A stretch of 64,000 nucleotides of DNA from an uncultured Acidobacteriota bacterium (GTDB lineage: Bacteria > Acidobacteriota > Thermoanaerobaculia > Thermoanaerobaculales > Sulfomarinibacteraceae): assembly GCA_963814875.1 (NCBI GenBank), contig CAWFFJ010000018.1, positions 333,611 through 397,610 of the forward strand, given 5' to 3'. Below are positions 1 through 64,000 of the stretch, in pieces. Positions within the stretch are counted from its first letter, which is position 1. Every line of letters begins with the position of its first letter. The notes beneath the pieces were generated by a model. It saw only the letters and a list, made by a program, of their open reading frames with translations, was not told the origin of the DNA and did not search any database. A program made the translations under genes and the position numbers.

Positions 1-174
1 TCTCTTTCAATGCTGCCCAGCTGCCAAAATCGTACCACACGGGCTGAGCACCGGTCTGCCGTCAGCGCGACGGAGTTGTCCGCGACGATGCCGCCCTGCG
101 GTACACTCCGGAAACGGGAGGATCTCGCGCTTGACGGCCGACGCATACAGCTCAGCCGCACGGTCAGGTCTGGC

Positions 175-1176
175 ATGATGCGCGCGATCGTGGTCGACCG
201 CACGGGCGAGGGCTCGTCGCTGCGCCTCACCGAGGTTCTCGAGCCGACGCTCGGACCCGGCGACCTGCGGATCGCCGTCGCTTCCGCCGGTGTCAACCGC
301 GCCGACCTCCTGCAGCGACGCGGTCTTTACCCGCCGCCTCCGGGTGCCTCCGACCTCCTCGGCCTGGAGTGCGCCGGCCGCGTGGTCGAGACCGGCCGCG
401 AGGTGACCGGGTGGAGCCTGGGCGACCGGACGATGGCGCTGCTGACCGGCGGCGGCTATGCGGAGTCGGTCGTGGTCCCGGCCGGCTGCGCGATGCCGGT
501 TCCGGATGCACTCGACGACGTCGCCGCCGGCGCCGTGCCCGAGGTCTTCTTGACCGCGTTCCTGAACCTCTTCCTGCTCGGCGGGATCGAGGCCGGACAG
601 ACGGTGCTGGTCCACGGCGGCTCGGGAGGCGTTGGCACCGCGGCGATCGCCCTGTGCCGCCACAGCGGCGTGCGAGTCCTGGTGACGGCAGGCTCGCCCG
701 AACGCTGCGAGAAGTGCCGTGAGCTTGGCGCCGACGCCGCTTTCGACCACACGCGGGAGGACTGGAAGGCTGGAGTACTGAGGGAGACCGGCGGGCGTGG
801 CGTCGAGGTCGTTCTCGACTGCATCGGCGCGCCCTACCTGGCGCCCAATCTCTCCGTGCTGCGCAGCGACGGCCGCCTGGTGCTGATCGGGTCGATGGGA
901 GGTACCGAGGCCACGATCTCGCTGCGCACGCTGCTCGCCCACCGGCTGACCGTCATCGGTTCGACCCTGCGAGCGCGTCCGGTGGATGCGAAGGCACGGA
1001 TCGTCGGCGCATTCCTCGACCGGTTCGGCGGGGCCCTCGCGCGCGGCGAGGTGGCGCCCGAGATCGCAGCAGTGTTCCCTCTCAGCGAAGCCGAGGCCGC
1101 CCACCGGCTCATGAGCGACCGCGGCCACTTCGGCAAGATCGTGCTCACGGTCGCTGGAATGGCGGTCGGGTCGTGA
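175..1176 (+). CDS. NAD(P)H:quinone oxidoreductase, MDR / zeta-crystallin (PIG3-like) family
   Basis: Lies in ORF 10..1176. GroES-like N-terminus MRAIVV..GPGDLRIAV.SAGVNRADLLQRRGLYPPPPG, Rossmann motif VLVHGGSGGVGTAAI, C-terminal GHFGKIVLTV. Start moved to ATG 175 (MMRAIVV) because the 55 upstream codons do not look like this family. Confidence 0.85.
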   Translation: MMRAIVVDRTGEGSSLRLTEVLEPTLGPGDLRIAVASAGVNRADLLQRRGLYPPPPGASDLLGLECAGRVVETGREVTGWSLGDRTMALLTGGGYAESVVVPAGCAMPVPDALDDVAAGAVPEVFLTAFLNLFLLGGIEAGQTVLVHGGSGGVGTAAIALCRHSGVRVLVTAGSPERCEKCRELGADAAFDHTREDWKAGVLRETGGRGVEVVLDCIGAPYLAPNLSVLRSDGRLVLIGSMGGTEATISLRTLLAHRLTVIGSTLRARPVDAKARIVGAFLDRFGGALARGEVAPEIAAVFPLSEAEAAHRLMSDRGHFGKIVLTVAGMAVGS

Positions 1177-1216
1177 TGCGGGTGTGGGCACGACACCGCC
1201 GGACGGGAGCAGCGCC

Positions 1217-2464
1217 ATGACGTTTCTGACCGTCGCTCTGCTCGCTGCCGCGCAGCTTGCGGCTCCAGTTCCCGAGTCCTCGAGGGCCTGCGTCGAGTGT
1301 CATTCACGCGAGCGGATCGCGGCCACCTCGATGGAAACCTGGAGGACTTCGCGCCACGCCAACGTCGGCGTCGGGTGTGCCGACTGCCATCTCGCGCCGG
1401 GAGGTGACGACCAGAAGTCGCTCTGTCCCGCACCGGGGGTCCACCGCGAGGTCGCAGCGCCGGCGTGTGGAAGCTGCCATCCGCAGCAGGCCGAGCAGTT
1501 TGCTCTCGGTCGACACGCACAGGCATGGACCGCGCTCGAGCGCGTCCGCCAGGAGCTGCCGGACCTCACCGCCTCGGCCACGAGAGGGTGCGAGCTGTGC
1601 CACCGGATCGGCGCGAGTGGCGGACGCTGCGACTACTGCCACACGCGTCATGCCTTCGATCCAGCCGAGGCCCGGAGACCGGAGTCCTGCCGAGCCTGCC
1701 ACCAAGGCGCCAATCACCCCGAGTGGGACATGTTCTCGCTTTCGCGCCACGGGTCGCTCTACACCATCGCGGGCGATCGCTGGGACTGGTCACATCGAAT
1801 CGACGTGCTCTACGGCGATCGCGAGCCGCAGGTCGAGCATCCCCCGAGGGTCCCGGTCTGTACGACCTGTCACATGGCTCGGGGCGATCACGAGGTGCCT
1901 TCGGTCGATGGTGCCGCCCTGCTCGGCTTCGCCTCGGACAACGCAGAGTGGCTTGCCGACGAAGCCGTCATCCGCCGGCACTTCGGTCTCCCAAACCGGC
2001 CTGTCACCGTCCGAACGTCTGCCGCGTCCTCGCCTGCCGTCGATTCTCCAGACCCGCTGACGGGTGCTTTTCCAGGCCTGCTGGCGGCGTGCGGAGGATG
2101 CCACACCCGATCGTTTGCGGTCGCCCAGATCACGGTATGGCAGCAGGACGTCCGCGAGGCCGATCGCCTGACCGCAGAGGCGGTTCGAGCGGTCGACAGG
2201 CTCCGAGCCGACGGTCTCGTGCCGTCGACTGCAGTCATGCCGCGCTCGATCGACGAGGTCGATCTGGTCGACCCGGCAGCTTCGGTCGAGGCACGCCTGT
2301 GGCGGATGGTCCTGACCGACCGCGTCAGACTCGTTCTCGGGATCTTCCACCAGGACCCGGACTATGGGCGCCAACAGGGCTGGAGCGATCTCCGCGCCGA
2401 TCTCAGAGCCATCACCGATCAGGCTTCCGCGCTGCGCGCGACCGCCGCCAAGGGCGCGAGCTGA
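1217..2464 (+). CDS. octaheme c-type cytochrome, hydroxylamine-oxidoreductase-like multiheme family, secreted
   Basis: Eight CXXCH motifs read directly: CVECH, CADCH, CGSCH, CELCH, CDYCH, CRACH, CTTCH, CGGCH. HAO-style context CDYCHTRHAF and CRACHQGANHPEWDMFSLSRHG. Signal-like N-terminus MTFLTVALLAAAQLAAP from ATG 1217; the ORF opens at 1184. Confidence 0.85.
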   Translation: MTFLTVALLAAAQLAAPVPESSRACVECHSRERIAATSMETWRTSRHANVGVGCADCHLAPGGDDQKSLCPAPGVHREVAAPACGSCHPQQAEQFALGRHAQAWTALERVRQELPDLTASATRGCELCHRIGASGGRCDYCHTRHAFDPAEARRPESCRACHQGANHPEWDMFSLSRHGSLYTIAGDRWDWSHRIDVLYGDREPQVEHPPRVPVCTTCHMARGDHEVPSVDGAALLGFASDNAEWLADEAVIRRHFGLPNRPVTVRTSAASSPAVDSPDPLTGAFPGLLAACGGCHTRSFAVAQITVWQQDVREADRLTAEAVRAVDRLRADGLVPSTAVMPRSIDEVDLVDPAASVEARLWRMVLTDRVRLVLGIFHQDPDYGRQQGWSDLRADLRAITDQASALRATAAKGAS

Positions 2465-2498
2465 GACGGATCCTCGCTCCCGACGGTCGACAATGATC

Positions 2499-4124
2499 TC
2501 AGGAGTCCGATGACGAATCGGCAGTCGGCGCCTGAGCGTCGAACGGCCCGGAGGCCGAAACCTCGGAGGGCACCGCGGTGACCGGCAACACGACGGTGAA
2601 GGTGGAGCCCTCCCCCACCTTACTTTCGACCCGGAGGAACCCGCCCAGCTTGCGCACGATGCCCTGAGAAACGGACAGGCCGAGACCGGTCCCTCTGCCC
2701 TTGGGCTTGGTGGTGAAGAACGGCTCGAAGACACGCGGCAAGACGTGCTCCGGGATGCCCGGCCCGTTGTCACGGACGTCGACTGAGAGGTAGCCCTCCT
2801 CGCGATCAGGATGGACCGAGATCGAGATTCTCCCGTGCTCGGGGACGACGTCGAGCGCGTTGATGATCAGGTTGACGAAGACTTGGGTGAGCATCTGACG
2901 ATCACCGTGGATCGGCGGCAGGGTTTCGGGCACCACGACCTCGAGGCGGGCGCGGGCCATCCGCACCTGGTTGGCGACCAGCTGGACGGCCTCATTGACG
3001 ATGCGGCCGACGTCGAGAGGTTCGATCCTGGTCTCGCTCTCGCGAGCGAAGTCGAGCAGGTTGCGCACGATCTTCCGGGAACGCTCGGTCTCGGACAGGA
3101 TGTCGCGGACCATCTCCAGCGTCTCGCCGGCCTCGAGGGTGGCAAAGTCCTCCTCGATCATCGCCGCGGTGAGCATGACGTTGTTGAGAGGGTTGTTGAG
3201 CTCGTGGGCAACGCCGGCGACCAGGGTTCCAATCGCCCGTAGCTTGTGCGACTCCACCAGGATCCGCTGGCGGTACTCGAGCTCGCGCACCATCCGGTTC
3301 AGGGCCAGCGCGAGCTCGGAGAACTCGTCGCGGTACCTGCGAGCCGGCATGATCGGCGTGAAGTCGCCGGCACCGATCCGGCGGGTGTAGTCGGTGAACC
3401 GCTGCAGCACCGTGATCAGCTGGTGTGCGAAGAACACGCCAATGACGACGCTGAGCACCAGCACCGCGGCGAGGAAGACGAAGGGCATCCGGCGTGCAAG
3501 CCTGAGCATCCGGTGGATGGCCTCCCGCTCCTTGGCGCGGAACTCCAGGGCCATCGACACCATCTGGGCGCCGCTGCGACGCAGCTCCGCCTCGACGCCC
3601 TTCTTGACCGCCTCGTCGCGGACCTCGCCAAGCTGCTCGAGCTCCGAGCGGTAGTCCTTCGCGTGGCGCCGCATGGTCGCGAGCCCGTTTTCACCGACGA
3701 CCTTGCGGACACGGTCTTCGCCCTCGTCGAGGAGAGTGACGGCGTTGTCGAGGTGCTGAATCGCGTCTTCGAGATTGGTCCCATAGAGCAAGAAGTTCTT
3801 CTCGTACCGACGCGCCTCCTGGACCTCACTGCCGTAGCTGTCCGCAACCTCGAGGAAGTGGATCCGGTCCTCGACATCGGAGAGTGCGTACATTGACCAC
3901 AGGGTGATGATCACGCACAGCGAGAAGATCAGTCCGAGCGCGACGGTCAGCCGGGCGCGGACGGTCACTGTGGGGCGTCGCAGCAGCGCGACGTCGAATG
4001 CGTCGGTTCGATCGTCGTCCCCCGCCGACCACCCCATCGCCTCCTCGGACGTTAGGACGCCGGCAAGCGTCGGCGGCGCCTTCTCCAGACTGTCGGCGCT
4101 CGTCCTCTGCGCCGAGTCGGTCAC
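2499..4124 (-). CDS. sensor histidine kinase (2 TM, helical sensor domain, HAMP, HisKA, HATPase_c)
   Basis: H-box [17 protein letters not shown]-like [31 protein letters not shown] boxes [25 protein letters not shown] start at 4124 lies one nt after the TGA of the upstream receiver gene. Confidence 0.9.
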
Positions 4125-4125
4125 C

Positions 4126-4533
4126 TCAGCCCCCGGATGGTCGCGGTTGGAGAGAGCTCGCAGCCTTCTCGATCACGGCCCTGAGGTCTTGCGGCTTGAA
4201 CGGTTTGGCGATGAAGTCGAAGGCGCCCTTGGCGAGCGCCTCATGAGCCAGCTCGACGGTGGCGTACCCGGTGATCAGGATGACTCTGGTCCGCTGGGAC
4301 ATCGTCTGCACCGCCTCGAGCACCTGGATGCCGTCGACGTCGTCCATCCTCACGTCGGTCACCACGATGTCGAACTCGTGTTCGCCGAGACGTGCCAGCG
4401 CAGCCCTGGCGTCCTCGAAGACCTCGATCCGATGCCCTTCTTTCTCCAGTGCGGGCTTCAACCGCTTGCCGACGATCGGCTCGTCATCGAGCACCAGGAT
4501 GTCGAGCTTGCTGCCCATGGCCTGCCTCCCCAC
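4126..4533 (-). CDS. response regulator, receiver domain only (no output domain)
   Basis: ILVLDDEP, phospho-acceptor context VVTDVRMDDVDG, ILITGYAT, KPFK. About 135 aa with no room for an effector domain. Confidence 0.9.
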   Translation of the reverse strand: MGRQAMGSKLDILVLDDEPIVGKRLKPALEKEGHRIEVFEDARAALARLGEHEFDIVVTDVRMDDVDGIQVLEAVQTMSQRTRVILITGYATVELAHEALAKGAFDFIAKPFKPQDLRAVIEKAASSLQPRPSGG

Positions 4534-4686
4534 AGTTCACCCCGACGCCGCGGAACGCTCGTCCCGCTGCGTCACCGTCCGCTGGTTCGCGCCGACCCGA
4601 CTCGAACGCGCCCCCAAACCGATGACCACACCGCCAGTCGCCTCGGAGAGCGTCCGCTGGAGCCCGCGGGTGCGGCGCGGAAGCCC

Positions 4687-5793
4687 TCACACAGGAGCCT
4701 GCTCGACTCGACCCACCGAGAGGCTCTCCCGAATCTTGCGCCTCTCGAAGAAGGCCCGGAACACGAAGTAGAGAATGATCGCCGTGCCGCCGATGCCGCT
4801 CACGTAGAGCAGCCCCTTGCTGACGGCCTGGAACAGCGTGTCATAACCGGGGTCGAAACGGATCAACCCCAACTTGCGCAGGTACACCGGGGTCGCGACC
4901 AGACGCGAGATCACGCAGAGCAGGATGATGACCGCCGTTGCGAGACGGATCACGACCTCCTTGACCACCTTCGTACCGTAGGCTCCGATGTGGATCCCGA
5001 TCAGAGAGCCGAGGAAGAGCAGCATGGTCAGGCGCAGGTCCACCATGCCCTCCAGGGCGTAGTTGAGCGCGCCGAACGCGCCCATGAACATCGCCAGGTA
5101 GAGCTCACTCCCGGCGGCGACCTGGGCCGACACGCCGAAGACATAGATCATCGCAGGCACTCCGATGAAGCCGCCGACGCCGATCGTCCCGGCGAGGTAC
5201 CCGGTGGCGAGCCCGCAGATCATGACCACCCACAGCGACACCCGGACGTCGGCGACCGGGAAGTAGATCATCGGGTGGAGTCGAAAACGGTTGAGGAAGT
5301 CGACGATCTTCCGCGACGGCCCAAACTCGCCTTCGGCACGGCGCGAGCTCACGATGTCGCGCAGCATCGAGACCGACACCACAGCCAGTATGACGACGAA
5401 CACGACGCTGATGTACAGGTCGGCCCCGGCGCCCCGCGCGGTGGAGTGACTGTCGCCCCCGTCCTGGAACATCAGCTTCATCACCCAGACGGCGAGCCGG
5501 ATCCCGATCGCCGCGGTGGCCAGCATGAAGACCGACAGCTTCTTGTCCACGTGGCCCATTTGGCCGTGCCGCCGTGACCCGACCAACGCTTTGCCGAACT
5601 TGTGGGTGATGTTGGAGCCGACCGCGATGGGTCCCAGCACACCCAGGTTCATCATCCCGGGCGTCATGAAGAAGGCGCCGCCGCTGCCGATGAACCCGCT
5701 CAGCACACCGCCGATGAAGCCAAGCATGACGACCTGAGCTGCAGTGGACCAACTCAGGTGAATGAAGAGTCCCAGGATCGCGTCCGGTTGCAT
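4687..5793 (-). CDS. TauE/SafE (DUF81) family anion permease, long form
   Basis: Polytopic membrane protein with duplicated TauE signature GFIGSGGAFFMTPGMM and GTIGVGGFIGVPAMIY. GAGGGAGGGG RBS precedes ATG 5793. Confidence 0.85.
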   Translation of the reverse strand: MQPDAILGLFIHLSWSTAAQVVMLGFIGGVLSGFIGSGGAFFMTPGMMNLGVLGPIAVGSNITHKFGKALVGSRRHGQMGHVDKKLSVFMLATAAIGIRLAVWVMKLMFQDGGDSHSTARGAGADLYISVVFVVILAVVSVSMLRDIVSSRRAEGEFGPSRKIVDFLNRFRLHPMIYFPVADVRVSLWVVMICGLATGYLAGTIGVGGFIGVPAMIYVFGVSAQVAAGSELYLAMFMGAFGALNYALEGMVDLRLTMLLFLGSLIGIHIGAYGTKVVKEVVIRLATAVIILLCVISRLVATPVYLRKLGLIRFDPGYDTLFQAVSKGLLYVSGIGGTAIILYFVFRAFFERRKIRESLSVGRVEQAPV

Positions 5794-5835
5794 GCCGTCC
5801 CCTCCCTCACCACCAGATCGTCGCCGCCGTGCAGA

Positions 5836-7341
5836 TCACTCGAATCGCGCCAGCCGCAGCAGGTTGTGCGCCGCGGTACCCCACAGATAGGCGATCAGCG
5901 GTGCGGTCAGGGTGACCACGGTCACCGCCAGCGCCCGCTCCGTCGTGCCCTCGCTGCGCAGGAAGGCGAGCAGCTCCTCCTGGTGGGTGAAGGTCACGAG
6001 GTAGAGGAGAGCCGTGAGACCGCCCGTCGCGAGCAGCTGGAGCCACTGCTTGGCGCCGAACAGGTAACGGGTCTTGAGCTCCTCCGCCCCGATCACTGGC
6101 ACACGGAGTCGCTCCCCGAGACGGCTGGCGAGGTCCCGGGTCAGGCGCTTGCGAATCGCCTCGCCCCGGCTCAGGAAGAGCTCGTCGACGACGACGAGGC
6201 TCACATTGGCGACATTGCACAGGCTGCCGATCAGGGACTGCTGACCGCCGCACACGCTGCATTGGGCGCCTGCCCTGCCGGCTTGGATCAGGCGGTGAAC
6301 GGTTTGCCGCACGCCACCGTCGTCGCTCTCCGAGGCCATCACCCCGGCATCGTCGAGGATCCCGCCGTCTCCCCCGGACAGGCTCGGTGCAGCCTCGGCC
6401 ACCACCGGGTCGACCGCTTCTGCTCCGTCCGCCTCGGGCAGCAGTCGCACCACGTCGATCGCTGCGTCCCAGCGTCCCGCCAGATCGAGCAGGCTGGCCA
6501 TGGTCGCCGACTCCGGATCGAAACGCTCCTGGACCCACAGAATGGTCGATGCGGCGACCGTGCACCGCAGCTGTCGGATCTCCGCGACCCCCGAGAGCAC
6601 CTCGCCGACCGCTTCGGCGATGGTGGACTGCCGTGGCGGGTAGGTGACCGACACGCTCCCGATCTCCGCGCGCACCTGAGCGTTGAGGTCCCGGGTCCGC
6701 GGGTCGTCGGCAAGAACCAGCCGGCACCTTGCGGCGAGCAGCAGGTTCTCGAGACGGCGCTCCCCGGCCGGCGTCGCAGTGAACTCCGGGAGCTGTGCCA
6801 TCGACACCAGTGCGGTCGCGATGTTGGCGACCGTCAGCTTCGAGCAGTTGACGGTGAGGTTGAACAGTGACGGGTCGTTGATGTCGAGGTCGTACATCGT
6901 CCGGATCCACCGCCGGATGTCATCATCGACCTGACTGACGTACTCCTTCGCCTTCTCGCGGCTGAGATGGAGGCGGTCCACCACCCCGTCGTAGCGGTCC
7001 TCAACATCGGTCAGCGCGCGGACGCGCAGGATGTGCTGGACCCCCGGCAGCACCAGGTGGCCGGCTCGCCCGTGGTACACGAGCGGGGCCTCCAGAACGC
7101 GCTCGCACAGCGTCATGGTCACGAACGCCTTGTAGCGTTCAGCCAGCAGTCCGAGCGCCTCGGTGAGGGGCCGCCGCTTGACCACCGCTTCCTCGAGCTT
7201 CCCGACCGGGATACCGTGCTGGGTTGCCGCCTCGATCACATCCTCGCGGCTGAGGCAACGGCACCCCAAGCAGTCGGCCAGGCGCTCGGCGAGCTCACGC
7301 CCCCGCCTGTAGCTCCCGCGTGACACGAAGATCGTCTGCAT
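5836..7341 (-). CDS. cytidylate-kinase-like family protein, degenerate P-loop, C-terminal membrane anchor
   Basis: N-terminus IFVSRGSYRRGRELAERLADCLG, plus HILRVRALTDVEDR and LSREKAKEYVSQVDDDIRRW, resembles the Cytidylate_kin2 family but lacks GxxGxGK[ST]. Two C-terminal hydrophobic helices (WLQLLATGGLTALLYLVTF, ALAVTVVTLTAPLIAYLWG). Start set to ATG 7341, which is preceded by GGGAGGGAGG; the ORF opens at 7377. Confidence 0.7.
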   Translation of the reverse strand: MQTIFVSRGSYRRGRELAERLADCLGCRCLSREDVIEAATQHGIPVGKLEEAVVKRRPLTEALGLLAERYKAFVTMTLCERVLEAPLVYHGRAGHLVLPGVQHILRVRALTDVEDRYDGVVDRLHLSREKAKEYVSQVDDDIRRWIRTMYDLDINDPSLFNLTVNCSKLTVANIATALVSMAQLPEFTATPAGERRLENLLLAARCRLVLADDPRTRDLNAQVRAEIGSVSVTYPPRQSTIAEAVGEVLSGVAEIRQLRCTVAASTILWVQERFDPESATMASLLDLAGRWDAAIDVVRLLPEADGAEAVDPVVAEAAPSLSGGDGGILDDAGVMASESDDGGVRQTVHRLIQAGRAGAQCSVCGGQQSLIGSLCNVANVSLVVVDELFLSRGEAIRKRLTRDLASRLGERLRVPVIGAEELKTRYLFGAKQWLQLLATGGLTALLYLVTFTHQEELLAFLRSEGTTERALAVTVVTLTAPLIAYLWGTAAHNLLRLARFE

Positions 7342-7679
7342 GCGCCTCCCTCCCAACCGTGACTGCGGGATCCGCACGCACTCCGACGGGAGTCCGCGTC
7401 AACTCCGATCCGAGCCGACGGCGCGATCCGCTCCTGTCACAGAGGCATGCGGCCATGTCAAACCCATCGTATGCAAGAAACCGATCACCGCAGGAACCGA
7501 GAAAACTGCTGTCCACGCACATCTGGAGAAGAGACCGCGAACGGTAGCGAGTGAAGCTCGTAACCTGTTGTGGCATGGTGTTACGTCTGTGTAACCCCGG
7601 AGTACCTGCCCGAAGTGACCGGGCTCGCCCGGCTCGGCGGTGGGCCTCGAGTCCTGACCCCAGGTGAGCCGCCATCGTC

Positions 7680-8054
7680 CTAGCCGTCGTCTCCTGCAAT
7701 CCTCAGCACGAGGTCGCGAAGCTGGCTGATCTTGAAGGGCTTGGGAAGAAAGTCGACCGCGCCTCCCTTCAGAGCCTCCCGAGCCGTCTCGACCGTGGCG
7801 AAGCCGGTAATGATGATCACCTTGGTGTCCATGGTCTGCTCGCGGACGAAGCGCAGCACGTCGAGACCATCCGGCTTCCGCATCTTCAGATCGGTGATGA
7901 AGATGTCGAAATGCTCGCGGGCGAAGCAGTCGATCGCTTCCTGGCTGTCGGTGAAGGTCTCGACGCTGAAGCCGACCTTCTCGAGAGCGGGTCGAAGCCG
8001 ATCGCAGACAATGGCCTCGTCGTCAAGGATGATGATTCGCTTTTTCGCCTTCAT
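7680..8054 (-). CDS. response regulator, receiver domain only
   Basis: IIILDDEA, FITDLKMRKPDG, IIITGFAT, PKPFK. CAGGAGGG RBS precedes ATG 8054. Confidence 0.9.
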   Translation of the reverse strand: MKAKKRIIILDDEAIVCDRLRPALEKVGFSVETFTDSQEAIDCFAREHFDIFITDLKMRKPDGLDVLRFVREQTMDTKVIIITGFATVETAREALKGGAVDFLPKPFKISQLRDLVLRIAGDDG

Positions 8055-8139
8055 CGCCGCCCTCCTGCCGCGCCGATCCGCTCGTCCCCGGACGGCCGGT
8101 CCGACTTCGGAAGCAAGACCACCTCACCCGAGTCCCCGG

Positions 8140-8538
8140 TTACGAGGATGCCCGCCGAGCCAGCCGCTCCGCCTTCTTGGCCGCTTTCTTCACCATCGAC
8201 CCGACCGCTTCGAGGCGGAAGGGCTTGGAGACGAAGCCGTAGACCCCACTGTACTCGGCCTCTCGCTCCGACTCGATGGTGGCATAACCGGTCACGATGA
8301 TCACCTGGGTTGCCGGGCTCGTCCTGCGGACGTGGTGCAGCACGTCGAGGCCGTCCGGGGCCTTCATCTTGAGATCGGTGACGACTACGTCGAACGACTT
8401 CTCGGTCAGCCGGGCGACCGCTTTTTCGCTCTCGGTGTACGTCTCGACATCCAGCCCCTGCTTCTTTAAGTGGTCGCGCAGTCGATTGCAGACAATCTCC
8501 TCGTCATCGATGACCATCACCTGACCGTTTCGGTCCAT
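8140..8538 (-). CDS. response regulator, receiver domain only
   Basis: VMVIDDEE, VVTDLKMKAPDG, IIVTGYAT, SKPFR. Start set to ATG 8538 (GGGGAGGG RBS); the ORF opens at 8616 but would then overlap the upstream gene. Confidence 0.85.
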   Translation of the reverse strand: MDRNGQVMVIDDEEIVCNRLRDHLKKQGLDVETYTESEKAVARLTEKSFDVVVTDLKMKAPDGLDVLHHVRRTSPATQVIIVTGYATIESEREAEYSGVYGFVSKPFRLEAVGSMVKKAAKKAERLARRASS

Positions 8539-8567
8539 GACACCCTCCCCGAGCCGCTGCTCACGGA

Positions 8568-11129
8568 TCAACATGAGAACAAGTCGTAGTGACCGGACAT
8601 GAAGTTGTCGAAGCACCTGTCGACGACCGCGTCGTCGTTGAGCATGATGTCCAGCTGGCGCGTGAAACCTATCAATCGCCCTACCATTTCCATCCGCTTG
8701 TGGATCGCCTCGGCAGAGATCTTCTTGATCCGACCGATCACGAGATCGCCGCTTCCCTCGACCACGAAGTCATTCGTCTCCAGGATGCGTTGCAGCAGGA
8801 CGGCTCGTCGCGACCGCCGCGTGAGCTCGGTGACGCCGCCGGTGAAACGGAAGTAGATGTAGTTGTCGTTGCGGTTGGTGCCCAGGTAGCAGTCAACGAT
8901 GTTGAAGTGGAAGCCGAGCCGCAGGCTGAGGTTGAGGTACTCGCGGGAAGCGATCGCCAGGTTGATCTGTGGACGGCTCGCGGCGGGCCCCAGCCACGGT
9001 GCAGAGCGGGTGGCGCTGGCCATGAACGCGTTGGCGTCCATCTGCGCCGGAGCGGTCACCCAGACTCCCTTCGCGGTCAGACCGTCGAGCAGCGACCGCA
9101 GGGGCGCGGACACGACGCTCTCCGGCTGGATCGTCTTGTGCTCGTCGCTCGAACTCACCGCTCCCCCGATGTCGATCAGCACCAGGTCGAGCGGAACCGT
9201 GAGGGCCAGCCGCCGCACGTAGCGGTTGCGCACCGAGGGATCGACCCAGGTTCCCTCGGACAGCTCTCGGACCGCCATCTCGTGAGCGAATCGGATGATG
9301 TCGTGGTACGTGGAGCAACTCGCGGCCGTGAAGTCGCGGGATTGCGGGTCCCGGAGGTTGAGAGGGGCGACCTTCTTGAACATCCTCCGCAGGAGCCTGA
9401 ACTCTTGCGACTCCTCGAAGGTCGAGCTGCGCAGGAGCTGGTGATCCAGCAGCGCCTTGACCTTTCCTCGGTAGACGACGTTGGCCTCGGCATCGACCGT
9501 GACCTCATCGCCGTCCTGCAGAACCTGGGTGGCGATGCCGGTGTCGACGATCGCCGGCACCCGGAACTCGCGAGCAATGGCGGCGAGGTGTCCGGTCGAG
9601 GTGCCGACGTCGGTCACCACGGCGGACGCATGGGCCAGAACCGCGGCCAACCTCGGCGACGAGGTCCTCGCGACGAGCACCGGATCCGCCGGAAGGTCCT
9701 TCATCGAGTCGTCGTCGATGACCACCCTGACCCGACCGTACCCGATGCCGTTGCACGCGACAGTGCCGCGACCGCTGAGCAGCACCGGAAAGCGGCCGAC
9801 GATCTCGGTGACGTCGCTGGCGCTGGGCACCGCGTGCCGCTCGATTCGCAGCGGCCTGGCCTGCAGGATGACCAGCTCCCCTCGCTCGTCGATGGCCCAC
9901 TCGACGTCCACCGCACACTTCATGCTCTTCTCGATCTGCAGCGACACGGCGGCCAGCGTGGCGAGCTGGGCATCCGAAACCGCGGGCTGCGACCTCGCCT
10001 GCTCGCCGATCTCGGCCAACTCGACACCGCGGCCGCTGCCCTGGACCAGCATCATCAACTTGGTCGCGACGTGGCGCGAAACCACCTCGTGGGGGGCCTG
10101 TCTCGCAATCTCGAACCGGTCCACCGGCTGGCTTCCCTCGACCACCGTCTTGCCCAGGCCGCGCGCGGCCGAGACTGTCATCAGGTTGGCCTCGGGACGC
10201 GTCGGGATCAGGCTGTGCAGCACACCGCCCGCCCGCGCCGGCACCATGCACAGGCAGCCCACCGCCATCAGGCCACGGGCCGGGTGGAGGTTGTGGCTCT
10301 GCCGGTACCTCATCACCCCGGTGGAGTAGAGGCTTGCGAGGACCTCCTTGTAGGCCTCCACCACGCCGTCTGCCGGCACCCCGAGCACGGTCGTGAACTG
10401 GCCCGCGAAGCTGAGCTCACTGTCCTCGCCGAGCGCGCTGCTGCGCACTGCGAAGCTGCTGCAGCCTGAGCGCTTTTCGAGGCGTGCCGCCTCCCGAGCG
10501 ATCGCGCGTTGCAGATCACGCGGCAGCTTGAGGCCCAGGACCCGAGTCCTGAGCTCCGCAGAGGCGGCCTCGAACATCGCCTCGTCGAACAGCTCCGGCT
10601 GGGCGAAGGTGCGCTCGACGTAGCGGTCGATGCGCGCCTCCATGAGCAGGTGCTGGCAGGCATAGGTCGTGATGACGAAGCCGGCGGGGACACGACACCC
10701 GAGCCGCTTCTCGATCGCAGCCAGCCGGGCCATCTTCGCTCCGGCGACGTCGGTGAGATCTTCGTCGATGTCGGCGAGCGGAATCACGTAATCCGTCGTG
10801 CCGACGATGACCTTGGACTCGTAGATGTTGTGGACGTCCTCAGCGATCCTGCGCAGGGTATCGACGAGCTCAGGGTAGCGGTTGCCGGTCACCCCGTTGA
10901 GGTCGTAGACCACGCCGCGGACAGCGTTCTCCAGATCGCGTGCGAGCGTCTTCAGGTACTGGCTGTCGAACACATACTCGCCACCCAGCATCTCACCGGC
11001 CCCAGCGATCAACTCCAGGACCTGGTTGTTCTTGTCGACCAAGTCGCGAAAGTGCTCCAGCCGTTCTCGAAGGACGGCGAACGCGTCCTTGCCTTCCCTG
11101 AGTCGCCGCAGCCACTTCCAGAAATTCAC
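8568..11129 (-). CDS. PEP/pyruvate-binding (PPDK_N-type ATP-grasp) plus swivel phospho-histidine domain protein with a non-canonical C-terminal domain
   Basis: The N-terminal region after about 110 aa looks like the PpsA/PPDK nucleotide-binding domain (VRSSALGEDSELSFAGQF). The mobile His domain reads VVTDVGTSTGHLAAIAREFRVPAIVDTG. The last ~290 aa (STFEESQEFRLLRRMFKK ... FMSGHYDLF) do not resemble the PEP-utilizers_C TIM barrel. GTG start. Confidence 0.85.
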   Translation of the reverse strand: MNFWKWLRRLREGKDAFAVLRERLEHFRDLVDKNNQVLELIAGAGEMLGGEYVFDSQYLKTLARDLENAVRGVVYDLNGVTGNRYPELVDTLRRIAEDVHNIYESKVIVGTTDYVIPLADIDEDLTDVAGAKMARLAAIEKRLGCRVPAGFVITTYACQHLLMEARIDRYVERTFAQPELFDEAMFEAASAELRTRVLGLKLPRDLQRAIAREAARLEKRSGCSSFAVRSSALGEDSELSFAGQFTTVLGVPADGVVEAYKEVLASLYSTGVMRYRQSHNLHPARGLMAVGCLCMVPARAGGVLHSLIPTRPEANLMTVSAARGLGKTVVEGSQPVDRFEIARQAPHEVVSRHVATKLMMLVQGSGRGVELAEIGEQARSQPAVSDAQLATLAAVSLQIEKSMKCAVDVEWAIDERGELVILQARPLRIERHAVPSASDVTEIVGRFPVLLSGRGTVACNGIGYGRVRVVIDDDSMKDLPADPVLVARTSSPRLAAVLAHASAVVTDVGTSTGHLAAIAREFRVPAIVDTGIATQVLQDGDEVTVDAEANVVYRGKVKALLDHQLLRSSTFEESQEFRLLRRMFKKVAPLNLRDPQSRDFTAASCSTYHDIIRFAHEMAVRELSEGTWVDPSVRNRYVRRLALTVPLDLVLIDIGGAVSSSDEHKTIQPESVVSAPLRSLLDGLTAKGVWVTAPAQMDANAFMASATRSAPWLGPAASRPQINLAIASREYLNLSLRLGFHFNIVDCYLGTNRNDNYIYFRFTGGVTELTRRSRRAVLLQRILETNDFVVEGSGDLVIGRIKKISAEAIHKRMEMVGRLIGFTRQLDIMLNDDAVVDRCFDNFMSGHYDLFSC

Positions 11130-11162
11130 ACTCGCCTCGGCTCATTCCTCCCCGGCATGGAG

Positions 11163-11768
11163 TCAGTGGGCCTTCTTCGATCCCAAACCGAAGACAACGC
11201 CGGTCAGGAGTCCGACCACGATCGCCACCATGACGGCCAGGATGCCGAACAACAGGCCGTGTTGCCGTGACAGGTCGGAGATGAAGGCGGCCAGGCCGAC
11301 CGTCCGGACCGTGAACGCTCCGGTCGCGAGTCGTGTTCCGCTGTCGCCGTCAAACCCCACCAGTGACACCTCGTAGGGGCCGAAGGGTGCCTTCGCCGGC
11401 AGCCAGAACTCGGTCGACACACGTTCAAGACCGCCATCGAGCGGCTCGACGTGGATGCCGGTCGCCGAAACTCCGAACAGACCCTCCCGCTGCTTGAGCT
11501 TGATGAGCTCACCCAGGAGCCTGCGAGTCGCCTCGTCCCCGGGATCCGGAGCCACCCTGGACTCGACCGCGCCAAAACCCACTCCCAGGTCCGCGAGCAC
11601 GGTCGGCGAGGCGAGGCTCTCGAGCGGACGGGTCGAGACGACGCAATAGAATCCCGGTACTTTCTCCAGACTTGCTTCACCGACGTTCATCCACAGGAAG
11701 CCCCAGACCCTGCCCTTCTGCTTCAGGTCGGACCCCACTCTCCCGACCCGCACAGACGACGACGACAT
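11163..11768 (-). CDS. Alph_Pro_TM / TIGR02186-like membrane protein, C-terminal two-thirds
   Basis: KQKGRVWGFLWMNVGEASLEKVPGFYCVVSTRPL and a C-terminal TM helix LLFGILAVMVAIVVGLLTGVVFGL match my recollection of that family. The ATG at 11768 lies inside a GTC-repeat shared with the upstream fragment. Confidence 0.7.
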   Translation of the reverse strand: MSSSSVRVGRVGSDLKQKGRVWGFLWMNVGEASLEKVPGFYCVVSTRPLESLASPTVLADLGVGFGAVESRVAPDPGDEATRRLLGELIKLKQREGLFGVSATGIHVEPLDGGLERVSTEFWLPAKAPFGPYEVSLVGFDGDSGTRLATGAFTVRTVGLAAFISDLSRQHGLLFGILAVMVAIVVGLLTGVVFGLGSKKAH

Positions 11769-11958
11769 CGCCCTGCGAAGGCACCGTCGCGTCCACCCGG
11801 ACCATCGTACCGTGGTAGAGCATCGTCACCGGGACCTCGACCGGATCGATGTGGAGCGAAACAGAGGCTGCGGGCTCGGACGGAGGCACGGCAAACGCCG
11901 CCGGTGCGGTCAGCACGCAGGACAGGACGACGATGGAAAGTCGAAGTGTGGGGGCCAT
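11677..11958 (-). pseudogene. N-terminal fragment (signal peptide plus first ~70 aa) of the same Alph_Pro_TM-like protein, separated from its C-terminal part by an apparent 1-nt frameshift
   Basis: Signal peptide MAPTLRLSIVVLSCVLTAPAAFA. The frame ends ..GDVVVV then CAGRES..stop. Shifting by one nt after GTCGTCGTCGTC (around nt 11754) continues as VRVGRVGSDLKQKGRVWG in the 11163..11768 frame. Confidence 0.5.
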
Positions 11959-11961
11959 GGC

Positions 11962-12888
11962 CTAGTGACCCCCCGCGTACGCTACCAGGATGTCCGGTGT
12001 GAGGACCAGGCCGAGGAGCATCTTGCCCATCACGACGAGCACGATGATCGCCATCATGATCTTGAGCTGATCGGCATTGAACCGCCGGCTCGCGCGAGCG
12101 CCGATCTGGGCGCCGATCACGGAGCCGATCAGGAGGATCAGGGCAAGAACGAAGTCCACCGTGTGGTTCACCGCGGCTTGAAGCACGGTCACGTTCATGC
12201 ACGTGAAGAGGATCTGGAAGAGGCTGGTACCGACGACCACATGCATCGGCATCCGCAGCAGATAGACCATGACCGGTACCATGATAAAGCCACCGCCGAC
12301 CCCCATGATCGCGGCCAACGTGCCGACCATCGTCCCCAGCGCGAGCGGCATCAGCACCGAGAGGTTCACGTTCGAGCGCGGAAAGCTCATCTTCCAGGGA
12401 AGGCTGCGCACCAGCCGCGCATAGAGCGAGGGGCCGGCACCGACGTCGTCCGTGTCGCGCCGGGTTCCCCTGAGCCCACCGAGGCTCTCGACGAACATGT
12501 AGCTCCCGATCCCGCCGAGCATCACCACGTAGGTCACACTGATCAGGAAGTCGGCCTGGCCGAGGGCGCGCAGCAGCTTGATCAGCCACACCCCGACCGA
12601 CCCGCCGAGGAGGCCTCCGAGCAGCAGCAGCACCCCCATCTTGAAGTCGACGGAACCGGCCTTGGCGTGGGCGTACGACCCGGAGGCCGAAGCGGCCACG
12701 ATCTGGTTCGAGTCGGAGGCCGCGGCCACGGTTGGTGGGATCCCGATCATCATCAGCAGCGGAGTCATCAGAAACCCGCCTCCGACCCCGAACAGACCCG
12801 AGAGGAAGCCGACCAGGCACCCCAACGAGAGCAGGAGGAAGATGTTGACCGAGTTGCCCGCCACCGGAAGGAAGATAGAAAACTCCAT
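11962..12888 (-). CDS. TauE/SafE (DUF81) family anion permease
   Basis: MEFSIFLPVAGNSVNIFLLL.., signatures GLFGVGGGFLMTPLLM and AIMGVGGGFIMVPVMVY. Start set to ATG 12888, 10 nt after the upstream kinase stop; the ORF opens at 13152 inside that kinase. Confidence 0.85.
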   Translation of the reverse strand: MEFSIFLPVAGNSVNIFLLLSLGCLVGFLSGLFGVGGGFLMTPLLMMIGIPPTVAAASDSNQIVAASASGSYAHAKAGSVDFKMGVLLLLGGLLGGSVGVWLIKLLRALGQADFLISVTYVVMLGGIGSYMFVESLGGLRGTRRDTDDVGAGPSLYARLVRSLPWKMSFPRSNVNLSVLMPLALGTMVGTLAAIMGVGGGFIMVPVMVYLLRMPMHVVVGTSLFQILFTCMNVTVLQAAVNHTVDFVLALILLIGSVIGAQIGARASRRFNADQLKIMMAIIVLVVMGKMLLGLVLTPDILVAYAGGH

Positions 12889-12898
12889 ACCGTCTCCT

Positions 12899-14437
12899 TC
12901 AGCCCGCGGTCCCATGTCGCTTGGCGCTGCCGGGTAGAAAGACCGAGAACGTGGTTCCCTCGCCGACCTCGCTCGCGACCGTGATCCGTCCGCCGTGCCG
13001 CTCGACGATCCCGAAACTGACCGCAAGGCCGAGGCCGGTGCCGTGGCCCGGTTCCTTGGTCGTAAAGAAGGGATCGAAGACCTTGTCGAGATCCTCCGGA
13101 GGGATGCCGATGCCGGTGTCGGCGACATCGACGCGCACGCCGCCCTCCTCATCCCGAACCGCCCGGACCGTGAGCGTCCCGCCCTCCGGCATTGCCTGGA
13201 CGGCGTTCAGCAGGAGGTTGAGGAACACCTGCTGGAGGTGCCTCGGGTTGGCCGGCACCGGCGGCAGATCGTCGTCGATCTCACGCTCGAGCTCGACCTG
13301 ACCGATCGCGAGCTCGTTGCCGAGCAGGTTGAGCGTGGTCTCCAGCACCTCTCCCACGGCGACCGACGTCATCACCGGATGGTCGTTGCGCGTGAAGTCG
13401 AGCAGGCTGCGAACGGTCGCGCTGGCGCGTTCCACCTGCGCGTAGATCTCGTTGAGCATCGTCAGCTTGGTCTCGTCGGAGTAGTCCTCGAAGCTCTCGA
13501 TCAACGACTCGGTGGTGAGCCCGATGTTGTTGAGCGGGTTGTTCAGCTCGTGGGCCACTCCCGACGTCAAGGTCCCGACCGCCGCCATCTTGCCGGCCTG
13601 CAGCAGCTGCTCCTGGCGGCTCTTCAGCTCCTGGAGCATCTGGTTGACCGCGACCGCCAGCTCCGAGAACTCGTCGCGGAACCTGCGCGCCGGCCGCACC
13701 GGCGAGTAATCGCCGGCACCGATTCTGGAGGCGTAGGCCACGAACCGACCCAGGGGCGCCACCACCGCGTGGGACATGAGTGCGGCCAGGAATCCCATCA
13801 CCACGACCATGATCAGAAGGAACGCAACCGCCACCACCATGGAGGTGCGCAACATCGCGTGCATCGAGAGGCGCTGGCGATCGACCATGTCCTCCGCCTC
13901 GGAGAGGATGCGTGAACCCGCCGTTCGCAACTGGGTCTCGATCGATCGGTACTCGGCGCTGTGCCGGTCGCCGTCCGGCCCCATCGAGGCGTCGAGCGTG
14001 TACAGCAGGTCCTGGTAGGCAGCCAGGTCCGCTTCGATGGCACTGAACCGTTCGTCACCCATCACCGACCTGAGCTCGTCGGCACTTTTCTCGAACTCGC
14101 TCTGCGCGGTGTGGATGTTGGCCAGGGCGTCCGTCAGGTTGGTCCCATAGAGGAAGAAGTTCTTCTCGAACCGGCGCGCCTGCTCGATCTCGAACAGGGA
14201 GTTCCCGGCTTTCTCGAGGAACTGCAGGTTCTTGGCGACGCCGGAGACGAAGACGACCGCCGCCACCGTAATCGCGGCCATGAACACGAACAGGAGGACG
14301 AAACCCGCCACAATCCGCGACCGAATGCTGATCCGAGGCCGCTCGAGGATCGCCCGCGTCGTCTCGACATCCTCATCCGAGAGGCGAAGCGCCTTCGCCT
14401 GGGCGACATCGTCGGACCGCATCCCGTTCTCGGTCAT
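12899..14437 (-). CDS. sensor histidine kinase (paralog of 2499..4124): 2 TM, helical sensor, HAMP, HisKA, HATPase_c
   Basis: [57 protein letters not shown]. Shares the sensor motif EQARRFEKNFFLYGTNLTDA with the other kinase ([19 protein letters not shown]). Start ATG 14437 chosen; the ORF opens at 14617. Confidence 0.85.
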   Translation of the reverse strand: MTENGMRSDDVAQAKALRLSDEDVETTRAILERPRISIRSRIVAGFVLLFVFMAAITVAAVVFVSGVAKNLQFLEKAGNSLFEIEQARRFEKNFFLYGTNLTDALANIHTAQSEFEKSADELRSVMGDERFSAIEADLAAYQDLLYTLDASMGPDGDRHSAEYRSIETQLRTAGSRILSEAEDMVDRQRLSMHAMLRTSMVVAVAFLLIMVVVMGFLAALMSHAVVAPLGRFVAYASRIGAGDYSPVRPARRFRDEFSELAVAVNQMLQELKSRQEQLLQAGKMAAVGTLTSGVAHELNNPLNNIGLTTESLIESFEDYSDETKLTMLNEIYAQVERASATVRSLLDFTRNDHPVMTSVAVGEVLETTLNLLGNELAIGQVELEREIDDDLPPVPANPRHLQQVFLNLLLNAVQAMPEGGTLTVRAVRDEEGGVRVDVADTGIGIPPEDLDKVFDPFFTTKEPGHGTGLGLAVSFGIVERHGGRITVASEVGEGTTFSVFLPGSAKRHGTAG

Positions 14438-14880
14438 CGCCGTCCGTCCCGTCGAAGCACTCCGTTCCGAGCCCGCATTCCCCAGCACATCACGTCGCGA
14501 GGGCGTTGAGATGGAAGTTCTGTGCCAGCGTGAGAATGCCGCCGCAAGTCCTTTCCGCCGTCGGACAGCCCCGTGGCAACGCAGTCGCAGTCCTCGTACG
14601 TAACGGTGCGGTAACACCCAGGGCTACACTGCAGTCCTCTTCGTGACGCACGCATCTCCGGCTCTCGTCCTGGTCCTGCTGCCGAGGCCCGCCCTCTGCG
14701 GCTGAGCAGCCGGCCGGACCTGGATCCAGGCCAACCGCGCGCAGCCCGACTTCGAGGCACGGGCGTCTCGAATCTGAGGCGGCGTCGGACCCACAGGGAT
14801 GAACCGATTCTCAGCCCACGCGCTGGCCATCGAATTGGGGACCTGCACAAGTGAACCGGGAGCAAACCCAGCTCACAAGC

Positions 14881-15273
14881 TCAGGTGGACGGCGCCTCCG
14901 CCGCCAGATCCTCTGCGGCCCGCGCAACGATCGCACGCAGGTCCTCGGGCCGGAAGGGCTTCGCAATGAAGTCGAAGGCACCCTTCAGCATCGCCTCCCG
15001 GGCGACCGACATCATGGCGTAGCCAGTGATCAGGATGACTCTGGTCCGCGGCGATCGCTCCCGGACCCGCTCGAGCACCTGAATGCCGGTCATTTCATCC
15101 ATCCGGATGTCAGTGACCACGACATCGAAATCAGTCTCGGCAAGCCGGTCGAGGGCGCGTCGCGGATCCTCGAAAATCTCGACCTCCCAGCCCATCTTGG
15201 CAAGCGCCGGCTTCAGTCGCTTGCCGACGATCGGCTCGTCATCGAGAACCAGAACCCGCAGAGCATCAGTCAT
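14881..15273 (-). CDS. response regulator, receiver domain only (close paralog of 4126..4533)
   Basis: VLVLDDEPIVGKRLKPAL, VVTDIRMDEMTG, ILITGYAM, AKPFR. GGGGAGG RBS precedes ATG 15273. Confidence 0.9.
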   Translation of the reverse strand: MTDALRVLVLDDEPIVGKRLKPALAKMGWEVEIFEDPRRALDRLAETDFDVVVTDIRMDEMTGIQVLERVRERSPRTRVILITGYAMMSVAREAMLKGAFDFIAKPFRPEDLRAIVARAAEDLAAEAPST

Positions 15274-15366
15274 CGCGACCTCCCCAGGTCGATGTCGGAG
15301 CCGTTCAGGACCGCCCCCCAGACCTCATGGCCAGCACTCCACTGCACCCCGCACCACGGCCGCCGC

Positions 15367-16191
15367 TCACCGGAAGCTGTCGATCGCTTCCCGAATGAAA
15401 TCATCGAGCACGTTGACCTCGACCCCATCAGCCCCCTCGACCGAGCTCAAGAGCTGCTCGATCGACGCCGCCACGGACTGCTGCTCTCGCCTCACCGAGG
15501 TGATCTCGACGGTGATCCTGCCATGCAAGGCCTGGACCCTCGCCTCCGGGTAGCGCTCGATGAGGGCGACCCGGGCCCGAGCCTCCAGCGCAACATCCTG
15601 GAGTCGGGCGCGTGAGTAGGTCATCGCCTGGAAGCTGCGCTCGCCGGCCGTGTCCGCAATCATGCCGACGGCCCGCTCGGGCTCGATCTGTTGGAGCCGG
15701 ATGACCAAGTCGTACAGCGACGGATCGGTTTCGTCCCTCCCGAATGCCGCCAGCGACCAGCGCCTGCGGCCCGCGATCTGTCGCAATCTCACCCGTTCAG
15801 CCTTCTCGACCGAAACCCCTCGCCGCTGGGCGAGCTGTCGAGCCATCGCCGCGCTGTCGGCAAGTACGCGCACTTTGAGCACGTGAGAGACCCCTGCAAC
15901 GTACAGGTGCGCCGCGAGACCGTGACAGACGACGTCATCCGCGAGCAGCTTGTCAACGACGACAGTTTGAATCGACGCCAGGCGCCGGGCTCTCGATCCG
16001 GCGGTCATCCCGAGCAGGGAAGGGTCATCGTCGAGCGACCGCAGCAGTCGAGCTCCGTCGATGCCGAAACGCTCCGCCACCGCGCCGAGGAGCTCCCGCC
16101 CGACGAGACGGAATCCAAGCCGACCGGCGACTCCCTCGGCGATCTCACGACCCGTGGTGAGGGAATCCGACGACAGGATCACGACGGGCAT
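15367..16191 (-). CDS. cytidylate-kinase-like family protein, degenerate P-loop, soluble short form
   Basis: VVILSSDSLTTGREIAEGVAGRLGF, HVLKVRVLADSAAMARQLAQRRGVSVEKAERVRLRQIAGRRRW, DPSLYDLVI. Parallels 5836..7341 but has no TM segment. Start ATG 16191; the upstream 133 codons of the ORF are low-complexity. Confidence 0.7.
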   Translation of the reverse strand: MPVVILSSDSLTTGREIAEGVAGRLGFRLVGRELLGAVAERFGIDGARLLRSLDDDPSLLGMTAGSRARRLASIQTVVVDKLLADDVVCHGLAAHLYVAGVSHVLKVRVLADSAAMARQLAQRRGVSVEKAERVRLRQIAGRRRWSLAAFGRDETDPSLYDLVIRLQQIEPERAVGMIADTAGERSFQAMTYSRARLQDVALEARARVALIERYPEARVQALHGRITVEITSVRREQQSVAASIEQLLSSVEGADGVEVNVLDDFIREAIDSFR

Positions 16192-16762
16192 CGGCGGGTC
16201 CTTTCTCCGCGCGGCCGCGCGCCCCCAAGGCCGAGCGGCCTCATGAAGCACGGTCTCAAGTGAGGCGGAATACTCTAGCCCAGAACCAGATTCTACTCCA
16301 GATTCTGAGATCGACGACCTCACCATAGCGACGTCGGCCGATTGCAGATTCGGCCCCGGATCGCCACCGAGCGCCATGCACGGGGTGAAGGCATCCCCCT
16401 TCGCGGAATGGAGATACGACCAGGCCGCGTTGACCCCGGCAGCGTCCGCCGCAGCGGCGCAGGGAGCACAAGGTGCCCGACGACGTCCGCACAAAAGCCC
16501 CAAAGGCATCCGACCACCGTCCCCGACGGGCATCGGCCGGCGGGAGTGTGGCATGCCGGTCGACCACGGCTCCGTCATGTACCATCCCAAGGCGGCGGTG
16601 TCATAATCTGACCGAGGGACCGGCCTCCGTCCGGAGAAGCTCGCTGAGCGCGTCGTTTCCGCCCCGACAGGCGGCGACGTTCAGGCAGCGGGCCGAGGCG
16701 GCTGTCGACCCGGCGTCCCCCGATTCGCGGGCGGCGCAATCAACCTGGAGGAGCGCGACGTC

Positions 16763-19513
16763 GTGGCGACCAATCCTCGGCAACCCAAGTCTGCGACTCT
16801 CGCCGTAGTCGGCAGCGCCGACTTCGTCGACGAGCTCTACGCCCGCTGGCGTGATGACCCGGAGTCAGTCTCCGAGGACTGGCGTCTGTTCTTCACCGGC
16901 TTCGACCTCGCGATCTGTCCCCGGGACTGCGTGGCCCCGGAGCGTGCGCGGTCCCAGTCACAGGTTGCAAGCCTGATATACGCCTACCGCGCCATTGGCC
17001 ACCTGATTGCGCAGGTCGATCCGCTCGGGAACAACCTCGACAGCCATCCCGAGCTCGAGCTCGAGGCCTTTGGCCTCACCGACCGTGAGCTCGACCAGGC
17101 CTTCGACACCGGGCACCTCGGCGGGCCGCCTCGGGCGACGCTGCGCGAGATCCTCGCCGTCCTCAAAGACACCTACTGCCGCTCGGTCGGCGTCGAGTAC
17201 ATCCACATCCAGGATCGCGAGGTCCGTCGGTGGCTCCAGAGCCAGATGGAGCCGGTGCGCAATCGACCGTCGCTCGACAAGGCCGCCAAGCTCGAAATTC
17301 TCACCCAGCTGACCGATGCCGAGATTTTCGAGACCTTCATCCAGAGCCGATACCCGGGGCAGAAGCGGTTCTCGCTCGAAGGAGCCGAAAGCCTGATTCC
17401 GGCGCTGCGGGCGTTCATCGAGGCGGCCGGCGAGTTCGGAGCGGATGAGATCGTGGTCGGCATGGCCCACCGCGGCCGTCTCAACGTCCTCGCCAACATC
17501 CTCCACAAGCCCTACCAGCTCATCTTCCACGAGTTCGAGGACAACCTGCAGCCCGACGCCGTCGGCGGCGACGGCGATGTCAAGTACCACCGCGGGTACG
17601 GCTCGCACCTCACGACCGCGACCGGCAAGGTCCTCAACGTCACCCTGACCGCAAACCCCAGCCATCTCGAGGCGGTCGACCCGGTGGTCGAAGGCCGTGC
17701 TCGAGCCAAGCAGCGGCGCCGCAACGACACCGAGGCGCGCGCCAAGGTCATCCCCCTGTTGATCCACGGCGACGCCGCCTTCGCTGGCCAGGGGCTCGTT
17801 GCCGAGACCCTCAACCTCTCGCAGCTCGCCGGTTACCGTACCGGAGGCACCGTCCACATCGTCGTCAACAACCAGATCGGCTTCACCACGATGCCGGGCG
17901 AGGCGCGCTCGTCGCGCTACCCGACGGACGTGGCGAAGCTGGTCGAGGCGCCCATCTTCCACGTCAACGGCGACGACCCGGAGGCCGTGGTCTACGTCGT
18001 CGGGCTCGCGCTGGCCTTTCGCCAAAAGTTCCACCGCGACGTCGTCATCGACATGTTGTGCTACCGGCGCCACGGCCACAACGAAGGCGACGAGCCGGCG
18101 TTCACCCAACCGGTGATGTATCAGAAGATCCGCAACCGCCCCTCGGTGCGCAAGCTGTATCAGCTCGATCTCGAAGGCTCCCGGACGATCACCCTCGGCG
18201 AGAGCAGCCGCATCGCGGACGAGTTCCAGAGCCGCCTCCTGGACGCCTTCAACGGCGCCAAGGGCAGCTGTCCCCTCGACCTGCTCCACGAGCACGCCTA
18301 CACCGGGCTGTGGAAGGGCCTCAACACCCCCTACTCCCACGATCCGGTCTCGACGGGCATGGCCAAGAAGGCACTGGTGGCCGTTTCGCGGGCTCTGACA
18401 ACGGTTCCCGCGGGCTTCCACCTCAACCCGAAGATCCAGCGCCGGCTCCCGGGGCAGCTCAAGGCGGCCGAAAAGGGCGGCGACATCGACTGGCCAAACG
18501 CCGAGCTGCTCGCGATCGGCTCGCTGCTCACGGAGGGGATCCCGGTGCGCCTCAGTGGCCAGGACAGCACCCGCGGCACCTTCTCGCAGCGTCACGCGGT
18601 CTGGTACGACACCAAGTCGCAGGAAGCCTATATCCCGTTGAACCACGTTGCCTCCGGTCAGGAACGGTTCTGCGTCTACAACAGCATGCTGTCCGAAGCC
18701 GCGGTGCTCGGTTTCGACTATGGCTACTCTCTGGTCGACCCGGACATCCTGGTTCTCTGGGAGGCCCAGTTCGGCGACTTCGCCAACGGCGCCCAGGTGA
18801 TCATCGATCAGTTCATCGCCGCGTCGTTGGACAAGTGGGAGCGGTCGAGCGGGCTGGTGATGCTGCTGCCCCACGGTTACGAGGGCCAGGGCCCCGATCA
18901 TTCCAGCGCCTACCTCGAACGCTACCTGACCTTGTGCGCCGAGGACAACATCCAGGTCTGCAACTTCACCACGCCGGCCCAGTACTTCCACGCCCTCCGG
19001 CGCCAGGTCAAACGCCCCTTCCGGCGACCGCTGGTGATCATGTCGCCGAAGAGCCTGCTCCGTCACAAACGCTGCGTGTCGCCGTTCGGCGACCTGGTGA
19101 AGGGCAGGTTTCACGAGGTCCTGGACGACCCCGCACGGCCGACGGCGAAGCCGAAACGACTCCTGATGTGCTCGGGCAAGATCTTCTACGACCTGCTCGA
19201 GCGGCGTGAGGCCGACGGGATCAACGACGCGGCCATCGTCAGGGTCGAGCAGCTCTACCCGTTCCACGAGGAGCTGCTCCGCCGCGTGACCGAGCCCTAC
19301 CGTGAGGCGGCCGAGGTCCTGTGGGTTCAGGAGGAGACCCGTAACCGGGGCGCCTGGAGCTACATCTCGCCGCGCTTAGCCGAGATCTTCCCGGACCGGC
19401 GGGTCCGCTACCTCGGCCGCGCGGAGAGCGCGAGCCCGGCGACGGGCTCGGCGCGGATCCACCGCGAGCAGCAGGCGGCGATCGTGGCCGAAGCGCTGGG
19501 CGTGTCGGACTGA
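16763..19513 (+). CDS. sucA: 2-oxoglutarate dehydrogenase E1 component
   Basis: 916 aa. Characteristic [76 protein letters not shown] start 10 nt after GGAGGA. Confidence 0.95.
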
Positions 19514-19538
19514 GCCCGAGCCACCAAAGGAGCGCACC

Positions 19539-20866
<1,328 letters not shown>

Positions 20867-20870
<4 letters not shown>

Positions 20871-22273
20871 GCGTGGCCCCGACCTACGACCTCGTGATCC
20901 TCGGCGCCGGTCCTGGAGGCTACGTGTGCGCCATCCGCGCCGCCCAGCTCGGCCTCAAGGTCGCGCTGGTCGAGAAGCGCCGCACCCTCGGCGGCACCTG
21001 CCTCAACATCGGCTGCATCCCGTCCAAGGCGCTGCTCGAGTCCAGCGAGGTCTACGCCCGCACTCTCACGGAGATCGCCGAGCACGGCGTGGTCGCAGCG
21101 GGCGTCACGCTTGACCTGGAGCGAATGCTGACCCGCAAGGCGCGCATCGTCCAGGAGCTGGTCGAGGGCGTCGCGATGCTGATGAAGAAGAACAAGGTCG
21201 ACGTCTTCACCGGTCACGGCATGGTCACTGCGAAGGACCGCGTGAGGGTCCACGGCGACGACTCCGACACCGAGCTCGAGACCCGCAACATCTGCCTCGC
21301 GATGGGCTCCGAACCGGTCGAGCTGCCGTTCATGAAGTTCGACGGCGAGCGAATCGTGTCCTCGACAGAGGCGCTTTCCTTCGCCAAGGTACCCAAGAAG
21401 ATGGTGGTCGTCGGCGCGGGCGCGGTCGGGCTCGAGATAGGTAGCGTGTGGCGGCGGCTCGGCGCCGAGGTCACGGTGGTCGAGCTGCTCCCGAGCATCA
21501 CGCCCTTCGCCGACAAGCAGATGGCCGGCACTCTCCAGCGAGCGCTGGCCGAGCAAGGGATCGAGTTCCTGCTCGAGGCCAAGGTCACCGGGGCGAAGGT
21601 ACTCAAGAAGAGCGTCAAGGTCTCGGTCGAGACCAAGGACGGGGAGACCCGTGAGCTGCCCTGCGACGTGGTGCTGGTGTCGGTGGGTCGAAGGTCGGTG
21701 ACCCGAGGCTGCGGCCTCGAGGACGTGGGCGTGGAGCTCGACGAGGCCGGACGGGTCAAGGTCGACGAGCACCTCCGGACGTCGGTCGACGGCATCTGGG
21801 CGATCGGCGACCTCGTGCGCGGGCCGATGCTCGCCCACAAGGCGGAGGACGAGGGCATCGCGCTGGCCGAGACCCTCGCAGGCCAACCAGGCCACGTCAA
21901 CTACGGCACGATTCCGAACGTGGTCTACACGGAGCCGGAGCTGGCCATGGTCGGCAAGACCGAGGCCGAGCTCAAGGAGGCGGGCATCCCGTACTCCACC
22001 GGCCGCTTCATGTTCCGACCCAACGGCCGCGCGAAGAGCCTCGGACAGCTCCACGGCATGGTCAAGATCCTCGCCGATGCCTCAACCGACCGCATCCTGG
22101 GTGTGCACATGGTCGGACCGCGAGTTTCGGAACTGATCGCGGAGGCTGTTGTGGCGATGGAGTTCGCGGCCTCGGCCGAGGACCTGGCGCGGACCTGCCA
22201 CGCCCACCCGACCCTGACCGAGGTCGTGCGCGAGGCGGCGATGGCGGTCGACAAGCGGGCGATTCACGCCTGA
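20867..22273 (+). CDS. lpdA: dihydrolipoyl dehydrogenase (E3)
   Basis: [13 protein letters not shown], redox-active [14 protein letters not shown]-terminal [11 protein letters not shown] start overlaps the sucB TGA. Confidence 0.95.
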
Positions 22274-22358
22274 CGGAGAGTGCAGGGCACGGCCTCGCAT
22301 CCGCGTGCCGCTCGGTGGCTCCGTTCCCCGTGAAGCTCGCTGTGGTACAAGTTTCGTC

Positions 22359-23279
22359 ATGACCACTCCTCGCCGCGCCACCGGCTTCGCCGCCCTTGCC
22401 CTCATGCTGCTCACAACCGCCTGCGCGAAGCCTGCGCCGCCCGCCGATCCCGCGTACGTCGCAGGGATCGAGTCCTGGCGGTCGGATCGCCTCGCCCGGC
22501 TGACCGCCGACGACGGCTGGCTGACCCTGGTCGGCCTCGAGTGGCTCGAGCCAGGCGCCAACCCGTTCGGCGGTGACGCGTCGCTGCCCGTGGTGCTGCC
22601 CGGCGACGCCGTCCCGGCGAAGGTCGGCGTGCTCGAGGTTGGCGACGACGGGACGGTCACGGTCACCGCCGAACCGGGCTCGGGGCTTGAGCTGGGCGGG
22701 CAGCCGATGACCACGGCAACCCTCGCGACCGACGCCGACGGCACGCCCGATGTGCTCCGGCTCGGCCGCCTCTCGATGTACGTCATCCGCCGCGGCGACC
22801 GCTTCGCCCTGCGCATCAAGGACCCCGAGGCCGCCACGCGGCGCGACTTCAAGGGCATCGACACTTACCCCGTCGATCCGACGTTCAAGGTCACGGCGCG
22901 TCTCGAACGCTACCCGGCGCCGCGGTCGGTCGCCGTTCCGACCATCGTCGGCATCGACGAGGAGATGCTCGCTCCCGGACGCCTGATGTTCACGCTCAGC
23001 GGGCGCGCGCTGTCGCTCGAGCCGCTCATCTCGGCACCGGACGACCGCGAGCTGTTCGTGATCTTCCGCGACGCGACCTCGGGCGACACCACCTACGGCG
23101 CCGGCCGCTTCCTGTCTGCCGATCTCGAGGCCGATGGCTCCGCCGTGCTCGACTTCAACCGCGCCTACAACCCGCCGTGCGCGTTCACGCCGTTCGCCAC
23201 CTGCCCGCTGCCGCCGGAGGGCAACGACCTCGACGTGGCCATCACCGTCGGCGAGAGGTACCACGGTCCGAAGCACTAG
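22359..23279 (+). CDS. DUF1684 domain-containing lipoprotein
   Basis: Lipobox LLTTAC after MTTPRRATGFAALALM. C-terminal half FRDATSGDTTYGAGRFL ... FNRAYNPPCAFTPFATCPLPP is typical of DUF1684. Confidence 0.85.
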   Translation: MTTPRRATGFAALALMLLTTACAKPAPPADPAYVAGIESWRSDRLARLTADDGWLTLVGLEWLEPGANPFGGDASLPVVLPGDAVPAKVGVLEVGDDGTVTVTAEPGSGLELGGQPMTTATLATDADGTPDVLRLGRLSMYVIRRGDRFALRIKDPEAATRRDFKGIDTYPVDPTFKVTARLERYPAPRSVAVPTIVGIDEEMLAPGRLMFTLSGRALSLEPLISAPDDRELFVIFRDATSGDTTYGAGRFLSADLEADGSAVLDFNRAYNPPCAFTPFATCPLPPEGNDLDVAITVGERYHGPKH

Positions 23280-23458
23280 GATTTCCACACACATCGACCC
23301 GGGACGAAGTTTGCAGGGTGCGCAACGTTCCCGGCGGGCCGATGGCGAACGAAATCCTATGACGCGCTGCGCGAATCAAGTGAAGAGCTGCGCATCGGAC
23401 TGATCTCAGGAGAGTTACAGCGTGAGGACCGGGGCCGCGAGCGGCCCTGGTTGGGCTG

Positions 23459-23782
23459 TCACCGGGGCCTGTTGTCGGACCCTCGGGCCTCCGAGCCCGC
23501 CTCTTCTCGCTCGATCACGAGGGCATTGTCGCCGTCGCCGGGGCACCCGGCGGCATGGGTCGCACGGACCTGCCGATAACCCTCGGGCACCGGCGAGACC
23601 GCGCACACCAGCTCCCGTTCGCCCGGTCGCTTGACCACCCACCCGTTCTGGTCTCCGCCTGAGCAGGCCGCCGAGTGGCACTCGGCGACGATCACCCAAC
23701 CCTCCGGCACCTTGGACGCCTTGCACACGACGCGGTGCTTGTGCGCCCGCCCGGTCACGCCACACCTCGCCGACGGCGCCAC
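23459..23782 (-). CDS. small Cys-rich hypothetical protein with an internal tandem ~40-aa repeat
   Basis: The two repeat units align: VVCKASKVPEGWVIVAECHSAACSGGDQNGWVVKR and LVCAVSPVPEGYRQVRATHAAGCPGDGDNALVIER. The start overlaps the upstream gene end by 28 nt. No family recognised. Confidence 0.45.
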   Translation of the reverse strand: MAPSARCGVTGRAHKHRVVCKASKVPEGWVIVAECHSAACSGGDQNGWVVKRPGERELVCAVSPVPEGYRQVRATHAAGCPGDGDNALVIEREEAGSEARGSDNRPR

Positions 23783-24729
23783 ATCCGCTCGAGCTCGTCG
23801 ACCATGTCGATGTCGGCGCGGATGCCGTTGACCTGGTTGATCTGGACGATCGTCGTCGGGCTGGTGACGTTGACCTCGGTCAAGTGCTCGCCAATAAAGT
23901 CGAGACCGATGAGGTAGATGCCGATCTGGTTGAGCTCGGCGGCGACGGTGCGGCAGGCGTCGAGCTGGCGTGGCGTGGGATCAAGCCTGGCCGCCGTCGC
24001 CCCCTGGTGCAGGTTGGCGAGGCGGGAGCCCGATCGCGGAACCCGCAGCACCGAGCCGAGAACGCGGTCGTTGAGGGTCAGGATGCGGAGGTCGCCGGTC
24101 GACTCGATCGCCTTCAGGTAGGGTTGGACGATGACCTCCGGGCCCCACTCGCGCCAGAAAACCTCGAGCTGCTCGCGCGGCGCATCGGGCGGGACGAAGG
24201 TGATGCCGATACCACAGTAGGTCCCTTTGGGCTTCAGCACCGCCTCGCCCGGCTGCTGCCGGACCGCGTTCTCGAGCTCTTCCGCCGACGCGCAGATCCA
24301 GGTCGGCGCGGCGTACTCCGGCCAGCGTAGGGCAAGGGTGTGCTCGGAGAGCTCGTAGGTGGCGGGCGGCCGGTTGACCTGAACGACATGCTCCGGAGCG
24401 TGCACGAAATGGCGGTGGTGGCGGACGTAGGTCGCGTCGACCGGAGGGTCCTTGCGCTGCAGGACGACGTGGTACTCGGCCACGTCCGCGGTACGCGCCG
24501 GTCCGAGCTCCCAGAACGGCATCGCGCTCGCGTCCGCGTGGACCACCTGCCGGACCGGTAGGGTGTCCAGGTAGCGATCGGTCGGCAGCTCCGCGTCGTG
24601 GGAGAGCAGGTCGAGGTAGTCGACGTGGAAGCCCCTGGCGAGCAGCTCACGGCTCACGCACACCGCGAGGTCGAACGTAGGGTTGAGGGTGTCCACGGGA
24701 TCGGCAACGAGGAGGTATCGGCTGCTCAT
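23755..24729 (-). CDS. gshB: glutathione synthetase-type ATP-grasp ligase (GshB-like)
   Basis: N-domain YLLVADPVDTLNPTFDLAVCVSRELLARG; ATP-grasp core LKPKGTYCGIGI, GDLRILTLN; end EVNVTSPTTIVQINQVNG. Start ATG 24729. Confidence 0.75.
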   Translation of the reverse strand: MSSRYLLVADPVDTLNPTFDLAVCVSRELLARGFHVDYLDLLSHDAELPTDRYLDTLPVRQVVHADASAMPFWELGPARTADVAEYHVVLQRKDPPVDATYVRHHRHFVHAPEHVVQVNRPPATYELSEHTLALRWPEYAAPTWICASAEELENAVRQQPGEAVLKPKGTYCGIGITFVPPDAPREQLEVFWREWGPEVIVQPYLKAIESTGDLRILTLNDRVLGSVLRVPRSGSRLANLHQGATAARLDPTPRQLDACRTVAAELNQIGIYLIGLDFIGEHLTEVNVTSPTTIVQINQVNGIRADIDMVDELERMWRRRRGVA

Positions 24730-24785
24730 CGCAGTCCCCAACATCGACCCTCGCCCACTGCTTCCCACCAGGAATCCGAGCAGGA

Positions 24786-24923
24786 TTCACCACAGAGGCA
24801 CAGAGGCACAGAGAGGAGCACGGAGCCCGCCTCCCGTCGCTTCTTCTCGCGGCATGTCCGGCGCGCGCTGCGCCGGCCATGCCGCGAGGGGAGGGCGGGT
24901 GGCCTCTGTGCCTCTGTGGTTCA
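24786..24923. repeat. palindromic intergenic element, CACAGAGG-type (about 138 bp)
   Basis: The left arm TTCACCACAGAGGCACAGAGGCACAGAGAGG pairs with the right arm CCTCTGTGCCTCTGTGGTTCA (18-nt perfect complement ACCACAGAGGCACAGAGG). Inner arms also pair: CTCGCGGCATG/CATGCCGCGAG and CCGGCGC/GCGCCGG. Confidence 0.85.
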
Positions 24924-25694
24924 CTCTGTCCGTCGGTGGACGTTGACCGCGGAGGCCTGCGCGCTCGGCAGCAGCACCATCTCGCGCACGTTGACGTGAG
25001 CGGGCAGGCTCGCGCAGTACAGCACCGCCTCTGCGACGTCCTCTGCTCGAAGCGGCTCGATCCCGCGGTAGACGGTTGCCGCACGATCGTCGTCGCCATG
25101 GAAGCGGACGACCGAGAACTCGGTCTCGACCAGGCCGGGATCGATCGAGCTGACCCGGACGCCGGTGCCGAGCGTGTCGATTGCAATTGAGCGGGTCAGG
25201 GCCGTGACTGCGTGCTTGGTGGCGCAGTAGACGTTGCCGCCCGGGTAGACCTCGTGGCCCGCGATCGAGCCGATCATGATCAGGTGTCCCCGTCCACGCG
25301 CCACCATCCCGGGAAGCAGCGCACGGGTGACGTAGAGCAACCCTTTGACGTTGGTGTCGACCATCTCGTCCCAGTCGTTGGGATCGCCGTCTTGGAGCGG
25401 CGACAGGCCGCGCGCGAGGCCCGCGTTGTTGACCAGCACCTCGACTTCGCCCCATGGCCCTTCAAGGCTCGCCGCCCACTCGGCGACGGCAGCCTGGTCA
25501 CGCACATCGAGAGCGCTCGCGAGAACCTCGGTTCCGTGGCGCTCGGCCAGAGTTCGAGCGAGAGTCTCGACCCGATCGAGTCTGCGCGCGGCAAGCACCA
25601 GACGCGCTCCGCGACCGGCGAAAGCAGCCGCGCAGGCCGCGCCGATTCCGGCGGAGGCTCCGGTGACGACAACTGTCCGACCGGTGAAGTCCAT
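24921..25694 (-). CDS. SDR family NAD(P)-dependent oxidoreductase (YdfG-like)
   Basis: TVVVTGASAGIG, NNAG, active site YCATKHAV. The stop codon lies inside the right arm of a palindromic repeat. Confidence 0.9.
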   Translation of the reverse strand: MDFTGRTVVVTGASAGIGAACAAAFAGRGARLVLAARRLDRVETLARTLAERHGTEVLASALDVRDQAAVAEWAASLEGPWGEVEVLVNNAGLARGLSPLQDGDPNDWDEMVDTNVKGLLYVTRALLPGMVARGRGHLIMIGSIAGHEVYPGGNVYCATKHAVTALTRSIAIDTLGTGVRVSSIDPGLVETEFSVVRFHGDDDRAATVYRGIEPLRAEDVAEAVLYCASLPAHVNVREMVLLPSAQASAVNVHRRTE

Positions 25695-25771
25695 GGCGTG
25701 CTCCTCCCAGAGCCTGAACCCGTCAGGCGGCTCGGAACGATAGCACGCCAGCGAGCCTCGTGAAGAACGTC

Positions 25772-27169
25772 CTAGGCGCCCTCGACAACAAACTCCTCGT
25801 CGCGCTCAGCGGCCTGTCGCTGCCATTCGGGCAGCCAGACGCCGTGTGCCATCGCCCTCAGCTGAGGCTCAAAGAAGAACTCGCGCTCGCCGAAGGCAGG
25901 CTCGAGATCGGTCAACCACCGTGCCTGGGCGTCGAAACGGGCGAAGAAGAGCCGGTTGACCCAGGACTGGTCCCGCCCCTGGATCATCTTCAGCGCGAAG
26001 ACCTTCTCGCCACCCACCTCGGCGATGCCTTCGATCAGCACCTTGCCTGGAGTCGCCGACATCGACGGTCCGCGCACCGTCCTACCCAGGCCGGAGACGC
26101 TGCCCACGGCTTCCGAGAAGATCCGGTAGGCGCGAGCGAGGGGGACCTCGAAGTAGTGCTTCGGTCCGGTGTCCCGCTCGACGAACATGTAGTACGGGAC
26201 CATCCCGAGGCGGACCTCGCTCCGCCACAGGTCGGCCCAGACATCGGCGGCGTCGTTCACGTGCCGGATCAAAGGCGCCTGGCAGCGAATCACAGCGCCT
26301 GTCGCCGTGATCCGCCGGATCGCCTCCTGCACCGCTGCGGTCTCGAGCTCACGCGGATGACTGAAGTGCGCCATGAGAGCAAGCTGGCGGCCGCTCGCGA
26401 CGACCCTCTCGAACAGGCGCAGCAGGTCGTCCGAGTCGGCATCGCTTGTGAAGCGGTACGGCCAGTAGGCCAGAGCCTTCGACCCAAGACGGATCGAAAC
26501 CAGGCGGTCTAGGCGTGGGTCGAGCAGGGCCTCGAAATACCGCTCCAGCACGCTGGTCTTCATGATCAGGGGGTCACCCCCCGTGAACAGCACGTCGCTC
26601 ACCTCGGAATGGCGCTGCAGGTATGCGATGAGCGTGTCCACCTCGCTGTTCGCGAAGCGAAGCTCATCGACCCCGACGAACTGCGCCCAGCGGAAGCAGT
26701 AGGTACAGAAGGCGTGGCAGGTCTGCCCCTGCGATGGAAAGAAGAGCACTGTTTCGCGGTACTTGTGCTGGCAGCCCGGCACCGGTTCTCCGTCGAGAGA
26801 GGGTACGTTGAGCTGCATCTGGCCTGCCGGATGGGGGTTCATCCGCGCCTGGACCCGACGCGCAGCGAAGTGAATCTCCTCCTTGGTGGCACCGGAGGCC
26901 ACCAGATCCTGCATGTGCCGTAGCTCCAGCGGCTCGAGCATTCCCGGCTGCGGGAAGGTGAGCTGGAAGATCGGGTCGCTCGGAATATCGTCCCAGTCGA
27001 TCAGCTCGCTCACGACGTAATCGTTGACGCGAAACGGGAGCACTGCCGAGACCGCCTCGAGGGCGACCCGCTGATCTCCGTTCAACCGCTCGAGCTGCGG
27101 AATACGATCCAGCTGTGCGCGCCCGACGGCGCGATACCGACGCGGGGCAGAAGCGAGAGCTCCGTCCAT
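25772..27169 (-). CDS. KamA-family radical SAM aminomutase (lysine 2,3-aminomutase-like)
   Basis: Cluster motif CHAFCTYCFR (CX3CX2C), DVLFTGGDPL, MAHFSHPRE, VPYYMFVERDTGPKHYF, SATPGKV. AAAGGAGGG RBS precedes ATG 27169. Confidence 0.85.
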   Translation of the reverse strand: MDGALASAPRRYRAVGRAQLDRIPQLERLNGDQRVALEAVSAVLPFRVNDYVVSELIDWDDIPSDPIFQLTFPQPGMLEPLELRHMQDLVASGATKEEIHFAARRVQARMNPHPAGQMQLNVPSLDGEPVPGCQHKYRETVLFFPSQGQTCHAFCTYCFRWAQFVGVDELRFANSEVDTLIAYLQRHSEVSDVLFTGGDPLIMKTSVLERYFEALLDPRLDRLVSIRLGSKALAYWPYRFTSDADSDDLLRLFERVVASGRQLALMAHFSHPRELETAAVQEAIRRITATGAVIRCQAPLIRHVNDAADVWADLWRSEVRLGMVPYYMFVERDTGPKHYFEVPLARAYRIFSEAVGSVSGLGRTVRGPSMSATPGKVLIEGIAEVGGEKVFALKMIQGRDQSWVNRLFFARFDAQARWLTDLEPAFGEREFFFEPQLRAMAHGVWLPEWQRQAAERDEEFVVEGA

Positions 27170-27293
27170 CCCACCCTCCTTTCTCTCGTTCCATCCGGTT
27201 TATCTGAGATGCTTCGTGTACGAAGCTTCTGCACAGCGCCCGGCGTTCTGAGGAAGGCAAGAATCGCGCGCTTCTCCGGGCGGCTTCATGTTA

Positions 27294-27322
27294 AATATAG
27301 CTGACAGAGAGCCCGGCGACAA
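27294..27322 (-). promoter_or_regulatory. candidate sigma-70-type promoter for the KamA-family gene
   Basis: The minus strand reads TTGTCG-17 nt-TATATT inside a locally AT-rich island, about 125 nt upstream of ATG 27169 and just downstream of the preceding terminator hairpin. Confidence 0.4.
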
Positions 27323-27387
27323 CCCCTCGAGGCACCACGAGACTGAGTAACGACGGCCATAGCACCTCGTGGACAGAGGCCGACGAA

Positions 27388-27413
27388 AATGCCGCCGACT
27401 CGGCGGCGGCATT
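27388..27413 (-). terminator. intrinsic-terminator-like hairpin after the sigma-54-controlled gene
   Basis: 10-bp GC-rich stem AATGCCGCCG / CGGCGGCATT with a 6-nt loop, followed on the minus strand by TTCG (a run of four T when the stem end is counted). About 60 nt after the stop at 27475. Confidence 0.55.
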
Positions 27414-27474
27414 CTCGTCCGGTCCATTGAACGGTCATGGCCTGCGGCACAGAGTTCGCCGCAGCCTGGGGAAA

Positions 27475-28245
27475 CTACTCGCGCGGAGCGGGCGGAGCAG
27501 GAGGTGCCGATGGGGCCGGCGGCAAGGGCGCGGCCGGCGGTGCGGCGATGCGCAGCACCTTCACGTGCGGCACGGCGGTCCGCTCCATCACCCGGCCGCA
27601 CACCGGACATAGGTAGCTCTCCTGGGTCGCCTTGTCACGGTCCATCCGGAGCACGGTGCCGTCGGCCGGACAACGGTAGGTCACACTGTCGGAGAGAATG
27701 AAATCGGCCTCGGGCGCGATCATGGCCGCATCTGAGGAATTGCCATTCCCGACGAACACCATCACGGTGTCCTCTCCGGCCTCATCGGGCATGGCGCTCT
27801 CGATCCGGATCTCGACCGGCTCGCCGTCCGCCTCACCGTCGCCTGCCATGACCCATTTCATGGCGACCTGGTGCTGGTGGGCGCCCTCAACCGAGCGCTC
27901 GCTCTCCTGCCGACTCTCGATCCACACCCGCTTCCCGCCCCCCGAGGCCGACTCGAAACGGAGTGCCTTTGCCGCGACCCTTTCACCGTCGAGGGTCACG
28001 TCGAGGCTGTCGCCGTGGCGCGTGATCACGACTTCGTGCGGGCCAACGGCGATCGTCCTCGCCTCGCCCTCGCCGAGGTCGGAGAGCCTCACGGTTTGAC
28101 TGTCGCCGCCGACGATCACCGTGACCCTGCCGTGCGACGAACTGCTGGGATCCGGCCCGGCGGGCTCCGCCAGAGCCACCGCCAGACCGCTCAACGCCAC
28201 CAGCACGGCCGCCAGCACCCAGTGCAACCAGGATCTCTCTTTCAT
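27475..28245 (-). CDS. secreted or membrane-anchored hypothetical protein with a C-terminal zinc-ribbon and Pro-rich tail
   Basis: Signal/anchor MKERSWLHWVLAAVLVALSGLAVALA. Acidic and His-containing middle (EGAHQHQVAMKW). YRCPADGTVL..SYLCPVCGRVMER, then the tail PPAAPLPPAPSAPPAPPAP. AAGGAGG RBS 6 nt before ATG 28245. Sigma-54 promoter upstream. Confidence 0.7.
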   Translation of the reverse strand: MKERSWLHWVLAAVLVALSGLAVALAEPAGPDPSSSSHGRVTVIVGGDSQTVRLSDLGEGEARTIAVGPHEVVITRHGDSLDVTLDGERVAAKALRFESASGGGKRVWIESRQESERSVEGAHQHQVAMKWVMAGDGEADGEPVEIRIESAMPDEAGEDTVMVFVGNGNSSDAAMIAPEADFILSDSVTYRCPADGTVLRMDRDKATQESYLCPVCGRVMERTAVPHVKVLRIAAPPAAPLPPAPSAPPAPPAPRE

Positions 28246-28306
28246 CGCATCCTCCTTGTTGAGCGCCGCAGATCGGAAACGTCGTGCGGCCTCGACAGGG
28301 TCAATG

Positions 28307-28321
28307 GCAAAGGCCGTGCCA
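28307..28321 (-). promoter_or_regulatory. sigma-54 (RpoN) -24/-12 promoter
   Basis: The minus strand reads CTGGCACGGCCTTTGCCAT. This is an exact match to TGGCACG-N4-TTGC with correct GG/GC spacing. It lies 62 nt upstream of ATG 28245 and directly downstream of the sigma-54-dependent activator gene. Confidence 0.8.
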
Positions 28322-28492
28322 GCCGATCGATGGAGATCGGCCATCCCTCGAAACATTGTGTGTTCAGTCTGATCTGCCTTTGAACCGATACGACGCCCGC
28401 GCCGAGCCTCGCCGGCCGAATCTGTTGCCTCCCCACATGGGGACACCATCTCCCCAAAGGAGGAGGTGAATGCACCGCGCCGGAAGGATCCC

Positions 28493-29872
28493 CTACCGGG
28501 TGTATTGCTCGTCAAGCCCAAACTTGGCCAGCCGATACAAGAATGTCTTGTAGCTCAGGCCGAGCAGGCGGGCCGCGCTGGCACGGTTGCCGTCGGCGAG
28601 CTCCAGAGCCTGCCGCAGCAGGTCCTCCTCCATCTCGTCCCAAGCAACCCCCGATGGCGGCAGATGGAATGTTCCCCTTCCGGACGAGGTGGCCGCCCCG
28701 ATCTCGGGTGGCAGGTCGTCGGCGCTCACTCGGCCGTCCTCGGCGAGCAGCACCAGCCGTTCGAGGGCATTGGCGAGCTCCCGCACGTTGCCCGGCCAGG
28801 TGTGCTCCATCAGCCGACGCAGCACCGCCTGCGGCAGTTGCTGGGCGACGGTGGCATGGCGCTCGGCGGCCCGACGGACGAGCACATTGGCCAGAGCAGG
28901 AATGTCCTCCCGGCGCTCACGTAGAGGTGGGAGCCGAACCGGGAACACGTTGAGTCGATAGTAGAGATCCTCGCGGAAGCTACCCTCCGCCACCATGTCC
29001 GCAAGGTCCCGGTTGGTCGCGGCCACAACCCGCGCGTCACAGGCGACCTCGCCGGTACCACCGAGACGGGTCACCCGTCGCTCCTGGAGGGCGCGCAGGA
29101 CCTTCGCCTGGAGGGCAAGCGGCATCGATGCCACCTCGTCGAGGAAGAGGGTCCCTCCCGACGCCTCCTCGAACTTGCCCTCACGGCGTCGGTGGGCCCC
29201 GGTGAACGCGCCGCGCTCGTGGCCGAACAGCTCGCTCTCCATCAGCGACTCGGGAATCGCGGCGCAGTTCACGGCGACGAAGGGACCGCCGCTGCGCCGG
29301 CTGCGGCGGTGGAGCATTCTCGCGACCAGCTCCTTGCCGGTCCCGGACTCACCCGTCACCAGCACCGTCGCCTCGGTGTCGGCGACCTTTTCGAGCGTCC
29401 GATAGAGCTGCTGCATGGCCGGAGTGCGACCAATGATCTCGCCGTAGCCGTCCCTGACCTCGGCCTCCGCGCGCAGACGCAGGTTTTCCCGCTCGAGCTC
29501 CCGGGTCCGCAACACCCTCTGCACGGCGAGCAGGAGCGCCTCGCGTTCGAACGGCTTCGCCAGGTAGTCGGCAGCTCCACGCCGCACCGCCTCGACTGCG
29601 TGCGCGATCGAGCCATAAGCGGTCATCACGATCACCGCGGATGGAATACCTCGCCCTCGCAGCTCGTCGAGCAGGTCGCCGCCCGTGCGGCCCGGTAGTC
29701 TCCAGTCGCTCAGCACCACGTCAGGAAAATCATCCTCGATCGCAGTCAGGGCAGCGTCGACATCCGGCGCGCTGCGCACGTCGTAGCCACTGCGGGTGAG
29801 GATCCCGGCAATCAGCTCGCGCTGTGCTGCCTCGTCCTCCACGACCAGCACCGTGGCGGGAGGGGTGCTCAT
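28493..29872 (-). CDS. sigma-54-dependent response regulator (NtrC/ZraR/AtoC class: REC, AAA+, Fis-type HTH)
   Basis: VLVVEDEA, LSDWRLPG, Walker A GESGTGKE, sigma-54 contact loop ERGAFTGA, C-terminal NRASAARLLGLSYKTFLYRL. Confidence 0.95.
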   Translation of the reverse strand: MSTPPATVLVVEDEAAQRELIAGILTRSGYDVRSAPDVDAALTAIEDDFPDVVLSDWRLPGRTGGDLLDELRGRGIPSAVIVMTAYGSIAHAVEAVRRGAADYLAKPFEREALLLAVQRVLRTRELERENLRLRAEAEVRDGYGEIIGRTPAMQQLYRTLEKVADTEATVLVTGESGTGKELVARMLHRRSRRSGGPFVAVNCAAIPESLMESELFGHERGAFTGAHRRREGKFEEASGGTLFLDEVASMPLALQAKVLRALQERRVTRLGGTGEVACDARVVAATNRDLADMVAEGSFREDLYYRLNVFPVRLPPLRERREDIPALANVLVRRAAERHATVAQQLPQAVLRRLMEHTWPGNVRELANALERLVLLAEDGRVSADDLPPEIGAATSSGRGTFHLPPSGVAWDEMEEDLLRQALELADGNRASAARLLGLSYKTFLYRLAKFGLDEQYTR

Positions 29873-31374
29873 GACGGGGAGTCCTTGCCGGGGGGCACCA
29901 ACGGCAGCCGGAGCAGCGCCCGCGTGCCTCCGCCTTCGACATCGTCGATCTCGAGCTCGCCACCATGCATTCCGACCACCAGGGCCCTGGCAAGGTACAG
30001 GCCCATCCCCGACCCCTCCGGGCGAGTGCTGACGTGCGGCGAATAGAGGCGCTCTCGGATCTCGGCGGGCAGACCGCGCCCCCAGTCGCGGACCTCGATC
30101 TCCGCCCTCGAGCGGACCCGTCGAACAGCGATCGTGACCGGTTTGCCCGAGGGCGAGGCCTGGACCGCGTTTTCCACCAGGTTGGCGAGCGCGGCACGGA
30201 CCGCAGCGGGAACCACGTCTGCGACGACTGGTTCAGCGACCAGCTCGACCTCCGCACCGCCCTGGACAGCCTCCAGGACCACCGAGTGGGCCAGCTCGGC
30301 GAGATCGACAGCCTCGACGTCACCGGCCTCGCCCGCGCCGACGGCCAGGAACGAACGCAGCCACCTGTCGATGCGGCGGATCTGGGTCCGAGCCATCGCC
30401 ACCAGCTGCCCGTCGCCCGGGTTCCATCCGGCGAGCTCCTCGACCGCAAGTCCGAGTGTGTTCAGTGGGTTGCGGACGGTATGAGCAAGACCGCGCGCGA
30501 GGTCCCCGAGCTGCGCCAGGTGCTCCCGATCACGCCATGCCGCGCGCTCCTGCTCGAGCTGGGCGAGACGCAGCGACATCCTGTTGAAGGCACGCTGCAG
30601 CTCCCCTACCTCGCCACCCGCATCCTCCGGGACCTGGACGCCGAGTGCGCCCTGGCCGAGCAACTCTGCCTCCGCCGCCAGACGTCCCAGCGGAGCGGCG
30701 ACCCGTCGGGCCATGACCCCGGAGGCGACCAGGCCGACCGCAAGCACTCCGAGGCTGAACAACATGCCCTCGCGCAGGTTGGCCTGGGCGAGGCGCACGG
30801 TAGGCGCGAGCGGGATCGGAACCCTACGAACGAAGCCCGGGTCTGCGGTCACCACGAGCACCCCTTGCGATCCGCCCTGGTCCTCGGCGACGTGGAAGCT
30901 GAACTGCTGGACGACCCGCGTTCGGGTGTGGGCGTCCGGTGCCGCGGGGGCAACCGGGTGCTCGGCGCCCGTGTCATCGCTCTCCGCCAGGACCCACGCG
31001 AAGGCCGGCTGCGCCGGGGGTGCCAGCTCGGCCGGCGGTTGCGCCGGTGCCGGTCGGCTCGGCTCCCCGGGCCCCGCGGGCGGCTCCCGCTCGACTGTCT
31101 TCAGGAGGTGCTCGGCCCTCGTGATGACCACGGAGTGGTTCACGTCGGTCCGGATGCCGTCCTGCATGACCTCGCTGCGCACATTAACCTCGCCCGGAGG
31201 CAGCATGATGACGCGCGGTTCCGGACCGAGCAGGTCGCGGCCGACGCTGGTCGCGACCGCGCCGACCGCGGCCGGCAGGGCGACGAGCTGACGCATGTGG
31301 AGCCACCACTGCGCCGCCATCACGGCGAGCACGAGCGCCGATGTGCCGAGGAAGAAGCGAGTCTGCAGACGCAT
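29869..31374 (-). CDS. sensor histidine kinase with a large periplasmic domain, HAMP, HisKA and HATPase_c
   Basis: H-box LARGLAHTVRNPLN, N box NLVENAVQA, DWGRGL, GSGMGLYLA. 4-nt overlap with the downstream regulator. Start ATG 31374 after GGAGG; the ORF opens at 31410. Confidence 0.9.
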   Translation of the reverse strand: MRLQTRFFLGTSALVLAVMAAQWWLHMRQLVALPAAVGAVATSVGRDLLGPEPRVIMLPPGEVNVRSEVMQDGIRTDVNHSVVITRAEHLLKTVEREPPAGPGEPSRPAPAQPPAELAPPAQPAFAWVLAESDDTGAEHPVAPAAPDAHTRTRVVQQFSFHVAEDQGGSQGVLVVTADPGFVRRVPIPLAPTVRLAQANLREGMLFSLGVLAVGLVASGVMARRVAAPLGRLAAEAELLGQGALGVQVPEDAGGEVGELQRAFNRMSLRLAQLEQERAAWRDREHLAQLGDLARGLAHTVRNPLNTLGLAVEELAGWNPGDGQLVAMARTQIRRIDRWLRSFLAVGAGEAGDVEAVDLAELAHSVVLEAVQGGAEVELVAEPVVADVVPAAVRAALANLVENAVQASPSGKPVTIAVRRVRSRAEIEVRDWGRGLPAEIRERLYSPHVSTRPEGSGMGLYLARALVVGMHGGELEIDDVEGGGTRALLRLPLVPPGKDSPS

Positions 31375-31496
31375 CAGGACCTCCGGAGCCGCCGGCGTGG
31401 AGGGCGCCACGCCGGCCGGCTCGTGTCTACAGTAGCAACCGCCATGCCACCTGGTGCGATGCTATTCTTCTCGTCCCGAATGCTGCGGGAGGCGAC

Positions 31497-33446
31497 GTGT
31501 CCGAGACCTACTACATCACGACCCCGATCTACTACGTCAACGACCTGCCCCACATCGGGCACATCTACACCACCGTCATGGCCGACGTCCTGGCTCGGTA
31601 CCAGCGGATGAACGGTCGGCGGGTACACTTCCTGACCGGGACCGACGAGCACGGACAGAAGATCGAGAAGGCCGCGCGGGCTCAGGGAGTCCAACCGATC
31701 GAGCTCGCCGATCGGGTCGTCGCGAGATATCACGAGCTGTGGAAGGTGCTCGACATCTCGCACGACGACTTCATCCGCACCACCGAGCCGCGCCACCAGA
31801 AGGCGGTGGCAGCGATGATCCGCCGCTTCGCCGCCGCTGGCGACCTCTACAAGGGTGCGTACGAGGGCTGGTACTGCGCCGGCGCGGAGGCGTTCGTGCC
31901 CGACTCACAGGTCAAGGACGGCCGCGACCTGGAGTCCGGGTACCCGGTCGAGCGCTTGGCCGAGTCGAGCTGGTTCTTCCGGCTGTCGGCCTATCAGGAG
32001 CGACTGCTCGAGTGGTATCGCAACAACCCCGAGTGCATCCGGCCTGCGAGCCGGTACAACGAGGTGGTCAGCTTCGTCGAAGGCGGTCTCAAGGACCTCT
32101 CGATCTCACGCACCTCGATCCGCTGGGGGGTGCCCTGGCCGGGCGACCCCGAACATGTCGTCTACGTGTGGCTCGACGCCTTGACCAACTACGTCTCCGC
32201 CCTCGGGTTCGGCGGCGAAGACGACGAGCTCTACCAGACCCACTGGCCCGCCTCCCTCCACCTCGTCGGCAAGGACATCCTCCGCTTCCACTGCGTGTAC
32301 TGGCCGGCCTTCCTGATGTCCGCAGGAATGCCTCTGCCCCGCCAGGTCTTCGGCCACGGGTGGTGGACCAAGGACGACGCCAAGATGTCCAAGTCGCTGG
32401 GCAACGTCGTCCGGCCCGACTACCTGGTCGACCGTTTCGGTGCCGACGTCGTGCGTTACTTTCTTGTCCGGGACATGACCTTCGGCCAGGACAGCTCGTT
32501 CTCCGACGCGGCCTTCCTCGAGCGCTTCAACGCCGACCTCGCGAACGCCCTCGGCAACGCGGCGTCGCGAACGCTCGCGCTGGTCCGCCGCAATCTCGAC
32601 GGCCGCGTCCCCGAGCCGATCGGCGACGGCCCGCTCCCGGCCGCGGCGGACGATGCGGTGCGCCAGTATCGTCGACACATGGATGCCCTCGAGCCCCAGC
32701 GCGCCCTGGAGGCTGCGTGGCGGCTGCTCGCCACTCTCGACGGCTTCATCCAGGAACGTCAACCGTGGGCTCTTGCACGCCAGGGTGACGCTGGCCGGGC
32801 ACGCCTCGAGGCCACACTCGCAGACTCCCTCGAGGCGCTCCGCATCACCTCGGTGCTGCTCGAACCCATCATGCCCCGCACCTGTGCAGAGCTGCGGCGA
32901 CAGCTCGGGGCCGAGGGGCTCCCTGTCAATCTTCGGACCGGCGCCGAGTGGGGTCTGCTCGGGCACGGCGCCACCGTCGGCGAAGGCGGTCCATTGTTCC
33001 CGAGGGTCGACATCGCCATAACCCTGAAGGAGCTGGCCATGCGTGACGAGACGACCTCCCCACCAACTTCCACCGCGGCCACCGACGCACCTGCGGCGTC
33101 GCCCACCGCCCCCACCGGGGAGCTCTTGTCCATCGATCGTTTCGCCGAGGTCCAGTTGGTCATCGGCGTCGTCCGCGAGGCCGAGCGCGTGCCCAAGTCG
33201 AAGAAGCTCGTCCGGCTGATGGTCGATCTGGGCGAGCCGGAGCTGCGTCAGATCGTCGCCGGCATCGCCGAGCGCTACGAGCCCGACAGCCTCGTCGGCC
33301 GTCGGATCGTGGTGGTGGCGAACCTGCAGCCCGCGAAACTCATGGGGGTGGAGTCGCGCGGCATGCTGCTGGCCGCCTCGGTGAACGGCGATCCCTACCT
33401 GCTGTCGCCGGACGGAGAGGTTGCGCCGGGGACCCGCGTCAAGTAG
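31497..33446 (+). CDS. metG: methionine--tRNA ligase with a C-terminal tRNA-binding (Trbp111/EMAP-like) domain
   Basis: YYITTPIYYVNDLPHIGH (HIGH), KMSKS present, C-terminal VGVVREAERVPKSKKLVRLMVDLG. GTG 31497 follows GGGAGG; the upstream ORF extension from 31341 was rejected. Confidence 0.95.
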   Translation: MSETYYITTPIYYVNDLPHIGHIYTTVMADVLARYQRMNGRRVHFLTGTDEHGQKIEKAARAQGVQPIELADRVVARYHELWKVLDISHDDFIRTTEPRHQKAVAAMIRRFAAAGDLYKGAYEGWYCAGAEAFVPDSQVKDGRDLESGYPVERLAESSWFFRLSAYQERLLEWYRNNPECIRPASRYNEVVSFVEGGLKDLSISRTSIRWGVPWPGDPEHVVYVWLDALTNYVSALGFGGEDDELYQTHWPASLHLVGKDILRFHCVYWPAFLMSAGMPLPRQVFGHGWWTKDDAKMSKSLGNVVRPDYLVDRFGADVVRYFLVRDMTFGQDSSFSDAAFLERFNADLANALGNAASRTLALVRRNLDGRVPEPIGDGPLPAAADDAVRQYRRHMDALEPQRALEAAWRLLATLDGFIQERQPWALARQGDAGRARLEATLADSLEALRITSVLLEPIMPRTCAELRRQLGAEGLPVNLRTGAEWGLLGHGATVGEGGPLFPRVDIAITLKELAMRDETTSPPTSTAATDAPAASPTAPTGELLSIDRFAEVQLVIGVVREAERVPKSKKLVRLMVDLGEPELRQIVAGIAERYEPDSLVGRRIVVVANLQPAKLMGVESRGMLLAASVNGDPYLLSPDGEVAPGTRVK

Positions 33447-33648
33447 CAGCGCGCACGCCACAGCCCCGGGGAGCGTCTTCAGTCACTCCAGCTGAGGGCG
33501 GCGGGCTGTGCCGTGCGCGCTGCTTCGGATCGGCTGCGCCGATCCCGGAGGGGAACACCTGAAGGACATCGAACCCCTGCCAACTCGTGGGACCTGTCGT
33601 GTCCTGTCGAGAGCGCCGAGCGGCTGGCGGTCGACCTCTACGGGGCTG

Positions 33649-34167
33649 TCAAGGGGCGACGCCCTTCGGGCGCCCGCTGGACCTTCGCCGCTCCCAGACC
33701 TCGAAGGTCGACGGGAGGTCGTTGCGCTCGTCGGCCGGCTGGTCGTTCGCACCGACCCTGCGCCACGCCGGCCAGGGGACGTCGGGGAAGTGGGTGTCGC
33801 CGTCGACCGCGGCGTGCACCCTGGTGAGGTACATCCGGTCGGCAAACGGCAGCGCGAGCCGATAGATCTCCGCACCGCCGGCGACGAAGACCTCGACGTC
33901 GTCCCGTGCCGCGTCGAGGGCATCCGGCAGTGAGCCGACCACCAGTACGTCGCCGGCAAGCGGGCCGAGGGTCTTCGAGACCACCACCACAGTCCGCCCG
34001 GGAAGCGGTCGGGCGAAGGACTCCCAGGTTCTTCGACCCACCACCACGTGATGGCCCATGGTCAGAGCCTTGAAGCGCTTGAGGTCGGCCGAGAGCCGCC
34101 ACGGCAGACCTCCATCGCGCCCGATGACGCTGTTGGAGGCCACGGCGGCGATGATCGAGACCGTCAC
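33649..34167 (-). CDS. folA: dihydrofolate reductase
   Basis: IIAAVASNSVIGRDGGLPWRLSADLKRFKALTMGHHVVVGRRTWESF. GTG start 10 nt after the thyA stop. Confidence 0.9.
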   Translation of the reverse strand: MTVSIIAAVASNSVIGRDGGLPWRLSADLKRFKALTMGHHVVVGRRTWESFARPLPGRTVVVVSKTLGPLAGDVLVVGSLPDALDAARDDVEVFVAGGAEIYRLALPFADRMYLTRVHAAVDGDTHFPDVPWPAWRRVGANDQPADERNDLPSTFEVWERRRSSGRPKGVAP

Positions 34168-34177
34168 GGCGCGCTTC

Positions 34178-34972
34178 TCAGACCGCCACCGGGGCTTTGA
34201 TGTGAGGGTGCGGGTCGTAGCCCTCGAGTGAGAAGTCCTCCCAGGCGAAACCGTCGATCGTGCGTACCTCCGGGTTGAGGCGGAGCCGCGGGAGCGCCCG
34301 CGCCTCGCGCCCGAGCTGGAGACGCGCCTGATCGACGTGATTGAGGTAGAGGTGGACGTCGCCGAAGGTGTGGATGAACTCGTGCGGCTCGAGCTCGGTG
34401 ACCTGGGCGATCATCATCGTCAGCGCCGCATACGAGGCGATGTTGAAGGGAACTCCGAGAAAGACGTCCGCCGAACGCTGGTAGAGCTGGCAGGACAGGC
34501 GCCCGTCCGCGACGTAGAGCTGGAACAGGACGTGGCACGGCGGCAGGGCCATCCGCGGCAGCTCCGCCACGTTCCAGGCGCTGACGAGATGGCGGCGCGA
34601 TTCCGGTTTGCGCCGGATTCCCTCCACGAGTGCCGCGATCTGGTCCACCCGGCTACCGTCCACGGACTGCCACCGCCGCCACTGTGCGCCGTAGATCGGG
34701 CCCAGGTCTCCGTCCGGTCCAGCCCACTCGTCCCAGATGGTCACGCCGTGCTCGTGCAGCCACGCGACGTTTGTGTCGCCGCGCAGAAACCACAGCAACT
34801 CGTGCACGATCGAACGCAGGTGCAGCTTCTTGGTGGTGAGCAGGGGGAAGCCGTCCCCGAGGTCGATGCGCATCTGGTGACCGAAAACGCTGAGAGTACC
34901 GGTACCGGTGCGGTCGCTCTTGCGGGTTCCCTGATTGAGAATGCGCTCGAGCAGGTCGAGGTACTGGCGCAT
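34178..34972 (-). CDS. thyA: thymidylate synthase (ThyA)
   Basis: [22 protein letters not shown], active site LPPCH, 264 aa, canonical end. Confidence 0.95.
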
Positions 34973-35535
34973 CAGGTGTGCTCCTCTGATGCCGTCAGCC
35001 AGCGCCCGACCCCGTCCTGCCAGCGCCCTTGTGCTTTGAGAACAAGCTCGGCAATCTCACGGACCGCTCCGTGGCCCCCCGGGCTCCTGCACACCAGGTG
35101 GCAGGTCGCCGCGACCTCTGGTACGGCATCGGACGGGCAGGCAGAGAACCCAACCCGCTGCAGGACCGGAACATCAGGGAGATCGTCGCCCATGGCTGCG
35201 ACCTGGCGATCCTCGAGCGCGAGCTGCTGCTCGAGCGCCTCGAGGTCGGCGCTCTTGTCGCCGCTTCCGAGCACCACCAGCTCGCGCGAAATCCCCAGCT
35301 CCCGGCACCGGACCGCCACTGCTTCGCTGCGTCGCCCGGACAGGATGGCGATCTCGATCCCCGCGTCAAGCAGGAGCCGGATGCCGAGTCCATCGCGAAC
35401 CGAGAACTGCTTGCTCTCCTCGCCTCGTGACGTGTAAACGAGTGTGCCATCGGTGAGCACGCCGTCGACGTCGAGCACGAGCAAACGGATCGGCTCGAGG
35501 CGCGCACGCAGCTCCGCTGGAAGGTGGCTGGGCAT
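34972..35535 (-). CDS. kdsC: 3-deoxy-D-manno-octulosonate-8-phosphate phosphatase, HAD family
   Basis: [31 protein letters not shown]. Its TGA shares one nt with the thyA ATG (TGATG). Start ATG 35535. Confidence 0.85.
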
Positions 35536-35570
35536 GCCCGGGATACTACCAGAGGCAGAAACGCACGTGA

Positions 35571-35981
35571 GTGAACCACAGAAGACAGGACCACCAAGAC
35601 ACGAAGACACCAAGCGATCGCAGGGACGTGGCAGCGGTCACGAGGGCCCCGGCGGCTGCCTCAAGCAGCCGCCCCTGGCGGGAGGAGCGGAGGGACGAGA
35701 GAGGGGCTCTTTCATCCGCCCGCTCCTCCCGTCAGGGCCGCGCGCCGTGCGCGCGGCGGGCCTCCGGGTTCGGCTTGAGTTCTCCCCCATCGCGTGCCCC
35801 CCTGATGGAGCCCCCCTCGAGCCGCAATTGGGAACGCGCTCCAGCCCTTGAACGTCCTCTTGGTGTCTTGGTGCCTTGGTGGTGAGAATCCGCATCGACC
35901 GAAAACCACCCACCCGGGGCCACCACATCACCACCCTTGGCTTGCGGCCAAAGCCTGCGATGGGTCTCTGTGCCTCTGTGG
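35571..35981. repeat. composite or nested palindromic elements filling the lptE-kdsC spacer
   Basis: Outer pair: GTGAACCACAGAAGACAGG (35571) and CTCTGTGCCTCTGTGG (35966). Inner pair: GACCACCAAGACACGAAGACACCAAGC (35589-35615) and TCTTGGTGTCTTGGTGCCTTGGTGGTG (35858-35884), about 24/26 complementary. Internal GC hairpins CGGGAGGAGCGG/CCGCTCCTCCCG. Confidence 0.8.
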
Positions 35982-35986
35982 TCTTC

Positions 35987-36511
35987 CTAGAACCCTTCGA
36001 GCACGGCGCTGACCAGGGCGCGGGCGAACTCGACCGAGACATCGTCCATGGCCGCGACCTGTCGGTCGAAGTAATCGACCGCCGACACGTCGACCTGGTA
36101 CGAGGTCCGGCGGGAGAAGGCCTTGTCCTCCCACAGGACCTTCGGCTCCTCTCCTCGGATGTCGACCAGTGAGACGCTGGCGGTGAGGGTCATCTGATAC
36201 TCGGTCGCCCGGCCCTGTTCGTCGAGGGTGACTGGGGACACCGAGAGGCTTTTGATCGTCCCCCGGAGCGAAAGGTCGGCACCCTTCTCGTCGTCCACGA
36301 TCGAGAACCGCCGACGGCGAACCCACTCCTGGACAACTGCTTCCGTCAGCCGCTGGTCCATGTCGGCCCAGTCGGTGGTGTTCTCGAACGGCCTCACATG
36401 CAGGGTCTTGAGATCCGGCGGGAGGAAGCTCGAGGTCCCCACCAGGTGATACCCGCATCCCGCCGACATCAGGGCGAGGAAGACCAGCACCGCGCCACGC
36501 CACATCGTCAT
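35987..36511 (-). CDS. lptE: LPS-assembly lipoprotein LptE
   Basis: Lipobox LMSAGCGYHL. GRATEYQMTLTASVSL parallels E. coli LptE GQTAEYQMIMTVNATVL. 174 aa. Confidence 0.8.
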   Translation of the reverse strand: MTMWRGAVLVFLALMSAGCGYHLVGTSSFLPPDLKTLHVRPFENTTDWADMDQRLTEAVVQEWVRRRRFSIVDDEKGADLSLRGTIKSLSVSPVTLDEQGRATEYQMTLTASVSLVDIRGEEPKVLWEDKAFSRRTSYQVDVSAVDYFDRQVAAMDDVSVEFARALVSAVLEGF

Positions 36512-36540
36512 GGCGGCGACGGTAGCACAGGCTGAGGGGC

Positions 36541-36648
36541 TGAACCACAGAAGCTCTCGCGTGCGGTGCCCGCACGCGTGGCGTGAGACGCGAGACGTGA
36601 AAGGCAAGACGTGAGGAGGCTTGTCGCTCGCCTCTTGCGTCTCGCGAC
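36541..36648. repeat. palindromic intergenic element with the GAACCACAGAAG head and GAGACG-type arms
   Basis: TGAACCACAGAAG at 36541. Perfect 9-bp hairpin CGCGTGCGG-TGC-CCGCACGCG (36558-36578). Second imperfect hairpin CGCGAGACG...CGTCTCGCG (36589-36646) with tandem 7-8-mers. Confidence 0.65.
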
Positions 36649-36660
36649 CTGACTGTTGTT

Positions 36661-37971
36661 TCAGTCCCGCTTCCCGTGCCGGAGGCGCTCGAGCTCGGCT
36701 ATGCGCTCGCGAATCCGGACCTCCCAGCCGCGGTCCGTCGGGTGGTAGAAGCGAACCCCTACCAGCTCGGCGGGCAGGCACGGCATCGCCGCCACGCCCG
36801 CTTGCTCGTCGTGAGCGTACCGATAGCCGGCACCGTACCCGATGTCGCGCATGAGGCTGGTCGGGGCGTTGCGCAGGTGGAGCGGAACCGGAAGTCCCGG
36901 ACGGGAGGCGACCTCTCTCTTCGCCTCGCCATAACCGAGGTAGAGCGCGTTCGACTTCGGCGCCAACGCCAGGTACACGGCCGCCTGGGCGAGCGCGAGC
37001 GCACACTCCGGCATCCCCACGTGCTCGACCGCTGCCGACGCGGCCGCGACCTGTTCGAGTGCCCGAGGCTCGGCCATGCCGATGTCCTCGGACGCCATCC
37101 GCAGCATTCGTCGGACGACGTAGCGCGGGTCGGCCCCGCCCTCGAGCATCCTCGCCAGCCAGTACAAGGCGGCGTCCGCATCGGAGTTGCGCACCGACTT
37201 CTGGAGCGCAGAGATGAGGTTGAAGTGCTCCTCCCCCTCCTTGTCGAAGACCGCCGTCGCACGCTGCGCGGCGCGCCGGACGGACGCCTCGTCCAGCCGA
37301 CCATTCCCGAGGGCCACGGCCAGCTCGAGCAGACTGAGTGCCTGGCGTGCATCTCCCGCCGACAACTGGGCGACCGCCGTCAGTGCCTCCCGCTCGACAT
37401 TCACCGCGAGCGACCCCAATCCGTGGTCGCTATCGCTCAGTGCCCTTTCGAGCAGCTCGACCAGCTCGGGCTCACCGAGAGGTGCGAGCACGTACACCTT
37501 CAGGCGGGAGAGCAGCGCGCGGTTGAGCTCGAACGAAGGGTTCTCGGTCGTCGCCCCCAGCAGGACGATGTCACCCACCTCGACGTACGGAAGGAAAGCA
37601 TCCTGCTGGCCCCGGTTGAAGCGGTGGATCTCATCGACGAAGAGGACGGTCCTGCGTCCGGTCGCATGGCGCAGGCTGCGCGCAGCCGCCATCACCTCGC
37701 GCGCCTCCTTGACCCCGGCGAGCACGGCGGAGAACGATACCAACTCGGCGTCGGCGGCAGCGGCCAGAAGTCGGGCCAGGGTCGTCTTGCCGCACCCCGG
37801 CGGACCCCAGAAGACCATCGAGGGCAGCTCACCGCGGGCGAGCAGGGTGCGCAGCACTCCCTCACGACCGACGAGGGCCTCCTGGCCGACTACCTCGTCG
37901 AGGTTCCGTGGCCGCATCCGGTCGGCGAGCGGGGTGTCCGCGGGGGACGCGAACAGGCCGTCGGTGGTCAC
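36661..37971 (-). CDS. rarA: replication-associated recombination protein A (MgsA/RarA AAA+ ATPase)
   Basis: LADRMRP..LDEVVGQE, Walker A GPPGCGKTT, FVDEIHRFN, GATTENPSF, C-terminal MgsA domain YLARML.GG.DP.Y..RR. Confidence 0.95.
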   Translation of the reverse strand: MTTDGLFASPADTPLADRMRPRNLDEVVGQEALVGREGVLRTLLARGELPSMVFWGPPGCGKTTLARLLAAAADAELVSFSAVLAGVKEAREVMAAARSLRHATGRRTVLFVDEIHRFNRGQQDAFLPYVEVGDIVLLGATTENPSFELNRALLSRLKVYVLAPLGEPELVELLERALSDSDHGLGSLAVNVEREALTAVAQLSAGDARQALSLLELAVALGNGRLDEASVRRAAQRATAVFDKEGEEHFNLISALQKSVRNSDADAALYWLARMLEGGADPRYVVRRMLRMASEDIGMAEPRALEQVAAASAAVEHVGMPECALALAQAAVYLALAPKSNALYLGYGEAKREVASRPGLPVPLHLRNAPTSLMRDIGYGAGYRYAHDEQAGVAAMPCLPAELVGVRFYHPTDRGWEVRIRERIAELERLRHGKRD

Positions 37972-38534
37972 TGGCGGTGAGCTGCTGTGAGAGCGGCGAG
38001 GCGCTCGAGCAGCATCATCAGCAGGAGTGCTTCGTCGATGGTCGCCGCCGCCGTAACGGCGCCGTGTCGATCCAGCACACAGGCACGCGCCTGGCGGAGT
38101 GCTTCGGCCACGGCATCCGCAAGAGCCCGCGAGCCTGGCTCGAGGAAACCGACCCAGGCCACCCGCCCGAGCAGCTGTGCCCCTTCCGCGAGCAGCTGCC
38201 AGTCGGGCAGTCGGTTGACCGTTGACAGGGCCTGAACGTGGTGAGGGTGGGCGTGGACGACCGCAGCCACCGCGGGACAGCGGAGGTAGATCTCGCGGTG
38301 CATCAGCGCTTCAGACGAGGCCGCCGCAGGTGCCGCGCCTTCGAGACCGACCTCTACCACGTCGACCGCATCGAGGCGACCCTTGTCGAGGCCGCGGGGG
38401 GACACCACGAATCGGCCCTTGCCGATGCGAACAGACACGTTGCCCTCGGCCGCGAGATTGAGCCCGGCATCGTCCAGGCGGGCCGCCGCGGAGACCACCG
38501 CAAGCCGCGCGGCGCGGGCCCTGTCAGTCGACAC
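37968..38534 (-). CDS. class II aldolase/adducin-family protein
   Basis: AAEGNVSVRIG, SSEALMHREIY, VVHAHPHHV. No in-frame ATG is available. GTG 38534 lies one nt after the TGA of the upstream small gene. 4-nt overlap with rarA. Confidence 0.7.
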   Translation of the reverse strand: MSTDRARAARLAVVSAAARLDDAGLNLAAEGNVSVRIGKGRFVVSPRGLDKGRLDAVDVVEVGLEGAAPAAASSEALMHREIYLRCPAVAAVVHAHPHHVQALSTVNRLPDWQLLAEGAQLLGRVAWVGFLEPGSRALADAVAEALRQARACVLDRHGAVTAAATIDEALLLMMLLERLAALTAAHRQ

Positions 38535-38535
38535 C

Positions 38536-38829
38536 TCAAACCGCCCCGGCCGCCCTGCGGCAGTCCTCGCTACACACCTGATGGCCGTCCTCGGCCGGCC
38601 GGGAGTGACTGGCCGGGACCATCGTTCCGCAGACTGCGCACTCGACCAGCTCCTCTCGAGTTCCCTGCTCGCCTTCGTCCGTCTGTGCCCAGCGGTCGCG
38701 CCCGTGGCGCGAAAACCGACTGAACCGGTCGGCACCGTCGGTGGTCCGGCCCAGCCTTCGCCCGAACGCGCTGAGGATCCTCCATACCACGTAAAGGACC
38801 GCGACAACGAGTGCGATCCGCTGCAACAT
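38536..38829 (-). CDS. small membrane protein with a C-terminal CxxC...CxxxC zinc-ribbon-like motif
   Basis: TM helix MLQRIALVVAVLYVVWRIL, then ECAVCGTMVPASHS...HQVCSEDC. Tightly coupled to the downstream aldolase-family gene. Confidence 0.55.
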   Translation of the reverse strand: MLQRIALVVAVLYVVWRILSAFGRRLGRTTDGADRFSRFSRHGRDRWAQTDEGEQGTREELVECAVCGTMVPASHSRPAEDGHQVCSEDCRRAAGAV

Positions 38830-38911
38830 TCGCGGCGCTCCTCCCTCCCAACGCTCCCGCGACCCGACCATGACACCCCACTGCCCTGCCCAATCGGCCG
38901 CGGACCTCGGA

Positions 38912-39523
38912 TCAGCCCGCCGAAAGCTCCTTCTCCAGCGACGACAGATCCGGAACCTCCGGGTTGGTCGCCTTGATCTGTTGGAGCTTCTTCATCGCCG
39001 CCGTAGCCTCTTCGTGGCGGTGGAGGTCGAAGTGCAGAACGACGACCTTGTTGTACCAGGCCTGCCAGTGATCCGGCTCGAGGGCGATGGCCTTGTCGAG
39101 GAGCTCGAGGGAGCGGTCGAACTGGCCGAGGTTGCGATAAACCACCGCGAGGTCTGTGAGCACGTTGGCATCGCCGGCTGACTTCTCGAGCGAGCGCTCA
39201 TACCAGTTCCTGGCGTCTCCCCAGCGAGCGGCGTCAAAGTACAGATTCCCGAGCGCGATCATGAGCCGGGCGTCGTCGGGGCTCTGCGCGAGCAGTTGTT
39301 CGAGCTCGGCCGCCTGGCGCGCAAGCGCCCGGTTGGCGTCGGACGCTCCCGCAGCCTGGGCGCCCTGCTCGACCGGCGGATGGCCCGGCGGCAAGCCCTC
39401 CATACCGGTGGCTGCCATCGGCGCCTTCACCGGCGGCACCGTCTGCTGCTCGGCGAGCACGTAGCCGAGAACGACCCCGACGATCAATCCGATCACCAAG
39501 AGGAACCACCCTCGTTTCAGCAT
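38912..39523 (-). CDS. membrane-anchored tetratricopeptide-repeat protein
   Basis: TM WFLLVIGLIVGVVLGYVL; TPR units (LGNLYFDAARWGDARNWYERSLE, LAVVYRNLGQFDRSLELLDKAIALEP). GGAGG sits 9 nt before ATG 39523. Confidence 0.75.
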   Translation of the reverse strand: MLKRGWFLLVIGLIVGVVLGYVLAEQQTVPPVKAPMAATGMEGLPPGHPPVEQGAQAAGASDANRALARQAAELEQLLAQSPDDARLMIALGNLYFDAARWGDARNWYERSLEKSAGDANVLTDLAVVYRNLGQFDRSLELLDKAIALEPDHWQAWYNKVVVLHFDLHRHEEATAAMKKLQQIKATNPEVPDLSSLEKELSAG

Positions 39524-39589
39524 GCTGATCAACCTCCAGCCCGCCGGGCCTCCTGGCGCGGCTTTGGCGCCGTACCGCGACTGCACTTT

Positions 39590-40318
39590 CTACTCGGATG
39601 CGGTCTCCTCGAGCCGCTCCGCGACCCAGGTTCCCGACGCCGGCAGACCGGTGGCGAGCTGTGTCGCCTCCCAGGTCCCCTCGAGCCGCGAGGAGCCGCC
39701 GGCTGTGACCAGTCTGCCATAGAAGATGGCCGCAAAACCGATCTGGGAGTCGATACGCTCGAGGCGGACTTTCCCAGCAACCAGCGTTCCCCGGAAAGAT
39801 CCGTTCCAACCGCCTGCTAGAGAGTAGGTTCCGGTGACCAGCGTGCCATCGAGCGAGAGTGCGAGCGTACCGTCCTGGCCACCGGGCTCGACCACGATTC
39901 GCCAGGTCCCACTGAGGGCGTCCCTCTCCTGCCGTTCGCCGGTCCCAATCTTGTCCAGCTCCTGCTTGGCCTGGTCGATCTCCGTCCGAGTGGAGACCAT
40001 CGCGGCCCGCAGCCGCTGGGACTGGAGCAGCACCGTGATCAGCTCGCCCTCGGCGGTTTGGAGGTCCTCGTCCCGGAGGCGCAGATTGTCGAGGTCCTCC
40101 CCTTGCGTCTCTGCGCGCACGAGGTCGGCGCCGAGACGCTCCACCCGGGCCCATGCCTGTGCGATCCGCCCCTGTTGGCGTTCGAGGTCGTGCATCTGCG
40201 TCGCCAGCACGGCCTGTTGGAGCTTGATCGTCTCGAGCAGCACCTGCGCGGTGGGTACGGCAGCCGCGACGGCGACCACACAGCCCACGAGGATCCCAAT
40301 GGGGAGCGCGCGTCTCAT
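39590..40318 (-). CDS. secreted hypothetical protein with a coiled-coil N-half and beta-rich C-half
   Basis: Signal MRRALPIGILVGCVVAVAAAVPTA, heptad-like Q/E/R/L-rich stretch, then GTWRIVVEPGG...GTWEATQ. ATGA overlap with the upstream symporter stop. Only the last 242 codons of ORF 39590..41539 are used. Confidence 0.6.
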   Translation of the reverse strand: MRRALPIGILVGCVVAVAAAVPTAQVLLETIKLQQAVLATQMHDLERQQGRIAQAWARVERLGADLVRAETQGEDLDNLRLRDEDLQTAEGELITVLLQSQRLRAAMVSTRTEIDQAKQELDKIGTGERQERDALSGTWRIVVEPGGQDGTLALSLDGTLVTGTYSLAGGWNGSFRGTLVAGKVRLERIDSQIGFAAIFYGRLVTAGGSSRLEGTWEATQLATGLPASGTWVAERLEETASE

Positions 40319-41529
40319 GCGGTTCTCCCTTCGAAGCGGCTGATCACCGCTGTTCCGACCAGGTCGCTCCAGACGTTGGTCGTGGTTCGCAGCATGTCGA
40401 GCACGCTGTCCACGGCAATGATGACCCCGATTCCCTCGAGCGGGAGCCCGACAGCATCGAGCACGATGACCAGCATCACGAGACCTGCCATGGGAATGCC
40501 GGCTGCCCCAACCGAGGCGAGCAACGCAGTGAACAAGACCATGACCTGCTGGTGCAGGTCCAGGCTGATCCCGTACATCTGGGCAATGGTGAGCGCCGCA
40601 ACGGCCTCGTAAAGCGCCGTACCGTCCATGTTCACGGTGGCGCCGAGCGGGAGCACGAAGCTGACCACGCCCTTGGGTAGCCCCGCCTGGTGCTCCGCAC
40701 ACTCCATCGAGAGCGGCAGCGTCGCCGATGACGAAGCGGTCGAGAACGCCGTTACGAGCGCCGGAAGCACGTTGCGAGCGAACGCGATCGGCGACCGGCG
40801 TCCGAAGACCGCGAGCAGGAGCGCAAGCGTCACCGTGGCATGGATGAACAGGCTCAGGACCACCGTCATGAAGTAGGGCCACAGCCCGAGGATGAGGTCG
40901 ACCCCGCTGCGGCCCACGGCCCGGGCGATGAGCCCGAAGATGCCGATTGGCGCGAGCCTGATGATGCCCATCGTCAACCGCTGAATGACTGCGAGAACCC
41001 CGCTCACCACCCGTGTTACGGGCCGCGCGACGCTTTCGTCCAGCCCGGTCAGGACGAGCCCGAACAGGATGGCGAAGGTAATCACCGGCAGCACGTCCCC
41101 GCGCGCCATCGCGCCGATCACGTTGTCCGGCACCAGGCGGAGGACGAAGTCGGCAAGGCCCCCTTGCGCAGCGTCCAGGCCCTCCGGGGCTTCGCCATGT
41201 ACACCCAGCGTCAACCCGACGCCGGGTTGGAACAGGTTGACCAGGGTGAGGCCGACGACGATCGCCAGGGTCGTCGTCACGGCGTAGTAGAGCAGCGTAC
41301 GAACACCCACTCGACCCACGGTCCGCACGTCGCCGAGGCTCGCCATCCCGTCGACCAGCGAAAGGAAGATCAGCGGGATGATGATCATCTTCAGCAGCCG
41401 GAGGAAGAGATCGCCGATGAAACCGGCTTCGCGGCCCGCCTCCGGCGCTACGGAGCCGAGCGCCGCCCCGGCCACCAAGGCCATCAGCACCTGCCAATGG
41501 AGCTTCTGGTACCAAGGACCCGTCTGCAT
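40315..41529 (-). CDS. dicarboxylate/amino acid:cation symporter (DAACS / GltP family)
   Basis: LKMIIIPLIFLSLV, SSSATLP, GATVNMDGTALYE, VDSVLDMLRTTTNV. Confidence 0.9.
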   Translation of the reverse strand: MQTGPWYQKLHWQVLMALVAGAALGSVAPEAGREAGFIGDLFLRLLKMIIIPLIFLSLVDGMASLGDVRTVGRVGVRTLLYYAVTTTLAIVVGLTLVNLFQPGVGLTLGVHGEAPEGLDAAQGGLADFVLRLVPDNVIGAMARGDVLPVITFAILFGLVLTGLDESVARPVTRVVSGVLAVIQRLTMGIIRLAPIGIFGLIARAVGRSGVDLILGLWPYFMTVVLSLFIHATVTLALLLAVFGRRSPIAFARNVLPALVTAFSTASSSATLPLSMECAEHQAGLPKGVVSFVLPLGATVNMDGTALYEAVAALTIAQMYGISLDLHQQVMVLFTALLASVGAAGIPMAGLVMLVIVLDAVGLPLEGIGVIIAVDSVLDMLRTTTNVWSDLVGTAVISRFEGRTA

Positions 41530-41789
41530 GCCTCTCCACGTTCCGCCGGCAGCCTCTCGACCGCCGCTCGTCGCGGGTGCTGAGCTCAGCCGGCTACCGG
41601 GGCAACCCTGCGCCCCTGCTTCCTCCCGACCCCCACCCGATGGACAAGTCTCCGCTGCTCAGCGCCTCCCACGCAACCCGAGATGCGTCTTGGCGCTTCG
41701 TTTCGTAATCGATCCGGACCGACACAGAGCTCGGTATTCTCGCGGCGCACCGTAGCGGGACGATCAGACCTGAGTGCGGACGATGCGGA

Positions 41790-42302
41790 TCAGGCGTCCC
41801 CGCCCGCCTCCATGTGCCGCTTGAGCACGCTCTCGACCTCGCTGTCGACGTCGTCTGCGGCGCGCCCTTCGACCTCGGCGACCTCGTAGACCAGGAGCTG
41901 ACGGGCGTGGTCGAACATCTTGCGCTCGCGAAACGACAGCGGCTTGCGCGACGCGACGTCGGCGAGGCACAGGAGTACATCGACGATCTCCTCGAGTTCG
42001 CCGGTCTTGATCCGGTCGAGGTTCGCGCGGTAGCGGTCCTTCCAGTCCTCGGCCTCGTCCGTATCGTTTGCGCGGAGTCGCTTCATGATCCGCGTGACGT
42101 CGGGCCGGGCGGCAAGGTGGCGCAGGCCCACCCGCTCCGAGTTTCCGACCGGGACCACGACCTTGGACTCGGTGTTCAGCAGACGGAGGTGGTAACACTC
42201 CATCTCGGTGCCGGCGAGCTCCTCGGTTTCGATGCTCTCGACAACCGACACACCCTGGGACGGGTAGACGACCTTGTCACCGACCTCGAAGCGCACGGGC
42301 AA
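41790..42302 (-). CDS. carD: CarD/CdnL-family RNA-polymerase-binding transcription factor
   Basis: FEVGDKVVYPSQGVSVVESI, VPVGNSERVGLR, SFRERKMFDHARQLLVYE. Confidence 0.9.
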   Translation of the reverse strand: MPVRFEVGDKVVYPSQGVSVVESIETEELAGTEMECYHLRLLNTESKVVVPVGNSERVGLRHLAARPDVTRIMKRLRANDTDEAEDWKDRYRANLDRIKTGELEEIVDVLLCLADVASRKPLSFRERKMFDHARQLLVYEVAEVEGRAADDVDSEVESVLKRHMEAGGDA

Positions 42303-42372
42303 CCCCTTCCGGAACCTATCGATGGTAGCACGGACACGCTACCCCGCGGAGGTCATCGAGAGGGTTCGACCC

Positions 42373-42487
42373 TTTGAACCTCAAAGAAGCACAGAGCCAA
42401 CCCAACCCCCCGAAGGCCCGGTGCGCCCGCTCGCGGGCGCAGGCCCTCTGGGCGGGCGGAAACTCTGTGCTTCTCTGAGGTGAAAAC
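42373..42487. repeat. palindromic intergenic element (115 bp), GAAGCACAGAG-type
   Basis: Arms TTTGAACCTCAAAGAAGCACAGAG and CTCTGTGCTTCTCTGAGGTGAAAA are 21/24 complementary. Central GCGCCCGC/GCGGGCGC palindrome. Confidence 0.8.
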
Positions 42488-42493
42488 TGCAGC

Positions 42494-43630
42494 CTATGCG
42501 AGCTCCCGGTAGGCCTGCACGATGAGCTCGCTCGCCCGGTCGACCTCGCTCTCGGTCGTCCAGCGACCAAGCGTGAGTCGGATCGTCGATACCGCACGCT
42601 CGACCGGTACTCCCATCGCCGCCAGAACGTGAGAAACCTTCACCTCTTGGGCGTGGCAGGCCGCTCCTGCGGACGCGGCGACCTCCTCGCCGAGCCGATC
42701 CAACAGCGCATCCGCCGCGATGCCGGGCAGCACAGCCGAGAGCGTGTTCGGCAGCCGGTGCTCAGGGTGGCCGTGCTCGACGAGCTCGGGAATCGCAGCC
42801 TGAAGCCCGTCTCGCAGCCGGTCGCGCAGCGCGCGCAAGCGCCGACCCTCCTCGGTGACTCGGAGGGCTGCCAGCTCGGCCGCGAGACCGAGCCCGACGA
42901 TCCCAGGCACGTTTTCGGTCCCGGCGCGCAGGCCTCGCTCGTGGGCCGCGCCCCGGATCAGCGGCTCGAGAGGCGTGCCCCGGCGCACGTAGAGAGCCCC
43001 AATACCTTTTGGCGCATAGAGCTTGTGCCCGGCGATCGTGAGCAGATCGACGCCGAGGGCGCCGACGTCGACCGCGACCTTCCCGACCGCCTGCGCCGCG
43101 TCAGTGTGGACCAGGACGCCGCGGGACCGGCACCGCTCGGCGATCTCGGCCACCGGCTGGAGCGTCCCCACCTCGTTGTTGGCCAGCATGATCGACACCA
43201 GCACGCTGTCCGATCGGAGAGCGCGCTCAACCTCGAGCGGGTCAATGCGGCCGAGACCGTCCACGCCGACGATCGTCAGCCCGGCGAGCCCCTCGATCTC
43301 GAGCGCGATCGCGGGCTGGAGCACGGCTGGGTGCTCGACGGCCGAGGTCACGAGATGGCCGCCGCCGCGCGCCGACAGGACCCCGCGGAGGGCATGGTTG
43401 TCCGACTCGGACCCACCCGACGTGAAGACGATCTCGTCGGCCGCGCAGCCGATGGCGGCCGCCACCTGGGAACGGGCCCGATCCACCGCCTCACGTGCCC
43501 GCCGACCCGTACGGTGCGGCGACGATGGGTTCCCGAACAGCTCGAGGGTCGCCTCTGCCACCGCTCCGGCAACCCTCGGGTCGACCGGAGTGGTGGCGTT
43601 GTAGTCGAGGTAGATCGGCGGTGCCGTCAT
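42494..43630 (-). CDS. cysteine desulfurase, class I (NifS/IscS-like)
   Basis: IYLDYNATTPVDPRV, SGGSESDN, PLP lysine context AGHKLYAPKGIGALYVR, RAGTENVPGIVG, active Cys SAGAAC. Start ATG 43630. Confidence 0.9.
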   Translation of the reverse strand: MTAPPIYLDYNATTPVDPRVAGAVAEATLELFGNPSSPHRTGRRAREAVDRARSQVAAAIGCAADEIVFTSGGSESDNHALRGVLSARGGGHLVTSAVEHPAVLQPAIALEIEGLAGLTIVGVDGLGRIDPLEVERALRSDSVLVSIMLANNEVGTLQPVAEIAERCRSRGVLVHTDAAQAVGKVAVDVGALGVDLLTIAGHKLYAPKGIGALYVRRGTPLEPLIRGAAHERGLRAGTENVPGIVGLGLAAELAALRVTEEGRRLRALRDRLRDGLQAAIPELVEHGHPEHRLPNTLSAVLPGIAADALLDRLGEEVAASAGAACHAQEVKVSHVLAAMGVPVERAVSTIRLTLGRWTTESEVDRASELIVQAYRELA

Positions 43631-43731
43631 CCGACGCCATCCTCTCGTCTCCACGTCGTCGTGCTCAGCAGCAAGCGACCCAACGCTGCATCCCTCCGGC
43701 CCCGAATCGAGCTGTCTTTGCAGGTCGGCTC

Positions 43732-45300
43732 CTACTCGGAGACCGACGGCGAGCCCGCCTCGCCCTTCCACCGCACCTCGTAGAGATCGTGTCGCCGGTC
43801 CTTCCAGTTCTGCACAGTGCCCGCGCGGCGGCAGTGGTCGAGCTTCTCGAGGTCGACATCGTGGATGACCACCATCTCCACGTTCGGCGTGCCCTCGGCC
43901 GCGATCGCGTCGCGCGAGAACGGGAAGTCCGACGGCGTGAAGATCGCCGACTGCGCGTACTGGATGTCCATGTTCTCGACTTCGGGCAGGTTGCCGACCG
44001 TGCCGGCGATGGCGACGTACACCTGATTCTCGATGCAGCGCGCCTGGGCGCAGTAACGGACCCTGAGGTAGCCCTGGCGCTCGTCGGTGCAGAACGGGAC
44101 AAACAGGATCCGGGCGCCGCGATCGACGGCGATCCGAGCGAGCTCCGGGAACTCGACGTCGTAGCAGATGAGGATTGCAACCTTACCCTTGTCGGTGTCG
44201 AAGACCTCGAGGCGATCGCCCGGCTGGACACCCCACCAACGGCGCTCGTTGGGCGTGATGTGGAGCTTGCGCTGCTTGCCGATCTGGCCGTCGCGGCGGA
44301 ACAGGTAGGCGGTGTTGGTGAGCCGCTCGTCCTCGAAGGTGAAGTGAGAACCGCCAATGATGTTGATGTTGTACTTTACCGCCAGGTCCGAGAACAGGTC
44401 GAGGAACTGAGGCGTGAGATCGGCCAGCTTGCGCACCGCTTCTGCGGGGCTGCCTGCCGGTAGGAAGGAGAGCATCTGGGTGGTGAAGATCTCCGGGAAG
44501 ACCACGAAGTCGGCCTTGTAGCCGGATCCGACATCGACGAAGTACTCGCACTGCTCGGCGAAGTCCTCGAACCCTGAGAGGTGGCGCATCCCGTACTGCA
44601 CGACACAGATCCGCGCGGGCCGCGAGGTCAGCATGCGCCGATGGGGGTCGGGCTCGTAGTCGAGGTTGACCCACTCGAGCAGGGTTGCGAAACCGTCCGA
44701 CTCGAGATCGCTCGCCAGGTAGGACCGAATCACCCGCTTGAGCGTGAACCCGTTGGCGAGCTGGGTGGTGAGCACCGGGTCGTAGATGTCCTTTGACTGG
44801 ACTCCCTCGACGTACTCGCGGACCGTCATATTCTGCTTCAGCTTGCCGAAACCGGGGATCCGCCCGCCGACCATGATCCGCCGGAGGTTCAGCTCCCGGC
44901 ACAGCTGCTTGCGCGCCTCGTAGAGCCGACGGGCGAGCTTCATGCCCCTCCACTCGGGGTGGACCATGACCTCGATGCCGTAGAGTGTGTCGCCCTCGGG
45001 GTCGTGATTGCTGATCGTCCCCTCCCCCGAGATCTCCATCCAGGTGTGGCCTTCCTCGTACTCGTCGAAGTCGATGACCAGGCTTGACGACGACGCCACC
45101 ACCTCACCGTCGACCTCGACCACCAGCTGGCCCGCGGGGAACGTCTCGAGGTGGGCCTCGATGTGCTCATGGCGCCACGGCTTCATCTCCGGAAAGCAAA
45201 GTCCCTGCAGCTCGACGATCCGGTCGTAGTCCTCAAGGCGCATCGGCCGGACCGCGACCTTCCACTCGAACTCGCGATGGTCAACAGTGTCTCTGGACAT
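43732..45300 (-). CDS. bifunctional GNAT N-acetyltransferase / carbon-nitrogen hydrolase (nitrilase superfamily) protein
   Basis: N-terminal GNAT fold (VHPEWRGMKLARRLY). C-terminal CN-hydrolase with FPE, KQRKLHITPNE and the nucleophile context ILICYDVEFPE. GAGGAGG RBS 6 nt before ATG 45300. Confidence 0.85.
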   Translation of the reverse strand: MSRDTVDHREFEWKVAVRPMRLEDYDRIVELQGLCFPEMKPWRHEHIEAHLETFPAGQLVVEVDGEVVASSSSLVIDFDEYEEGHTWMEISGEGTISNHDPEGDTLYGIEVMVHPEWRGMKLARRLYEARKQLCRELNLRRIMVGGRIPGFGKLKQNMTVREYVEGVQSKDIYDPVLTTQLANGFTLKRVIRSYLASDLESDGFATLLEWVNLDYEPDPHRRMLTSRPARICVVQYGMRHLSGFEDFAEQCEYFVDVGSGYKADFVVFPEIFTTQMLSFLPAGSPAEAVRKLADLTPQFLDLFSDLAVKYNINIIGGSHFTFEDERLTNTAYLFRRDGQIGKQRKLHITPNERRWWGVQPGDRLEVFDTDKGKVAILICYDVEFPELARIAVDRGARILFVPFCTDERQGYLRVRYCAQARCIENQVYVAIAGTVGNLPEVENMDIQYAQSAIFTPSDFPFSRDAIAAEGTPNVEMVVIHDVDLEKLDHCRRAGTVQNWKDRRHDLYEVRWKGEAGSPSVSE

Positions 45301-45538
45301 GAACAACCTCCTCACGCACCAACATCGACCGCTGCAAACATACTCCGACGGGGCACCGCGGACCGAGCGGTCGGAGCTCTGGTCTCGGTGCTCTTCGGAG
45401 CCTGCACCATGCCCCTCTCCGCGTCGGTCTCGGTCGTCCGCAGCCTTTTGCAGCCAGCCTTGCGCCGTCTTTCACGTACCGGTACCATGCCCGCGCGGCC
45501 GCGGGCCGACCCCTCACCCGGCCGACAGGAGGTCCCCC

Positions 45539-47170
45539 ATGGCAAACGGAATCGTCCCGATCCCGAAGCCGGTCAACGAACCGGTCCGCGCCTACGGCCC
45601 GGGTTCGCCCGAGAAGGTCTCGCTCAAGAAGAAGCTCGCCGCAATGCTTGCCGAGGAAATCGAAATTCCCCTGATCATCGGCGGCAAGGAGGTCCGCACC
45701 GGAAAGACCGCAAAGGCGGTCTGCCCGCACGACCACGGCCACGTGCTCGCGACGTACCACAAGGCCGGCGATGCCGAGGTGAAGATGGCGGTCGAGGCCT
45801 CCCAGGCGGCATGGCGCGAGTGGTCGGAGATGGCGTGGGAGGACCGCGCCACCTGCATGCTCAAGGCCGCGGAGCTGCTCGCCGGTCCGTGGCGCGATAC
45901 CCTCAACGCCGCGACCATGCTCAACCAGTCGAAGACCGTGTTCCAGGCCGAGATCGACTCCGCTTGCGAGCTGATCGACTTTTACCGCTTCAACCCCTCC
46001 TACATGAAGTTCATCTATGAGCAGCAGCCGGAGTCGATGCTGGGCCATTGGGACTACGTCGAGTACCGCGCGCTCGAGGGTTTTGTGTTCGCGGTCACGC
46101 CGTTCAACTTCACCTCAATCGCCGGCAACCTGCCGACGGCGCCGGCCCTGATGGGCAACGTGGTGCTGTGGAAGCCCGCCTCGTCCGCGGTCTTCACCGC
46201 ATACCACCTGATGAAGCTCTTCGAGGCCGCCGGCTTCCCGCCCGGCGTGATCAACTTCATCCCCGGATCAGGGGGCGAGGTCGGCAGCCCGGTGATGGCG
46301 TCTCCGCACCTGACAGGCATCCACTTCACCGGCTCGACTCCGGTCTTCCAGGACATGTGGCGGACCATCGGCAGCAACATCGCCGGCTACCGCACCTACC
46401 CCCGCATCGTCGGCGAGACCGGCGGCAAGAACTTCATCTTCGCCCATGCCTCTGCCGACATCGACGCGCTCGCGACCGCGCTGCTGCGTGGCGCCTTCGA
46501 GTACCAGGGCCAGAAGTGCTCCGCCGCGTCGCGGGCGTACATCCCGGCGTCGCTGTGGCCGCGGTTGAAGGACGTCCTCCTCGGTCAGATGGCGGAGATC
46601 AAGGTCGGCCCGCCGACCGACTTCCGGAACTTCTTCAACGCGGTCATCGACAAGGGAGCCTACCGCGACCACGCCGGCTACATCGACCACGCCAAGGCCT
46701 CGTCCGACTGTGAGATCCTCGCCGGCGGGACGTACGACGACTCGGTCGGCTACTTCATCCAGCCGACTGTCGTGCTGACCACCAACCCGCGCCAGAAACT
46801 GATGGAAGAGGAGATCTTCGGCCCCGTCCTCACTCTCCACGTCTACGACGACGCGAAGCTCGACGAGGCTCTCGAACTGTGCGACACCACGAGCCCCTAT
46901 GCCCTCACCGGCGCGATCTTCGCCGAGGACCGCCAGGCCGCCGTGAAGATGGCCGCCCGCCTGCGCCACGCGGCCGGCAACTTCTACCTCAACGACAAGC
47001 CCACCGGCGCGGTCGTCGGCCAGCAGCCGTTCGGCGGCTCGCGGGCCTCGGGCACCAACGACAAGGCCGGCTCGTACCTCAATCTGATCCGCTGGACCTC
47101 GCAGCGCACCGTCAAGGAGAGCTTCGTCCCGCCCAAGCACTTCGCCTACCCGTTCATGGGCGAGGAGTAG
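45539..47170 (+). CDS. pruA: L-glutamate gamma-semialdehyde (1-pyrroline-5-carboxylate) dehydrogenase
   Basis: ALDH fold with VGETGGKNF and catalytic YQGQKCSAASR; N-terminus typical of long P5CDH. CAGGAGG RBS precedes ATG 45539. Confidence 0.9.
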   Translation: MANGIVPIPKPVNEPVRAYGPGSPEKVSLKKKLAAMLAEEIEIPLIIGGKEVRTGKTAKAVCPHDHGHVLATYHKAGDAEVKMAVEASQAAWREWSEMAWEDRATCMLKAAELLAGPWRDTLNAATMLNQSKTVFQAEIDSACELIDFYRFNPSYMKFIYEQQPESMLGHWDYVEYRALEGFVFAVTPFNFTSIAGNLPTAPALMGNVVLWKPASSAVFTAYHLMKLFEAAGFPPGVINFIPGSGGEVGSPVMASPHLTGIHFTGSTPVFQDMWRTIGSNIAGYRTYPRIVGETGGKNFIFAHASADIDALATALLRGAFEYQGQKCSAASRAYIPASLWPRLKDVLLGQMAEIKVGPPTDFRNFFNAVIDKGAYRDHAGYIDHAKASSDCEILAGGTYDDSVGYFIQPTVVLTTNPRQKLMEEEIFGPVLTLHVYDDAKLDEALELCDTTSPYALTGAIFAEDRQAAVKMAARLRHAAGNFYLNDKPTGAVVGQQPFGGSRASGTNDKAGSYLNLIRWTSQRTVKESFVPPKHFAYPFMGEE

Positions 47171-47195
47171 CAGTCGGCTCGATTTTCCGAAACAC

Positions 47196-47224
47196 AACGG
47201 CCGGGGCGTCACGTCCCGGCCGTT
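47196..47224. terminator. hairpin between convergent pruA and the Sel1-repeat gene
   Basis: Perfect 10-bp stem AACGGCCGGG / CCCGGCCGTT with a 9-nt loop, 26 nt after the pruA stop. A weak T-tract (GTGTTTCGG) is present only on the minus strand. Confidence 0.5.
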
Positions 47225-47285
47225 CTCATATGCCTTCCCCGCCCGTTGGCGGACGCGACGCGCCCGACCCCACGACCACGAGGCC

Positions 47286-48689
47286 TCAGGGCTCGGGCAC
47301 CGGGCTCTGGGTCGCCGTCGGCGCCGGCGGGCGTTCCTGCATTCCGATGCCCGCAACCAAGTCGGGGTTCGGCTCCGGTTTCGCGAAGCCACAGGTGGTT
47401 TCGAAGTCGCGCCCCTCCAGCATCGAAAGGGCCATCGGGTGCCCGAGCTTGGCCGCCTTGCAGTACCACTCTTCGGCCTCGGAGAGGTCTTTCGCGACAC
47501 CGAAGCCGTTTGCGAACAGGTTGCCGATCGCATACATCGCGTTGGCGTTGCCGCCGGTCGCCGCGGAGCGATACCACTGCAGGGCGGCCTTCTCGTCCTT
47601 GGCGGTCCCCTGCCCCTCGGAGAGCATGACACCGACGCCGTACTGAGCCTCCGGCAGGCCCTGCTGCGCAGCTTCGAGCATCCAACGGTAGGCGCCCTCG
47701 CGGTCGCGCTCGACGCCGCGCCCGGCTGCCATCATCAGGCCGAGGGCATAGCGGGCTCGCGCGAAACCGGACTCGGCAGCGCTCTGGTACCAGTGCACCG
47801 CGGATGAGGTGTCCTGGTCGATGCCCATCCCGTGCTCGTACAGGTATCCCAAGTCGTACTGAGCCCTCGGGAAGCCCTGCCGCGCGGCCTTGCCGAACCA
47901 GATCGCAGCCACCGCCGGGTCCTTGGTCACCCCCTGACCGGTCGCGTAGGCGGCACCGAGGTCGTACTGCGCCTGGGGGTAGCCCACGTCGGCGGCACGC
48001 CGCACGCGGGCGAGGACGTCCGGGTCTGAGAGCTTTGCTTCGCCGTCGGGACCCATGACGCCGACCCGGTAGATGGCCTCGAGGTTGCCCTGCGCGGCGG
48101 CCTTTGTCAGCCAACCGCGCGCCGTCTCGACGTCGCGCTCGACGCCTCTACCCTCGAGGTAGAGGGTTCCCACCAGCAACTGAGCATCCGGATGACCTGC
48201 CTCCGCGGCCTTGATCAGCCAACCTGCCGCGGCGGTCGGATTGGGATCCACGCCGAGCCCGTCCAGAAGCACGAGACCGTAGGCGAACTCGGCGGGGACG
48301 TGACCCTGGGCGGCCGACTTACCGAACCACTTGGCCGCCTCGGTCGGGTCCCTCTCGACCCCGTTACCGCTCCGCAGAGCGATCCCGAGGTTGTACTGGG
48401 CCTTCGCATGGCCCAGGGAGGCGGCCTTGCGATACCAGTTGACCGCGATCTCGGGGTCGCGAACCACTCCCTGCCCGTTGGCGTACATGTAGCCCACCGC
48501 GAACTGCGACTCGGTATGGCCCTGCTCCGCGAGCGGCCGGAAGGCCGCCATCGCGGTCGCGAAGTCATTGGCCTCGTAAGCAGCGACAGCGCGCTGATAC
48601 TCAGCGTCCCAGCCCTGTGCCGAGGCCAGCCCAGCACCTGCGAGCACCACCACCACGAGTACGACGAGTCGATTGCGACGGACCTTCAT
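47286..48689 (-). CDS. secreted Sel1-like repeat (SLR/TPR-family) protein
   Basis: Signal MKVRRNRLVVLVVVVLAGAGLASA, followed by more than 10 consecutive ~36-aa units of the form A..WY.KAA.QG...AQY.LG.MY..G.GV..D. Confidence 0.85.
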   Translation of the reverse strand: MKVRRNRLVVLVVVVLAGAGLASAQGWDAEYQRAVAAYEANDFATAMAAFRPLAEQGHTESQFAVGYMYANGQGVVRDPEIAVNWYRKAASLGHAKAQYNLGIALRSGNGVERDPTEAAKWFGKSAAQGHVPAEFAYGLVLLDGLGVDPNPTAAAGWLIKAAEAGHPDAQLLVGTLYLEGRGVERDVETARGWLTKAAAQGNLEAIYRVGVMGPDGEAKLSDPDVLARVRRAADVGYPQAQYDLGAAYATGQGVTKDPAVAAIWFGKAARQGFPRAQYDLGYLYEHGMGIDQDTSSAVHWYQSAAESGFARARYALGLMMAAGRGVERDREGAYRWMLEAAQQGLPEAQYGVGVMLSEGQGTAKDEKAALQWYRSAATGGNANAMYAIGNLFANGFGVAKDLSEAEEWYCKAAKLGHPMALSMLEGRDFETTCGFAKPEPNPDLVAGIGMQERPPAPTATQSPVPEP

Positions 48690-48872
48690 GCCACCTCCCG
48701 GCCGTGCGACATTCGGAGCCATTTTACGCCGTCTGCCGGACAGCGAAGCAGGAATCGACCACGGAGCGCGGCGCACCAACGCATCGCAGGCTGGTGCCTT
48801 CCGCCGCATGTTCCGGCACGAACCAGAGAGCGCTGCCATCGAGCGAAGGGGGAATTCTGTGCCCTCGTGGAG

Positions 48873-49433
48873 CTACCCGCCAGAACTCAAGGGGGAACCT
48901 GACCGTCTCCCTTTCCCCGGGATCGAGTCCGGCGCCCTGACCGCACCCGCCGATCCAACCCGGCGCTGGCGCACGTCCGCGATCGCCGAGGTCAGCTCGT
49001 CCGGTTCGAGTGATGCCAGCGCCACCTCCCGCGCACCGGAGCCGAGACGCAGGACAACCTCAGTCGGGCCGTACAGTCGCCGCCACCCCCGAGCCGAACG
49101 GACCTTGACCGCATCGACGAACTCGAGCGGGACGCGGTGCCGGACCGGTCCCGTCCTCCCCTCGATCCACCGCACACCGACGGTCGTCTCGAACGCGCGG
49201 CAGCGCACCAGCCCCAGCAGCACCACCGCAGCGACGCTCGCGAGGACCGCACCCACGATCTCCAGCGCCGACCCGCCGCGGGTCACCATGCACCACACGC
49301 CGACCGCGGCACCGCCCACCGAGCTCGGCCATGCAACCAGTCGTACACCTCCCCGCAGCGGTACACGCTCGAAGTGGTGTGGCAGGTCGACGAGCTCCTG
49401 CTCTCGCCGGCGCGGAATGGCGACAGGTCCCAT
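48873..49433 (-). CDS. hypothetical membrane protein
   Basis: Two hydrophobic segments (AAVGVWCMV, ALEIVGAVLASVAAVVLLGLV). Starts 4 nt after the glgA stop. No family recognised. Confidence 0.45.
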   Translation of the reverse strand: MGPVAIPRRREQELVDLPHHFERVPLRGGVRLVAWPSSVGGAAVGVWCMVTRGGSALEIVGAVLASVAAVVLLGLVRCRAFETTVGVRWIEGRTGPVRHRVPLEFVDAVKVRSARGWRRLYGPTEVVLRLGSGAREVALASLEPDELTSAIADVRQRRVGSAGAVRAPDSIPGKGRRSGSPLSSGG

Positions 49434-49437
49434 CGAG

Positions 49438-50925
49438 TCACCAGGTGTGAGGCGATCGACCCAACCGACGGTCGATAGCCCACTGGTAGAAATCACTGTA
49501 GCGCCGTGCCGACCCCTCCCACGAGAACCGCCGCTGCATCGCCCGCCGCCGCATCGCCTTGAGGTGCTCGCGGCGGTTGAACCAGGTCCACACCGCCCAA
49601 CCGACGGTGTCGTAGATCGCCCGCGGGCTGAGCTGATCGAACAGGAAACCCGTGCCCGCGCCCGTGGCCTCGACGTACTGCTCGACGGTGTCGGCGAGGC
49701 CGCCGGTGCGGCGGACGATCGGAAGCGTGCCGTAGCGCAGCGAGTACATCTGGTTGAGACCGCACGGCTCGTAGGCGCTCGGCATCAGGAAGAAGTCGGA
49801 CCCGGCCTCGATGAGGTGGGCCAGAGCGTCGTCATACCCGATCCGCACCGCCAGGTTCGGGAGCCGGCCCGCAAGCGACGTGAGCTCTGCCTCGCACCAA
49901 GTGTCGCCGCTGCCCAGGATCGCGAACTGCACGGCGAAGTCGGAACACATGCCGTAGAGGCTGCCGTGGCTCGGACCGGCGAGCGCCCCCAATCCCTTCT
50001 GGTCGACCAGTCGCGTCACCATACCGACGAGCGGCACTTTGGGGTCCACCGTCAGGCCGAGCCGACGCTGCACCTCCGCCTTGTTGAGGGTCTTGCCCGA
50101 GAGCTTCCGGTGGTCGAATCGATGCGGGATCTTGGTGTCGCTCTCCGGGTTCCACACCGCGTAGTCGATCCCGTTGAGCACACCGAAGAGGTCGGCGCCG
50201 CGCCGGCGCAGGAGCCCGTCGAGCCCGAAGCCGAAGCTCGGCGTCTGGATCTCGGCGGCGTAGGTCGGGGACACCGTGGTCAGCAGGTCGGCCTTCGACA
50301 GCCCGGCCTTGAGCAGGTTGAGCGTGTCGTGCCACTCGAATCCCGAGGCGTGAAACTGGTCCCAGCCGAGCTGGGTGAACACGATCGTGTCCTTCGGGTA
50401 GATCCCCTGGTAGCCCAGGTTGTGAATGGTCAGCACGCTCGCGGTCGATGCGAACAGGCCTAACCTCTCCCAGGTCTGGAGAAAGACCGGCACCAGGGCC
50501 GTCGGCCAGTCGTGGGCGTGCATGATGTCGGGAATCCACTCCAGCCGCTTCGCGAGCTGGAAGGCGCCCCGAGACAACAGGGTGAACCGCTCAGGGTTGT
50601 CGGGAAAGTCCGGTACCGCCTTGGAACCGTAGATCCCGTCACGTCCGAACAGGCGCTCGTGATCGAGAAAGTAGACCGGCACATCGGAACCCGGCAGGGT
50701 AGAGCGGAAGACACCGCACCACTGCGTCCCGAAGCCGACCGGGACGCCAAGCGGCCCGGGCTCGAGCTCCAGTGCCCCTTTGTCGATGCCGTAGTAGCGC
50801 GGCAGGACGACTCGCACGTCGTGACCGTGTCGCGCGAGCTCGACCGACAGGGCGGAGACCATGTCGCCGAGACCGCCGGCCTTGGCAAACGGCACGGCCT
50901 CACTGCTCACCATCATGACCTTCAC
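49438..50925 (-). CDS. glgA: glycogen synthase (ADP-glucose type, GT5)
   Basis: MKVMMVSSEAVPFAKAGGLGDMV, HAHDWPTAL, PSAYEPCGLNQMY.LRYGT.PIVR.TGGLADTV. Confidence 0.95.
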   Translation of the reverse strand: MKVMMVSSEAVPFAKAGGLGDMVSALSVELARHGHDVRVVLPRYYGIDKGALELEPGPLGVPVGFGTQWCGVFRSTLPGSDVPVYFLDHERLFGRDGIYGSKAVPDFPDNPERFTLLSRGAFQLAKRLEWIPDIMHAHDWPTALVPVFLQTWERLGLFASTASVLTIHNLGYQGIYPKDTIVFTQLGWDQFHASGFEWHDTLNLLKAGLSKADLLTTVSPTYAAEIQTPSFGFGLDGLLRRRGADLFGVLNGIDYAVWNPESDTKIPHRFDHRKLSGKTLNKAEVQRRLGLTVDPKVPLVGMVTRLVDQKGLGALAGPSHGSLYGMCSDFAVQFAILGSGDTWCEAELTSLAGRLPNLAVRIGYDDALAHLIEAGSDFFLMPSAYEPCGLNQMYSLRYGTLPIVRRTGGLADTVEQYVEATGAGTGFLFDQLSPRAIYDTVGWAVWTWFNRREHLKAMRRRAMQRRFSWEGSARRYSDFYQWAIDRRLGRSPHTW

Positions 50926-51111
50926 CAGAACCTCCGTCAGTCATTACAACACGGCGGTGACGGCCCGCTTTCCAAGGCGCTGGAGATCGGCCGTGGAAAC
51001 TGACCGCGGGCATCGCCACCCATCATCCGGCGCCGCTCCGCCTCAACGCCCGGGGGCCCGCGGCCGTACAATTGAGTAGAGCCGCTTCGGGCGGTCCGAT
51101 GGAGGTATTTC

Positions 51112-51978
51112 ATGCGCTCATACATGGCCGTTGCTGCCGCGCTCCTGCTCGCGAGCACAGCCCTCGCTCAGCCCACACCCACCCCGGCCGCTGTCCGCGG
51201 CGCCGCCGGCCGTGTCGGGCCGGCTCCTTCGCCCGGATCCGCCGAGCAGCCCAAGACGGACCAGCCGCCCGCAGCTGGCCAGCCAGCGCCCGAGAAGTGC
51301 GAGAGCGCTGCGCAGAAGGCGATCCGCTTCGCCGTCGGGTGGGACGCAGAAAAGGCGAAGGCAACCCTCGAGTCCGTCCCCGCAGACACCAGGTCCGGCG
51401 CCGACTTCAGAGTCGCGAGCGCGCTCGAGCCGATGGCTGAGGGCAAGCTCGACACGGCCCTTGCCGCTGTGGGCAAGGCCGCCACGGACTTCCCGACAGA
51501 ACCGGCGCCGGAGTACTACCGCGGCGAGATGCTGTACTGGAAGGGCAACCTCCAGGGCGCCGAGGCGGCGTGGAAGACCGCCGTTTCCAGGGCCCAGGCC
51601 GAGCTGGCCAAGAACCCGAAGAACGGCTGGGCGTCCTACTACCTCGGCACGGCGAAGCTGCAGCTGCGCCAGTTCGGCCCCGCGAAGGAAGCGCTCAACG
51701 CTGCGCTCGCCAACGGCGCCTCCCAACCGCTGGTCAGGTACCAGCTCGGCCTGCTCGCGGCCGGGGAGCAGCGGTGGCAGGATTCGGTCGACGAGTTCAC
51801 CGCCGCGCTGACCGAGGACTCGGGTCTGGCCTATGCCTACTATTACCGGGGACTCGCATGGTCGAAGCTGAAGCGGACCGATCTGTTGCTGCTCGACATG
51901 GACCGCTTCCTGACGCTGGCGCCGGAATCGCCGGACGCCGTCAAGGCGCGCTCCGTGCTCCAGTCCTCGAAGCGGTAG
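51112..51978 (+). CDS. secreted tetratricopeptide-repeat protein
   Basis: Signal MRSYMAVAAALLLASTALA, Pro/Ala-rich linker, TPR units (YYRGEMLYWKGNLQGAEAAWKTAV, YYLGTAKLQLRQFGPAKEALNAAL, YYYRGLAWSKLKR). Confidence 0.75.
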   Translation: MRSYMAVAAALLLASTALAQPTPTPAAVRGAAGRVGPAPSPGSAEQPKTDQPPAAGQPAPEKCESAAQKAIRFAVGWDAEKAKATLESVPADTRSGADFRVASALEPMAEGKLDTALAAVGKAATDFPTEPAPEYYRGEMLYWKGNLQGAEAAWKTAVSRAQAELAKNPKNGWASYYLGTAKLQLRQFGPAKEALNAALANGASQPLVRYQLGLLAAGEQRWQDSVDEFTAALTEDSGLAYAYYYRGLAWSKLKRTDLLLLDMDRFLTLAPESPDAVKARSVLQSSKR

Positions 51979-51983
51979 CCCAA

Positions 51984-52012
51984 ACAAATCCCTCGCAAAG
52001 CGAGGGATTTGT
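51984..52012. terminator. perfect 13-bp hairpin between convergent genes (bidirectional terminator candidate)
   Basis: ACAAATCCCTCGC-AAA-GCGAGGGATTTGT. It lies 6 nt after the TPR gene stop and abuts the stop codon (52013-52015) of the giant minus-strand gene. Confidence 0.6.
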
Positions 52013-55000
52013 CTAAAAGGGCCTGCCAAAGCCGATATAGAACTTCGGCCCGGAGTTAAGGCCGGGGTTGGCAACCGGCCACGCAATATCTCCCCAGATC
52101 GGCCCGATCGGCGTCGCCCAGCGGAAGCCGAACCCGGCGCCGACCGCCAGGGGCTCCTCCCGTCGGTTCCAGCTCTCCCACGCCTGGCCGGCATCGACGA
52201 AGACCGCAAGCCGCAACCCGCCCCACACCCGAACCCGCAGCTCCTCGTTGAGAATCAGGAGCGCGCCCCCGCCAACCACGTCCGGTATTCCAACGTAGTC
52301 GACGGTGTGTCCGACCGACTCGAACTCGAAGCCCCGGATCGTGCCCTGGCCCCCGGTCTTGAACTTGAGCACCGGATCCAGCTCTCCCGTGAGGGCCACC
52401 GCCACGCCGAGCCGCAGCGACTGGTAGAGGGTGATGTCCCGCCCCGGCGACCATGCCAGGGTGCCGGTGAGGAACGAGCGGGCGGTGTCGAGGTCCGAGC
52501 CCAGCGCCTGCGGGCTCCAGCCGAGGTCGGCAGAGACGTAGTTGCCCCTGCTCGGCAGGAACGGGTTGTCGAGCCGGTCACGATAGAACTGCACTCCGAC
52601 GGTCCCGATATCGGTCGTCGTGTCGTAGGGGAAGATATCCGTTGAGTCGACGTCGTAGTTGTGCACGCGGCTGAAGGTGTAGTACACCCGCTCGACGGCC
52701 CCGACGTTGATCTGCCGGTTCATCTCGAGGGTCGCTTCCCGGGTTTCTCTCCGGTTGACCCAGATCGGGCCCGGCGTGTCGAGCGTGTTGAAATGGACCG
52801 AGCCGGAGACGGTGATGGTGTTGCCCGGCAGCGGAGGCAGGGACAGCAGCACCAGCCCGTCCTGCTCGTCCGAGGCTTTGCGGCCGCGCAGGTTGAGGCT
52901 GAACCCCCTGCCCAACAGGTTGTCGTCACGCAGGTCGAGCACCGCCTCGGTGCCGCGGTCGGAGGTCCACCTCGCGCCGCCGCCGGCGGTCCAGCGGTCC
53001 TTCTCGAAGACTTCGACCTCCACATTCGCGGCATCCGGTCCGGTCGGAATGGAACGAACCTCTACCCGCTGGATCGGCCGGAAGCCTGCGAGGTTCTCAA
53101 TCGTCTGGTCGACCCCGGACGGCGACAGCGGCTGTCCGGGTCGGATCTCGACCCCGTGGCGTACCACGCTTTCCTTGAGGTGCCTGAGGCCACTGATGTC
53201 GACCGACTCGACCATGCGCAGCGGGCCGGGCTCCAGCCGGACCACGACGGTCGGCGCCCTCGACTGATCCGCCCGCTCCACGTCGACCCGAACCGTCGCC
53301 TCGACGTACCCGGCCTCGCGATAGGTCCGACGCATCCGCCGGGCGACGTCATCGAGGCGACGTCGGGAAACCGGGGAACCCGGCGCCAGGTTCTCGCCCT
53401 CCCTCGGAAGGGCACCGAGCGGATCTGTGCCATCCAGCCTCACCGACGCCACCTCGAGGCGAGTGCCGGGATCGACCTCGACAACCACCTCGGCGATGCC
53501 CTTCTCGATCGGCTCCCGCCGGATCGAGACGACCTTCGCGTCGGGATATCCTTCGCGGTCGAGCAGCCTCTCGACGCGGGCCTTCATCGCCGGGACGGCA
53601 TCCTCGAGTGAGGCAAGCTCGGCGGGACTGCCGAGGATCGACGACACGAAGTCCGCCGCTCCGGGAGGCAGCCCGACCACCCGCGGACCGGTCAGCTTCA
53701 GCTTCGGGCCCTCGTCGACCTGCACGACGACCAGATCGCCATCCCGAAGGATATCGATCCGCGCATCGGGATGCTCCGTCGCCGCCAGCCTCCGCTCCAG
53801 GTCACCCTTCATGGTCTGAAGAGCGGTCTTCTCAAGGGGCGGTGGGAGGTAGAGGGCTTCGACCTCGCGGCGCCACGCCGTCTTGACCTTGTCACCCCGG
53901 AACTCGAAGGCCTGGCGCGGGCCTGGCTCCGCGCGGAAGGTCAGCGTACGACGGCGCTCGTCCGTCGATGCCTCACCCTCGACGACCGCCTCGTAGTAGC
54001 CCTCCTCGGCCAGCGCCCGCTCGAGCCTCAACTCACCGACGAAGACCAGGAACGGGTCGAACGGCTGTCCCGGGGTGACTCCGACGGCACGGCGCAGCCG
54101 CCGCTTCGACAGCGGCCACGGGCCCTCGAGATTGACCTTGCGGACGATCGGACCCTCGCCCGCCTCGGGCGACCCGCCCCACGACGCGCGCTCGATCGCC
54201 GCCCAGCCCCACTGCTCGTTGGTCGAGGAGAACCCCTGCAGGGCGAGCCCGGGCAGCTGACGCAGATTCCACAGCTGAAGCAGCGTGGTGGTGTCCTGCG
54301 GCTGGCGCAGGTCGGTGGTGAAGAACAGGGCCAGGTGCCGACCGATGCTCTGGCCGATCGAGAACCGTGTGGCCGGCGGCTTCTCGGTCTCGACCGCGAT
54401 ATCTGCCGGCTCCAGCGCCTCGTTGTTCAGTCCCAGCACCGAGGTCACCCCTTGGGCAAGACCGACCCGCGCAAGATCATCCCAGGTCGCGCCGCCGCCA
54501 CCCGCACCGAACGTCGTCCCCGTTTCGGCCACCAGGTCCACCTGCGGTTCCGCCCCGGGTTCGCCGGTGAGCTCGATCGTCCCCCGCTGCAGCTTCACCG
54601 CCTGGCCGCCGACGGTCAGCACGCCGCCGGGCGCGATGTTGACCTCGCCCACCACCCGGGGCTCGGCCGCGTTCCCCGTGATCGACAGCACCGACCAACC
54701 GAGGTCGAACTTGCCGAGGTTGTTATTGACCTGGATGCCTCCCCGGCCGCGCACGTCAATGTCGAGCAGGATCCCGAACAGTGGGTCGTCCGCAGCCAGC
54801 GGCGCCGTGCCCTCGCCCGCGATCAGGTCCGCGAGGCTGACCGGGGCGTCCCACATACCGCCGTCGAGGACCAGCTCGCCCTCGACCAACGCGAGACCCC
54901 TGCTTGTCGGACCGACCGAAAGGTCGCCGCTCCACCGCGAGATGATCTGCCCGGGCAGGAGAAAGACCACGTCCTTGAGCTCGAAGACGATGCCCTGACC

Positions 55001-57889
55001 GCTTGCGGGGTCCCAACCCCCGCCGAAGGTGACCGTCCCGCGATTGACGCCGGCCGAGCCTTCCCGAATGGTGACCGCGCCGCCGCGAAGATCCGCGATC
55101 AGGCTCAGGTCGCGGATCTCCACGGGCGGATCGCGCAAGACGATGGTGCCGTCGGGGTGCTTCACATGCACGCTTCCGATCGGCGCGTCCCAAGGCCCCG
55201 CGAGCTCCACCGCGAGATGGAGCGGCTTGGTCCCGTGCAACGGTACCGGCAACAACGACAGCAGCTCCGGCGCCAGCTCGGCCTCGAGCGAGGCCCGGAG
55301 GTCCTTGGCCGCGAGGTCCAACCGACCGGCGGCCTCGACTCGGCTCCGCGGTCCGACGAGCTCGACCGGCTCGAGGTCGACCACGGACCCGTCAAGGGTC
55401 ATCACCACCGTCTGCTGGGCCTTGAGATCGATGTTGGCGCCGGTGATCTCGAGCGCTTCGAGGCGGACCTCGAGCGCGCGGTCGGCGGGGTCGGCAGGCG
55501 ACCAGCGCCCGTCCGCGGCAAGGTCGAAGGTCGCTCGGGCGGGCATTTCAGGCTGTCCCAGTGCCGCGAGCAGCTGCGAGGTGTCCATTCCCTGGCCTCG
55601 GATGCGGGCCTGGACCGCTCCGCCCGGTGCGTCAGGCCACAGCCACGACGGCCGCGGAAAGTCGCCAAGCGGCGCCACCACGCGCAGATCGAGCGGGCCC
55701 GGCGCCGCTTCGACCTGGGTAGTCGCCAGCACAATCACCCCACCCGCCATGCCGCCGGTCAGCGCGACATGCTCCACCGCCGGGCTCGCGGCACTGCTGT
55801 GCCACTCGGCGCTGAGCTCGGCCTCCGGGCGTGCGGTCGAGCCCGTCACCCGCAAGCTGCCGTCGAGCCGGCCCGTCAGGGCCTCCGGAAGCTCGGCGAT
55901 CAGCTCGGCCAGCTCGATCCCGTTCCAGTCGAGGGTGAGCTCGAGCGGGCCGTCGAGATCCTGCACCGAGGCGGAGCCGGCGGCGTGCACCTCTCCCCCG
56001 GCAAGCCGAACCGCAGCGGAAGTGACCGTGACACGCTGTGGGGTCGCGGTCGCTTCGAGCTCGGCCTCGTCGACCACCCACCGGTCGATCGCCAACTGTT
56101 TCCCCGACGCTGAAACCTCGGCCTGCCAGCCGTCCGCCGTGAGGTTGAACGTCCCTCGTGCCGTCACGGCCCCTGCGAGAGCCGGCAGGTCCGAACCCGG
56201 TACCCGCGCGGCAATAACGGACAGGTCGGCGGCCCCGGCCTCGAACCGCCCAGCCGCGATTCGCTCGCGCAGAGCCGCCGTACCTTCCGCGGAGGCGGTG
56301 AGCCCGTCGCCGGTGTCGACCGCGGCCTGCCACTCGATCTCGTTCAGGTCACCGCGCGCCGACGCTGCAACGCGCGAGAACTGCTGGCCGGCGAGCACGG
56401 GCGTCTGCCATGCGAGCTCGGTCGCAACCGTCGGAGCCTCGACCGTGCCGCCGAGGCGGAGGTCCATCGTCAGCGGACCGCCTCCGACCTCAGGGAGCGT
56501 CGGCAGGTTCTCGGCCCATCGCCTTGCCTCGGCCTCGAAAGCGGCCGAATCGATCACCTCGAGGTGGAGATCAGCCTCGAGCGCGCCCCCGAGCGCCACC
56601 GTTCCGGCGCCCGTGAGCGTTGCGCCGGGAGCCTCGAGCCGCAGCTCGGAGACGCTCGCCCGACCGTCGGCGAAGCGTGCCGAAGCGGACGCCCGGCCGT
56701 CGTCCCAGACTGCGATCAGGTCCGCCTGTCCCAGGAGGGACGCGGGTTCGACCGGAGAAGGCGGCACGGTCAGGTCAACCGGTCCCGAGAGCCGCAACGA
56801 GGGGGGCAGCCGTACCGGAAGCTCGGACCCGGCCAGCTCGGCAAGCCGAGCCGCCGCGAGGCCGTCGAGCTCCGCGTGGACTGTCGCACTCCCATCGGGC
56901 CGAAGGGTGAACTCCGCGCGTCCCCACCCCGGCCCCGCTGCACTCAGCTTCGGTGCACCATCGGCGGTTTCGATCGCGAGTCGGTCGACAACAATCCCGG
57001 CGACCTCGATCGGCTGGCCGACGTGCCGAAGGTCAAGGCGGAGGCCAACGTCGGCCGACCACCCCACGTCACCGCTGAGGTCGAGACGTCCGACCAGGGC
57101 GGCCCGCGCAGCCAGCTCCGGGTCCCACCACGCCACCACCACGCCCGGCGCCACTTCGAGCTCGACGTGGCCGACTGCTGAGCGGACCCCGCCGTCGCCG
57201 ATCTCGGCGCTGCCGGTCGCATGGAGCTCGACCGCCCCGCCGACCACGAGCCGTGTCACCGAAACGCCGGTGGAGCTCGCGGAGGCCTCGGCCACGGTCG
57301 ACGTCAGGGCGAGGGTGCGTCCTTCCCGGGTCAGCTCGATCGTACCCACGTCGATGCGTGCGCGCGCCGCCGCTCCGCGCAGCTCGCCTGAGAGCTGCAC
57401 GCCCCGTGCGTCGACCGCGACATCCTGAAAGGCCGCCAGCAGGTCCCCCCCGCGCAACGCGAGGTGGTCGATCTCGATCACCCGGAAGGGATCCACTGCA
57501 GCTCCGGTCGAGGGCTCCCTGGAGGTCAGCTCGGGCAGGTCGCCCCTCAGGTCAGCGTGGAGCCCCTCGACGGTGACCTGGCGCAGCCGCGGCACATCGC
57601 GGAAGAGGTCTCGCCACCGCCACCGGACCACGATCTGCTCGACCGTCACCACCGTCCGGCCCTCGGCGCCCACGGCGACGTCGCCGAGCTCGAGCCGCCC
57701 CGGCCACGGGCGGAAGGCGACCGACCCGGCATCGACCCGCCAGCCGGTCGAGTCCGTGATCGTCTTCGTGACTCGGTCCCACCCAGCTCGCTGCACGCCG
57801 GGCAGCGAGACGATCAGCGCGAGACCCAGAACCAGGATCAGAACGCCTGCGAGGCTGATGAGAAGCAGACGGCGGCGCCGTGTCACCAC
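52013..57889 (-). CDS. TamB-like (AsmA-like/DUF490) translocation-and-assembly protein fused to a C-terminal five-POTRA plus Omp85 beta-barrel (TamA/BamA-like) module
   Basis: One uninterrupted 1958-codon ORF. N-terminal signal-anchor RRRRLLLISLAGVLILVLGLALIV. Long beta-rich repeats. The TamB C-terminal signature ends RFSIGQSIGRHLALFFTTDL...LLQLWNLRQLPGLALQGFSS (about aa 1230). The linker SWGGSPEAGEG is followed by five POTRA-like units and a barrel ending GFGFRWATPIGPIWGDIAWP...KFYIGFGRPF. Confidence 0.85.
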   Translation of the reverse strand: MVTRRRRLLLISLAGVLILVLGLALIVSLPGVQRAGWDRVTKTITDSTGWRVDAGSVAFRPWPGRLELGDVAVGAEGRTVVTVEQIVVRWRWRDLFRDVPRLRQVTVEGLHADLRGDLPELTSREPSTGAAVDPFRVIEIDHLALRGGDLLAAFQDVAVDARGVQLSGELRGAAARARIDVGTIELTREGRTLALTSTVAEASASSTGVSVTRLVVGGAVELHATGSAEIGDGGVRSAVGHVELEVAPGVVVAWWDPELAARAALVGRLDLSGDVGWSADVGLRLDLRHVGQPIEVAGIVVDRLAIETADGAPKLSAAGPGWGRAEFTLRPDGSATVHAELDGLAAARLAELAGSELPVRLPPSLRLSGPVDLTVPPSPVEPASLLGQADLIAVWDDGRASASARFADGRASVSELRLEAPGATLTGAGTVALGGALEADLHLEVIDSAAFEAEARRWAENLPTLPEVGGGPLTMDLRLGGTVEAPTVATELAWQTPVLAGQQFSRVAASARGDLNEIEWQAAVDTGDGLTASAEGTAALRERIAAGRFEAGAADLSVIAARVPGSDLPALAGAVTARGTFNLTADGWQAEVSASGKQLAIDRWVVDEAELEATATPQRVTVTSAAVRLAGGEVHAAGSASVQDLDGPLELTLDWNGIELAELIAELPEALTGRLDGSLRVTGSTARPEAELSAEWHSSAASPAVEHVALTGGMAGGVIVLATTQVEAAPGPLDLRVVAPLGDFPRPSWLWPDAPGGAVQARIRGQGMDTSQLLAALGQPEMPARATFDLAADGRWSPADPADRALEVRLEALEITGANIDLKAQQTVVMTLDGSVVDLEPVELVGPRSRVEAAGRLDLAAKDLRASLEAELAPELLSLLPVPLHGTKPLHLAVELAGPWDAPIGSVHVKHPDGTIVLRDPPVEIRDLSLIADLRGGAVTIREGSAGVNRGTVTFGGGWDPASGQGIVFELKDVVFLLPGQIISRWSGDLSVGPTSRGLALVEGELVLDGGMWDAPVSLADLIAGEGTAPLAADDPLFGILLDIDVRGRGGIQVNNNLGKFDLGWSVLSITGNAAEPRVVGEVNIAPGGVLTVGGQAVKLQRGTIELTGEPGAEPQVDLVAETGTTFGAGGGGATWDDLARVGLAQGVTSVLGLNNEALEPADIAVETEKPPATRFSIGQSIGRHLALFFTTDLRQPQDTTTLLQLWNLRQLPGLALQGFSSTNEQWGWAAIERASWGGSPEAGEGPIVRKVNLEGPWPLSKRRLRRAVGVTPGQPFDPFLVFVGELRLERALAEEGYYEAVVEGEASTDERRRTLTFRAEPGPRQAFEFRGDKVKTAWRREVEALYLPPPLEKTALQTMKGDLERRLAATEHPDARIDILRDGDLVVVQVDEGPKLKLTGPRVVGLPPGAADFVSSILGSPAELASLEDAVPAMKARVERLLDREGYPDAKVVSIRREPIEKGIAEVVVEVDPGTRLEVASVRLDGTDPLGALPREGENLAPGSPVSRRRLDDVARRMRRTYREAGYVEATVRVDVERADQSRAPTVVVRLEPGPLRMVESVDISGLRHLKESVVRHGVEIRPGQPLSPSGVDQTIENLAGFRPIQRVEVRSIPTGPDAANVEVEVFEKDRWTAGGGARWTSDRGTEAVLDLRDDNLLGRGFSLNLRGRKASDEQDGLVLLSLPPLPGNTITVSGSVHFNTLDTPGPIWVNRRETREATLEMNRQINVGAVERVYYTFSRVHNYDVDSTDIFPYDTTTDIGTVGVQFYRDRLDNPFLPSRGNYVSADLGWSPQALGSDLDTARSFLTGTLAWSPGRDITLYQSLRLGVAVALTGELDPVLKFKTGGQGTIRGFEFESVGHTVDYVGIPDVVGGGALLILNEELRVRVWGGLRLAVFVDAGQAWESWNRREEPLAVGAGFGFRWATPIGPIWGDIAWPVANPGLNSGPKFYIGFGRPF

Positions 57890-58107
57890 ACGAGTCTACC
57901 CGAGGCCGGTGGGAGCCGGGGCTTGTCCCGGCGCACCGGTGAGCGGAACCCGAATGCGCGCAGCGCGTCACTGGAGGCGGGATCCGCGCAGCGAATCCAA
58001 GGCAGCGCGTACCCTAGTGCCCCTGCCCCCGCTCCCCCGACGGATCCGCCTCTCAAGGGGCACTGCGGCATGCGCTGCTAAGGTATCCTTCGCAGGGGAG
58101 ACCAGCC

Positions 58108-59166
58108 ATGAAAGCCGTGATTCTCGGGACCGGGATGCACGTTCCGCAACTGGTGATTCGCAACGACGACCTGGCGCGGATCATGGAGACCACGGACGAG
58201 TGGATCCGGGTGCGGACCGGAATCGAGGAGCGGCACTACGCCGAGCCGGGCGTGGCGTCCTCCGACCTTGGGGTGGAGGCCGCGCGGGCCGCGCTCGCCG
58301 ACGCGGGCATCGCCCTCGAGGAGATCGACTACGTCGTCTTCGCCACCATGACGCCGGACTACTACTTCCCGGGCTCCGGACCGATCCTCCAGCACAAGCT
58401 CGGCCTTCCCATGGTCCCGTGCCTCGACATCCGCCAGCAGTGCGCCGGCTTCATCTATGCGCTCCAGGTCGCGGACGCGATCATCCGTTCCGGCCAGTAC
58501 AAGAAGCTGCTGTTGGTGGGATCCGAGGTTCACACCTCCTTGCAACCGTGGTCCGACTCCACCTGGCGTGTGCTGCTGGGCGAAACGCCCGGCCCCGTCA
58601 CGCCGGACGAGTGGCAGCGCAACAACGCGACCCGCGACCGCACCGTCCTCTTCGGAGACGGCTCGGGCGCCGTCGTGATCGGCGCCGCCGACGGCGAACG
58701 GGGCATCCTCGACGTCCTGCTCCATTCCGACGGCGCCAACGTCGAGCGTTTGTGGACCAAGGCCGGAGGCAGTGCCTTCCGGCCCTACTTTGACGCCACC
58801 ATGGTGGAGACCGGGGACATCACTCCGGTGGTCGAAGGCCGCGAGGTGTATCGCCTGGCGGTGCGGTTCATGCCCGAGGTGACCCTGGCGATCCTCGAGC
58901 GCAACGGGTTGACCGTGGACGACCTCGACCTCGTGATCATGCACCAGGCCAACCTGCGCATCAACGAGGGCGTCCAGAAGCGGCTCGGGCTGCCGAACGA
59001 GAAGGTCTTCAATAACATCCAGAAGTACGGCAACACCACCGCGGCCACGATCCCGATCGCGTTCCACGAGGCGCGCAAGGCGGGTCGCGTGAAACCGGGC
59101 GACCTGGTGTGCTTCGTCGGTCTCGGCAGCGGCCTCAACTGGGGCGCGGTCCTCTACCGGGCGTGA
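58108..59166 (+). CDS. fabH: beta-ketoacyl-ACP synthase III (KAS III)
   Basis: Active Cys context DIRQQCAGFIYAL, HQANLRI, GNTTAATIP, 352 aa with an internal insertion. Confidence 0.9.
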   Translation: MKAVILGTGMHVPQLVIRNDDLARIMETTDEWIRVRTGIEERHYAEPGVASSDLGVEAARAALADAGIALEEIDYVVFATMTPDYYFPGSGPILQHKLGLPMVPCLDIRQQCAGFIYALQVADAIIRSGQYKKLLLVGSEVHTSLQPWSDSTWRVLLGETPGPVTPDEWQRNNATRDRTVLFGDGSGAVVIGAADGERGILDVLLHSDGANVERLWTKAGGSAFRPYFDATMVETGDITPVVEGREVYRLAVRFMPEVTLAILERNGLTVDDLDLVIMHQANLRINEGVQKRLGLPNEKVFNNIQKYGNTTAATIPIAFHEARKAGRVKPGDLVCFVGLGSGLNWGAVLYRA

Positions 59167-59176
59167 GCCGAAGGGG

Positions 59177-59360
59177 ACAAACCACCAAGACACCAAGAAG
59201 ACATCAGGTAGCCCAGGCAGCAAGACCCGGGGGGAAAGGGCGGTCGAACACGGCATCGGAGGGCGACCACAGGCCTGAAGCGAAGAGGCTCTCTCTCACC
59301 GAGCCGGGGTCCGAACTCTTCTCTCTGTGATGGCTTCGTGTCTTGGTGGTGGTTCTTCAG
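59177..59360. repeat. palindromic intergenic element, CACCAAGA-type (about 184 bp), between convergent fabH and the ACT gene
   Basis: The left arm AAACCACCAAGACACCAAGAAGACATCAG pairs with the right arm CTGTGATGGCTTCGTGTCTTGGTGGTGGTTC (complementary apart from a 3-nt indel and a few mismatches). The right end overlaps the stop codon at 59357-59359. Confidence 0.8.
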
Positions 59361-59884
59361 CCGCTGACTGGCTCGACGGTGACTTCGACGTTCATCTCGT
59401 CACCGACAGCTCCGAGCGCTGCAGCGAGCTCGTCGCACGAGATGCCCGGCGGAATCGAAACCGTCGCCCGCATCTGGAACAGCGGCTGACCGCTCATCGG
59501 TGCGGCCTCGACCTCGGTGTCGAGCGACTCCACGTTGACTGCACGCCGTGCGAGATCACGCGCCACCGCATGGATGATGCCCATGTGATCGGCGCCGGAG
59601 ACGCGAATCGTCGCCCGGCCGGCTTCGGCCACTGGCGGGCCCATGCTGGTCAGGCGCGTGTGTACCACGTACGACTCTTCAGCCAGCCGTTCCACCGCGC
59701 TCCGAAGGTCGTCGATCCGCTGTACCGGCGCCGCCACCAGAACCAGCATCGCGAACTCGCCCCCGAGCCGCGCCATCCGGCTCGACTCGACGTTGCCGCC
59801 GTGCTCGACGATCAGGCGGGTGACCCTCTCCACGAGCCCCGGTCGGTCGTTTCCGGTCGCGGTCAGGACGAGGTGCTGGCGCAT
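59357..59884 (-). CDS. tandem ACT-domain protein (GcvR-like)
   Basis: LVLTATGNDRPGLVERVTRLIVEHGGNVESSRMARLGGEFAMLVLV and a second ACT unit IRVSGADHMGIIHAVARDLARRAVNVESL. The stop codon lies inside a repeat arm. Confidence 0.7.
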   Translation of the reverse strand: MRQHLVLTATGNDRPGLVERVTRLIVEHGGNVESSRMARLGGEFAMLVLVAAPVQRIDDLRSAVERLAEESYVVHTRLTSMGPPVAEAGRATIRVSGADHMGIIHAVARDLARRAVNVESLDTEVEAAPMSGQPLFQMRATVSIPPGISCDELAAALGAVGDEMNVEVTVEPVSG

Positions 59885-60096
59885 GCTCTGGCTCCCATGG
59901 CAACGGACGGCTCGGAGCCGATCCCAACCTGCAACAGGGTTTCAACCGGACCGCTTCCCTTTCCCACGTGTTCTTCCCTCGAAACCACGGGTCGAGGTGC
60001 CGCTCCTCGAAGCCGCCCGGTACGGCCCTCTCCCGGACCTTCGAAGCGGTTCCGGCCGGAGCGCCCTACTCCGGCTGTGCCTGCTCTGAAACCCCA

Positions 60097-60113
60097 GTCG
60101 AGCGCAGCTCGAC
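60097..60113 (-). terminator. short hairpin downstream of the sigma/anti-sigma operon
   Basis: GTCGAGC-GCA-GCTCGAC, 36 nt after the anti-sigma stop, followed on the minus strand by TGGGGTTTC. Short stem and weak T-tract. Confidence 0.3.
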
Positions 60114-60148
60114 ACCAGCATCTGTCACCGGTCCTCCGGTGAGAGATG

Positions 60149-60799
60149 CTAGGACTGCGCCGGGAGCTGCGAAGCGCGCCACAGCAGGTCGACCTCGTCA
60201 CGCCGGGTCTCGAAGAGCAGACGACGGAGGTCCGCGTTGTCGGGCTCGTGAACCAGGGCACGCTCGATCGACGCGATGGCTTGGTCGATGACCTTGAGGT
60301 TCTCGTCGATGACGGCTCGGGTGCGCGGAGTGAGCGACTCACGGCGCTGGTCGAAGACCCGCTCGAGCTGCCCGCTGAGGCGGATCAGCTCGGCGTCGGT
60401 GCCACGCCAGCTCGCCTCCATCAACCCGGCCGGCGCGCTCGCGCTCTCCCGCGACGCCCCCCCGGACACCGACTGTCCGTGCCCCGCGACCAGCGCACCG
60501 AGCGCCGCCGCGACGACCAGCGCGGCAGCCATCGCAAGCGCGCGCAGCACCGGTCGACGAACGTGAACGGAAGCGCCCGCGCCCAGCCGGGCCGCGATCC
60601 GCGGCCACAGGTCGCGCTCCGGCGTCACCGTCCGCGGCAGCGACCGAGCGGCCGCGACCAGCGAGTGGAGGTCGACCAGCTCGGCGCGGCATGCGGCACA
60701 CGACTCGAGGTGCGTGAGCACAGCGGGCTTGCGAGCAGCATCGAGCTCGCCGTCTACCAGATCGTCGAGAAGTGGTCGAATCTCACTACAGCCGTTCAT
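60149..60799 (-). CDS. anti-sigma factor (zf-HC2 type, single TM)
   Basis: N-terminal HLESCAACRAEL (HxxxCxxC), TM ALAMAAALVVAAALGALVAG. ATGA overlap with the upstream sigma-factor stop. Confidence 0.8.
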   Translation of the reverse strand: MNGCSEIRPLLDDLVDGELDAARKPAVLTHLESCAACRAELVDLHSLVAAARSLPRTVTPERDLWPRIAARLGAGASVHVRRPVLRALAMAAALVVAAALGALVAGHGQSVSGGASRESASAPAGLMEASWRGTDAELIRLSGQLERVFDQRRESLTPRTRAVIDENLKVIDQAIASIERALVHEPDNADLRRLLFETRRDEVDLLWRASQLPAQS

Positions 60800-61365
60800 G
60801 ACAGAGCCTCCCGCAGCAGTCGCCGCGCCCGGTGCAGCTGCGCCTTCGAAGTCCCGACCGCGACCCCGAGCAGGCGTCCGATCTCCTCGTGGCGGTAGCC
60901 CTCGACGTCGTACAGGACGAACACAGTCCGCGCCCCGTCCGGCAGGCCGGCAATGGCCCGCTCGAGGTCGACCGCAACCCCCGGCTCGCTCGCGGGCGCC
61001 GCCTCGGCGGCCGCCTCGATCACATCGCTCGGGCTTTCTCTCAGCTCCCGCCGAATCCGGCTGCGGTGGTGTCCGAGCACCACGTTCACCGTCAGCCGGT
61101 GAAGCCAGGTCGAAAACGCGCTGTCTCCCCGGAACGACCCGAGGTTGCGCCATGCCCTCACGAATGCCTCCTGAGCGAGCTCTTCGGCGACGTCGCGCCG
61201 GCCGGACATCCGCAGGCACAGCGCAAAGACCCGTCCCGCGTTGGCCCGGTAGAGCGCCTCAAAGGCGCCCGCCGCGCCCTGCCGCGCTCGCCGGACGAGG
61301 ATGCTCTCGTCGACGACGGCCACACCATCGGCCGCGTCACCCGGGTCGTCGATCACCTCGGCCAT
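60796..61365 (-). CDS. ECF-type RNA polymerase sigma-70 family factor
   Basis: Region 2 AEELAQEAFVRAWRNLGSFRGDSAFSTWLHRLTVN; region 4 RTVFVLYDVEGYRHEEIGRLLGVAVGTSKAQLHRARRLL. Start ATG 61365; the ORF opens at 61584. Confidence 0.9.
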   Translation of the reverse strand: MAEVIDDPGDAADGVAVVDESILVRRARQGAAGAFEALYRANAGRVFALCLRMSGRRDVAEELAQEAFVRAWRNLGSFRGDSAFSTWLHRLTVNVVLGHHRSRIRRELRESPSDVIEAAAEAAPASEPGVAVDLERAIAGLPDGARTVFVLYDVEGYRHEEIGRLLGVAVGTSKAQLHRARRLLREALS

Positions 61366-61554
61366 CGCCGCGAGCGCTTCCACACCCTCTGAGATGCCAC
61401 AGACATGCACAAAGTTTACGCCGGCTCGGATCCGATCCCCTGCCGGAGAGTCTGCGACCTCCGGGCGGACTCGAAGCGAGGTGCGCGAGACGGCACGTCG
61501 TGTGGTGATGACGACGCCCCGAGGACCGGAGGCGTAGCCCTCCTCCTGCCAGGA

Positions 61555-61738
61555 GAGTCTGCGGTCCGCAAGGAACCTCGTCACGAGGGGCGCACAACGC
61601 CGCGAGCCGGCCCGATTCTCCGTGTGTCGGCCGACGAAGGCGTAGCCCAGCTACGTTGAGGAGGACGACGCGCGGAAAGCGCGTCGGATCGCCGTGGTGG
61701 GCGGTCCGCAGTAGAGGTTCCTTGCGGACCGCAGACTC
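61555..61738. repeat. 184-bp element bounded by perfect 25-bp inverted repeats
   Basis: GAGTCTGCGGTCCGCAAGGAACCTC (61555-61579) has its exact reverse complement GAGGTTCCTTGCGGACCGCAGACTC at 61714-61738. An extra direct copy of GCGGTCCGCA lies at 61701-61710, and an internal hairpin GACGCGC-GGAAA-GCGCGTC is present. Confidence 0.85.
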
Positions 61739-62927
61739 AGAAGTCTATGTACCCCTCGCCCACCCTCACATCCGCCCCGCCCCGGTCGACCTTGACGTCG
61801 ACCTTGTGCCACGCGCCGTCATTGCGCCGACTCGACGGGTAGTAGCCGAGCACGTACTGCTCGCGCAGCTCTTGAAGGATGCCGAGAAACACGGGCTGGA
61901 TCTGGTCGATGGACTGGATCGAGGAAATGCTGCCGCCGGACTGGAGGACCGTCTGCTTGAGGAGCTCGAACTGCTGCTTGTACTCGCTCGGATCACGCCA
62001 CGCCGACGACAGCCGTACACCTTCGTCGTCGGCCTCTGCCGAGCCCGCGCGGCGCAGTCGAATCCAGTAGATCAGCGCCTGGCTCCTGCGGGCACGCTCG
62101 GCGACGTCCTGCATGCTGAGCACGCTGTGCGAGTCGACGCCATCCGAGAGCAGGATCACTACCCGGCGGCCCTGGCGCTGCTCGAGCAGCTTCAACGCAA
62201 CGTAGAGGTAGTCGTGCAGGGCGGTCCCGCCCGCGGCACGGGCGGTGGCGAGGCTGGCGGTGATGACCTCCTGCACGTTGGAGAACGGCGTCGTGTTGAG
62301 CAGGCGGTCGGAGAAGACCATGACCTTGGCCTGGTCGAGCTCCTGCATGCCGCCCACGAAGGCGGTGGCACCGGCCATTGCGGACTGGAGCTTGTCGCCG
62401 GCCATTGACGCGCTCGCGTCGATCATCAGCACCGCGGTGAAGGGGATGTCACCGAGGGCGAAGGTCACAAGATTCTGCTCCGCTCCGTCGTCACGAATCG
62501 TGAAATCCTCGGGTCGCAGGTCGAGAACTCGCTGCTCGTTCTTGCTGACGGTGACGTAGAGCTGCTGCAGCTCGACCTCGATCTCGCGTGCAATCGGGAC
62601 CGCCTGGGACTCCACCCGGTCGGTCGCCTCGCCGCCGGCCTCGGCGCGGGCAATGACCTCGAAGACGTGCGGCGTGTTGTCGGCGCCCAGGTCGACTCGA
62701 AGCCGGTAGGGCTCCACGGACAGTGTCCCGACCGTCCGTCCGTCGACCCGGAACTCGACGCTGGCAACCGGCTCGGCCGCCACGACCTCGGCAACGAAGT
62801 CGACCTCGCCGATCGCAAAGTCGCCGTTCTTCGGCTCCACGATGCGGACCCAAACGTCTGCGGCGTTCGCGGCCGAGGCAGCCGCGACCATGAACGCCAT
62901 CACGACCGTTCGTGCGAGGCTCCCCAT
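61737..62927 (-). CDS. secreted VWA-domain protein (resembles the VWFA-related acidobacterial family)
   Basis: Signal MGSLARTVVMAFMVAAASAANA, Ig-like N-domain, MIDAS DASASM, GGTALHD, ILLSDGVDSHS, end YPSSRRNDGAWHKVDVKV. The stop lies in a 25-bp inverted repeat. Confidence 0.85.
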   Translation of the reverse strand: MGSLARTVVMAFMVAAASAANAADVWVRIVEPKNGDFAIGEVDFVAEVVAAEPVASVEFRVDGRTVGTLSVEPYRLRVDLGADNTPHVFEVIARAEAGGEATDRVESQAVPIAREIEVELQQLYVTVSKNEQRVLDLRPEDFTIRDDGAEQNLVTFALGDIPFTAVLMIDASASMAGDKLQSAMAGATAFVGGMQELDQAKVMVFSDRLLNTTPFSNVQEVITASLATARAAGGTALHDYLYVALKLLEQRQGRRVVILLSDGVDSHSVLSMQDVAERARRSQALIYWIRLRRAGSAEADDEGVRLSSAWRDPSEYKQQFELLKQTVLQSGGSISSIQSIDQIQPVFLGILQELREQYVLGYYPSSRRNDGAWHKVDVKVDRGGADVRVGEGYIDF

Positions 62928-64000
62928 CACTCCCCCACCCCGAGTGCCTCGCGGAGGTCGCGGTGGCGCTCGTCCGCCACCTTCTCGAGCTGGGCTCGGA
63001 TCTCGTACAGCCCGAGATCGGGCCACTGGCTGTAGCGCATCCGCGGACTGTCGAACCTCCGGCCGGCGTTCTCCTCGACCCGTGCTATCGACCCAGCGGC
63101 ATCCGCCGAACGGCCCTGCAGATCTTCGACGAAGGCGAGCATGATCTTGAGCCGCTGGTTCTCCGGCTGACGCGCGATGCCGACGGTCACGGTCTCGTGC
63201 GCACGATCGAGCTGGCCCTCGACGATCTGCACCCGAGCCAGTTCCTGGGTCGCGACCGCGAGCACCCAGTCAGGGGGCGAGCCCTTCACGAGCGCGCCGA
63301 GCACCTTCGTCGCAGCATTCCGCCGCCCGAGCTGCGCGAGGTCGACGCCGAGTCGCAGCCTTCCCTCGGCGTGACCAGGCTCAACATCGACCAGCCTGCG
63401 CAGCGTGGTCTCCGCATCGCCCCGATGACCGGTGCGTTCCTGAAGGGCCGCGAGGCCGAGGAGCGCCGGCACGTAGCGCGAGTCGAAATCCAGAGCCCGC
63501 TCGAGCAGCGAACCTGCGGCAGCCGTTGCCGCGCCGTCGGTGAGATCGGAGGCGAGGCTCACGAGCACGCCGGGGGCGAAACCCTCGGGAACGACCTCGC
63601 GAGGTCCCTTGGCGACCGACTCGGCGAGCTCGGCCGCCAGTTGCCAGGAATGGGTCGCGAGCGCACTCTCCCGGTAGGCCGTGTAGGTCCGGTACAGGTC
63701 CCGATGGAGCAGCACCACCGGCGGAAGACTCCTCGGGACCTTCCGGAAGAGTCGGGATGCGGCCTTTGCTTCCTCCTTGCGAAGCTCGAACAGGCCCTTG
63801 GCAGGGTCGGCCGCGAACGCTGCGCGCTCGAGCTCGGCCACGGCTCGTCTCGCCCCGGCATCGTCTCCCGTGGCGAGCAGCTCGAGTGCCGCGAGGTAGG
63901 ACGCACGCATCTCGCGAGAGCCCGCCGGCTCTGCGGGCGCCTCGACCGCAGCCGGCGTTTCCGGCTCCTCAGCAAGCTCGGCGATGCCGGCCCACGGCAC
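62927..64000 (-). CDS. tetratricopeptide-repeat protein, N-terminus beyond the window edge
   Basis: The ORF runs to nt 64000 with no start seen. TPR-like helical repeats (ALLGLAALQERTGHRGDAETTLRRLV, LRLGVDLAQLGRRNAATKVL). Its TGA shares one nt with the ATG of the VWA gene. Confidence 0.7.
   Translation of the reverse strand: MPWAGIAELAEEPETPAAVEAPAEPAGSREMRASYLAALELLATGDDAGARRAVAELERAAFAADPAKGLFELRKEEAKAASRLFRKVPRSLPPVVLLHRDLYRTYTAYRESALATHSWQLAAELAESVAKGPREVVPEGFAPGVLVSLASDLTDGAATAAAGSLLERALDFDSRYVPALLGLAALQERTGHRGDAETTLRRLVDVEPGHAEGRLRLGVDLAQLGRRNAATKVLGALVKGSPPDWVLAVATQELARVQIVEGQLDRAHETVTVGIARQPENQRLKIMLAFVEDLQGRSADAAGSIARVEENAGRRFDSPRMRYSQWPDLGLYEIRAQLEKVADERHRDLREALGVGE

Follow-up and report, generated by a model that had tools for sequence, protein, structure and literature searches.

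We identified a three-gene, two-promoter sigma-54 signalling module that is conserved in the Thermoanaerobaculia and that, with a probability we put at roughly 75%, works as follows. A membrane kinase would phosphorylate an NtrC-type activator, whose dimers would bind two adjacent 14-bp dyads just 3′ of the activator's own gene, form an active AAA+ ring and remodel the sigma-54 holoenzyme at a TGGCACG-N4-TTGC promoter (for the general mechanism of sigma-54 activators, see PMC3162934). The resulting mRNA would be short and monocistronic, would carry a structured leader and end at a hairpin terminator, and would encode an exported, very acidic protein of ~24 kDa. This effector is predicted to consist of two small β domains, the C-terminal one a ribbon-like knuckle pair, with a disordered Asp/Glu/His-rich linker between them. 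The kinase-activator operon would be read from a sigma-54-type promoter of its own, which probably makes the module self-amplifying, like ZraSR.

We compared the window, the whole 64-kb stretch of DNA analysed, with 18 related loci, from metagenomes and MAGs of the Acidobacteriota, class Thermoanaerobaculia. The MAGs of the named relatives belong to Thermoanaerobaculia/Thermoanaerobaculales. On the minus strand of the window, the kinase is followed by the activator, the sigma-54 promoter, the gene for the exported 256-aa protein and a terminator hairpin (Table 1). Kinase and activator lie directly 5′ of the effector gene in 8 of the 11 lineages with a visible upstream gene. Three distant effector-family members (L014, L018 and L019) have no adjacent activator, and L014 has no effector promoter either. 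At the level of sequence, the comparison establishes the domain content, gene order, terminator, tandem dyads and both predicted promoters. The initial annotation had proposed a self-contained sigma-54 circuit; every feature it listed is found in the sequence, at exact coordinates or 1–2 nt from them, and the conserved gene order, promoter and terminator in diverged relatives lend strong support to the circuit itself.

Table 1. Features of the sigma-54 module in window coordinates; predicted domains of the effector are given by residue.
Feature	Position	Strand	Remarks
Sigma-54-type promoter of the kinase operon (predicted), TGGCATGGCGGTTGC	31435..31449	-	one mismatch to TGGCACG-N4-TTGC
Sensor histidine kinase, 501 aa	29869..31374	-	Pfam HAMP, HisKA, HATPase_c
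NtrC-type response regulator/bacterial enhancer-binding protein, 459 aa	28493..29872	-	REC, AAA+ with GAFTGA, Fis-type HTH
Predicted enhancer (UAS) dyad 1, TCCTCCTTTGGGGA	28451..28464	-	first half of tandem element
Predicted enhancer (UAS) dyad 2, TCCCCATGTGGGGA	28430..28443	-	perfect 14-bp palindrome
Sigma-54 promoter of the effector gene, TGGCACGGCCTTTGC	28307..28321	-	exact TGGCACG-N4-TTGC
Predicted 5′ UTR leader hairpin, GAGGCCGC...GCGGCGCTC	28254..28299	-	MFE -24.8 kcal/mol, z = -2.2
Shine-Dalgarno AAGGAGG	28251..28257	-	5 nt before ATG; invariant in close relatives
Effector, 256 aa	27475..28245	-	exported protein outside Pfam/NCBIfam families
Effector N-terminal hydrophobic helix	aa 1-26		with A-x-A↓E
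Effector β domain	aa 40-85		five strands
Effector acidic linker	aa 92-183		disordered, Asp/Glu/His-rich
Effector ribbon-like C-terminal domain	aa 186-228 (nt 27690..27562)		C192-x-x-D195 ... C213-P-V-C216
Effector Pro/Ala tail	aa 233-256		
Two hairpins past the effector stop	27385..27468	-	second terminator-like

The kinase comprises a transmembrane segment, a periplasmic loop of ~180 aa, a second transmembrane segment and the HAMP, HisKA and HATPase_c domains. Alignment with four orthologues shows conserved transmembrane and cytoplasmic parts and a variable, poorly conserved loop, which is Pro/Ala-rich in the window. A conserved GGAGG-N6-ATG supports the kinase start. With the kinase reading frame running to 29869 and the activator beginning at 29872, the previously noted 4-nt overlap (ATGA) is confirmed. 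The activator matches Pfam Response_reg, Sigma54_activat (1e-73), AAA_lid_14 and HTH_8, and its best PDB relatives are NtrC-family proteins. The GAFTGA motif ascribed to it is present, and no other protein in the window carries one. Neither protein reaches an NCBIfam equivalog cut-off, the activator scoring 458/714 bits for AtoC, 448/559 for NtrC and 378/760 for ZraR, and the kinase 85/479 bits for the ZraS model. There is no rpoN within the 64-kb window; sigma-54 is encoded in nearly all genomes with GAFTGA activators (PMC3162934).

The effector promoter begins 172 nt past the activator stop (28493), where the initial annotation had placed it, with the -24 GG at 28320/28319 and the -12 GC at 28308/28307, the latter 62 nt from the ATG (28245). 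Transcription is predicted to start near 28296. The site is the sole exact match to TGGCACG-N4-TTGC in the window, and just two sites in 128 kb (both strands) score at least 11/12, both of them flanking the module. A sigma-54 promoter lies 48–65 nt 5′ of the effector ATG in 11 lineages, whose effectors are ~25–91% identical (spacing seen in L001, L002, L003/L005, L006, L008, L009, L010/L011, L012/L013, L015/L016 and L017); in the more distant L018 and L019, a sigma-54-like promoter lies 90–101 nt before it. The other promoter, overlooked until now, lies 61 nt 5′ of the kinase ATG and is predicted from its sequence to serve the kinase-activator operon. It is conserved in 6 lineages with differing upstream neighbours (40–61 nt 5′ of the kinase start in L001, L003, L008, L010/L011 and L012/L013), and is kept with or without metG as neighbour. 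In none of the lineages do the 300 nt upstream of the kinase promoter contain enhancer-type dyads; self-activation would require either a DNA loop of ~3 kb or a different activator. We infer that the activator feeding the effector promoter feeds this one as well.

Upstream of the effector promoter lies a tandem element (28464..28430) that had also escaped notice and that, judging by its sequence, is likely to be the enhancer. It reads TCCY-N6-GGGA, N7, TCCC-N6-GGGA, with dyad centres 21 bp apart, and occurs once in the window; its second dyad lies 109 nt upstream of the T in TGGCAC. In 9 lineages, the effector promoter is preceded by tandem dyads whose 7-bp spacer is constant while the intergenic sequence on either side diverges, and the family consensus is TCCC-S-A-W-W-T-S-GGGA. 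The adjacent activator is presumably the protein that binds them. An inverted repeat that abuts the -24 box, GCCGATC-N6-GATCGGC, had been singled out earlier and is indeed present at 28341..28322, but it is not supported as an operator: it is broken in L003, which is 91% identical, and absent in L001, and is thus a real sequence and not a conserved element. The conserved upstream element is different from this repeat.

Three other accounts of the regulation bear on this reading. Were the -24/-12 match due to chance, the effector would be read from a sigma-70 promoter or by read-through of the activator gene. The latter is physically possible from the upstream operon, as the activator gene has no T-tract terminator behind it. 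Only 0.03 exact matches are expected per window, however, the motif keeps its distance from the ATG in 11 lineages amid diverged surroundings, and a search between 28245 and 28493 found no sigma-70-like site, which makes this account exceedingly improbable. The TCCC-N6-GGGA pair might instead be an RNA hairpin or terminator of the kinase-activator transcript, with activator sites elsewhere or absent. The tandem element begins 27 nt past the activator stop in the window and lies at, or a few nt from, that stop in L008, L013 and L015, and the region can fold into a long hairpin (-28 to -32 kcal/mol), which would be compatible with a terminator. Against this, the folding is no better than that of shuffled sequences (z = +0.3, -0.1 and -1.1), a T tract is absent after the dyads, and the two 14-bp palindromes are separate units with a spacer fixed at 7 bp, amounting to two helical turns, an arrangement typical of dimer sites and unlike a single stem. 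The dyads are conserved in sequence without compensatory change, and L017 and L006 retain the pair despite arms that would pair poorly. We consider the RNA account unlikely, and the enhancer and terminator roles can coexist. Less likely still is that another enhancer-binding protein drives a sigma-54-dependent effector promoter while the adjacent pair controls other genes. The sigma-54-like promoters without an adjacent activator in L018 and L019, and the kinase promoter without enhancer-type dyads, would fit such an arrangement; the position of the activator immediately upstream of the effector in most lineages, the dyads that move together with the activator-effector junction, and the lack of a second GAFTGA protein in the window speak against it.

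The effector transcript itself has recognisable ends. The outer pairs of the predicted leader hairpin extend into the Shine-Dalgarno region, whose AAGGAGG, reported previously, can be read directly from the sequence. Sequence and structure of this hairpin are kept in four close relatives, with compensatory pairs at 2/16, and the hairpin is untraceable in distant relatives. The 91 nt past the effector stop fold with z = -3.0, and the second hairpin there, GCCGCCGAGTCGGCGGC followed by ATTTTC (27407..27391; a 7-bp core inside a 13-bp stem), bears out the terminator of the initial annotation. Terminators lie 3′ of the effector gene in four lineages, followed in three of the four by a sigma-70-like promoter of the next gene. 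L001 has the identical hairpin; those of L010 and L012 differ from it and come with a T tract.

Pfam and NCBIfam place the effector in no family, and no PDB fold matches it significantly, so its function is inferred from its composition, from analogy and from the fold predicted for it. The N-terminal helix with A-x-A↓E is conserved in relatives and would be either a signal anchor or a cleaved signal peptide. An AF2 prediction with 36 sequences reaches pLDDT ~90 in both small domains and <50 in the linker; the median pI is 4.5, with 22% Asp+Glu. The family comprises 149 cluster representatives at E≤1e-3 and 70 at E≤1e-10; some of the weakest are false positives of the Ig, FN3 or WD40 kind. What had been described as a poly-Pro tail is a Pro/Ala tail confined to the window's clade and not family-wide. 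Similarly, the proposed CPxxG...CPVCG ribbon holds as a ribbon-like domain but is non-canonical, with three Cys (C192, C213 and C216) plus Asp and not four; some relatives have only two Cys in it. Among 137 relatives, C192 is present in 136 and P214 in all 137; position 213 is Cys in 93 and Asp in 42, position 216 is His in 40 and Cys in 37, with C218 present where 216 is Thr or Ser, and position 194 is acidic in 117. The Cys/Asp and Cys/His swaps resemble a metal site, though a non-canonical one, and the domain probably carries a Cys/Asp/Cys(His) site. In every effector-family type, a C192–Cys disulfide could form instead of the metal site.

With the circuit unchanged, the C-terminal Cys could indeed form a structural disulfide, and the effector would then have no role involving metal and would serve the envelope as a structural, adhesive or chaperone-like component. 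C192 is the sole invariant Cys, 41 of 159 short family members have only two Cys in the domain (type DPxxGC), and 9 of 36 aligned members have two in total; moreover, the protein is exported, disulfides are common in exported proteins, and its matches to zinc-ribbon Pfam models and in Foldseek are all sub-threshold. The swaps at positions 213, 216 and 218, on the other hand, preserve metal-ligand chemistry that a disulfide does not need, and the acidic residue at 194 also argues for a metal site. Since cultured Thermoanaerobaculia are anaerobic, thiols in the periplasm may remain reduced. We regard the disulfide as rather unlikely and the metal site as the preferred reading.

Several known systems invite comparison. 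The zinc and envelope-stress system ZraP-ZraS-ZraR of E. coli and Salmonella likewise has a membrane kinase, an NtrC-type activator, and sigma-54 promoters before both the operon for kinase and regulator and the gene of one exported accessory protein, ZraR driving zraP and zraSR alike (PMC4987338). The earlier analogy to this architecture is strengthened by the conserved sigma-54-type promoter on the kinase operon, as in zraSR (PMC4987338), and the effector's acidic, His-containing character and probable metal site are a further likeness. The differences are that activator and kinase fall far short of the ZraR and ZraS cut-offs, and that the effector is unrelated to ZraP, as previously stated, with no CpxP/LTXXQ match and a fold predicted to be β and disordered, not helical. 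The genes are in tandem, not divergent as in ZraPSR, which rules out a single intergenic enhancer common to both promoters. In NtrB-NtrC/glnAp2 and DctB-DctD/dctA, two adjacent activator-dimer dyads lie ~65–275 bp upstream of a -24/-12 promoter. The paired dyads here are similarly placed upstream of -24/-12 and presumably nucleate the active oligomer; this family differs from those systems in having its own dyad sequence, TCCC-SAWWTS-GGGA, and its own 21-bp spacing, the target gene encodes an exported protein in place of a metabolic enzyme or transporter, and the activator lies below the NtrC equivalog cut-off. PilS-PilR/pilA has the same gene order, from kinase through NtrC-type regulator and sigma-54 promoter to a small protein whose N terminus forms a hydrophobic helix. 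Unlike pilA, the effector has its A-x-A↓E site and lacks the leader of type IV pilins, as it contains no G↓FTLIE motif, and no pilus genes lie near the module. The C-terminal domain recalls zinc-ribbon/rubredoxin-knuckle domains (RNA polymerase subunit P, LysW and YdjO) in its C-P-x-x-G and C-P-x-C-G knuckles ~20 residues apart, with weak Pfam, PDB-sequence and Foldseek similarities, all below threshold. It differs in having three Cys and Asp in place of four Cys or His, in being exported and not cytoplasmic, and in its family ligand sets (CPxC, CPxH or DPxxGC).

The wiring of this circuit is ordinary; its target protein is undescribed. We tentatively suggest that the effector, in the periplasm or anchored in the membrane, could bind metals or cations and serve as an envelope-stress or accessory protein. 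Like CpxP and Spy, it is a small exported protein whose gene would be the main adjacent target of a two-component system, although it has no sequence or predicted-fold similarity to them, and CpxP and Spy have sigma-70 promoters; by the same analogy, it may feed back on the kinase.

The circuit comprises a sensor histidine kinase, an NtrC-type response regulator (the activator) and an exported acidic protein (the effector), together with the control elements predicted around them. On re-reading the sequence, we found the coordinates and counts of the initial annotation for these features to be right to within 1–2 nt. The window has a G+C content of 67.6%. Its closest genome match, locus L003, is a metagenome-assembled genome (MAG) labelled uncultured Thermoanaerobaculia bacterium with an effector of 91% identity, followed by an uncultured Acidobacteriota bacterium MAG, locus L001, at 71%. 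Remoter effector relatives are annotated "hypothetical protein" and come from Acidobacteria and Thermoanaerobaculales MAGs. For comparison we used 18 distinct related loci (L001–L019, L004 being the same contig as L001); a metagenome scan with a 10-sequence effector alignment returned five loci.

Features of the kinase–activator–effector locus, in order along the minus strand
Feature	Position	Strand	Description
Second sigma-54-type promoter, TGGCATGGCGGTTGC	31449..31435	minus	one mismatch; 61 nt before kinase ATG
Sensor histidine kinase, 501 aa	31374..29869	minus	Pfam HAMP, HisKA, HATPase_c; two hydrophobic segments around a ~180-aa loop
Response regulator, 459 aa	29872..28493	minus	Pfam Response_reg (PF00072), Sigma54_activat (PF00158, E = 1e-73), AAA_lid_14 (PF25601), HTH_8 (PF02954)
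Activator–effector intergenic region, 247 nt		minus	
Tandem dyads, TCCTCCTTTGGGGA-gatggtg-TCCCCATGTGGGGA	28464..28430	minus	two 14-bp dyads, 7-bp spacer
Sigma-54 promoter, TGGCACGGCCTTTGC	28321..28307	minus	exact TGGCACG-N4-TTGC
Effector ORF, 256 aa	28245..27475	minus	preceded by AAGGAGG
GC-rich hairpin + ATTTTC	27407..27391	minus	terminator-like

In the sigma-54 promoter of the effector, exactly 10 nt separate the GG and GC doublets of TGGCAC-N5-TTGC, the spacing by which we define such promoters. Its exact TGGCACG-N4-TTGC sequence occurs nowhere else in the window, where 0.03 occurrences are expected. Calling promoters across loci at a score of at least 10/12 against TGGCACG-N4-TTGCW, we found a correctly oriented site 48–65 nt 5′ of the effector ATG in 11 lineages among the window and the 18 related loci (window, L001, L002, L003/L005, L006, L008, L009, L010/L011, L012/L013, L015/L016 and L017), with effectors that are 25–91% identical to the window protein. 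Two members of a remoter branch, L018 and L019, carry TGGCACG-N4-[AC]TGC 90–101 nt upstream of the effector, and L014 is the sole compared locus that has no sigma-54 site before the effector gene. The L014 effector (P0169, 6001..6750) is the most divergent member: signal sequence, second cysteine (DPATGG), promoter and neighbouring two-component genes have all been lost. It adjoins a divergent PDZ-GGDEF gene and could be a copy in decay or one put to a new use. The activator combines a REC domain, an AAA+ domain with GAFTGA and a Fis-type HTH, the composition of NtrC-family bEBPs (Pfam matches above cut-offs), and is the only GAFTGA protein in the 64-kb window, within which we found no ORF with an RpoN box. 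Because GAFTGA activators almost always accompany sigma-54, the two co-occurring near-perfectly across genomes (PMC3162934), we infer that rpoN is present in the host genome.

Between the activator stop codon and the effector promoter, 31–235 nt upstream of the T of TGGCAC, two dyads of consensus TCCC-S-A-W-W-T-S-GGGA stand in tandem, 21 bp from centre to centre. The same tandem is found in L001, L003/L005, L006, L008, L010/L011, L012/L013, L015/L016 and L017. Its pattern occurs once in the window, with zero mismatches, where 0.34 occurrences are expected at up to two mismatches. In the classical NtrC-type enhancer, two dimer sites lie side by side on one face of the DNA helix; since the dyads have this layout, we predict that they are the binding site of the activator. 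The element is able to fold as RNA and might instead be purely a terminator; however, its folding energy is no better than that of shuffled sequence (z = +0.3, −0.1 and −1.1) and no T tract lies 3′ of it, making this role improbable. For the enhancer, a single TGGGGA-N7-TCCCCA palindrome had been considered and was replaced, as distant loci show it to be the junction of the two 14-bp dyads. The inverted repeat GCCGATC-N6-GATCGGC (28341..28322), earlier proposed as the operator, is degraded in L003/L005 (GCCGGTC...GCTCGGC) and missing in L001, and we no longer regard it as one.

The 3′ end of the kinase gene shares 4 nt with the start of the activator gene, an arrangement also seen in L001, L008, L010 and L012. 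Sites equivalent to the second promoter precede the kinase start by 40–61 nt in L001, L003, L008, L010/L011 and L012/L013, making six lineages with the window. In L008, L010 and L012 the upstream neighbour of the operon is a gene other than metG, and the conserved promoter element therefore belongs to the kinase operon. The effector and kinase promoters lie in tandem, 3.1 kb apart. In no lineage did the 300 nt 5′ of the kinase promoter contain an enhancer-type dyad (at most one mismatch), so several routes to activation of this promoter can be envisaged: looping from the enhancer downstream, activation from solution, or a different activator. Comparison of the regions upstream of the two promoters yielded no common motif; ATGTGGGG, an 8-mer 5′ of the kinase promoter that was considered as a shared motif, falls within the HIGH-motif codons of metG and was uninformative. 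The 5′ end of metG (31497..31560, opposite strand) starts ~50 nt from the kinase promoter. The reverse complement of the metG P-H-I-G-H codons, GTGCCCGATGTGGGGC, is similar to one enhancer dyad and lies ~100 nt 5′ of the −24 element; as it is missing where metG is not the neighbour, the likeness is probably a coding coincidence.

Directly upstream of the effector, the kinase and activator (or the activator 3′ end, on cut contigs) are present in eight lineages (window, L001, L003/L005, L008, L010/L011, L012/L013, L015/L016 and L017). A hairpin and T tract lie 3′ of the effector in the window, where the tract is just four T long, and in L001, L010 and L012; in three of these four loci a sigma-70-like promoter precedes the next gene. 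The label "self-contained" given to the circuit by the initial annotation is thus justified by comparative evidence for promoter, upstream genes and terminator, all predicted from sequence. In the predicted 5′ UTR of the effector (28254..28299, minus strand) we predict a stable hairpin (−24.8 kcal/mol, z = −2.2), the outer pairs of which reach the Shine–Dalgarno region; among four close relatives, 2 of its 16 pairs have changed in a compensatory way. Between the window and L001, the leader from the −12 element to the ATG is better conserved than the DNA upstream of the promoter. The hairpin may be a translational or stability element. Further downstream, the gene 3′ of the effector (25772..27169, minus strand) encodes a KamA-family radical-SAM aminomutase-like protein that scores below all equivalog cut-offs and has its own sigma-70-like promoter (27322..27294). 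It is followed by an SDR and a glutathione-synthetase-like ATP-grasp protein (24921..25694 and 23755..24768). The order effector, KamA-like gene, SDR recurs in L001, L010/L011 and L017. Directly 3′ of the effector in L002 and L014 is a gene for an MscS-type mechanosensitive channel, followed in L014 by an unannotated 460-aa protein and in L002 by a gene cut by the contig end. These neighbours could be a hint of osmotic or envelope physiology, or may be no more than inherited synteny.

The effector has no Pfam, NCBIfam or PADLOC family match. A word-indexed search found just three close relatives; an exhaustive profile search gave 149 cluster representatives at E≤1e-3, some of the weakest being Ig, FN3 or WD40 false positives, and 70 at E≤1e-10. 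Five long candidate members (P0045, P0108, P0113, P0120 and P0133) were rejected as such repeat proteins. Members are mostly 225–285 aa long, acidic (median pI 4.5, Asp+Glu 22%, median 7 His) and share one architecture: an N-terminal helix, M-[KR]-x-x-S-W-x(4)-L-A-A-x-L-V-x(3)-G-x-A-x-A-x-A|E; a β module of ~50 aa, LEDLADGEERTF-x-AGDH-x-VTV-x-R-x-GD-x-L-x-V-x-LDG; a variable linker rich in Asp, Glu, Gly and His; and a C-terminal domain, Y-R-C-x-E-D-G-T...K-D-K-A-T-Q-x-S-Y-x-C-P-V-C-G-R-x-M-E-K. AlphaFold2 reached a pLDDT of 46 with three effector sequences and predicted two domains confidently with 36: five strands in residues 40–85 (pLDDT about 90) and residues 186–225 (pLDDT 91–97), separated by a disordered linker, residues 92–183, with pLDDT below 50. 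Because 3–4 copies of the β module occur without the ribbon domain in P0005, P0007, P0009 and P0016 (320–470 aa, with a similar signal sequence), we conclude from sequence comparison that the module is an independent, undescribed repeat unit. Carboxylase BT-domain models gave weak, sub-threshold matches in 10 of 36 family members. A Foldseek search of the PDB with the effector model found nothing significant; its best matches (E ≥ 0.28) aligned the C-terminal domain with zinc-ribbon proteins and Rieske knuckles. Two further readings were set aside: a defence system, as there was no specific PADLOC match and the activator showed merely generic AAA+ similarity to RtcR/PspF-type models, and a type IV pilin, as the effector has no pilin leader motif.

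The C-terminal domain was initially described as a zinc ribbon. A canonical ribbon has four Cys/His in two CxxC-type knuckles; the window effector has three cysteines, in C192-P-A-D195 and C213-P-V-C216, and C192 alone is invariant in the family. Models of HVO_2753_ZBP, YdjO, LysW and TFIIB all scored below cut-offs, and PDB profile matches had E ≥ 1.1. In 137 aligned C-terminal domains, position 192 is C in 136, position 194 is E or D in 117, and position 214 is P in all 137. Position 213 is C (93) or D (42), position 216 is H (40), C (37), T (34) or S (18), and position 218 is C in 53, mainly in domains with T or S at 216. These columns define three sequence types: CPxCG, [CD]PxxGC and CPxH. 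Metal sites undergo C-to-H and C-to-D exchanges at fixed positions. Because both exchanges are seen here at fixed ligand columns, we favour a predicted Cys/Asp/Cys(His) metal site, with a probability of roughly 0.55. A disulfide between C192 and a knuckle-2 cysteine could form in every sequence type, and we consider it a less probable, though still credible, use of these residues. The poly-Pro tail of the first description is likewise no general feature: a Pro/Ala tail is confined to the window clade (window, P0001, P0002, P0003 and L003/L005), and the tail is acidic elsewhere.

At the N-terminus, a positive n-region, MKER, is followed by an unbroken apolar stretch of 18 residues (range 17–19) and A-L-A|E, with A24 and A26 conserved, which fits cleavage by signal peptidase I. 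On average, the commonest residue at a position has a frequency of 0.50 in this helix, 0.58 in the folded domains and 0.29 in the linker. As the core is long and conserved like the folded domains, unusual for a discarded signal peptide, the helix could possibly be retained as an anchor.

We propose that an envelope signal would activate the kinase, and that the phosphorylated activator would bind the tandem dyads, oligomerise and open the sigma-54 closed complex at 28321..28307; the effector would then be produced and exported, and the kinase operon would probably be co-induced via its own sigma-54 promoter. These steps draw on knowledge of the NtrC family (PMC3162934, PMC4987338), and the parts list and its conservation on sequence and comparison. 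The initial annotation likened the circuit to ZraPSR, the zinc and envelope-stress system of E. coli, and this logic appears right. ZraR drives the sigma-54 promoters of zraP and zraSR (PMC4987338), and likewise conserved sigma-54 promoters precede both the effector gene and the kinase–regulator operon here. Unlike in zra, the two promoters are in tandem, and neither the effector nor 36 relatives match the CpxP/ZraP (LTXXQ) Pfam family at E≤0.1. Nor are the activator and kinase ZraR and ZraS orthologues: relative to NCBIfam equivalog cut-offs, the activator reaches 378/760 bits for ZraR, 458/714 for AtoC and 448/559 for NtrC, and the kinase 85/479 for ZraS and 105/646 for AtoS, below every one. 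Judged by these scores, both are NtrC-family proteins and orthologues of no named system.

By analogy and composition, the effector may be a stress or accessory protein that binds a metal or a cation, either in the periplasm or tethered to the membrane, and it may in turn exert feedback on the kinase. More speculatively, and rather unlikely in our estimate, it could represent a novel type of accessory factor for two-component systems and itself be the true signal receptor, sensing a metal or cation via the Cys/Asp/His ribbon and acidic linker and modulating a kinase with a degenerate loop. The kinase is highly conserved in TM1, HAMP and catalytic core, and in its variable periplasmic loop conservation is limited to VATSVGRD near TM1 and VPIPxxPT near TM2; the unusually conserved effector helix is matched by an equally conserved kinase TM1. 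A Pro/Ala-rich insert in the loop (residues ~97–125, about nt 31000..31086) co-occurs with the effector Pro/Ala tail (residues 233–256, nt 27478..27549), both present in the window and L001 and both missing in L008, L010 and L012. Base composition alone is not the cause, as L008 lacks both at 72% G+C. Co-evolution of insert and tail is only hinted at, since a single clade represents one evolutionary event. The conserved helices, variable loop and one-clade pairing are compatible with the receptor reading, which stays speculative.

The Acidobacteriota are an abundant group that is difficult to grow in culture, and to our knowledge almost nothing is known experimentally of their signalling; we found no literature specific to sigma-54 circuits in Acidobacteria. 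The locus is a compact, fully specified unit of sensor, activator, predicted 35-bp enhancer, two sigma-54 promoters, leader, target gene and terminator that could be reconstructed whole in a heterologous host, and the consensus TCCC-SAWWTS-GGGA could be used to find the remaining regulon in Thermoanaerobaculia genomes. It gives a regulatory context to an unannotated family of 70 cluster representatives (E≤1e-10) with no Pfam, NCBIfam or PDB relative. The wiring is of a known, textbook kind, and the value of the finding therefore rests on the effector, a member of an undescribed, lineage-restricted family that is now associated with a defined enhancer and promoter, and on a potential connection of the effector with envelope or metal homeostasis.

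Follow-up and report, generated by a model that had tools for sequence, protein, structure and literature searches.

How TamB and its Omp85 partner, normally two parts, come to stand in a single reading frame, and whether they are made as one polypeptide, is the question raised by a gene on the minus strand of the window, the 64-kb stretch of DNA from an uncultured Acidobacteriota bacterium that was analysed here. The locus touches the open question of how bulk phospholipid moves to the outer membrane of Gram-negatives and how this movement is coupled to the insertion of outer-membrane proteins (OMPs).

52013..57889, minus strand, the whole fusion gene, 1958 codons plus the TAG stop

The initial annotation had reported one continuous open reading frame over 52013-57889, and translation of the minus strand returned exactly this frame, including all the motifs quoted there. 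The 1958-aa protein is encoded without internal stop or frame change, from a GTG start codon at 57889, which is immediately followed by a second GTG, to the TAG stop codon at 52015-52013. In addition, the base composition of the gene (GC3 0.85 versus GC2 0.51) fits a real gene in a genome of 68-72% GC.

Nevertheless, an error in sequencing or assembly at the junction could have joined two adjacent genes into one, as eight related copies from MFD assemblies show frame errors and such errors thus do occur in this type of data. The genome comparison speaks against this explanation. A search of the genome collection with six close sequences, which recovered Thermoanaerobaculia (Acidobacteriota) alone, yielded 30 full-length copies in other genomes of this class, 22 of which, from independent genomes, encode the fusion as an intact single ORF. 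The intact copies stem from short-read-style assemblies and megabase-scale MFD contigs alike, and in the remaining eight the frame errors are scattered. A stop or frameshift at the junction, named in the initial annotation as the sign of two ordinary genes, was thus found as a clean split in none of the related copies. Moreover, P0001-P0004 (95-57% identity) have the same length. Among the 150 best-matching representatives of clusters formed at 50% identity, 137 cross the junction in one match. The comparison of fused with split genes in related genomes, which the annotation had proposed, hence reveals a widespread fusion with at least 137 junction-spanning clusters. When compared with L003, the dN/dS ratio is ~0.25 along the gene and ranges from 0.14 to 0.36 across all segments, the junction included, indicating purifying selection there as well. 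Finally, the sequence contains neither a start context nor a signal peptide for a separate Omp85 gene, and no hydrophobic segment is present at or past the junction (Kyte-Doolittle scan, junction alignments). The missing internal signal peptide, the conservation and the purifying selection are established by these comparisons. The fusion is real and conserved across many Acidobacteriota genomes, and an artefactual merger is effectively refuted.

Within the class Thermoanaerobaculia the fusion is the standard state, and judged by the source names of the sequences it occurs in Vicinamibacterales and Bryobacterales as well. Annotation pipelines name such fusions inconsistently ('TamB domain-containing protein', 'BamA/TamA family outer membrane protein', 'YaeT'), and the TamB-Omp85 architecture is thereby obscured.

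The N-terminal half comprises the following features.

57803..57868, minus strand, signal-anchor transmembrane helix, residues 8-29 (LLLISLAGVLILVLGLALIVSL), preceded by RRRR (Kyte-Doolittle, AlphaFold2)
57443..57886, minus strand, AsmA/YhdP/DUF748-type N-terminal region, residues 2-149 (Pfam)
54527..57742, minus strand, long beta-rich TamB-like groove, residues ~50-1121 (AlphaFold2, profile, Foldseek)
54515..54883, minus strand, Pfam TamB (DUF490) match, residues 1003-1125 (PF04357, 23.6 bits, cut-off 22.4)

Residues 1 to ~1230 had been described as TamB-like with a signal-anchor, and this description is borne out by Pfam, profile searches, AlphaFold2 and Foldseek. The signal-anchor is the sole hydrophobic membrane-type segment of the whole fusion protein in the Kyte-Doolittle scan, and its region forms a helix (residues 5-28) in the AlphaFold2 model. 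The adjoining N-terminal region matches PF05359 (E 1.2e-11), PF13116 (E 2.8e-8) and PF05170 (30.5 bits versus a cut-off of 29.8). Structure prediction was run with 35 sequences, and two AlphaFold2 models, with a mean pLDDT of 82.5 and 81.5, respectively, show ~70 consecutive strands at residues ~50-1121 with pLDDT values of mostly 80-94. In hmmsearch, the family profile aligns with residues 8-153, 251-355, 418-671 and 593-1249 of E. coli TamB, the match to chain 9xdc_B covering residues 593-1249 of 1259 with an E value of 3.9e-33. Likewise, a Foldseek search of the PDB with the N-terminal model returned the TamB chains 9xdd_B and 9xdc_B at a probability of 1.00; the match to 9xdd_B has a TMt of 0.45, and the PDB holds TamB chains in part only. 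The other matches are mostly low-TM elongated beta-sheet lipid binders, LptD chains included. The PF04357 score of the window protein is marginal, whereas its relatives reach 99-140 bits, with matches that cover positions 5-377 of the 381-position profile, and distant relatives keep the same domain order (AsmA/DUF748, TamB, POTRA, Omp85). Following Heinz et al. 2015, the TamB family is characterized by a signal anchor, a beta-helical body, the domain architecture and a C-terminus that mimics an OMP strand. The signal-anchor, a long beta-rich body and the PF04357 domain are present in the fusion protein; a free C-terminal TamB strand with an aromatic end is absent, the strand being conserved but internal according to the junction alignments.

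This internal strand leads directly to the point of fusion.

54179..54367, minus strand, TamB C-terminal amphipathic strands, residues 1175-1237 (hmmsearch, junction alignments, AlphaFold2)
54152..54178, minus strand, linker GGSPEAGEG, residues 1238-1246 (alignments, AlphaFold2)

The C-terminal strands, with RFSIGQSIG at residues 1175-1183, appear in the AlphaFold2 model at model residues 375-437. The last of them, WGWAAIERASW (residues 1227-1237, nt 54179-54211, minus strand), corresponds to the terminal strand ALDLLYQFEF of E. coli TamB. The consensus of this strand reads ...IER..WGG in Thermoanaerobaculia and Y-E-F-R-H-E-L-x-F-GG in other Acidobacteriota, the aromatic end being W1237 here and F in the latter. 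The fusion point is located directly after the aromatic residue that closes the strand equivalent to the last one of E. coli TamB. In E. coli, this last strand pairs antiparallel with beta-1 of TamA, and the crosslinks T267C/E1258C and E269C/Q1256C between TamA and TamB locate the TamB C-terminus to the rim of the barrel on its periplasmic side (PMC12800296). The equivalence of the last strands thus lends support to the earlier proposal that the fusion joins two regions known to interact. The linker itself had been given as 11 residues, SWGGSPEAGEG, at ~54150-54182 with the strand unstated. This motif is present at residues 1236-1246 (54152-54184, which fits the minus strand). However, S-W-G-G is part of the conserved TamB end, so that the variable linker comprises only about 7-9 residues. 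Apart from the conserved GG it is variable and hydrophilic, and in the model it coincides with a dip in pLDDT and an absence of secondary structure at model residues 438-447. The predicted tryptic peptide across the junction is ASWGGSPEAGEGPIVR.

A strongly conserved aromatic residue with Gly-Gly exactly at the end of E. coli TamB, followed by a segment that varies in sequence as a spacer might, could also be taken to indicate a polyprotein. In this case, the chain would be exported whole and cut in the periplasm near aromatic-Gly-Gly into TamB and Omp85, and the fusion would serve co-export and 1:1 stoichiometry alone; the free TamB C-terminus in every solved TamAB complex (PMC12800296) would be in line with such a cut. 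Yet the short linker keeps a constant length in 20 of the 23 Thermoanaerobaculia sequences, as would be expected of a structurally constrained segment more than of a dispensable spacer, and there is neither a conserved protease site nor a protease gene adjoining the fusion gene. Moreover, given the position of the E. coli TamB C-terminus at the rim, a chain that runs on past this point could dock without topological conflict, and no cut is needed. Processing into two proteins is therefore unlikely, and we infer that the chain remains uncleaved and resides in both membranes, for which MlaD of Veillonella parvula provides a precedent (PMC10665443).

Past the linker, the chain continues into the Omp85 half.

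53003..54151, minus strand, five POTRA domains, residues ~1247-1629 (AlphaFold2, Pfam, Foldseek)
52016..52993, minus strand, 16-stranded Omp85 barrel, residues 1633-1958 (PF01103, AlphaFold2 strand count)

BamA has five POTRA domains and TamA three. The five POTRA-like units and the Omp85 barrel with a terminal aromatic residue that had been noted before were recovered by Pfam, AlphaFold2 and Foldseek. The half starts with PIVRKVNLEG (residues 1247-1256), and AlphaFold2 shows five beta-alpha-alpha-beta-beta units at residues 1248-1629, a BamA-like count, with a Pfam POTRA score of 83 bits. In Foldseek, ~800 columns align with full-length BamA (E 4e-41). The barrel matches PF01103 with 116 bits at residues 1657-1958; it contains the loop-6 motif IRGF (residues 1851-1854, nt 52328-52339, minus strand) and ends in the C-terminal beta-signal KFYIGFGRPF (residues 1949-1958, nt 52016-52045, minus strand) with the terminal F1958. 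By these matches the domain order, the homology of both halves and the exact fusion point are established. The scores of the window protein against the equivalog models for TamB (NCBIfam NF047952, 15.4 bits, cut-off 825), TamA (NCBIfam NF047950, 107 bits, cut-off 625) and BamA (TIGR03303, 172.2 bits, cut-off 297.15) remain far below the respective cut-offs, indicating a distant relative and not a strict orthologue.

The five POTRA domains and the 16-strand barrel as in BamA, the better scores of BamA over TamA (276 versus 202 bits for the family profile) and the lack of a further Omp85 gene within the 64-kb window would also be consistent with the Omp85 half being the main or only BamA of this organism, with general OMP assembly as its primary task. 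We consider this very unlikely. The BamA equivalog score is well under the cut-off, and cultured Acidobacteria are reported to possess a canonical BamA together with a second, TamB-linked copy (PMC4494059, Heinz et al. 2015). Moreover, the closest stand-alone relatives of the fused half are themselves Omp85 proteins linked to TamB, and one MAG contains two divergent fusion genes. Lastly, the need of the barrel for BAM during its own insertion argues for a separate BamA.

These stand-alone relatives also bear on the origin of the fusion. They were obtained by a profile search with the Omp85 half, the output of which lacked the fusions themselves; when the Omp85 half alone was the query of a word-indexed homologue search, one truncated match was returned. 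The initial annotation had argued that, with TamB placed before TamA, loss of a stop codon in a canonical operon would not explain the gene. As an objection to a simple merger of adjacent genes this did not hold, since tamB-omp85 operons (accB-tamB-omp85) exist, and the closest stand-alone relatives are located in them (L045/P0240 and P0242). In L045, stop and start codon overlap by one base (TGATG), the TamB protein ends in ...YALEFRVRRVF, resembling the pre-linker strand of the fusions, and the Omp85 protein carries a signal peptide of its own and represents, among stand-alone proteins, the type most closely related to the fused half. The overlapping operons among the closest relatives render a fusion of neighbouring genes plausible. 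As the stand-alone Omp85 proteins are longer at the N-terminus by ~160-210 residues, about the size of two additional POTRA domains, such an event would have required the loss of this segment together with the signal peptide. A TamB-BamA gene order is already known from Spirochaetes (Borrelia; PMC4494059, PMC5582053), where, as in the split operons, the order of the fusion is shared but two proteins are made. In L046 and L047, omp85 is followed by a gene of 222 and 249 aa, respectively; tamB comes next in L046, and the contig ends in L047. The TamB-linked copy of cultured Acidobacteria, for which up to seven POTRA domains have been reported and whose arrangement is the one seen in L046 and L047, is likewise an Omp85 paralogue dedicated to TamB in the same phylum, although the gene order, BamA-TamB, is opposite to that of the fusion and the proteins are separate (PMC4494059).

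The closest functional reference is TamAB of E. coli, which has in common with the fusion a TamB part held by a signal-anchor, with a long beta-groove whose hydrophobic character is predicted in the fusion by likeness, C-terminal amphipathic strands with an aromatic end, and, as partner, an Omp85 module composed of POTRA domains and a barrel of 16 strands. In contrast, the fusion is one polypeptide in which the TamB C-terminus is not free, has five POTRA domains instead of three, lacks a signal peptide on the Omp85 half, and reads TamB then Omp85 where the E. coli genes are ordered tamA then tamB. A single chain for which residence in both membranes and an envelope-bridging role in phospholipid traffic have been proposed is also found in MlaD of V. 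parvula, which combines an inner-membrane TMD-MCE part with a C-terminal outer-membrane beta-barrel (PMC10665443). Unlike the fusion, MlaD has an unrelated fold, an MCE hexamer with a helical tunnel and a 10-strand barrel, lacks an Omp85 or POTRA module, and is proposed to act in retrograde transport. LptD, with its N-terminal beta-jellyroll and barrel, resembles the fusion as a lipid-bridge element feeding a laterally gated barrel, but lacks an anchor in the inner membrane and does not belong to the Omp85 proteins. Chloroplast TIC236 and TOC75 are the plastid homologues of TamB and Omp85 and, unlike the fusion, are separate proteins. A description of a natural TamB-Omp85 fusion, of which the initial annotation had likewise been unaware, was not found in the open-access literature, and the text of PMC4494059 contains neither 'fusion' nor 'fused'.

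Based on the likeness to TamAB, the fusion gene probably encodes a single-chain TAM-like machine that spans the envelope and serves phospholipid movement and possibly OMP assembly. The N-terminal signal-anchor would fix the chain in the inner membrane, a TamB-type beta-groove of ~1200 residues would extend across the periplasm, and the TamB strands, ending in the conserved aromatic residue and Gly-Gly, would pass via the ~9-residue linker into POTRA1, while the C-terminal beta-signal would allow the BAM machinery to insert the barrel into the outer membrane. TamB of E. coli binds phospholipid, and both docked and undocked states of TamAB occur in vivo (PMC12800296). By analogy, we infer lipid transport and intramolecular strand docking for the fusion: glycerophospholipids would travel along the hydrophobic groove from inner to outer membrane, docking of the final TamB-type strand on beta-1 of the barrel would take place within one chain, and lipids may leave through the lateral gate of the barrel, which possibly also inserts some outer-membrane proteins. 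The covalent tether would set a 1:1 ratio, keep the TamB end near the barrel even when undocked, and make export of the Omp85 half dependent on the TamB signal-anchor.

The length of the tether puts a limit on this arrangement. A linker of ~9 residues spans at most about 30-35 Å, so that the last strand can dock on beta-1 only with POTRA1 near the rim of the barrel, and the five-POTRA arm must consequently close into a loop. To our knowledge, a closed POTRA loop has not been seen in solved BamA structures. A bolder version of the single-chain machine, which we regard as possible but doubtful, is a permanently closed conduit, in which the TamB strand acts as the hybrid-barrel partner of beta-1, the POTRA arm is looped, and the whole forms the principal, possibly essential, phospholipid route. 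If this were true, the POTRA loop would run from barrel seam to barrel seam, the conduit would replace separate TamA and TamB proteins for bulk phospholipid in these Acidobacteriota, and a chain of ~205 kDa would have to pass from the Sec translocon to BAM with its inner-membrane anchor still in place.

As a fusion conserved in a lineage of phylum rank, the gene provides Rosetta-stone evidence for the TamB-Omp85 pair, and not TamB alone, as the functional unit. It further imposes a topological constraint, as the end of the last TamB strand has to lie within ~9 residues of POTRA1, and this linker constraint is testable against the docked and undocked cryo-EM states. The fusion also represents a single-chain construct of fixed stoichiometry for structural and reconstitution work, and it poses a problem of biogenesis, as BAM must insert a barrel whose chain is anchored in the inner membrane.

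Downstream of the stop codon two further elements were identified.

51982..52014, minus strand, 15-bp perfect hairpin directly after the stop codon, terminator-like (RNA folding)
51112..51978, plus strand, convergent neighbour encoding a secreted TPR protein of 288 aa with a Sec signal peptide

The fusion gene is monocistronic: fabH lies upstream in divergent orientation, and the hairpin and the convergent gene follow downstream. The hairpin between the fusion gene and the TPR gene has a folding energy of -25 kcal/mol (z -6.3), which was equalled by 0 of 200 shuffled sequences. A consensus terminator scan made no call at the hairpin after the fusion-gene stop, owing to its short T-run. An assignment of the TPR neighbour as BamD was rejected for now, as it matches no BamD model and carries a Sec signal peptide and not a lipobox. 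The TPR gene is kept beside the fusion gene in most Thermoanaerobaculia loci, and its product is a putative accessory factor.

In agreement with the initial annotation, the fusion gene is a single uninterrupted ORF of 1958 residues. It lies on the minus strand, and all peptide motifs quoted in that annotation are found in the translation; the 'linker' named there corresponds to residues 1236-1246 (nt 54152-54184). The ORF listing and translation place its ends as follows.

52013..57889, minus strand: fusion ORF
57889, minus strand: GTG start codon
52015-52013, minus strand: TAG stop codon

Plus-strand translation of 52013..57889 yields stops throughout. The region has a GC content of 67-72%, and the composition of the ORF (GC3 0.85, GC2 0.51) is what a real gene shows in a genome of such GC; the long opposite-strand ORFs over it are the usual shadows.

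Pfam analysis assigned the following domains to the protein.

Residues 2-149: AsmA/YhdP/DUF748-type N-terminus
Residues 1003-1125: TamB (PF04357), marginal, 23.6 bits versus a cut-off of 22.4
POTRA: 83 bits
Residues 1657-1958: Omp85, 116 bits

The NCBIfam models for BamA, TamA and TamB scored 172, 107 and 15 bits, respectively, all far below the equivalog cut-offs, which makes it distantly related to the characterised proteins and not a strict orthologue of them. The weak TamB score reflects divergence within its own lineage: along almost the entire TamB model, 99-140 bits are reached by distant relatives of the same architecture, whose POTRA domains and C-terminal Omp85 barrel come after the TamB match. 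Moreover, a profile of 25 family members aligned with residues 593-1249 of the 1259 residues of E. coli TamB (9xdc_B; E 3.9e-33) and scored 276 bits with BamA and 202 bits with TamA. Both halves are thus homologous to the proteins proposed.

For structure prediction the protein was modelled as two overlapping pieces, residues 1-1200 and 801-1958. The first (pLDDT 82.5) comprises a helix at residues 5-48 followed by ~70 consecutive strands, and Foldseek matched it to the TamB chains in 9xdd and 9xdc, both partial (probability 1.00), as well as to elongated lipid-binding beta-sheets. The second (pLDDT 81.5, pTM 0.61) shows the following order.

Up to residue 1121: consecutive strands
Residues 1123-1168: low-confidence segment
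Residues 1175-1237: five short C-terminal TamB strands
Between TamB strands and POTRA units: unstructured linker
Residues 1248-1629: five beta-alpha-alpha-beta-beta POTRA units
After the POTRA units: sixteen barrel strands

The beta-rich TamB body, the five POTRA units and a 16-strand barrel were hence recovered, and Pfam, family profile and models together back the TamB-type C-terminal domain and the POTRA/Omp85 modules. With Foldseek, ~800 columns of the second model aligned with full-length BamA (E 4e-41), and TamA was matched as well (E 4e-31). That the fusion protein is the cell's only BamA seems quite improbable to us.

A hydropathy scan of the whole protein revealed a single membrane-type segment, residues 5-29. 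The Omp85 half therefore lacks a signal peptide, can reach the periplasm solely as part of the fused chain, and depends on the TamB signal-anchor for export. The protein has the features by which Heinz et al. (PMC4494059) define the TamB family, namely signal anchor, beta-rich body, DUF490 and OMP-like C-terminal strands, except that the C-terminus of its TamB half is not free; likewise, all Omp85 features are present except an own signal peptide.

In the profile alignment, ...LYLEAVSGVDQ of E. coli TamB faces ...LALQGFSSTNEQ of the window protein, and the next segment, WGWAAIERASW, therefore corresponds to the TamB terminal strand ALDLLYQFEF. The fusion point lies at the terminal aromatic residue of TamB, and the homologous strand pairs with TamA beta-1, in keeping with the proposal that the fusion joins the interacting regions. 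The strand ends with a conserved WGG in Thermoanaerobaculia fusions; in other Acidobacteriota it reads Y-E-F-R-H-E-L-x-F-G-G, a beta-signal-like pattern. Cleavage at this aromatic-GG site after export is the main alternative to a continuous chain, and we regard it as unlikely. The hydrophilic, sequence-variable linker that follows comprises ~7-9 residues here and 10-25 elsewhere, and leads into the first POTRA strand. Its length is identical in 20 of 23 Thermoanaerobaculia sequences; two related fusions (L007 and L010) carry a 15-residue insertion, PAGLASFIAS.RD..

In the TamAB cryo-EM work, the last TamB strand pairs with TamA beta-1, while strands beta-3 to beta-6 lie inside the barrel, and the crosslinks T267C/E1258C and E269C/Q1256C indicate antiparallel pairing, so that the TamB C-terminus is located at the periplasmic rim (PMC12800296). 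It is therefore topologically possible for the chain to run on into the periplasm. The linker is so short that POTRA1 would have to sit close to the rim of the barrel as long as the strand remains docked; a second TamAB state, with undocked C-terminal TamB strands, is known (PMC12800296).

By analogy with TamAB biology (PMC12800296, PMC8593681 and PMC8912898), the fusion protein probably works like a TAM made of a single chain. It would have its anchor in the inner membrane and a groove that ferries glycerophospholipids across the periplasm, and BAM would insert the Omp85 barrel via the terminal KFYIGFGRPF signal. The barrel would form the gate to the outer membrane, perhaps helping some OMPs too, and the tether would hold the TamB end next to the barrel of the same chain whether docked or undocked.

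A word-indexed homologue search returned proteins of 1940-1958 aa at 95, 75, 70 and 57% identity and ~60 distant proteins of 1,900-2,440 aa with an identical Pfam set. Where named, the latter carry the label 'TamB domain-containing protein' or 'BamA/TamA family outer membrane protein' and are assigned to Acidobacteria, Vicinamibacterales and Bryobacterales. Scanning species-representative genomes gave 42 loci, 40 labelled Acidobacteriota, Thermoanaerobaculia, Sulfomarinibacteraceae or Holophagae, the exceptions being two short contigs, and these labels place the window in class Thermoanaerobaculia. The genome closest to it, MAG SRP214966_co3_119, shares 93-96% identity over partial contigs. 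Among the 30 loci matching end to end, 22 contain a single intact ORF, 1955-2133 codons long from stop to stop; they include contigs of SPAdes and MEGAHIT style as well as MFD contigs of 0.3-1.7 Mb. The remaining eight (L022, L024, L025, L028, L029, L037, L041 and L043) all come from MFD assemblies and show between one and seven frame changes, or an in-frame stop, at positions scattered along the gene; none has a clean stop-plus-start at the junction. Automatic gene calling in these eight genomes will break the protein into pieces. In addition, a 501-residue query with the junction at its centre was run exhaustively against 1.84 billion cluster representatives. It produced 544 matches, 254 with E of 1e-10 or better, and the single best match spans the junction in 137 of the best 150 representatives. 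Given these spanning matches and the 22 intact loci, an assembly artefact is hardly conceivable. Compared with the related fusion locus L003, dN/dS is 0.25 overall, and 0.14, 0.36 and 0.16 for the TamB terminal strands, junction and barrel, respectively. The fused protein is almost certainly real and functional.

The closest unfused relatives of the Omp85 halves, as judged by a profile, are stand-alone Omp85 proteins of ~950-1010 aa, and all four examined lie in TamB-type gene neighbourhoods. Two show the order accB, tamB (1358 or 1363 aa), omp85 (956 or 962 aa), the stop and start codons sharing one base; at one of them, L045, the overlap is TGATG, TamB ends in ...YALEFRVRRVF and Omp85 begins with a typical signal peptide. 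A third (L046) has the order omp85, 222-aa gene, tamB, and the fourth (L047) has the same thiF-omp85 start, then a 249-aa gene, before the contig ends ahead of any tamB. The accB-tamB-omp85 type is nearer to the fused proteins (252 versus 184 bits against the homologue P0048). TamB-BamA gene order also occurs in Spirochaetes (PMC4494059). The argument that gene order rules out a fusion of neighbours therefore fails, though such a fusion would need the loss of the Omp85 signal peptide and ~160-210 N-terminal residues. The middle gene (L046 11931-12599, L047 10162-10911) is conserved, encodes 222-249 aa with a signal peptide, has start/stop overlaps, directly follows omp85, precedes tamB in L046 and has no Pfam hit on record.

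The initial annotation knew of no described fusion, and in open-access text we likewise found no published description of a natural one. Neither the TAM evolution paper nor the TamL paper uses such terms, an Omp85 superfamily survey uses 'fusion' solely for BamA-BamB-like WD40 proteins, and the Veillonella paper (PMC10665443), including its phylogenomic survey of the Mla system, mentions none. Veillonella MlaD is a precedent for a protein spanning both membranes (PMC10665443). Public databases contain many fusion-type proteins, listed with generic names.

The fusion gene stands alone, without operon partners in the window, between the following neighbours.

58108-59166, plus strand: fabH, divergent, upstream
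51982-52014: perfect 15-bp hairpin starting inside the fusion stop codon, between convergent genes (-25 kcal/mol, z -6.3)
51112-51978, plus strand: secreted TPR protein gene (288 aa), convergent, directly downstream

The hairpin is probably a bidirectional terminator; a consensus terminator scan did not call it because its T-run is short. The TPR protein (signal peptide MRSYMAVAAALLLASTALA/QP) gave neither a BamD model match nor a lipobox. Homologues occupy the equivalent position in most Thermoanaerobaculia loci (L003-L043) at 31-43% identity (97% in L040), and the TPR protein may be a partner that assists the fusion protein. The remaining genes are ordinary chromosome (2-oxoglutarate dehydrogenase complex, metG, thyA, two-component systems, glgA), and a second Omp85 or AsmA-like gene was not found within the 64-kb window. 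Two ORFs lack a Pfam match: 25772-27169 (minus strand, 465 aa; E up to 1e-5) and 60146-60898 (plus strand, 250 aa; E up to 0.001); the latter overlaps the start of an opposite-strand sigma-factor ORF and may be a shadow ORF.

Fatty-acid synthesis genes recur beside fused and split systems: in the window clade, fabH and the fusion gene are divergently oriented, other Thermoanaerobaculia (L004-L041) have a FabH-like gene (25-29% identity) 0.5-3 kb past the TPR gene, and accB directly precedes the split operons of L045 and the P0242 contig, the latter with accC too. Fusion loci of the L021/L026 type are without the TPR neighbour. MAG CAZMED01 (binchicken_co176_97) holds two full-length fusion genes, L021 and L034, which are 36% identical and represent either old paralogues or a mixed bin. 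Finally, a distant fusion-type protein of 1908 aa (P0237, MEN9845477.1; P0058 cluster) is labelled as from a Pseudomonadota MAG, and the short loci L032 and L042 as Deltaproteobacteria and Chondromyces; these may reflect the architecture outside Acidobacteriota or contaminated bins.
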